Below are positions 1 to 10,966 of a DNA stretch of 10,966 nt, piece after piece. The translations under genes were made by a program, and so were the position numbers. This DNA is from an uncultured Gammaproteobacteria bacterium (GTDB lineage Bacteria > Patescibacteriota > Patescibacteriia > 2-01-FULL-39-33). The notes under the pieces are model-generated. The model was not told where the DNA came from, ran no database searches, and saw only the letters and a program-made list of their open reading frames with translations. The DNA is taken from assembly GCA_964650755.1 (NCBI GenBank), contig CAZYUN010000019.1, positions 677 to 11,642 on the forward strand. Direction: 5' to 3'. How positions within the stretch are numbered: the stretch's first letter is position 1; each line of letters starts with the position of its first letter.

Positions 1-681
1 TAATAATAATTTAACAGAATCATCATCAATCAAAGATAGTGCTCTTATAACATCATCAAATCCTTTTCGCTTAATCAAGCGACCAACACCCAAAACAACA
101 AAATCATTTTTTTTAATACCATAAATATCCCTAATATTAATATCGTGATTGAAATCCCTTTCAATAAAAGAAACTCCCGGATACAACACAATAAAATGAT
201 CTTTAGGCAAATTATATTTCTCAGCAATAATATCAGCTACTTGTCGACTAACGGCAATCACGCCATCGGCTTTAGATAGCGTCCAATATTTAAGCTTATG
301 AGTCAAAAAAAATCCACCGGTCTTTAAAGCATCAGCACCATAAGCACTGACAAAAACTTTTTTCTTCGCAAATATTTTGTTAAACAATACTATTAAAAAA
401 CCAATCGGAAAAAGATCAGTGGCATGAAAAACATCATAATGGCGTAATCGCCAAAAAGCAAAAAATAACCGGCAAATAGTTAGTGGCAAAAAATTACGAC
501 CATAAGCCCGAATAAACAACCTAACATCAATCATTTGCCGTGGTTGGGGATTATTTAAAGCAATAACCGACACCGCCTCCACATCAGGCAATTTAGACAC
601 ATTTAAAGCCAAATTACCGGCAAACTCAGCGCCACCCCCGATTGTTGGGGGAAAATCAATATTAAAATAAGCTATTTTCAT
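1..681 (-). CDS. Glycosyltransferase, GT4/GT1 family. Partial: N-terminal 227 codons are present and the C-terminus runs past the window start.
   Basis: Manual minus-strand translation from the ATG at 679-681 reads MKIAYFNIDFPPTIGGGAEFAGNLA ... VLGVGRLIKRKGFDDVIRAL with no stop before the window edge. The N-terminal GT4 Gly-rich motif and the later 'GRL.KRKG' donor-binding region are typical of family-1/4 glycosyltransferases. It is absent from the ORF track because it has no in-window stop. Confidence 0.7.
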   Translation of the reverse strand, partial: MKIAYFNIDFPPTIGGGAEFAGNLALNVSKLPDVEAVSVIALNNPQPRQMIDVRLFIRAYGRNFLPLTICRLFFAFWRLRHYDVFHATDLFPIGFLIVLFNKIFAKKKVFVSAYGADALKTGGFFLTHKLKYWTLSKADGVIAVSRQVADIIAEKYNLPKDHFIVLYPGVSFIERDFNHDINIRDIYGIKKNDFVVLGVGRLIKRKGFDDVIRALSLIDDDSVKLLL

Positions 682-742
682 TATTAAATTTTAATTTTAA
701 GTTGATTTAATCACGCTTTTATTGTATAAATAAATAAAGAAA

Positions 743-1027
743 ATGGCAAATAATTATGATCGCCACAATCAAGCCACAAACCAATTTTCAAAACTCTTTT
801 TTTTCTTTATATTACCAAAACTAATACTTGGCGGTGGTCTATTTTATTCGTTATCAATCTTATTATTACTGCCTCAAATAAAAACCATTTGGCATCTAAT
901 CATCATTGGCCCGACCAGTATTTTAATTTATCTGATCATTTTTGCGGTACTTGGTTTTTTTGAAAAAGAAGATAAAAATCATCTAACAAAAATCCGCCAA
1001 CTTTGGGGTGGCGGAAATCTGGATTAA
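743..1027 (+). CDS. Small hydrophobic protein (94 aa, about 2 predicted transmembrane segments), function unknown.
   Basis: A 94-codon ORF in about 30% GC DNA, where random ORFs are short. Two long hydrophobic stretches (ILPKLILGGGLFYSLSILLLL and IIIGPTSILIYLIIFAVLGFF). It fills the 342-bp gap between two minus-strand glycosyltransferase genes. No SD, but native genes here generally lack one. Confidence 0.4.
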   Translation: MANNYDRHNQATNQFSKLFFFFILPKLILGGGLFYSLSILLLLPQIKTIWHLIIIGPTSILIYLIIFAVLGFFEKEDKNHLTKIRQLWGGGNLD

Positions 1028-2244
1028 TTAAGTTGATTATATATTTTATCTAGTAATTTAATAATAATCGGCCAATCATATTTTTCTAATACCCTTAAAC
1101 GACCATTAGTCCCAAACTCCCCTCTTAATTTATTATCATTTAAAAGTTTTTTAAGTTTTTCTTTTAAATCATTCTCGTCGCTCGGTTTCACTAAATAGCC
1201 GGTTTTGTTATTTTCTAAAGTTAAACGCACGCCCGGCCAATCACTTACAATCACTGGGATGCCACAACTTTGGGCTTCAGCAACTACAATACCAAAACTT
1301 TCAATACCAACGGTTGACGGCAAAACCAAGACATCAGCCAAACGATAATAATCAGGCAATTGATCATTATCAACCCAACCCACAAAAAACACGCGATCAG
1401 CAACACCCAATTCTTCAGCTAATTTTTGATAATCCCGACGAAAAATTCCATCACCAATAATTACTAATTTGGCTTCACCCCTAAATTCATTTAAAACCCC
1501 CTTAACACTTCCCTCTTCAATAATATCCGGAAAAAAATTAATATCAATCATTTTAAAAGCTCGCAACAATTCAGGAACACCTTTAAAATAATGCTGTTTT
1601 CCCAAACCACCAACAAATAAAATTAATTTATCATAAGGATTAAGAGAATATTGAGATATTAATGCTTGCTTTTTTTCTCCCGGAAAAAACAAATTCGTAT
1701 CTACCCCATTGGGTAATTCAAAAAATTTTTCAGGATGTTTTTTGATTATTTTTTTAAGATAAGAATTCTCAGCATGATCATAAGACAAAACCCCAATCAA
1801 ATCGGCAGTATTGAAAATAATCGGCCAAAATAATTTAACATAAAGCCAAAAAACAAAACCCTTCAAACCGGATTCCAGAGGGTCCATTTGATAATGAATT
1901 ACCAATTTAACCTGAGGATGAAATAGTTTAAATAAAACAACCGACAAATCCGAACCAAAAAATGGCGAATATAAATGTATAATTTGATAATTAGACAAAT
2001 AACGCCACAAACCCCAAAGCCAACCAGCTTTACCAATTTTAAAAATTCCCTTAAGTGGCTTTAAGATAAAACCGGTTTGACTTTTATCAATACCTGAAAA
2101 ATCCAAAGTAAAAACACCGACAGAATAACCGGCTTGAGATAGTTTAATGGCTTGATAATAAGCATTATTACCTATTCCCCCACCATTAGGTGGCCAAGCA
2201 CAAACAACGATGGCAATTTTTTTCTTATCTTGCAATATTTCCAT
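1024..2244 (-). CDS. Glycosyltransferase, GT4/GT1 family (about 407 aa).
   Basis: The ORF runs 1024..2376 in the track. The biologically sensible start is the ATG at 2242-2244 (MEILQDKKKIAIVVCAWPPNGGGIGNNAYY), because the KIAIV...PP.GGG motif marks the extreme N-terminus of GT4 enzymes. The C-terminal half carries 'GGLGKQHYFKGVPELLRAF' and an 'E..G.PVIVSD' donor-binding signature. A strong terminator from the upstream gene lies at 2310-2351, so starts at 2307 or 2376 would overlap it. Confidence 0.8.
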   Translation of the reverse strand: MEILQDKKKIAIVVCAWPPNGGGIGNNAYYQAIKLSQAGYSVGVFTLDFSGIDKSQTGFILKPLKGIFKIGKAGWLWGLWRYLSNYQIIHLYSPFFGSDLSVVLFKLFHPQVKLVIHYQMDPLESGLKGFVFWLYVKLFWPIIFNTADLIGVLSYDHAENSYLKKIIKKHPEKFFELPNGVDTNLFFPGEKKQALISQYSLNPYDKLILFVGGLGKQHYFKGVPELLRAFKMIDINFFPDIIEEGSVKGVLNEFRGEAKLVIIGDGIFRRDYQKLAEELGVADRVFFVGWVDNDQLPDYYRLADVLVLPSTVGIESFGIVVAEAQSCGIPVIVSDWPGVRLTLENNKTGYLVKPSDENDLKEKLKKLLNDNKLRGEFGTNGRLRVLEKYDWPIIIKLLDKIYNQLN

Positions 2245-2309
2245 AAAAACAATAATATTAATTATAATACATTTTTTCAAAATTTTAGTCAAAATAATAT
2301 TTTGCATTC

Positions 2310-2351
2310 CTAATAAAAAAATAAAAAAAGTCCGCTCACGAAGAGCGGACA
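2310..2351 (-). terminator. Rho-independent terminator for the 149-aa gene.
   Basis: An 8-bp GC-rich stem gtccgctc/gagcggac (2330-2337 / 2343-2350) with loop acgaa. On the minus strand it is followed by TTTTTTTATTTTTTTATTAG (complement of 2310-2329). It lies 25 nt downstream of the stop at 2376. Confidence 0.7.
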
Positions 2352-2375
2352 AGAAGGTTCTATTTAAGTCAAGCA

Positions 2376-2825
2376 CTATGGCCTGGAATTTTCAGTCAAA
2401 AATTTGTGACGATGGCGCGCCGATGCCCAATGCTGATAGTATTCTGACAAGTCGGGACGATGCGCCAAATCCAATATTCGCCTGACCATATGCAAAATCT
2501 CCAATTGATCCACATTACCAGTTAAAACAACCGGTCTAAATTCTTTTGCGATATTGATATCATTATAAAAAATGTCAATATTAACATTTGATTGATGCGC
2601 TCTGAAAATCTTAAACACTAAGCCATCATTAGATGACTCCAACAATCTGAATTCTATCTCAAACAGATCTTCCAACTGAAACGTCTCTACTCGCATGAAT
2701 TGCGCGGATTTCAAGCTTTGACGAACTTTCGTAGCGAATTCTTCAGACATTAACATTCTTTCGAATAACCAATCAATCAAACGTTTTGTGCCTTCTTTCG
2801 GCAATTCCAGTTTGTCTTGTGTCAT
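2376..2825 (-). CDS. Hypothetical protein (149 aa), no recognisable family. GC is modestly elevated at about 39%.
   Basis: Complete ORF. Canonical SD AAGGAG sits 7 nt upstream of the ATG (complement of 2826-2845 reads tggctaaaaAGGAGtatttccATG). It has its own strong terminator. The C-terminal region 'RRILDLAHRPD' loosely matches a HEPN-like Rx4-6H motif, but that is not diagnostic. Confidence 0.6.
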   Translation of the reverse strand: MTQDKLELPKEGTKRLIDWLFERMLMSEEFATKVRQSLKSAQFMRVETFQLEDLFEIEFRLLESSNDGLVFKIFRAHQSNVNIDIFYNDINIAKEFRPVVLTGNVDQLEILHMVRRILDLAHRPDLSEYYQHWASARHRHKFLTENSRP

Positions 2826-2979
2826 GGAAATACTCCTTTTTAGCCAATTTTGGCGATTTTGACCGCGGTTTAAAGAACTATTGAGACAATAATTATATCA
2901 CTCCTAACAAAAAAAGTCAAGTTATTTGAAATCATAAACAAAAAAATAAAATAAAAATTATCTAATTTTAAACAAAAAT

Positions 2980-3690
2980 ATGATAGCCACACTAAAAAAC
3001 AAGCGAGAAATAGCCATCAATACAACATTATTTGAATTAACTTTGGAGCAAGAAATTAACTTTAAAGCCGGTCAATTCTTTTTTAGCAAATTAATCGATT
3101 CAGAAACAACCGTGGCCTCTGATTTAACAAGGCATTTTTCCTTTGTTAATCCCCCCGAGGATAACAAAATCATAGAATTCGCAACTAGAATTTCTGACTC
3201 CGATTTTAAGCAAAAATTAAACAATCTAAAAATCGGATCACCAATAGAAATTACCGGGCCAGCCGGAAAATTTATATTACCGACTAACGCATCAGAATTA
3301 ATCATGATCGCTGGCGGTATCGGCATTACCCCGTTTATCAGTCAATTGCGTCACATACAAAATCAACAATTAGATTATAAAATAAAATTATTACATTTTA
3401 ATACCAATCAAACTACTGCTCCTTTTTATGACACATTACAAAAATTCAATCAAATATTAAAAAATTTTTCCTTTGTGCCAATTATGAGTGAAAACAAAAA
3501 TTGGTCGGGCGAAACCGGTTATATCAACCAAGATATAATACAAAAACACTCTCAACACTTTTCAGAACCGTTTTTCTTGGTTGTTGGGCCACCACCAATG
3601 ATAAAAAATACGCTACTCTCTCTAAAAGAATTAGCTATATCGGAGTCCCGTATTTTAACTGAGGAGTTCACTGGCTATACTAATTATTAA
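2980..3690 (+). CDS. FAD/NAD(P)-binding oxidoreductase of the ferredoxin-NADP+ reductase (FNR-like) family (236 aa).
   Basis: 'RHFS' (the RxYS FAD-binding motif), 'GPAGKF' and 'IAGGIGITP' (GGxGxxP NAD(P)-binding loop) lie in the FNR-family order. The C-terminal 'VVGPPPM' matches the conserved C-terminal Gly-Pro motif of FNR-type reductase modules. Confidence 0.75.
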   Translation: MIATLKNKREIAINTTLFELTLEQEINFKAGQFFFSKLIDSETTVASDLTRHFSFVNPPEDNKIIEFATRISDSDFKQKLNNLKIGSPIEITGPAGKFILPTNASELIMIAGGIGITPFISQLRHIQNQQLDYKIKLLHFNTNQTTAPFYDTLQKFNQILKNFSFVPIMSENKNWSGETGYINQDIIQKHSQHFSEPFFLVVGPPPMIKNTLLSLKELAISESRILTEEFTGYTNY

Positions 3691-3699
3691 ATTCAAAAA

Positions 3700-3730
3700 A
3701 ACCGACTCTCGCTAAGTCGGTTTTAAAATT
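3700..3730. terminator. Bidirectional rho-independent terminator between convergent genes.
   Basis: An 8-bp stem aaccgact/agtcggtt (3700-3707 / 3715-3722) with a 7-nt loop. It is flanked by an A-run on the left and ttaaaattatttt on the right, giving a U-tract on either strand. It sits exactly between the FNR-like stop (3690) and the PHP stop (3729). Confidence 0.6.
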
Positions 3731-4430
3731 ATTTTAATTGAAAATGATATTTGAAAAATTTCCAAAGTTGCAATAAATGATAATAAAATAATTCCGTAAT
3801 CTTTTTGGGGTGGGTAATATTTGTAAAATTACCATTACGCAAAGCAACAAAAAAAGAATTAACATCCAAATGATTAACGTCAACCTCAATATAGTCAGTA
3901 TTTAAATAATTTAAATCATGAAGATCAGAAGTTGCGATAAATGGTAGCGACAACTCGTCAGCTAGTTTTTTTGTTTTTAAATTAGGATTAAAAAACTTCG
4001 TATAATGCCAACTATGCTCTATGCCATCAAACAAGTGACTTATTTTTTTTAAACTTTTTAAGCCCAAAGAAACAAAAAAACCATGATTGGGGTGCGGAGC
4101 AATCACAAAAATCTCAGGATGTTGTTTTTTATATTTTTCTAAATCCTCAAAACTTTTAAAATTATCATCATTAATACACTCACAATTCAATAATAAAATA
4201 TGCTTGCCCTTAATGTTTGCCTCCAAACCCGGAATCAAAATAACCCCCTGACGAAAAGCGTAATCCCTTAAATTATCATTAAAAATGCTTTTTTCGTGTC
4301 CAGTTAAAGCTAAAAAAGAAAAACCAAAATTAACCGCCTGATCAATTAATTGACGAGCCGAATAATCAATAATACTGTGATCTCGAAAATCTTCAGTGCT
4401 ATGTAGATGTAGTGATGCTTTTGTTTTCAT
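3729..4430 (-). CDS. PHP-domain (polymerase/histidinol-phosphatase-like) metal-dependent phosphoesterase (233 aa).
   Basis: The N-terminal 'ASLHLHSTEDFRDHS' matches the PHP 'H.H' metal-binding motif, which always lies near the N-terminus. Later His/Asp residues ('IAPHPNHG', 'ATSDLHD') fit PHP motifs III and IV. It overlaps the upstream AlkD ORF by 32 nt. Confidence 0.65.
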   Translation of the reverse strand: MKTKASLHLHSTEDFRDHSIIDYSARQLIDQAVNFGFSFLALTGHEKSIFNDNLRDYAFRQGVILIPGLEANIKGKHILLLNCECINDDNFKSFEDLEKYKKQHPEIFVIAPHPNHGFFVSLGLKSLKKISHLFDGIEHSWHYTKFFNPNLKTKKLADELSLPFIATSDLHDLNYLNTDYIEVDVNHLDVNSFFVALRNGNFTNITHPKKITELFYYHLLQLWKFFKYHFQLK

Positions 4431-5148
4431 TTTTATTAATTTTATAATTTAAAAATTTTTTTCGTTGATTTTCAGAAAAACGCTCTATGGCATATCTTAA
4501 GGTTGTTCTGGGCATTATTTCAATATGTTTCCATAAAAAATCTTCTAAATCCAAAACGCTAACTCTTTTGCCACTCTCCCGCAACATCCAGCCAATCGCT
4601 TTATGTATTAAATCATGTTTATCTTTTAATAATTTCTCAGCTATTTCAAAAGTTAAAGAATTAACCCCTTGACGCAAATGATAAAAAGTTGAAACTATCG
4701 CGATTCTTTTTAGCCACAAAGATTTTTTATTAGCTAATAATTTTAAATCCGGTTGCTTAAAATGAAAACTGCAATAACCAACAATATCATAAGCGGTCAA
4801 ATCAACCAAATCCCAATTATTAATAAATTGATAGTGTTTTAAATAAAAACGACATAATTTCTTCTTGTTAATATTATCAGCTTTTTTAAACTGATCCTTA
4901 ATTATTAATAAAGCGACTAATCTCTCTTCGTGATATTTGCTATTTAATAATTTAGAACAATCACTTAATTTTAAATTAAAAAATTTTTTAGCAACCCTTC
5001 TTTGTTGAGGTACTGTAATGCCCAAAAAAACATCACCCTCAGCATATTCTCCCTTGCCTGTTTTAAAAAACTTTTGAAGAATCTTTGCTTTTTGGGGATT
5101 AGCTAAAGATATTAATTCTGATTTTAATAATTGTAAATCGGAACTCAT
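4399..5148 (-). CDS. DNA alkylation repair enzyme, AlkD/AlkC-like HEAT-repeat DNA glycosylase family (249 aa).
   Basis: The N-terminal 'NPQKAKILQKFFKTGKGEYAEGDVFLGITVPQQRRVAKKF' closely matches the conserved opening of the DNA_alkylation (PF08713) family. Length and helical-repeat character also fit. No SD. Confidence 0.7.
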   Translation of the reverse strand: MSSDLQLLKSELISLANPQKAKILQKFFKTGKGEYAEGDVFLGITVPQQRRVAKKFFNLKLSDCSKLLNSKYHEERLVALLIIKDQFKKADNINKKKLCRFYLKHYQFINNWDLVDLTAYDIVGYCSFHFKQPDLKLLANKKSLWLKRIAIVSTFYHLRQGVNSLTFEIAEKLLKDKHDLIHKAIGWMLRESGKRVSVLDLEDFLWKHIEIMPRTTLRYAIERFSENQRKKFLNYKINKNENKSITTST

Positions 5149-5190
5149 AATAATTTATAACTATTTAATAAAAAACAAAAGTTTGTTTTA

Positions 5191-7743
5191 TCAAAGTCCA
5201 TATTTATTATAAAATTTATTTTTACCCCATTCAACAATCACAAAATAAATAAGACTAATACCGATAATAGAAGATAAAATCCAAACTGGTATAGGCTCAA
5301 AACCTAAAAATCGACCAATAGGAGCATAAATAAATAAAAAAATAATCAATAGAGTTATAAATGACGATAATAACAAAATATTAGCAGGACGACTCTTAAA
5401 AAATATTCTTTTTGTTCTAATAACAAAAATTAACAAAACCTCAGTTAAAAAAGATTGCCAAAACCAGCCGGTTTGAAAAAGTGGCATTGTAGCTTTAGCA
5501 ATTAAAATTAAAAAAATAAAGGTAATAAAATCAAAAAAAGAAGAAACTAAACCAAAATAATTCATAAATTTCTTTATATGATTAATGTCCCACTTCTTGG
5601 GATTATTAATTGATTCTTCATCGACATTATCATAAGCAATAGACAACATTGGCAAATCACTTAAAAAATTAAGCAATAAAACTTGAATTGGCAACATTGG
5701 AATAAATGGCAAAAATATTGAGGCCCCAACTACAGAAAACATGTTGCCATAATTAGAAGCAATGGTGCAAATTATATATTTCATTGTATTATTAAAGTTT
5801 CTACGCCCCCCACGAATTCCCTCAATTAAAATTGGCAAACTTTTTCTAAGTAAAACAACATCAGCAGCTTCTCTGGCTATATCTGTAGCTGAATTAACAG
5901 AAATACCCACATCAGCCATCTTAAGTGCGGGCGCATCATTAATACCATCACCCAAAAAAGCAACGCTATGACCAGTATCTTTTAATGCTTTGACGATTTT
6001 TAATTTATGTTCAGGAGTAACTTTAGCAAAAACATCAAAATCACTAACTACTTTTTGCAATTCTAAATCAGATAAGCCACTTAATTTATTACCAATAATT
6101 GCCTTAGGATTTAAAAAGCCGGTCTGCTTGGCTAAAAATAAAGCCGAGCCCAAAGAATCACCCGTTAATAATTTAATAGATACCCCCAAATCTCTAAAAG
6201 CATCTAATGATTTTTTAGAGCCTCTTTTTGGTGGATCATTAAAAACCAAAAAACCACTAAAAATTAAATTTTTTTGATTATTTTTTTTACTCTCCGATTC
6301 TAAATAATCATAAGCAACCAATAAAACTTTAAAACCTGCAGATTCAAGATTTTTTATTTTTTGTTTAATATTATTTAAAAAATAACTTATTTTTCTTTTT
6401 TTTCCATGGTATAAAATATAAGTACAAGCATCCAAAATTTCTTCAACCGCACCCTTAACAATTATCTGTGGTAATTCGTTATTAGACTTCACCACAACAC
6501 TCATTATCCTCTTATTAAAATCAAAGGGGGTGATGTTAATAAAACTATAATCTTTAATTTTCTTTGTTAATTTATGTTTTTTTGCATAATCAATAATAGC
6601 TTCATCTAATGGATTAGAAAAAGATTCGCCATTTTTTAAACTTAAAGAATTACATAATTGCGATAAAGTTATTAAATAATCATCTTGCACATCATCTAAA
6701 TCAAAATAATTATATAATTCTATTTTCCCCTCGGTTAATGTTCCCGTTTTGTCAGTACATAAAACATCAGCATTGCCTAAATTTTCAACTGCCATTAACT
6801 GTTTAACAATAACTGATTTTTTAGCCAAATTTCTAGCGGTCTGAGATAAATTTATAGTAATAATCATTGGTAATAATTCGGGCGATATACCAACAGCGAT
6901 AGCTAAAGAAAACATTAATGCTTCCAACCAATTACCCTTTAAAAAAGCAAGAAATAAAAAAATTAATAATGTAAATAAAATAATTATTTTAAATAAGAAA
7001 AAACCAAAACTATTAATGCTTTTTTGAAATTCCGATTCATTTTTTGAATTCAACAATAATTGTGAGTTTTTGCCAAATTCAGTATTTAAGCCAGTAGCAA
7101 CAACAACACCCAATCCTGAACCCTGAATAATATAAGTTCCCATAAAAACCAAATTTTTCATTATTTGTGGTAAATAATCACGAACAATTTGTGGATTAGA
7201 ATTTTTTTCAACCGGAAATGATTCACCGGTCAATGAAGATTCATCAACTAATAAACAATTTGATTTAACCAATCTAATATCTGCTGGCACAACACCACCA
7301 GCACTTAAAAAAACCATATCTCCAACAACTACATCAGTTACATGGATATTTATTTTTCTACCATCCCTAAAAACCCAAACATCCGAAGAAACTCTTTTTT
7401 TTAATAAAGAAATTGTTTTTTCGCTTTTATATTCTTGATAAAAAGAAAGACAGGAAGATAAAAATATAATAATAAAAATAATAAAAGTAGAAAGAAATTC
7501 TCCCAAAAAAAACGAAACTACTAATGCTAACAACAAAATTAAAATTAATGGATTTTTAAATTGTTTAAAAAAAATTTGAAAAATCATGGGCTCACCATTA
7601 TTACCAATGATGTTAAATCCATACTTGTTTAATCTGGATTTTGCTTCACCCTGAGAAATACCAGCAAATGAAGTATTAAAAACAGACAAAATATCATCAA
7701 CCCCTAACTCCCAAAAGGGTTTTATTGTTTTAATTTTAGACAT
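5191..7743 (-). CDS. Cation-transporting P-type ATPase (850 aa), MgtA/Ca2+-ATPase-like (P2/P3 type).
   Basis: Phosphorylation-site motif 'CTDKTGTLT' and actuator 'TGES' within 'VDESSLTGESFPVEK'. Also 'TGD' and hinge 'GDGINDAPALKMADVGISV'. About 10 transmembrane segments. The N-terminal 'ILSVFNTSFAGISQGEAKSRLNKYGFN' is a typical cation-ATPase N-domain. Size and the 'ES.PVEK' motif resemble Mg2+-importing MgtA. Confidence 0.85.
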   Translation of the reverse strand: MSKIKTIKPFWELGVDDILSVFNTSFAGISQGEAKSRLNKYGFNIIGNNGEPMIFQIFFKQFKNPLILILLLALVVSFFLGEFLSTFIIFIIIFLSSCLSFYQEYKSEKTISLLKKRVSSDVWVFRDGRKINIHVTDVVVGDMVFLSAGGVVPADIRLVKSNCLLVDESSLTGESFPVEKNSNPQIVRDYLPQIMKNLVFMGTYIIQGSGLGVVVATGLNTEFGKNSQLLLNSKNESEFQKSINSFGFFLFKIIILFTLLIFLFLAFLKGNWLEALMFSLAIAVGISPELLPMIITINLSQTARNLAKKSVIVKQLMAVENLGNADVLCTDKTGTLTEGKIELYNYFDLDDVQDDYLITLSQLCNSLSLKNGESFSNPLDEAIIDYAKKHKLTKKIKDYSFINITPFDFNKRIMSVVVKSNNELPQIIVKGAVEEILDACTYILYHGKKRKISYFLNNIKQKIKNLESAGFKVLLVAYDYLESESKKNNQKNLIFSGFLVFNDPPKRGSKKSLDAFRDLGVSIKLLTGDSLGSALFLAKQTGFLNPKAIIGNKLSGLSDLELQKVVSDFDVFAKVTPEHKLKIVKALKDTGHSVAFLGDGINDAPALKMADVGISVNSATDIAREAADVVLLRKSLPILIEGIRGGRRNFNNTMKYIICTIASNYGNMFSVVGASIFLPFIPMLPIQVLLLNFLSDLPMLSIAYDNVDEESINNPKKWDINHIKKFMNYFGLVSSFFDFITFIFLILIAKATMPLFQTGWFWQSFLTEVLLIFVIRTKRIFFKSRPANILLLSSFITLLIIFLFIYAPIGRFLGFEPIPVWILSSIIGISLIYFVIVEWGKNKFYNKYGL

Positions 7744-7748
7744 AAATA

Positions 7749-8561
7749 TTAATCATTCCTTAATAATGATAAAATATCTTTTATTTTTTTATTGGTCTCA
7801 TGCCAGCCCGCTTCAACTATTTGATTTTCACTTTTTTTCAAAAAATAATCACTCCATTTAGAATATTGTGATAAATTAGGTTCAATAATAATATCACTGT
7901 ATTGCATTGATAATTTAGATAGATTTTGTCGTAATAAATCCATAGTCCTAATACTAATATCAATTAATTTTGGTTTTTGAATATTAAGATTTAATTCTCC
8001 ACGATGATCTAAATTAACTGAAATAATAATATCGGCCCCCATTTGTTTCAATAAATCATCCGGCACCGGATCAGAAATACCACCGTCAGCCAAAAGTTTA
8101 CCTTCAAACACAACCGGCCGAAAAACACCCGGTACCGCCATACTGGCACGACACGCAAAAGCCAAATTACCGGTTTTAAATATATATTGTTCGCCACTAA
8201 TCAAATCGGTTGTGGTAATAGCCATGGGAATTTTTAAATCAGTAAAATTAGCATGATTTAACCAAACATCCAGCATTGACTCTAATTTATTTCCACCAAC
8301 TAAACCGCCACGTAATTTTAACTCTAAAAAACTAAGTAGTTTTTCTTTTTTCTTGCCAACCGTAAAATCTCTTAATAATTCCACATCTTGAAACAAAGCA
8401 TAATGAGCGCCAACCCAAGAACCAATACTGGAACCGGCTATTAAATCAATGGGGATATTATTTTCTACCAAAGCTTTAATCACTCCAACATGTGCCAAAC
8501 CTCGAACCCCACCACTACCTAAAGCCAAGCCAACCTTCTTGTTATACTTATTATTTAACAT
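7749..8561 (-). CDS. Patatin-like phospholipase (RssA/YjjU-like, 270 aa).
   Basis: Oxyanion-hole 'GSGGVRG', nucleophile elbow 'GSSIG' (GxSxG) and catalytic 'ADGGIS' (DGG/DGA Asp) lie in canonical order and spacing. It ends 5 nt before the ATPase start codon, which implies co-transcription. Confidence 0.85.
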   Translation of the reverse strand: MLNNKYNKKVGLALGSGGVRGLAHVGVIKALVENNIPIDLIAGSSIGSWVGAHYALFQDVELLRDFTVGKKKEKLLSFLELKLRGGLVGGNKLESMLDVWLNHANFTDLKIPMAITTTDLISGEQYIFKTGNLAFACRASMAVPGVFRPVVFEGKLLADGGISDPVPDDLLKQMGADIIISVNLDHRGELNLNIQKPKLIDISIRTMDLLRQNLSKLSMQYSDIIIEPNLSQYSKWSDYFLKKSENQIVEAGWHETNKKIKDILSLLRND

Positions 8562-8605
8562 AATTTTATTATAATTTACTAATTTATTTTATCATAAATA
8601 CCAGT

Positions 8606-8636
8606 TTTAAAAAACAGGGCGTAAACCCTGTTAAAA
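8606..8636 (-). terminator. Probable rho-independent terminator for the lipoprotein gene.
   Basis: A 7-bp stem aacaggg/ccctgtt (8616-8622 / 8629-8635) with loop cgtaaa. On the minus strand it is followed by UUUUAAAACU. It lies just downstream of the lipoprotein stop (8642). The stem is short and moderate in GC. Confidence 0.4.
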
Positions 8637-8641
8637 GAACT

Positions 8642-9142
8642 TTAATTATTTTTTTGTGCTTCAAGATCAACCCACTGGAGTGGCAAATGCATCCTGCCCA
8701 CCTCTCCTCGATTATAAAGCCAAACACCATTTCCTAAACCATTGAATTTAATACCGTGATAAAAATTCTTAGTTTCAGCAAAAGCAACCAACTCTTCATT
8801 ATACAATTCAAAAACATAAACACCAGAACCAACAACTGCACCGCCATGATACATTACGGCGATTTTGGTTGAGTCCTTAGACCAAGCTATGCCCTTTAGA
8901 TCATTGGCATAACGAATATAAGGCAAAACATTCCAATCATAAGCAAAAGATCCGCCACAACCAAAGCGCTTAAAAACGCCTATTTGACCGGTACCAATCG
9001 GCTGAATTTCACGAGCATAAAACAAGCCATTAGGCGAATAAGCTTTGGCACCAATCGGAACAGAACCATCAAAAGAATTGACATTAGCCGAGCAACCAAG
9101 CAACAAAAAAATCATCAAACACAGCAACAATTGGATTTTCAT
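8642..9142 (-). CDS. Lipoprotein of unknown function (about 166 aa from the ATG at 9142). GC is elevated at about 40%.
   Basis: The track ORF begins at a TTG at 9163. The ATG at 9140-9142 is preferred because GGAG sits 7 nt upstream (aGGAGaccaaccATG). That start gives MKIQLLLCLMIFLLLGC-SANVN, a classic signal peptidase II lipobox (L-L-G-C). The mature part is Gly/Tyr-rich and probably beta-rich ('YDWNVLPYIRYANDLKGIAWSKDSTKIAVMYHGGAVVGSGVYVFELY'). No family recognised. Confidence 0.65.
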   Translation of the reverse strand: MKIQLLLCLMIFLLLGCSANVNSFDGSVPIGAKAYSPNGLFYAREIQPIGTGQIGVFKRFGCGGSFAYDWNVLPYIRYANDLKGIAWSKDSTKIAVMYHGGAVVGSGVYVFELYNEELVAFAETKNFYHGIKFNGLGNGVWLYNRGEVGRMHLPLQWVDLEAQKNN

Positions 9143-9212
9143 GGTTGGTCTCCAAGGGTACAACTACCCTGATTCGGATTTTAAGTACTACACCCCTCAT
9201 TGGTTTTTTACT

Positions 9213-9240
9213 CCCCAATCAAAAAAAAGTCAAATAAAAA
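9213..9240. repeat. Direct repeat copy 1 (ccccaa...aaaaagtcaaataaaaaa). Its partner lies at 10871-10894.
   Basis: The 18-nt string aaaaagtcaaataaaaaa occurs exactly at 9223-9240 and again at 10875-10892. Both copies are preceded by cccc(a)a a few nt upstream. Together the copies bracket the flotillin gene and its leader. Confidence 0.5.
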
Positions 9241-9270
9241 AGCGTGGGTCTGAATTTACAGACAACCACG
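9223..9270 (-). terminator. Rho-independent terminator for the flotillin gene.
   Basis: On the minus strand the stem gcgtgg+gtctg (9241-9251) pairs with cagac(aa)ccacgc (9258-9270) around loop aattta. It is immediately followed by UUUUUUAUUUGACUUUUUUUU (complement of 9220-9240). It lies 17 nt past the flotillin stop (9287-9289). Confidence 0.7.
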
Positions 9271-9286
9271 CATTGAGTCAAAGAGC

Positions 9287-10642
9287 TTATTTGCTGGCTT
9301 CCGGGGCGACGGGGGCGCTCTCCACGGGAGTGACCGGCTTAACCGGATTGACACCGAGAGCAGACAAGATCGCTTGGCCCATGGGGGTCTGAGCCACCCC
9401 TTCAATCATCGAGCCCAACTCGGTTCCGCCTCTGGAGCTGAAGAGCTCCATAACGCCCTTCACACCATCACCGGGGCTACCCGCATTGGAGATGACCCTG
9501 ACTTCCGCTTTCTGCAACGCCTTGGCCTGCTCAACCCCGACCTGAATGTGGGCCTTGATGGCCTCAATCGACACGAGGTAGCGCTGATACCCATCATTGG
9601 CACCAATCTCCTTGGCAAGAGCAATTGATGCACTAACAGGCACCATTTGCATGGCCGATTCGGCTGTGGCTTTCGCTTCACCGATGGTCTTGATGGCTTC
9701 CGCTTCCTTGAATTTGGCTTCGAGCTCACCCTCAGCGATAATGACGCGAGTCCGCTTACCCTGCTCGGCGGTGACAATCTCTTTCTCCTTTTCAATTTCT
9801 GCAGTACGAACCGCCAGAACACTGGCCACATCCATCTCGCGCTGCTTGGTCACCTTGGACTGAGCCAAGACCTCCTGTTGCGCTTGCTGGTTGGCGATAC
9901 CAACGGCCCGATCTTTCTCGGCGGTCCGCTGACCGATCATCTCCTCGGCTTCCTGACGGCAAACCTCCACTGTGCGCGTAGCTTCGATTTCCGCCGTTTC
10001 GGCAGTCTGATTATTATTCGCAACTTCGCGCCTGGATTCCATCTGAATTTGCGAGGTTTTCTTTGCCATGATATTTTCAACCACGTTACTATTGCTACAG
10101 TCGCGCAGATCCATAAGCTCCATAGATTTGACCGCTTCAAGACCCCACTCCTGCAACTGATCCCTAACCTCGGCGGTAAATGCATCACCAAATTGGGAAC
10201 GCTCAACCATGATTGTGTCAATAACACCCGAAGCCAAAACCTTACGCACAGCACCCCGCACAATCACTGTTGCCTGATTTTTGAGTTCTTCAAAGCTGGA
10301 AATACGTTGTGCCGCTTTCGCCGCATCCTGAATACGAAAAAATGCAGTAACATCAACCATAAATGGAACCCTGTCCCTATCATACGCATCATAACTCTCA
10401 AGAGATATATCAAAATTACTAATCGGCAACCGAATAACCGTTACACCAAACATCGGGATTGCTGATGGCCACGCATAATACACATTGCCAGCGACCTGCC
10501 CCGTTCCGTATGGGGTTGTCTTGCGACGACTTTGGACAATATGCACCATATTGGTACTCACCACTCGCCGAAACTTGATTGATATCAAGAAAGACAAAAA
10601 CCCAACAAATCCCAAACATCCCAGGATTGCGATCATACTCAT
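9287..10642 (-). CDS. Flotillin-like SPFH/band-7 domain membrane protein (451 aa), similar to FloT/YuaG and YqiK. Compositionally foreign at about 63% GC.
   Basis: The N-terminal hydrophobic anchor (MSMIAILGCLGFVGFLSFLISIKF) is followed by an SPFH core ('VPFMVDVTAFFRIQDAAKAAQRI...ATVIVRGAVRKVLASGVIDTIMVERSQFGDAFTAEVRDQLQEWGLE'). A long Ala/Glu-rich coiled-coil tail with EA-type repeats follows ('AEIEKEKEIVTAEQGKRTRVIIAEGELEAKFKEAEAIKTIGEAKATAE'), which is the defining flotillin architecture. AAGGAG lies 7 nt upstream of the ATG at 10642. GC counted over 9301-9500 is 126/200, against about 28% in the neighbours. Confidence 0.85.
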   Translation of the reverse strand: MSMIAILGCLGFVGFLSFLISIKFRRVVSTNMVHIVQSRRKTTPYGTGQVAGNVYYAWPSAIPMFGVTVIRLPISNFDISLESYDAYDRDRVPFMVDVTAFFRIQDAAKAAQRISSFEELKNQATVIVRGAVRKVLASGVIDTIMVERSQFGDAFTAEVRDQLQEWGLEAVKSMELMDLRDCSNSNVVENIMAKKTSQIQMESRREVANNNQTAETAEIEATRTVEVCRQEAEEMIGQRTAEKDRAVGIANQQAQQEVLAQSKVTKQREMDVASVLAVRTAEIEKEKEIVTAEQGKRTRVIIAEGELEAKFKEAEAIKTIGEAKATAESAMQMVPVSASIALAKEIGANDGYQRYLVSIEAIKAHIQVGVEQAKALQKAEVRVISNAGSPGDGVKGVMELFSSRGGTELGSMIEGVAQTPMGQAILSALGVNPVKPVTPVESAPVAPEASK

Positions 10643-10710
10643 CCATTTTCTCCTTTTTCTTTTCTTTTTTTGCTAAACTTCCAACCCACCTTAGGTTAGA
10701 ATACAGCTCA

Positions 10711-10764
10711 GAAAAAACCCCTCAATAAAATGATAGATTTACTCTGAGCTGTATAGAAGTCCAA
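10711..10764. promoter_or_regulatory. A 12-bp perfect inverted repeat (atacagctcaga ... tctgagctgtat) with a 30-nt spacer, in the flotillin 5' leader.
   Basis: Read directly from the sequence: 10711-10722 pairs with 10753-10764. It lies about 70-120 nt upstream of the flotillin ATG on the transcribed (minus) strand. No U-tract follows, so it is not a classic terminator. It may be a leader structure or a dimeric protein-binding site. Confidence 0.35.
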
Positions 10765-10803
10765 CAAAAGAACTTTTAAAGACCTTTAATTTAGGTATAT
10801 AGC

Positions 10804-10832
10804 AACATAGCAGATTAAATTAAATTTGTCAA
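10804..10832 (-). promoter_or_regulatory. Putative sigma70-like promoter for the flotillin gene.
   Basis: On the minus strand, TTGACA (complement of 10827-10832) is followed by a 17-nt spacer and then TATGTT (complement of 10804-10809). This would give a leader of about 155 nt containing the inverted repeat. Motif match only. Confidence 0.3.
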
Positions 10833-10870
10833 GTAGGTACAAATTTAAATATTTTGTTTCCTACTTCTAA

Positions 10871-10894
10871 CCCCAAAAAGTCAAATAAAAAAAA
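10871..10894. repeat. Direct repeat copy 2, lying 10-30 nt from the 3' end of tRNA-Asn.
   Basis: Exact 18-nt match to 9223-9240, extendable to ccccaaaaagtcaaataaaaaaaa. See copy 1. Confidence 0.5.
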
Positions 10895-10903
10895 TCACCG
10901 GAA

Positions 10904-10966
10904 CTCCGCGAACTGGATTCGAACCAGTAACCTACCGGTTAACAGCCGGTTGCTCTACCATTGAGC
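10904..10966 (-). tRNA. tRNA-Asn (anticodon GUU). Partial: D-arm to discriminator are present and the 5' acceptor strand lies beyond the window end.
   Basis: The reverse complement reads GCTC-AATGGTA-GAGC (D-arm), A, ACCGG-CTGTTAA-CCGGT, AGGTT (variable loop), ACTGG-TTCGAAT-CCAGT (T-arm with TTCGAAT loop), TCGCGGA + G (discriminator). In the anticodon arm U33-GUU-A37 gives anticodon GUU. CCA is not encoded (TTCC follows). Confidence 0.85.

What the first reader, a model, noticed from the sequence alone, without database searches (positions are those of the whole stretch)
2376..10660. Translation-signal dichotomy: native genes lack Shine-Dalgarno sequences, while three compositionally atypical genes carry canonical AAGGAG/GGAG sites and their own terminators
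Seven AT-rich genes show no purine-rich SD within 5-12 nt of their starts (5-13 nt for the ATPase, which has only a weak 'aagga' 13 nt upstream). These are the two GT4 enzymes, the FNR-like oxidoreductase, PHP, AlkD, the P-type ATPase and patatin. That pattern is characteristic of lineages with SD-independent initiation, such as Bacteroidota or some CPR lineages. In contrast, the three GC-elevated genes each have a well-spaced SD. Flotillin at 63% GC has AAGGAG 7 nt upstream. The lipoprotein at about 40% GC has GGAG 7 nt upstream. The 149-aa hypothetical at about 39% GC has AAGGAG 7 nt upstream. Each of the three is also followed by a hairpin with a U-tract. The co-occurrence of atypical GC, an SD and a private terminator points to at least three independent imports from SD-using donors. 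It also gives a cheap way to flag imported genes across this genome.
Basis: partly seen in the sequence, partly recalled or inferred. Interest (0 to 1): 0.6.

Follow-up and report, generated by a model that had tools for sequence, protein, structure and literature searches.

The report
Shine-Dalgarno split in a CPR genome
In this AT-rich candidate-phyla-radiation bacterium only about a quarter of genes carry a classic ribosome-binding site; the split is real but follows how each gene is transcribed rather than whether it is foreign, and only the flotillin gene is a demonstrable import, a repeat-flanked single-gene insertion next to a tRNA.

Summary
The sequence facts hold. GGAG sits exactly 7 nt before the ATG of the 149-aa gene, the lipoprotein and flotillin. 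The other eight starts have none, apart from a weak AAGGA 13 nt before the ATPase. All three genes end in a hairpin plus U-tract. Flotillin is 51.8% GC, not 63%. The lipoprotein is barely atypical, and the 149-aa gene is atypical in only some alleles.

The host is a Parcubacteria-group CPR bacterium of about 32% GC. In about 22 genes of this species, six carry a Shine-Dalgarno site (SD). Three of those have native composition: two alternative sigma factors and an 83-aa gene. The 149-aa family keeps AAGGAG and the 7-nt spacing in three diverged relatives, so the host reads SDs.

AT-rich, SD-less segments are also mobile. The ATPase is missing from one relative, and a restriction-modification island in another has no SDs. 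SD presence follows transcript layout. SD genes have their own promoter and a long, GC-richer leader. SD-less genes look leaderless, coupled to the gene before them, or fronted by an unstructured AU-rich stretch.

Flotillin is a true import: GC3 of 0.56 against 0.25, in a 1.63-kb cassette beside tRNA-Asn bounded by 18-26-nt direct repeats. A modest SD-GC3 correlation exists, but SD is a poor flag for imported genes.

The parts
10650..10655 (-). AAGGAG Shine-Dalgarno site, 7 nt before the flotillin ATG
   Evidence: Kept in strains L001, L003, L058 and L059; changed to AGAGAG in sister strain L002.
9287..10642 (-). Flotillin/SPFH gene, 451 aa. GC 0.518, GC3 0.56.
   Evidence: Pfam PF01145, E = 2.5e-17. 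Composition. Homologues at 60-69% identity in many CPR and proteobacterial genomes and at 46-51% in large phages.
10804..10832 (-). Promoter-like site TTGACA-17-TATGTT with a TG extension. Implies a flotillin leader of about 155 nt.
   Evidence: 100% conserved in L002 and recognisably conserved in L017.
10701..10754 (-). 19-pair hairpin in the flotillin 5' leader
   Evidence: The leader folds at -48.4 kcal/mol, z -5.9. Against L017 there are 5 compensatory pair changes and no broken pair. No Rfam family matches.
9236..9271 (-). Flotillin intrinsic terminator: hairpin 9242-9271 followed by a U-tract
   Evidence: -16.8 kcal/mol, z -3.9
9224..9241 (.). Direct repeat copy 1, AAAAAGTCAAATAAAAAA, abutting the flotillin terminator
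   Evidence: Exact over 26 nt in L002. 0 of 300 shuffles give a repeat of 18 nt or more. Also present in L058 and L059.
10875..10892 (.). Direct repeat copy 2, about 12 nt 3' of tRNA-Asn. With copy 1 it brackets the 1.63-kb flotillin cassette.
10904..10966 (-). tRNA gene, cut by the window end. It is tRNA-Asn (GTT) in the sister strain.
   Evidence: Rfam RF00005, 53.6 bits; ARAGORN on L002
9150..9153 (-). GGAG Shine-Dalgarno site, 7 nt before the lipoprotein ATG
   Evidence: The leader is nearly identical in L002.
8642..9142 (-). Lipoprotein gene, 166 aa, with signal peptide and lipobox LLGC. GC 0.389, GC3 0.317.
   Evidence: Sequence read directly; composition; 107 distant cluster representatives. 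It lies outside the repeat-bounded cassette.
8607..8632 (-). Lipoprotein terminator: hairpin 8613-8632 followed by a U-tract
   Evidence: -12.7 kcal/mol, z -2.5
2833..2838 (-). AAGGAG Shine-Dalgarno site, 7 nt before the hyp149 ATG
   Evidence: The motif and the 7-nt spacing are conserved in L002 and L016, while the spacer sequence differs.
2376..2825 (-). hyp149, an orphan 149-aa gene. GC 0.384, GC3 0.413.
   Evidence: No Pfam or NCBIfam hit; only 3 clusters found; 55-62% identical alleles at the same locus in L002 and L016.
2892..2920 (-). Near-consensus promoter TTGACT-17-TATAAT with a TG extension. Implies a leader of about 60 nt for hyp149.
   Evidence: 11 of 12 positions match
2323..2350 (-). 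hyp149 terminator: hairpin 2330-2350 followed by a U-tract
3729..8561 (-). SD-less operon patatin (7749-8561), P-type ATPase (5191-7743), AlkD (4399-5148) and PHP (3729-4430). The gene junctions are a 5-nt gap, a 42-nt gap and a 32-nt overlap.
   Evidence: (ATPase domains)
8568..8595 (-). Promoter-like site whose TATAAT ends 6 nt before the patatin ATG, suggesting a leaderless transcript
2252..2280 (-). Promoter-like site TTGAAA-17-TATTAT ending 7 nt before the GT4b ATG at 2244, suggesting a leaderless transcript
2980..3690 (+). FNR-like oxidoreductase gene, SD-less, with a 100% A/T short leader
3698..3724 (.). Bidirectional terminator shared by the operon and FNR
   Evidence: -13.9 kcal/mol, z -3.9
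1..2244 (-). Two SD-less GT4 glycosyltransferase genes: GT4a at 1-681 (partial) and GT4b at 1024-2244

Best explanation
The window comes from an AT-rich (about 32% GC) Parcubacteria-group CPR bacterium that uses Shine-Dalgarno (SD) pairing for only about a quarter of its genes. The split in translation signals follows transcript architecture, not native versus foreign origin.

SD genes are stand-alone units. Each has its own sigma-70-type promoter, a 60-155-nt leader that is GC-richer and more structured, and its own terminator. These genes need and keep a GGAG core exactly 7 nt (range 4-7 nt) from the ATG. They are flotillin, the lipoprotein and hyp149, plus two alternative sigma factors and an 83-aa gene just outside the window.

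SD-less genes fall into three groups. Some start at the transcript's 5' end, with the -10 box ending 6-7 nt before the ATG. Some are coupled to the preceding gene by an overlap or a gap of 2-7 nt. Some sit behind a leader of 0-17% GC that cannot fold.

Shown: the motifs, their spacing, their conservation, the composition and the repeat-bounded cassette.

Inferred: that the 16S rRNA keeps a working anti-SD; that the -10-adjacent starts are truly leaderless; and that structure in the leader is what makes an SD necessary.

Only flotillin is a demonstrable import. It is a 1.63-kb single-gene cassette inserted beside tRNA-Asn with an 18-26-nt target or att-like duplication. It brought its own promoter, structured leader, SD and terminator.
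For: 1. The SD motif and its spacing exceed chance.
2. In 22 genes of this species, six are SD-bearing, including native-GC sig276 (AAAGGAGG), sig320 (true start AAGGAGG-6-ATG, behind TTGACT-17-TAAGAT) and hyp83.
3. The positional counterparts of the sigma genes in relative L011 have strong SDs at that host's 50% GC.
4. The hyp149 SD and its exact 7-nt spacing are kept in W, L002 and L016, although the proteins are only 55-62% identical and the spacer sequence differs.
5. In 154 pooled ORFs from low-GC loci, GGAG/GAGG peaks 6-10 nt before the ATG: 29 hits against about 0.4 per position elsewhere. A -10-like hexamer peaks 6-7 nt before the ATG: 12 and 5 hits against about 2.4.
6. SD genes have upstream GC of 0.27-0.53 and a start-region folding energy with median -3.5 kcal/mol. 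SD-less genes have 0.00-0.33 (16 of 17 at or below 0.20) and median -0.6 (p = 0.001 and 0.004).
7. Promoter-like sites lie 60 to about 155 nt upstream of hyp149 and flotillin, but 6-7 nt upstream of patatin and GT4b.
8. For flotillin: GC3 z = 9.5; flanking direct repeats of 18 nt (window) and 26 nt (L002) with 0 of 300 shuffles reaching 18 nt; tRNA adjacency; the variable region after RpoD differs among relatives; homologues in jumbo phages; and GC3-rich, SD-led flotillin copies inside SD-poor low-GC hosts elsewhere.
Against: - No 16S rRNA 3' end could be retrieved, and about half of Parcubacteria 16S sequences are reported to lack CCTCCT (PMC9297842).
- There are no transcription start site or expression data. 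-10-like hexamers are common in AT-rich DNA, so the leaderless calls are statistical only.
- The species sample is about 22 genes.
- A real, if modest, SD-GC3 correlation is what the import model predicts.
- The flotillin SD has decayed in one strain. Flotillin copies with host-like GC3 in the most AT-rich hosts mostly lack an SD.
- The hyp149 alleles in W and L016 do have raised GC3 (0.41 and 0.39).
Confidence: 0.6

Rival explanations
1. SDs in this genome are relics carried in with genes imported from SD-using, GC-richer donors. Flotillin, the lipoprotein and hyp149 are three separate imports. SD presence can be used to flag foreign genes.
For: - Flotillin fits fully.
- In relative L013, the only strong SD (TAAGGAGG) belongs to a 159-aa gene of 55% GC in a 41% GC genome, located in the same variable region after RpoD.
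- Flotillin is GC3-rich and SD-led in L015, L017, L018, L026, L041 and L043, where the flanking genes mostly lack SDs.
- SD-bearing ORFs have higher local GC3.
- Among low-GC hosts, 7 of 8 GC3-atypical flotillin copies have an SD, against 5 of 11 GC3-typical copies (p = 0.15).
- The flotillin SD has decayed in L002.
Against: - Native-composition genes carry the strongest SDs.
- hyp149 is a lineage-restricted orphan held at one locus in three relatives, with a selectively maintained SD and one allele of native GC.
- The lipoprotein's GC3 lies within or at the edge of the native range.
- AT-rich mobile segments, namely the ATPase and the L011 restriction-modification island, have no SD.
- 12 of 15 pooled SD genes are compositionally ordinary.
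Confidence: 0.2
2. The host ribosome cannot use SDs, either because the anti-SD is lost, as reported for some Parcubacteria, or because it is sequestered, as in Bacteroidia. On this view the GGAG motifs are non-functional leftovers.
For: - Most genes have no SD.
- The anti-SD motif is reported in only 48% of Parcubacteria 16S sequences (PMC9297842).
- There is a precedent in Bacteroidia, where ribosomes are blind to SDs (PMC7797042 and PMC13000453, listed).
- One strain has lost the flotillin SD.
Against: - The motif and the exact 7-nt spacing are conserved in hyp149 alleles that have otherwise diverged to 55-62% identity.
- Strong SDs occur on sigma-factor genes in two relatives of very different GC.
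- GGAG/GAGG shows a sharp positional peak 6-10 nt before starts.
- GGAG-N7-ATG is enriched in the window.
Confidence: 0.07
3. SD marks a small set of highly or conditionally expressed genes. Their slightly raised GC3 reflects expression-linked codon or mRNA-stability selection, not origin.
For: - SD genes are stand-alone units with near-consensus promoters.
- They include regulators (sigma factors) and envelope proteins.
- GC3 of the non-flotillin SD genes is shifted only modestly, to 0.24-0.32, or 0.41 for the window's hyp149 allele, against a background mean of 0.25.
Against: - There are no expression data.
- Housekeeping genes in the sample (RpoD, DnaG, rubrerythrin/desulfoferrodoxin) lack SDs.
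- This cannot explain flotillin's GC3 of 0.56 or its flanking repeats.
Confidence: 0.13

Closest known systems
SD-poor translation initiation in Bacteroidia (anti-SD sequestered by bS21, bS18 and bS6; only a few SD-bearing genes such as rpsU)
   Same: Most genes lack an SD and have A/U-rich upstream regions. A small, specific set of genes keeps strong SDs.
   Different: Here about 18-27% of genes carry well-spaced SDs, including sigma factors. These SDs are conserved across relatives, which argues for ordinary SD recognition. Sequestration could not be tested, and no Kozak-like A pattern was established.
Loss of the anti-SD motif in a Parcubacteria subgroup (Tsurumaki et al. 2022, PMC9297842)
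   Same: The same superphylum, and the same reduced reliance on SDs.
   Different: The positional enrichment and conservation of GGAG here imply that the anti-SD is retained in this lineage. The 16S sequence itself was not available.
Genomes that mix leaderless and SD-led initiation (as in Mycobacterium or Deinococcus; class C in my recollection of GeneMarkS-2)
   Same: A -10 box ending 6-7 nt before the ATG for a subset of genes, coexisting with SD-led genes.
   Different: This is a CPR host. A third, large class has no signal other than extreme AU-richness or stop-start coupling. No start-site data exist.
tRNA-linked genomic islands and integrase-less att-flanked elements (CIME-like)
   Same: The flotillin cassette is compositionally foreign, sits next to a tRNA gene and is bracketed by 18-26-nt direct repeats.
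   Different: It is only 1.63 kb and holds one gene. There is no integrase or mobility gene. The repeat lies just after the tRNA, not inside it. No empty site has been found yet.
Amelioration of horizontally acquired genes (Lawrence and Ochman model, from my own knowledge)
   Same: Across hosts, flotillin GC3 runs from host-like to strongly GC-rich, and total GC regresses towards about 0.5.
   Different: The possible parallel decay of the SD with amelioration is only a trend here (p = 0.15).

Membership tests
Canonical Shine-Dalgarno-led genes | A purine-rich GGAG or GAGG core complementary to the 16S 3' end, 5-10 nt before the start codon | tested here: met
   Three genes have GGAG exactly 7 nt upstream, with duplex energies of -6.4 to -8.7 kcal/mol.
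Canonical Shine-Dalgarno-led genes | The host 16S rRNA carries the CCUCC anti-SD | not testable with these tools
It is inferred from SD conservation and the positional peak.
SD-independent lineage (Bacteroidota-like) | A low genome-wide fraction of SD-led genes | tested here: met
   6 of about 22 genes in this species. About 18% of 154 pooled ORFs.
SD-independent lineage (Bacteroidota-like) | Ribosomes are blind to SDs, so residual SD motifs are not under selection | tested here: not met
   The SD and its 7-nt spacing are conserved across alleles of 55-62% identity. Sigma-factor genes in two relatives carry strong SDs.
Leaderless mRNAs | A -10 element ending about 6-8 nt before the start codon | tested here: met
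   Patatin has TATAAT at 6 nt, GT4b has TATTAT at 7 nt and GT4a has TAAAAT at 6 nt. The pooled peak is at 6-7 nt.
Leaderless mRNAs | The mapped transcription start coincides with the start codon | not testable with these tools
   No transcriptome data are available.
Intrinsic terminators | A GC-rich hairpin immediately followed by a U-tract | tested here: met
   Four sites: after flotillin, the lipoprotein and hyp149, and after the operon and FNR.
Horizontally acquired island at a tRNA locus (flotillin cassette) | Composition atypical for the host | tested here: met
   GC z = 7.6 and GC3 z = 9.5 against 19 genes.
Horizontally acquired island at a tRNA locus (flotillin cassette) | Flanking direct repeats next to a tRNA gene | tested here: met
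   Exact repeats of 18 nt (window) and 26 nt (L002) bracket the cassette, with one copy about 12 nt from tRNA-Asn.
Horizontally acquired island at a tRNA locus (flotillin cassette) | An integrase or other mobility gene within the element | tested here: not met
   The 1.63-kb cassette holds only the flotillin gene.
Horizontally acquired island at a tRNA locus (flotillin cassette) | An empty site in a close relative | tested here: inconclusive
   All five strains of the species carry the cassette. Distant relatives L011 and L013 lack it, but they also lack the tRNA and the lipoprotein at this position.
Horizontal import of hyp149 | Atypical composition, patchy distribution and homologues in other lineages | tested here: not met
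   It is an orphan family of 3 clusters. It occupies the same locus in W, L002 and L016. GC3 is 0.41, 0.27 and 0.39 in the three.
Horizontal import of the lipoprotein | Atypical composition at synonymous sites | tested here: inconclusive
   GC3 z = 2.1 (window) and 0.8 (L002). The taxa of its 107 distant relatives are unknown.
SPFH/flotillin (Band 7) | An SPFH domain, an N-terminal hydrophobic anchor and a C-terminal Ala/Glu-rich region | tested here: met
   PF01145, E = 2.5e-17. The N-terminal hydrophobic stretch and the EA-rich region are visible in the translation.

The most novel reading that the evidence does not exclude
The flotillin gene may be a self-contained, integrase-less mobile expression cassette. 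It would consist of a promoter, a covarying structured leader, an SD, the coding sequence and a terminator, and would insert with a target or att-like duplication. On this reading it repeatedly enters SD-poor CPR genomes from GC-richer donors, is related to SPFH genes of jumbo phages, and loses its SD as it ameliorates. SD decay would then serve as a clock for the age of an import in SD-poor hosts.
Probability: 0.2. Interest if true: 0.55.

Novelty: new member of a known kind. Interest (0 to 1): 0.33.

Why it matters
CPR bacteria are uncultured, so how they start translation must be read from sequence. This locus shows that at least one Parcubacteria lineage mixes three modes: SD-led starts, apparent leaderless starts, and starts that are coupled or simply AU-rich. 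This matters for calling gene starts in CPR genomes and for expressing CPR genes in other hosts.

It also shows the limit of a tempting shortcut. An SD is neither necessary nor sufficient evidence of foreign origin here. The repeat-bounded single-gene flotillin cassette is a small, concrete example of how CPR genomes acquire ready-to-express genes.

Tried and rejected
No close reference genome and no 16S sequence could therefore be reached.
- The supplements of the CPR ribosome paper are not held, so the anti-SD status of Buchananbacteria-like lineages could not be read.
- No paper in the library combines 'leaderless' and 'Parcubacteria'.
- Pfam and NCBIfam give nothing for hyp149, the lipoprotein, hyp83 or the small genes of L013.
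- An AlphaFold2 model of hyp149 from a 3-sequence alignment had pLDDT 44 and was not used.
- The cluster look-up returned no organism names. The look-up of the 94%-identical RpoD found no contig.
- Flotillin has no plasmid match.
- The lipoprotein is not related to the gene downstream of flotillin in L017, so there is no conserved flotillin-lipoprotein pair.
- No convincing flanking repeats exist around hyp149, the lipoprotein or the ATPase. The 13-nt GACTTTTTTT(A/G)TT pair around hyp149 is low-complexity and was judged to be chance.
- The flotillin leader was found only in W, L002 and L017, not in 35 other flotillin loci, and matches no Rfam family.
- I considered that flotillin's high GC might be intrinsic to the protein. 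This is partly true: copies with host-like GC3 still run about 0.05-0.10 above their flanks in total GC. It cannot explain a GC3 of 0.56.

Full report
**What is in the window.** Eleven genes and one cut tRNA gene are present.

| Gene | Coordinates | Strand |
|---|---|---|
| GT4a (partial) | 1-681 | - |
| 94-aa ORF | 743-1027 | + |
| GT4b | 1024-2244 | - |
| hyp149 | 2376-2825 | - |
| FNR-like oxidoreductase | 2980-3690 | + |
| PHP | 3729-4430 | - |
| AlkD | 4399-5148 | - |
| P-type ATPase | 5191-7743 | - |
| patatin | 7749-8561 | - |
| lipoprotein | 8642-9142 | - |
| flotillin/SPFH | 9287-10642 | - |
| tRNA (Asn in the sister strain) | 10904-10966 | - |

**Checking the observation.**
- GGAG-N7-ATG occurs four times in the window, against 0.72 expected. 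Three of the four are the starts of hyp149, the lipoprotein and flotillin.
- Anti-SD duplex energies are -8.2, -6.4 and -8.7 kcal/mol for those three. Six other genes give positive values, meaning no pairing. The ATPase gives -6.1, for an AAGGA 13 nt upstream.
- Each of the three genes is followed by a stable hairpin and a U-tract.
- The four-gene operon and FNR share a further, bidirectional terminator at 3698-3724. Terminators are therefore not special to the three genes.
- The composition claim needs correcting. Flotillin is 51.8% GC, not 63%; its GC3 is 0.56.
- Against 19 other genes of the species (GC3 0.251 +/- 0.032), flotillin is an extreme outlier (z = 9.5). The window's hyp149 allele is an outlier (z = 5.0), but the sister allele is not (z = 0.5). 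The lipoprotein is marginal (z = 2.1 and 0.8).

**Whose genome this is.** Exact-protein look-ups found the same locus in several independent assemblies.
- One is a sister strain, L002, about 91% identical overall, on a 49.6-kb contig.
- RpoD of that strain is 81% identical to 'Parcubacteria group bacterium ADurb.Bin326' and about 76% to Candidatus Buchananbacteria.
- The host is therefore a CPR/Patescibacteria bacterium of the Parcubacteria group.
- The junctions recur in assemblies from different samples, so the GC-rich flotillin is not an assembly chimera.

**Is an SD a mark of foreign genes?** Extending the survey to the flanks of L002 and L005 gives about 22 genes for the species.
- Six are SD-led. 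Besides the three in the finding, they are two alternative sigma-factor genes and an 83-aa gene (AAGGAGAG).
- One sigma gene has AAAGGAGG. The other has AAGGAGG-6-ATG behind a TTGACT-17-TAAGAT promoter.
- These three have GC of 0.31-0.37, which is native.
- In relative L011, whose core is 50% GC, the two sigma genes at the same position between desulfoferrodoxin and DnaG also have strong SDs. The core genes around them lack SDs and have A-rich upstream regions.
- hyp149 belongs to a family with only three clusters among 5.8 billion proteins.
- It sits between FNR and GT4b in W and L002, and next to FNR at the end of the short L016 contig. It has AAGGAG and exactly 7 nt of spacer in all three. 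Yet the spacer sequence differs and the proteins are only 55-62% identical.
- This is purifying selection on the SD, so the host ribosome very probably reads SDs.
- In 154 pooled ORFs from related low-GC loci, GGAG/GAGG shows a sharp peak 6-10 nt before the ATG.

**Are SD-less, AT-rich genes native?** Not necessarily.
- Relative L016 has patatin directly followed by AlkD, with no ATPase between them.
- The ATPase region (about 4600-7800) is 100% identical between W and L002. The rest of the locus is 63-98% identical. This points to a recent exchange of exactly that segment.
- The more distant relative L013 shares only AlkD, PHP and GT4b at this locus.
- In L011, the region after RpoD holds an AT-rich type I restriction-modification, Fic and SduA island. 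It runs 9-20 GC points below the core and contains no SD.

**What the SD does track.**
- SD genes have 0.27-0.53 GC in the 30 nt upstream and a foldable start region (median -3.5 kcal/mol).
- SD-less genes have 0.00-0.33 GC upstream (16 of 17 at or below 0.20) and essentially no structure (median -0.6). The differences give p = 0.001 and 0.004.
- The best promoter-like sites lie about 60 nt upstream of hyp149 and about 155 nt upstream of flotillin.
- For patatin and GT4b, the -10 box ends 6-7 nt before the ATG.
- In the pooled set, -10-like hexamers peak 6-7 nt before the ATG: 12 and 5 hits against about 2.4 elsewhere.
- Other SD-less genes overlap the previous gene or follow it within 2-7 nt.
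- I infer three initiation modes: SD-led on long leaders, leaderless, and coupled or AU-rich.

**Flotillin is a real import.**
- An exact 18-nt direct repeat lies at 9224-9241 and 10875-10892. It is 26 nt in L002 and is also present in L058 and L059.
- The repeat brackets the promoter, leader, coding sequence and terminator. One copy lies about 12 nt past tRNA-Asn. No shuffle reaches 18 nt.
- The lipoprotein lies outside the cassette. It probably sat next to the tRNA before the insertion, so the two genes are not one import.
- The flotillin family is 60-69% identical across many CPR and proteobacterial genomes. It also occurs in large Xanthomonas and Vibrio phages.
- Across 29 non-redundant flotillin loci (36 before removing near-duplicates and uncertain starts), flotillin GC exceeds its flanks in low-GC hosts and falls below them in high-GC hosts. 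In many low-GC, SD-poor hosts it is GC3-rich and SD-led.
- Flanking repeats recur at L021 (64 nt at 95% identity) and, more weakly, at L040 and L032.
- The W and L017 cassettes share a promoter and a 19-pair leader hairpin. Between them the hairpin shows five compensatory changes and no broken pair.

- SD genes do have higher GC3, both in this species (p = 0.003; 0.011 without flotillin) and in the pooled set (median +0.036 against 0; p = 5e-4).
- The shift is small. Twelve of 15 pooled SD genes are compositionally ordinary.
- Among low-GC hosts, 7 of 8 GC3-atypical flotillin copies have an SD, against 5 of 11 host-like copies (p = 0.15). The L002 strain has mutated AAGGAG to AGAGAG.
- SD decay after import is therefore possible but unproven.

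**Comparison with what is known.**
- SD-poor initiation is established for Bacteroidia (PMC7797042 and PMC13000453, listed).
- Loss of the anti-SD is reported for about half of Parcubacteria 16S sequences (PMC9297842).
- This locus resembles those cases in its low SD use. It differs in showing selected, well-spaced SDs.
- The flotillin cassette resembles a tRNA-linked island, but it has no integrase.

**Verdict.** The general rule that an SD means an import fails in both directions. The finding is of modest interest. The repeat-bounded flotillin cassette and its conserved leader are the most novel items.

Noticed in passing
window 9224-9241 and 10875-10892; L002 6850-6875 and 8502-8527: Exact direct repeats of 18 nt (26 nt in the sister strain) bracket the whole flotillin cassette, with one copy just past tRNA-Asn. 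This looks like a target or att-like duplication of a 1.63-kb single-gene insertion that carries no integrase.
   Followed up: yes
window 10701-10754 (minus strand); L017 about 160-215: The flotillin 5' leader contains a 19-pair hairpin. It is conserved against a cassette whose protein is 69% identical and which sits in another organism, with 5 compensatory changes and no broken pair. The leader is 100% identical between strains whose coding sequence differs by up to 25% in places. No Rfam family matches.
   Followed up: partly
window about 4600-7800: The ATPase and its edges are 100% identical to sister strain L002, while the rest of the locus is 63-98% identical. Relative L016 has patatin directly followed by AlkD, with no ATPase. 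This suggests recent recombination or insertion of an AT-rich, SD-less gene.
   Followed up: partly
window 743-1027 (+): The 94-aa ORF is the fused N-terminal 23 aa and C-terminal 67 aa of a 509-aa Polysacc_synt flippase. The flippase is intact in L002, L003 and L005, so this is a deletion polymorphism within the population.
   Followed up: partly
window 10003-10402: Inside the flotillin gene, a 400-nt segment is only 75-77% identical to the sister strain, while the flanking parts are 92-98% identical. This suggests intragenic recombination with a divergent flotillin allele.
   Followed up: no
window 2376-2825; L002 14919-15392; L016 3190-3642: hyp149 is a fast-diverging orphan: 55-62% identity between relatives whose neighbouring genes are 69-90% identical. 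Its promoter and SD are conserved. Its function is unknown and the AlphaFold2 model was unusable.
   Followed up: partly
L011 12000-21344; L013 11415-13431: The region downstream of RpoD is a variable hot spot. L011 has a type I restriction-modification, Fic, SduA and GmrSD defence island. L013 has three small genes, one of them at 55% GC with a perfect TAAGGAGG.
   Followed up: no
L021 3670-3794 and 5382-5506: In a 958-kb Patescibacteria contig, the flotillin gene is flanked by a direct repeat of about 125 nt (core of 64 nt at 95% identity) that includes a bidirectional terminator-like hairpin. Weaker flanking repeats occur at L040 (39 nt, 85%) and L032 (18 nt, 94%).
   Followed up: partly
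L002, L011 and L013 gene junctions (for example L013 13431/13434 and 14135/14138; L011 15904/15907): A TAATTATG stop-to-start junction recurs between adjacent SD-less genes: a stop codon, 2 nt, then ATG. This fits termination-reinitiation coupling.
   Followed up: no
phage records OQ427096.1, ON758385.1, MT460514.1 and others: Full-length homologues of this flotillin, 46-51% identical, are encoded by 126-229-kb Xanthomonas, Vibrio and Brevundimonas phages.
   Followed up: partly
L011 6767-6840 and 7814-7890: The two adjacent alternative sigma-factor genes of L011 have nearly identical promoter and leader sequences (GACAAAATAAT...CATTACACAACAAC). This suggests a duplicated, possibly autoregulated control region.
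   Followed up: no

Follow-up and report, generated by a model that had tools for sequence, protein, structure and literature searches.

The question raised by this locus is how a single gene, far richer in GC than its surroundings, came to lie beside a tRNA-Asn gene in an AT-rich genome. We analysed a stretch of 10,966 nucleotides (referred to below as the window) from a bacterium that is assigned by its rpoD gene to the Parcubacteria group of the Patescibacteria, and compared it with related loci from other assemblies, which are given L numbers. Taken as a whole, the evidence is best explained by a horizontally acquired single-gene unit beside tRNA-Asn, a reading to which we give a probability of roughly 0.8. 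The transfer is real but ordinary, and it is not very recent. The features on which this reading rests are collected in Table 1.

Table 1. Features of the flotillin-like locus (positions are those of the window; proximal and distal are relative to tRNA-Asn)
Feature	Position	Strand	Basis and remarks
Host gene, 166-aa lipoprotein-like protein (MKIQLLLCLMIFLLLGC...)	8642-9142	-	Translation
Direct repeat, distal copy; holds a TTGACT -35-like hexamer upstream of the next gene	9224-9241		Perfect over 18 nt
Intrinsic terminator hairpin of the cassette	9242-9271	-	Folds at -16.8 kcal/mol, z = -2.7
SPFH/Band 7 flotillin-like gene, 451 aa	9287-10642	-	Open reading frame, PF01145, AF2 model and Foldseek
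Recombinant patch, SPFH core (gene nt 181-630)	10013-10462	-	Approximately 24% different from the L002 allele, against approximately 5% in the rest of the gene
Shine-Dalgarno sequence GGAG, 7 nt before the ATG	10650-10653	-	Read from the sequence; kept in L004 and L005
Structured 5' leader, approximately 110 nt	10664-10773	-	Folding, covariation and covariance model
Sigma70-type promoter, TTGACA-17-TATGTT, with TG before the -10 hexamer	10804-10832	-	10 of 12 matches, best in the region
Direct repeat, proximal copy (minus strand TTTTTTATTTGACTTTTT)	10875-10892		Perfect over 18 nt; starts 12 nt past the tRNA 3' end
tRNA-Asn (GTT), 3' two-thirds, no encoded CCA	10904-10966	-	Rfam RF00005, 53.6 bits; 5' part cut by the window edge

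The product of the gene gives a significant match to the domain model of the SPFH/Band 7 superfamily and is thereby a member of it (Pfam PF01145, residues 44-215, E = 2.5e-17, 63.9 bits against a cut-off of 23.6). In an AF2 model of moderate confidence (pLDDT 66), a transmembrane helix at residues 2-23 (hydrophobic segment MSMIAILGCLGFVGFLSFLISI) is followed by SPFH strands and helices over residues 25-181, approximately, and then by a long helical hairpin spanning residues 187-378 (helices 187-265, 276-348 and 350-378). Foldseek aligned 408-440 of the 451 columns with the flotillin-1/2 complexes 9bq2 and 9l3g only, whereas stomatin, HflK/C, QmcA and prohibitin cover just 220-300 columns or so; the sequence identity to the solved flotillins is 18-20%. 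The modelled protein has the N-terminal anchor, the SPFH domain, the extended coiled-coil and the flotillin-length architecture of the prokaryotic flotillins (SPFH2, FloT/YqiK), and the first three of these are shared with B. subtilis FloT/YuaG and E. coli YqiK. No flotillin-specific sequence model matched: Pfam at E <= 0.01 returned Band_7 alone and NCBIfam no family, while phmmer gave weak matches to QmcA and an archaeal stomatin, and a search of PDB sequences gave weak SPFH matches only. The homologues annotated by JGI are called 'flotillin'. We presume that the predicted protein is a membrane-anchored oligomeric scaffold of the SPFH/flotillin type. It differs from these flotillins in its genetic setting, the cassette here consisting of a single gene with no NfeD/YuaF-like partner. 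A survey of SPFH genes places such a partner in an operon with SPFH2, and lists 17 genomes in which SPFH2 has none (Hinderhofer et al. 2009, PMC2636767). Here the partner gene is absent as well, the neighbours being tRNA-Asn upstream and the lipoprotein-like gene downstream. Long antisense open reading frames inside the gene (e.g. 9647-10465 on the plus strand) were disregarded as an expected by-product of GC-rich DNA.

The gene belongs to a self-contained single-gene transcription unit consisting of a promoter, a structured leader, the SPFH gene and a terminator. The original prediction had described a gene for a 451-aa flotillin with its own promoter-like elements, Shine-Dalgarno sequence and terminator, a tRNA-Asn gene about 260 bp away, a perfect 18-nt direct repeat and no accompanying integrase, and all of these elements were recovered in our analysis. 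The same promoter is kept upstream of the homologues L068, L069, L090 and L091. The terminator hairpin, invariant in L001-L005, contains a 2-nt bulge; it was overlooked by a terminator scanner and confirmed by folding. It is followed by six U residues, and this U-tract (9236-9241) forms the first 6 nt of the distal repeat copy. The tRNA-Asn gene is on the same strand as the flotillin-like gene, its 3' end (10904) lying 262 nt upstream of the gene start. It was missed by ARAGORN because it is cut by the end of the window, a discrepancy resolved by the Rfam match and by the relatives L002-L005, which have a complete tRNA-Asn of 74-76 nt at the equivalent position. On its other side the cassette occupies the upstream region of the lipoprotein-like gene, whose product has no match in Pfam or NCBIfam. 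We found no integrase or recombinase domain in the window, nor within approximately 10 kb on each side in L002, and the insert contains one open reading frame.

The leader consists of an outer stem around a long hairpin (internal GGGGUUUUUU) and a second hairpin, and folds with an energy of -50.4 kcal/mol (z = -5.6). Slid controls reach 41-53% paired cells and covariation scores of 0.06-0.11, whereas the alignment of related leaders has 96.7% and 0.37, respectively, and RNAalifold identifies compensatory changes at 10 of the 43 pairs. A covariance model built from these leaders (R1) recovers instances outside its training set, in L090 and L091, and no instance among at least 60 other family loci. 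Nothing in Rfam 15 matches the leader at the gathering threshold; the sole match at E <= 1, Plasmodium RUF1, reaches 17.8 bits where the gathering score is 70, and was rejected as spurious. The promoter and leader accompany the gene in unrelated contexts. From the conservation and covariation in this alignment, we regard the leader as a candidate new regulatory RNA.

That the unit was inserted is indicated by its comparison with an empty site. In the metagenome contig L087, which has no flotillin gene, rpoD and tRNA-Asn are followed by a single copy of the repeat and then by the lipoprotein and patatin genes. The contig reads as the left flank, one repeat and the right flank of the occupied site, and the lipoprotein-like gene that directly follows tRNA-Asn has 82% amino acid identity. 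This is the empty tRNA-Asn locus that the original prediction had proposed to look for in related genomes, and it confirms the 1.65-kb insertion. Together with the compositional contrast described below, it bears out the claim that a single-gene unit was acquired horizontally beside tRNA-Asn. The repeat itself is not a chance occurrence: none of 200 shuffles yielded two matches, even when 2 mismatches were allowed, and in L002 the repeat extends to 26 nt in perfect and approximately 42 nt in imperfect form. A circular form of the cassette would have a junction reading …CCCACGC, the repeat and GGGGTTAGAAG….

A quite different explanation of the same window would be an assembly chimera in which GC-rich and AT-rich contigs have been joined, the outcome that the original prediction had itself named as its refutation. 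The sole observation in its favour is the sharp compositional step at the borders of the gene. However, L001-L005, five further assemblies from five different samples and from different pipelines (Logan, ENA), contain the same two junctions, leader and tail, which excludes a chimeric join; the insert has AT-rich, host-like non-coding ends, and comparison with the matching empty site reveals a precise duplication. We consider the probability of a chimera to be practically negligible.

The flanks of the window are 82-100% identical to those of L002, and those of the carriers as a group are 10-15% diverged. L087, which alone lacks the cassette, is an outgroup approximately 80% identical to each carrier. 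With this single outgroup, a gain in the carriers and a repeat-mediated loss in L087 both fit. The cassette was inserted upstream of the lipoprotein-like gene, approximately 12 nt past the end of tRNA-Asn, and the insertion duplicated, or recombined across, the 26-42 nt or so that now bracket the 1.65-kb insert. Repeats of 26-42 nt are too long for ordinary transposase duplications. Given that the cassette itself encodes no recombinase, integration was probably carried out in trans or by the repair or recombination machinery of the host. The event is older than the divergence of the carrier lineages sampled; the lineage of L087 either branched off before it or has since reverted to the empty state.

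The base composition of the gene sets it apart from its host, albeit less sharply than had been predicted. Whole-gene GC content is 51.8% and GC3 is 0.56, in a genome of 31-34% GC. The predicted 63% GC is correct for positions 9301-9500 and does not extend to the gene as a whole, because GC content increases along it, being 42-47% in the 5' part and reaching 59-64% at the 3' end; nor are third positions 'overwhelmingly' G or C, GC3 ranging from 0.34 to 0.76 by block. Likewise, the contrast with AT-rich neighbouring genes stands, while their range is 27.7-39.5% GC (GC3 0.18-0.41) rather than 25-33%. No other gene in the 11-kb window, nor in 21 kb of L002, has a GC3 above 0.41. Codons of foreign type are frequent (GCC/GCG 67% in the gene against 27% in the comparison, CGC/CGG 48% against 9%, CAG 70% against 18%, TTA 0% against 54%); overall, codon usage is a mixture that is partly host-like and has no coherent preferred set. 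Hinderhofer et al. inferred that the distribution of SPFH genes has been shaped by lateral transfer, mostly with no trace in GC content or codon usage. The family studied here shares the patchy, transfer-shaped distribution, and this gene differs in its strong GC and codon trace.

The original prediction went further and proposed that the gene had been acquired very recently, and was still un-ameliorated, from a high-GC donor of Actinobacteria- or Proteobacteria-like composition. The composition of the 3' end (GC3 approximately 0.75) is as expected from such an event, and direct transfers have occurred elsewhere in the family, where cross-phylum pairs with a dS of approximately 0.4 are found (e.g. 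L014 and L066 with Bdellovibrionales and Rhodobacterales). Against it, the cassette occurs at the same site and with the same composition in lineages whose flanks are 10-15% diverged, so 'very recent' is not supported; the gene has a GC3 of just 0.56 and many host-like codons; and the leader is AT-rich (35% GC) and common to relatives in AT-rich contigs. Among 5.8 billion protein clusters, moreover, we found no homologue more than 69% identical outside the clade, and the nearest outside homologues (64-69% amino acid identity) are not in high-GC bacteria of either kind but in other AT-rich, Patescibacteria-like contigs, several of them with the same AT-rich promoter and leader. We therefore consider direct transfer from a high-GC donor highly improbable. 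The cassette probably came most directly from another Patescibacterium, or from a phage-borne pool with the same AT-rich promoter and leader, and the GC-rich codon signature of the coding region, intermediate and partly ameliorated, may have been kept from an earlier source of higher GC content.

We stress that simple amelioration does not predict everything that we observe. The five cassettes that share the leader are without exception in AT-rich contigs and have GC3 values of 0.56-0.68, at saturated dS (at least 1.5) among those tested. Polarising the substitutions in the gene by parsimony over three lineages gave 31 GC-to-AT against 21 AT-to-GC changes, whereas naive decay toward a GC3 of approximately 0.2 would give a ratio of roughly 7:1. 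These observations would suit a native, long-resident gene whose GC-rich coding sequence is kept by selection (on mRNA structure or codon choice) or by GC-biased repair, and which was lost from L087 through the flanking repeats, as repeat-mediated deletion would yield exactly the structure of L087. However, family members in AT-rich phages and bacteria are fully AT-adapted (GC3 0.17-0.31), so GC-rich coding is not required, and an intrinsic GC requirement of the family is ruled out. The substitution spectrum is not clearly unlike that of host genes (p = 0.5 for all sites, 0.03 for third positions), which in a control polarised with L087 show 60 AT-to-GC against 36 GC-to-AT changes, a test affected by parsimony and recombination bias. 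Selection on codon choice is not reflected in a coherent preferred set; a repeat that brackets exactly the compositionally odd unit still demands an insertion; and the Patescibacteria copies are polyphyletic, some of the transfers being recent. On balance, we think it quite improbable that the gene is native, and we retain acquisition by transfer. In every host whose flanking sequence is below 50% GC, the gene has the higher GC content of the two.

The flotillin-like family as a whole is transfer-prone. The polyphyly of the Patescibacteria copies was observed in a neighbour-joining tree without support values; in individual pairs, L014 from Patescibacteria and L028 from Bdellovibrionales are 88% identical in amino acid sequence with a dS of 0.39, and L044 and L052 have a dS of 0.42. 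Full-length homologues are present in 51 phage genomes, one of them inside a phage tRNA array, and absent from all of 72,556 plasmids. Exchange has continued within the gene, which is an intragenic recombination mosaic: the SPFH core of L002 is 82% identical in amino acid sequence to those of L071, L006 and L008 and 72% to that of the window. Since the insertion, homologous recombination has exchanged this core with that of foreign alleles.

Three other, independent loci of the family also have long flanking repeats, unrelated in sequence: L043 (52-55 nt), L016 (67 nt) and L071 (approximately 55 nt). One could envisage a non-autonomous mobile unit of an undescribed, phage-moron-like kind, which is inserted into regulatory DNA between genes, with target duplications of 26-67 nt, by a trans-acting enzyme and is spread by phages. 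The self-contained promoter, leader, reading frame and terminator, the association of the same leader and gene with unrelated contexts, the three repeat-flanked loci and the phage homologues would all agree with this. Yet approximately 53 other family loci have no flanking repeat above noise, no empty site was found for L043, L016 or L071, and our search revealed no candidate enzyme; the phage copies are more distant (46-56% identity), and repeats of this kind could come from ordinary illegitimate or homologous recombination. We regard such a unit as doubtful. The more elaborate proposal, in which a recombinase-less cassette with long 26-67 nt duplications circulates in Patescibacteria, possibly via large phages, and its three-helix leader of approximately 110 nt represents a new class of cis-regulatory RNA for a membrane-scaffold gene, also seems to us rather unlikely. 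The recurrence of long flanking repeats nevertheless hints at a route of insertion without an element-encoded recombinase.

Returning to the acquired single-gene unit, several known systems resemble it in part. Phage morons are autonomous promoter-gene-terminator units of odd composition, and the unit shares with them its own promoter, single reading frame, own terminator and deviant composition, as well as the occurrence of homologues in phages; it differs in lying among housekeeping genes of a cellular genome, with no prophage. An integron gene cassette is a promoterless reading frame with a 3' attC site, in an array beside intI; the unit does not fit this description, having a strong promoter of its own, an ordinary terminator and no intI nearby. 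With tRNA islands it shares the position on the 3' side of a tRNA gene, direct repeats, deviant composition and an empty site in a relative, and differs from them in having neither an integrase nor a remnant of one and in the small size of the insert, with its one gene. The att core of such islands overlaps the 3' end of the tRNA, whereas the repeat here begins 12 nt past the discriminator base. Adjacency to tRNA genes at the other Patescibacteria loci is limited to L006 and L014, which is not above the chance expectation.

Patescibacteria are believed to rely on host organisms and to take up DNA. At the present locus, the gain of a gene by a Patescibacterium can be followed at base-pair resolution, the occupied and empty sites both being known. 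Horizontal transfer and genomic islands in Patescibacteria, including a restriction-modification (R-M) island in another genome, have been described (PMC12455944). That study makes no mention of SPFH, Band 7, stomatin or flotillin, and in our search of the literature no paper connected flotillin to Patescibacteria. Our locus shares with those islands the gain of genes at a variable locus of a streamlined genome and the presence of an R-M island in a relative, and differs in the resolution of the event to the base pair with an empty site. That a single flotillin-like SPFH family crosses phyla and enters phages bears on membrane-organising functions in ultra-small cells, and the conserved, covarying leader can be tested as a regulatory RNA. 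In the lineage of the window, a variable hot spot follows rpoD and tRNA-Asn: in L088, whose rpoD is 88% identical, other cargo, a type I R-M/Fic/SduA (Shedu-like) island, lies downstream of the same two genes.

The cassette, which places a flotillin-like SPFH gene beside tRNA-Asn, entered a Patescibacteria genome by a real horizontal insertion with well-defined borders, an event of an ordinary kind. The tRNA-Asn(GTT) of the original claim, truncated here by the window edge, is genuine: its 3' end lies at 10904, and it stands upstream on the gene's strand. The 18-nt repeat, which does not overlap the tRNA, is well beyond chance (two matches in 0 of 200 shuffles).

Coordinates of the cassette's features and of related features at other loci (in the window unless a contig is named)
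Feature	Location	Strand	Remarks
Flotillin-like ORF, 451 aa	9287-10642	minus	Pfam Band_7/SPFH, E = 2.5e-17
Promoter TTGACA-17-TATGTT, TG upstream	10832-10804		cassette's own
GGAG			7 nt ahead of the gene's ATG
Hairpin followed by U6	9242-9271		-16.8 kcal/mol
18-nt perfect direct repeat	9224-9241 and 10875-10892		shuffle-tested
Conserved leader, ~110 nt	10664-10773	minus	
Conserved leader	L068 127-256; L069 4751-4860; L090 112-219; L091 3401-3510		
Phage copies (L097, L098)	OQ427096.1 8909-10273; MT460514.1 76782-78161		
L043 repeats	9766-9817 / 11335-11389		52-55 nt, duplicated terminator hairpin
L016 repeats	9676-9742 / 11338-11404		67 nt
L071 repeats	8454-8512 / 10151-10201		about 55 nt, promoter-like segment

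Scanning metagenome contigs with the 3' half of the window's tRNA-Asn, we obtained 15 loci, and one relative, L087, has the empty site. Its order is rpoD (98% aa identity to the carrier L002), tRNA-Asn, one repeat copy, lipoprotein gene (82%) and patatin gene (86%). A flotillin gene is absent, and in sequence the contig corresponds exactly to the occupied site's left flank, a single repeat and its right flank. L087 is ~80% identical to each carrier in nucleotide sequence and the carriers are 85-99% identical among themselves; L087 is their outgroup. The empty site and this position indicate either a 1,651-bp insertion between the L087 split and the divergence of the carriers, or loss in L087 by recombination between the repeats. 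Another relative, L088 (rpoD 88%, upstream synteny as in the carriers), has an island of its own downstream of the corresponding rpoD and tRNA-Asn. The site is a variable hot spot. In the stretch seen (10000-17344), that island holds type I R-M (HsdM/S/R), Fic and SduA_C (Shedu-like) genes instead of the cassette. A group I intron (RF00028, 84.3 bits; L088 9577-9841) splits the L088 tRNA-Asn gene just past the anticodon.

The exact protein or close variants of it occur on five more contigs from different samples (L001-L005), all with the same tRNA-Asn, leader, gene, terminator, repeat and downstream gene. The cassette is not strain-specific, and the arrangement is not an artefact of chimeric assembly, a possibility raised earlier, since it is reproduced on all five. 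L002 is fully syntenic, from dnaG, rpoD, tRNA-Asn, flotillin, lipoprotein and patatin to the P-type ATPase and beyond; its flotillin is 86% identical to the window's in amino acids, the gene has 50.8% GC in a 33% GC contig, and its direct repeat measures 26 nt if perfect, about 42 nt if imperfect matches are counted. As to the host, the rpoD of L002 is nearest to Parcubacteria-group and Ca. Buchananbacteria sequences (73-81% identity). The window and L002 diverge as a mosaic, with 100% identity across the ATPase and 82-92% in the remaining sequence, which indicates a recombining population with the cassette fixed at its tRNA-Asn place. The ~2.8-kb block covering the P-type ATPase gene (window 5046-7845), 99-100% identical to L002 between flanks of 82-92%, is the mark of recent recombination, or of a recent sweep, within the population. 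A second variable spot, window 2274-2845, is merely 60-71% identical to L002 and spans an ORF of 149 aa and unknown function (2376-2825) together with the beginning of a GT4 glycosyltransferase (450 aa in the window, 406 aa in L002). About 7 kb upstream, TrwB/VirD4-type coupling protein and DUF8128 genes (L002 892-2811, L088 906-2804) are conserved between the relatives; they belong to a Patescibacteria type IV secretion-like apparatus outside the insert. An ATG upstream of the flotillin gene, at 10646 and out of frame with it, begins a 75-aa ORF that overlaps the start of that gene (window 10701-10754 and 10646-10419). The ORF is probably non-functional because this ATG is absent from L002.

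GC content is 33.8% for the window, 27.7-39.5% for its nine remaining ORFs (GC3 0.18-0.41) and 51.8% for the flotillin-like gene (GC3 0.56). The 63% first reported for the gene is right for 9301-9500, but the whole gene is a gradient, climbing from 42-47% over the 5' part to 59-64% by the 3' end. Intragenic mosaicism explains the gradient: residues 1-60 and 211-451 group with the leader-sharing homologues L068, L090, L069 and L091, and the SPFH core (61-210) groups apart from the rest. The L002 core is 82% identical to those of the family loci L071, L006 and L008, and 72% to the window's. Codon choices typical of GC-rich genomes (GCC/GCG, CGC/CGG, CAG, AAG, no TTA) stand beside host-like ones (GAT, AAT, TTT, GGT), a mixture consistent with partial amelioration; a polarised-substitution test of ongoing amelioration was shown by a host-gene control to be biased here. 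The nearest relatives outside the window's clade, merely 64-69% identical, lie on other AT-rich contigs among unrelated neighbours and are likewise GC-elevated. The original prediction was of a very recent, un-ameliorated transfer from a high-GC Actinobacteria- or Proteobacteria-like donor; the event is older and harder to trace. The leader-sharing cassettes all hold GC3 at 0.56-0.68, although among those tested synonymous divergence is saturated, and this retention is the remaining puzzle.

The family is strongly conserved (50-69% identity between phyla). Across 62 named genome loci, gene GC exceeds that of the flanks in every host below 50% GC, by 1 to 18 points, and in hosts above 60% it equals or falls slightly below them. 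Patescibacteria copies are polyphyletic in a neighbour-joining tree, and some cross-phylum pairs are recent transfers: L014 (Patescibacteria) and L028 (Bdellovibrionales) share 88% aa identity at dS 0.39, and L044 and L052 have dS 0.42. L014 and L066 (Patescibacteria/Kaiserbacteria; gene 60-63% GC, flanks 44-45%) are 86-91% identical to L028 at dS about 0.4, and in the L044, L055 and L052 group Nomurabacteria copies (59% GC, flanks 40-43%) share 89% identity with a copy whose contig has 61% GC. None of 72,556 plasmids carries the family, but 51 phage genomes have full-length homologues (46-51% identity), and three IMG/VR contigs carry the family as well. Phage hosts include Xanthomonas, Vibrio, Brevundimonas, Ralstonia and Erwinia, and most copies are annotated as hypothetical; in T5-like Vibrio phage AG74 the gene sits within the phage tRNA array, 33 nt past tRNA-Ile. 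Since AT-adapted copies exist in AT-rich phages and bacteria (GC3 0.17-0.31), GC-rich coding reflects history and not a family requirement.

The AlphaFold2 (AF2) model (pLDDT 66 overall, 80-90 in the SPFH part) has a TM helix, an SPFH domain and a long helical hairpin, and its full-length structural alignments are to flotillin-1/2 complexes only. Prokaryotic flotillins usually have an NfeD/YuaF-like partner (PMC2636767), whereas no such gene lies beside this one.

As the original prediction had it, neither the insert nor its vicinity holds a recombinase. At three further, independent loci (L043, L016, L071) the gene lies between long direct repeats whose sequences are unrelated; ~53 others show no such repeats. 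The repeats hint at an unusual insertion mode; we infer that integration was trans-acting or host-mediated, with a long duplication, and we stress that this is the weakest step of our account.

For the cassette's 5' UTR the folding energy is -50.4 kcal/mol (z = -5.6), and the three-helix leader is conserved ahead of the gene in the flotillin subclade to which the window's copy belongs. L068 and L069 have in common with the cassette both the promoter and the three-helix structure, with compensatory changes, and a four-sequence covariance model recovered L090 and L091, both untrained, with no instance at 60 or more other family loci. Over the six sequences, pairing reaches 96.7% of cells, against 41-53% in slid controls, with 10 double-change pairs (0-3) and a covariation score of 0.37 (0.06-0.11). 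Rfam gave no match, and the leader is a candidate new RNA. With 32-41% GC it is AT-rich, and it begins at the repeat's inner edge, so that promoter, leader and gene move as one unit. Within its long hairpin, a small stem and the U6 tract after it resemble a terminator, and the predicted fold leaves the SD unsequestered.

What the first reader, a model, noticed from the sequence alone, without database searches (positions are those of the whole stretch)
9287..10642. Composition and codon-usage break inside the flotillin ORF (N-terminal anchor about 47% GC, remainder about 63%)
The first ~67 codons (10441-10642) count 94/200 G+C, or 47%. They use host-like codons such as TTT, TTG, GTT and ATA. 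The SPFH core and coiled-coil tail sit at about 63% GC and use codons such as GCC, GAG, CTC and GGC. This gradient suggests one of two things. The gene may be a mosaic in which a foreign SPFH/coiled-coil body was recombined onto a more native-like membrane anchor and leader. Alternatively, the island's 5' portion may derive from a different source than its 3' portion.
Basis: seen in the sequence. Interest (0 to 1): 0.55.

Follow-up and report, generated by a model that had tools for sequence, protein, structure and literature searches.

The report
Foreign flotillin-like gene, patchwork by recombination

Summary
The ORF (9287-10642, minus strand) is real: 451 aa, with a membrane helix, an SPFH domain and long helices. 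Its first 67 codons are 47% GC as stated, but the rest is 52.6%, not 63%, and a break at codon 67 is not significant (p=0.13).

There is real third-position GC (GC3) heterogeneity. It has a trough at codons 61-135 (0.23-0.40) and reaches 0.63-0.80 in the C-terminal half (0/2000 permutations). This shape is absent from 73-83 homologues (z about 4.5), so it is not hydrophobic-residue or amino-acid bias.

The whole gene (52% GC) is foreign to a 31% GC host. A relative, L105, has the empty site. The 1,633-nt unit (AT-rich structured leader, gene, terminator) lies just 3' of tRNA-Asn, between 18-26-nt direct repeats.

Strain comparison shows intragenic recombination. One block, codons 60-213, is 23% divergent (dS 0.90) against 4.5% (dS 0.10) elsewhere. 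Similar tracts of about 0.5 kb occur in neighbouring host genes.

The idea of a native anchor and leader joined to a foreign body is rejected, because leader and anchor belong to the insert. "Mosaic" is right in a different form.

Side finding: the 126-nt leader RNA is conserved with covariation in four lineages and has no Rfam family.

The parts
10904..10966 (-). 3' two-thirds of a tRNA-Asn(GTT) gene, cut by the window end. The insert lies about 11 nt downstream of it.
   Evidence: Rfam tRNA 53.6 bits, 5'-truncated. The full gene is called by ARAGORN in the collinear loci L002 9668-9741, L004 and L105.
10875..10892 (.). Direct repeat copy 1 (tRNA-proximal, attL-like): AAAAAGTCAAATAAAAAA on the + strand.
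   Evidence: Perfect 18-nt repeat, spacing 1651 (D3). It is 26 nt perfect in L002, and 0/5000 Markov simulations give an 18-mer repeat. It is single-copy in the empty site L105. Imperfect similarity extends to about 38-40 nt.
10804..10832 (-). Promoter-like site of the cassette: TTGACA, 17 nt, TG-TATGTT.
   Evidence: Consensus scan, 10/12 with an extended -10 TG. The -35 and -10 blocks are conserved in L184.
10660..10785 (-). Structured 5' leader RNA: a closing helix plus a long hairpin and a short hairpin, ending just upstream of the GGAG ribosome-binding site at 10650-10653.
   Evidence: MFE z=-5.4 and no Rfam family. Covariance-model hits lie upstream of flotillin in L184, L185/L186 and L191 at 92-117 bits. 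There are 43 pairs, 95% paired, 12 with compensatory changes, and 0/500 shuffles reach this.
10466..10642 (-). Segment A of the ORF (codons 1-59): membrane helix 2-23 and the start of the SPFH fold. GC 46.7%, GC3 0.52.
   Evidence: Window vs L002 dS 0.10; window vs L004 identical. AF2 helix 2-23.
10004..10465 (-). Segment B (codons 60-213, SPFH core): the divergent recombination block and the GC3 trough. GC 44.7%, GC3 0.43, minimum 0.23.
   Evidence: The best two-breakpoint block is nt 178-639, with 23.2% vs 4.5% divergence, Fisher p=2.8e-24. dS is 0.90 and dN/dS 0.19. The GC3 deviation has z of -2.8 and -3.5 against the family.
9287..10003 (-). Segment C (codons 214-451, long helices and C-terminal tail): the GC-rich part. 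GC 57.7%, GC3 0.66.
   Evidence: The three strains are about 5-6% apart in a star-like pattern, whereas window and L004 are identical in A+B.
9242..9271 (-). Terminator hairpin of the cassette (GCGTGG...CCACGC). Its T-tract runs into repeat copy 2.
   Evidence: Read from the sequence. Analogous hairpin + T-run terminators follow the gene in L184, L185 and L191.
9224..9241 (.). Direct repeat copy 2 (attR-like). It contains a TTGACT -35-like hexamer in front of the downstream lipoprotein-like ORF 8642-9163.
   Evidence: promoter-like TTGACT-17-TAAATT at 9281-9253 nearby. L105 has the same sequence once, directly between the tRNA and the ORF homologue.

Best explanation
The ORF encodes a flotillin-like SPFH membrane scaffold. 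It is carried on a small, self-contained, horizontally acquired cassette of promoter, structured leader, gene and terminator (1,633 nt).

The cassette is inserted about 11 nt downstream of tRNA-Asn in an AT-rich (31% GC) Parcubacteria/Patescibacteria genome. An 18-26-nt direct repeat, a promoter-like host sequence that is single-copy in an empty-site relative, flanks it. The gene's codon usage matches a donor of roughly 45-53% GC and has not yet drifted to host composition.

The internal composition ramp is not an anchor/body fusion. It reflects a patchwork history. Related strains exchange tracts of about 0.5 kb by homologous recombination. The flotillin gene consists of at least three such pieces:
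- codons 1-59;
- codons 60-213;
- codons 214-451.

These pieces have different coalescence ages. The SPFH-core piece is old, with strain alleles at dS 0.9, and has the more AT-shifted third positions. The ends and the leader are young (dS 0.1), younger than the host backbone, and still GC-rich.

Shown: the insertion polymorphism, the foreign composition, the recombination blocks, and that the ramp is not a family property.

Inferred: that GC3 differences between pieces come from different residence times or donors, and how the cassette inserted, since it encodes no recombinase.
For: Foreign composition:
- The gene is 51.8% GC with GC3 0.56. The eight neighbouring ORFs are 28-39% GC with GC3 0.18-0.41.
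- Gene minus flank is +0.21, above the maximum (+0.175) of the 74 GTDB family homologues with enough flank (family mean +0.026, sd 0.055). A metagenome homologue with only 360 nt of flank, L191, is higher at +0.25.
- Across the family, segment GC3 tracks host GC (r about 0.84). This implies donors of 45/40/53% (+/-6) for segments A/B/C.

Insertion:
- L105 reads rpoD, tRNA-Asn, one repeat copy, lipoprotein ORF, patatin. Its two BLAST HSPs to the window (10966-10875 and 9241-7802) overlap exactly on the repeat.
- The same occupied junctions occur in independent assemblies L001-L005, so this is not an assembly chimera.
- L189 carries a type I R-M/Fic/SduA island at the same tRNA.

Host: RpoD is closest to Parcubacteria ADurb.Bin326 and Buchananbacteria.

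Mosaic:
- Window vs L002 differences are 107/462 in nt 178-639 and 40/894 outside (p=2.8e-24).
- Window vs L004 differences are 2/660 and then 41/696 (p=2e-10).
- dS is 0.90 in B against 0.10-0.11 in A and C, with dN/dS 0.19. This is deeper ancestry, not positive selection.
- Excluding B, the cassette is 94-98% identical between L004 and L002. Flanking rpoD and the downstream ORF are 83-91%.

Recombination is general in this population:
- The ATPase gene is 100% identical between window and L002 amid genes with dS 0.45-0.7.
- A 480-nt tract in patatin carries all 45 differences between window and L001.

Not a family property:
- GC3(C) minus GC3(B) is -0.04 +/- 0.055 in 73 homologues, and +0.15 to +0.21 here (z=4.5).
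- The normalised 30-codon profile is flat in 83 homologues.
- The closest outgroups have flat GC3 (L184, L185, L187, L191).
Against: - The GC3 ramp does not coincide sharply with the recombination breakpoints. The best single GC3 breakpoint is codon 155 and the best three-part split is 155/352, against recombination breakpoints at about 60 and 213.
- L002, whose B allele is dS 0.9 away, shows the same GC3 trough. The trough therefore predates that split and cannot be the by-product of one recent import.
- The two B alleles are sisters at synonymous sites: pS is 0.54 against 0.72-0.93 to outgroups.
- No external donor for the GC-rich C segment was found. The best hit is 60-67% aa.
- Lineage-specific changes in C show no significant GC->AT excess (31 vs 19, p=0.57), so ongoing amelioration is not demonstrated.
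- Only three allele lineages are available.
- No integrase or transposase is in the insert, so the insertion mechanism is unknown. A precise deletion in L105 between the repeats cannot be formally excluded.
Confidence: 0.6

Rival explanations
1. One reading: a native, host-like leader and N-terminal membrane anchor was fused by recombination to a foreign GC-rich SPFH/coiled-coil body at about codon 67.
For: The first 67 codons are 47% GC, a little below the gene mean. The leader is 31% GC. A strain-level recombination breakpoint lies near codon 60.
Against: - The empty site L105 lacks the leader and anchor as well as the body.
- The leader is conserved with outgroup flotillin genes in other genomes.
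- Residues 24-60 are 97% identical to P0003-P0006, the same nearest relatives as the body.
- GC drops to 34-45% right after codon 67, and the contrast at 67 is not significant.
- GC3 of the first 67 codons (0.51) is far above the host's.
Confidence: 0.04
2. The profile is intrinsic to the protein family. Hydrophobic or beta-rich N-terminal residues use AT-rich codons, and the Ala/Glu-rich coiled coil uses GC-rich codons. No mosaic history would then be needed.
For: Total GC of segment C exceeds that of B by +0.043 +/- 0.022 across the family. GC1 rises from 0.43-0.55 to 0.65 along the window gene. Part of the total-GC gradient is therefore amino-acid driven.
Against: - GC3, which is independent of amino-acid choice, carries the signal (0.43 vs 0.66).
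- Within single amino acids the codons switch: Ala GCC 1/18 vs 20/37.
- The family GC3 profile is flat, and the window is an outlier at z=4.5 (GC3) and z=3.3 (total GC).
Confidence: 0.08
3. Single acquisition with an inherited ramp. The donor's gene already had the GC3 trough, or selection on the mRNA keeps the 5' half AT-richer and the 3' half GC-richer. The strain-level recombination blocks would then be unrelated to composition.
For: The trough is shared by the two B alleles that are dS 0.9 apart. GC3 breakpoints (155, 352) do not match the recombination breakpoints (60, 213). No separate donor for C was found.
Against: - None of about 85 other family genes, including the four closest with DNA, shows such a ramp.
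- Family members in other hosts of 28-37% GC have low GC3 throughout (0.15-0.5), so there is no general selection for a GC-rich 3' half.
- dS in A and C is 9-fold below that in B and below the host backbone. This shows different ages of the pieces.
Confidence: 0.22
4. Artefact: a chimeric metagenome assembly joined a GC-rich contig to an AT-rich genome.
For: An abrupt GC change at repeats is a classic signature of mis-assembly.
Against: The same junctions, the same order and 89-99% identity are found in at least five independently assembled contigs from different projects (Logan SRR10769903, SRR27460157 and SRR27460160; ENA ERZ926039 and ERZ27298648).
Confidence: 0.01

Closest known systems
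tRNA-linked genomic islands / islets
   Same: It sits directly 3' of a tRNA gene and is bounded by direct repeats. Its GC and codon usage are aberrant. It is present or absent among close relatives, and different cargo occupies the same tRNA site in another relative (L189).
   Different: It is only 1.65 kb with a single gene and no integrase or other recombinase. The repeat lies downstream of the tRNA and does not include the tRNA 3' end. The repeat looks like a host promoter and T-tract rather than a recognised att core.
Mosaic genes made by homologous recombination, such as the pbp genes of Streptococcus and Neisseria (from general knowledge)
   Same: Blocks of sharply elevated divergence with clear breakpoints lie inside one ORF. 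Synonymous divergence is elevated in the block. Different strain pairs share different blocks.
   Different: No phenotype or selection is known here. Similar tracts occur in neighbouring housekeeping-type genes (patatin, ATPase, AlkD), so this looks like background recombination rather than a selected mosaic.
Amelioration of horizontally transferred genes (Lawrence and Ochman model, from general knowledge)
   Same: This is a GC-rich gene in an AT-rich genome. The piece with the oldest coalescence has the most host-like third positions. A start at GC3 of about 0.65, decaying over dS/2 of about 0.45 towards about 0.2, predicts about 0.45-0.47, and 0.43-0.47 is observed in B (a rough calculation of my own).
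   Different: A directional GC->AT excess was not detected in segment C. The model alone does not explain why the ends stayed GC-rich.
Bacterial flotillin-like SPFH proteins (FloT/YuaG, YqiK) and eukaryotic flotillin-1/2
   Same: It has an N-terminal membrane helix, an SPFH domain and then about 200 residues of long helices. Only the flotillin complex chains (9bq2, 9l3g) align over the full length in the fold search (432-445 columns).
   Different: Identity to solved flotillins is 16-20%. The Pfam flotillin C-terminal domain is not detected. Stomatin and QmcA score as well or better on the SPFH domain. No NfeD-type partner gene is adjacent.

Membership tests
SPFH / Band 7 superfamily | SPFH domain detectable by profile | tested here: met
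   Pfam PF01145 Band_7 E=2.5e-17, 63.9 bits against a cut-off of 23.6, residues 44-215. Profile hits to PH stomatin, QmcA, stomatin and flotillin-1 in the PDB.
SPFH / Band 7 superfamily | SPFH alpha/beta fold followed by long helices, with an N-terminal membrane anchor | tested here: met
   AF2 model with pLDDT 70: helix 2-23, strands and helices 26-180, helices 187-378. Foldseek PDB hits: stomatin 6e-12, flotillin 1e-10, QmcA, HflK/C, prohibitin, all with probability 1.00.
Flotillin subfamily (reggie/FloT/YqiK type) | Flotillin-specific C-terminal domain recognisable by sequence profile | tested here: not met
   Only Band_7 was reported by the Pfam scan at E<=0.001, and there was no NCBIfam family. 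The label 'flotillin' comes from JGI annotation of homologues.
Flotillin subfamily (reggie/FloT/YqiK type) | Full-length structural correspondence to flotillin | tested here: inconclusive
   9bq2 and 9l3g align over 405-445 columns at 16-20% identity, but TM is only about 0.3 and rmsd is large because the long helices are placed differently in a monomer model.
SPFH-NfeD operons | Adjacent NfeD-family partner gene | tested here: not met
   Upstream is the tRNA. Downstream is a 173-aa lipoprotein-like ORF with no Pfam or NCBIfam hit, and it is present at the empty site too.
tRNA-associated genomic island | Insertion adjacent to a tRNA gene with flanking direct repeats and an empty site in relatives | tested here: met
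tRNA-associated genomic island | Aberrant base composition relative to the host | tested here: met
   51.8% against 31% GC, above every one of the 74 GTDB homologues with enough flank.
tRNA-associated genomic island | Encodes its own integrase or recombinase | tested here: not met
   The 1,633-nt insert holds one ORF with a Pfam hit (Band_7). Other ORFs there are antisense or overlapping frames in GC-rich DNA.
Recombination mosaic gene | Significant clustering of substitutions with elevated dS in the block, and different blocks shared by different strains | tested here: met
   p=2.8e-24 and 2e-10. dS 0.90 against 0.10. Window equals L004 in A+B but not in C.
Amelioration in progress | Excess of GC->AT over AT->GC lineage-specific changes | tested here: inconclusive
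   31 vs 19 in segment C, p=0.57 against expectation. The window lineage alone goes the other way, 7 vs 11.

The most novel reading that the evidence does not exclude
The unit that moves is a recombinase-less cassette whose conserved 126-nt, three-helix 5' leader (window 10660-10785, no Rfam family) is a new cis-regulatory RNA dedicated to this flotillin-like gene in Parcubacteria. The cassette repeatedly enters AT-rich Patescibacteria genomes and stays GC-rich. It may insert by capturing a host promoter/T-tract sequence that it duplicates, which keeps the downstream gene expressed.
Probability: 0.3. Interest if true: 0.55.

Novelty: new member of a known kind. Interest (0 to 1): 0.36.

Why it matters
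This is a clean, small example of how ultra-small Patescibacteria genomes gain and reshuffle accessory genes. It has an exact empty and occupied site pair next to a tRNA, a one-gene foreign cassette, and recombination tracts of about 0.5 kb that cut through genes.

It shows that a compositional "break" inside a gene should be tested on third codon positions and against homologues before being read as a domain fusion.

The conserved structured leader upstream of the gene is a candidate new regulatory RNA. It could give a handle on when these organisms, which depend on contact with host cells, deploy a membrane-scaffold protein.

Tried and rejected
- ARAGORN on the window found no tRNA because the gene is cut by the window end. 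Rfam and the relatives settled it.
- A test for amelioration direction in segment C was not significant.
- A search with segment C alone for a GC-rich donor gave a best hit of 60% identity. That run also failed to list the known 86-95% relatives, so it is weak evidence.
- Viral contigs hold only 38-52% homologues, so there is no sign of a phage vehicle for this lineage.
- NCBIfam gave no family for the flotillin-like ORF or for two hypothetical ORFs.
- Rfam gave no family for the leader.
- The leader covariance model found nothing upstream of about 100 other family loci, including the viral ones, or upstream of L192. The RNA is therefore confined to the closest subclade.
- The P0122 contig look-up was not on record.
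- I considered that segment B is an import from a sampled outgroup. I rejected this because pS between the two B alleles (0.54) is below pS to all outgroups (0.72-0.93).
- I considered positive selection on B. I rejected this because dN/dS is 0.19 and dS is 9-fold elevated.
- I considered an assembly chimera. I rejected this because there are five independent assemblies.

Full report
**1. The observation**

The ORF at 9287..10642 on the minus strand is real: 451 aa with an ATG start. A GGAG lies 7 nt upstream, read. Pfam gives Band_7/SPFH at 63.9 bits.

The second half of the statement is wrong.
- The remainder is 52.6-52.8% GC, not about 63%. No 300-nt stretch exceeds 61.7%.
- The region just after codon 67 is the lowest in the gene. 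Codons 76-105 are 34% GC with GC3 0.23.
- A break at codon 67 is not significant for GC (p=0.13) or GC3 (0.51 vs 0.57, p=0.35).
- The first 67 codons are not host-like. The eight other ORFs have GC3 0.18-0.41.

There is nonetheless real heterogeneity in third positions.
- The best single breakpoint is after codon 155 (0.41 -> 0.64). None of 2000 permutations reaches it.
- Codons 61-213 vs 214-451 have GC3 0.43 vs 0.66, p=6e-6.
- Ala GCC is 1/18 in the 5' half and 20/37 in the 3' half.
- The shape is a trough followed by a ramp, not a step.

**2. Not a family property**

The family is very conserved (58-69% identity) and patchily spread across Patescibacteria, Alphaproteobacteria, Gammaproteobacteria, Thermomicrobiales, Bdellovibrionales and Acidobacteriota.

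I threaded codons of 80 genome homologues onto the window protein.
- GC3(codons 211-400) minus GC3(61-210) is -0.04 +/- 0.055 with a maximum of +0.09. The window lineage has +0.15 to +0.21, z=4.5.
- A normalised 30-codon profile is flat in 83 homologues. The window deviates by -0.19 and -0.26 at codons 61-120, and by +0.21 and +0.24 at 241-270 and 361-390.
- Amino-acid composition explains only about 4 points of total GC.

**3. The whole gene is foreign, on a tiny cassette**

The gene is 51.8% GC against 31% in its flanks. This +0.21 exceeds the maximum (+0.175) of the 74 GTDB family members with enough flank. L191, with only 360 nt of flank, is higher. Segment GC3 tracks host GC across the family (r about 0.84). 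This implies donors of about 45, 40 and 53% GC for the three segments.

The window ends inside a tRNA-Asn(GTT) gene. An 18-nt perfect direct repeat brackets the gene at 10875-10892 and 9224-9241. It is 26 nt perfect in L002, and 0/5000 simulations give such a repeat.

A metagenome relative, L105, reads rpoD, tRNA-Asn, one repeat copy, lipoprotein-like ORF, patatin. Its backbone is 81% identical to the window. Its two alignments to the window overlap exactly on the repeat. So 9242-10874 is an indel of 1,633 nt holding the promoter-like site, leader, ORF and terminator hairpin. It contains no recombinase.

Occupied junctions recur in five independent assemblies. Another relative, L189, carries a type I R-M/Fic/SduA island after the same tRNA, so the site is a hot spot.

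RpoD places the host in Parcubacteria, near ADurb.Bin326 and Buchananbacteria.

**4. The gene is a recombination mosaic, in a different way than proposed**

- Window vs L004: nt 1-660 differ at 2 sites and nt 661-1356 at 41 sites (p=2e-10).
- Window vs L002: the best block is nt 178-639 (codons 60-213), with 23.2% divergence against 4.5% outside (p=2.8e-24).
- Synonymous divergence is 0.90 in the block against 0.10-0.11 outside, with dN/dS 0.19. This is deeper ancestry, not selection.
- The two block alleles are still sisters: pS is 0.54 against 0.72-0.93 to outgroups. The window/L004 allele carries about twice the amino-acid change.
- Outside the block, the cassette is 94-98% identical between L004 and L002, while flanking rpoD and the downstream ORF are 83-91%. 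The ends of the cassette are therefore younger than the host backbone.

Recombination tracts are general here.
- The P-type ATPase is 100% identical between window and L002 amid genes with dS 0.45-0.7, and is absent from L104.
- All 45 differences between window and L001 lie in a 480-nt stretch of patatin.

**5. Interpretation**

The native-anchor-plus-foreign-body model is rejected.
- Leader and anchor are inside the indel.
- The leader is conserved upstream of the nearest outgroup genes.
- Residues 24-60 have the same nearest relatives as the body.

I read the ramp as the signature of pieces with different residence times or donors in an un-ameliorated foreign gene. The old piece (B) is AT-shifted, and the young pieces (A, C) are still GC-rich.

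Several caveats apply.
- GC3 breakpoints (155, 352) do not match the recombination breakpoints (60, 213).
- L002 shares the trough although its B allele is dS 0.9 away.
- No donor for C was found.
- No GC->AT excess was detected.

An inherited ramp from one donor therefore remains a live rival.

**6. Protein identity**

The AF2 model (pLDDT 70) shows helix 2-23, an SPFH fold at 26-180 and long helices at 187-378. Foldseek hits stomatin, flotillin complexes (the only full-length alignments), QmcA, HflK/C and prohibitin. The Pfam flotillin C-terminal domain and an NfeD partner gene are absent.

"Flotillin-like SPFH protein" is justified. Strict flotillin membership is not shown.

**7. Side finding: the leader RNA**

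The leader (10660-10785, minus strand) folds far better than shuffles (z=-5.4) and has no Rfam family. A covariance model finds it upstream of the gene in L184, L185/L186 and L191, but not in about 100 other loci. It has 43 pairs, 95% of cells paired, 12 pairs with compensatory changes, and 0/500 shuffles reach this. The caveat is that the alignment was fitted to the model and covers only four lineages.

**8. Verdict**

The biology is a known kind: a tRNA-linked islet plus a recombination mosaic. It is well documented here, with a possibly new leader RNA as a bonus.

Noticed in passing
window 10660-10785 (-); also L184 115-243, L185 4738-4864, L191 100-223: A conserved 126-nt structured 5' leader lies between the promoter-like site and the ribosome-binding site of the flotillin-like gene. 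It has 43 base pairs, 12 of them with compensatory changes across four lineages. It has no Rfam family and was not found upstream of about 100 more distant homologues.
   Followed up: partly
window 5191-7743 (-), identical block about 4950-7770: The P-type ATPase gene is 100% identical at nucleotide level between the window and L002, although neighbouring genes have dS 0.45-0.7. It is precisely absent in L104, where patatin is followed directly by the AlkD homologue. This is a second recently moved accessory gene, this one with host-like GC (27.8%).
   Followed up: partly
window 7830-8310 (patatin, -) vs L001: All 45 differences between the window and the otherwise identical 5-kb contig L001 lie in one 480-nt tract inside patatin, at about 9% divergence. 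This is a clear short recombination tract, the same size class as flotillin block B.
   Followed up: yes
window 2376-2825 (-): A hypothetical 149-aa ORF with no Pfam or NCBIfam hit is only 51% identical to its L002 counterpart (dS about 1.8), far more divergent than the backbone. It is either a hypervariable gene or a replaced allele.
   Followed up: no
L189 7577-7841: In a relative (RpoD 88%), the tRNA-Asn gene is split in the anticodon loop by a group I intron (Rfam RF00028, 84.3 bits, E=5.6e-22), which is why ARAGORN misses the tRNA. Such introns in Patescibacteria tRNA-Asn are already described (PMC13011429).
   Followed up: yes
L189 8000-13344: Downstream of the same tRNA-Asn this relative carries HsdM, Fic, HsdS and an SduA_C-domain gene instead of flotillin and patatin. 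The tRNA-Asn flank is a variable defence/accessory hot spot.
   Followed up: no
L190 about 7219-7240 and 7406-7451: A 22-nt copy of the 5' end of tRNA-Asn is duplicated about 190 nt upstream of the full gene. This may be a scar of an earlier insertion or excision at this tRNA.
   Followed up: no
L007, L014, L044, L057, L185, L191 (flotillin loci in other Patescibacteria): The homologous gene is often 14-25 GC points richer than its flanks in Patescibacteria, with GC3 up to 0.85. It matches its flanks in Alphaproteobacteria. This suggests repeated transfer of this family into Patescibacteria.
   Followed up: partly
window 8642-9163 (-): The ORF downstream of the insert starts with a lipoprotein-type signal (MKIQLLLCLMIFLLLGC) and has no family hit. 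The repeat copy in front of it carries a TTGACT -35-like hexamer. The duplication may therefore preserve its promoter after the insertion.
   Followed up: no
L088, L094, L103 and other IMG/VR contigs: Distant homologues (38-52% identity) of this SPFH protein occur on viral-classified contigs, some of them 220-455 kb long.
   Followed up: no
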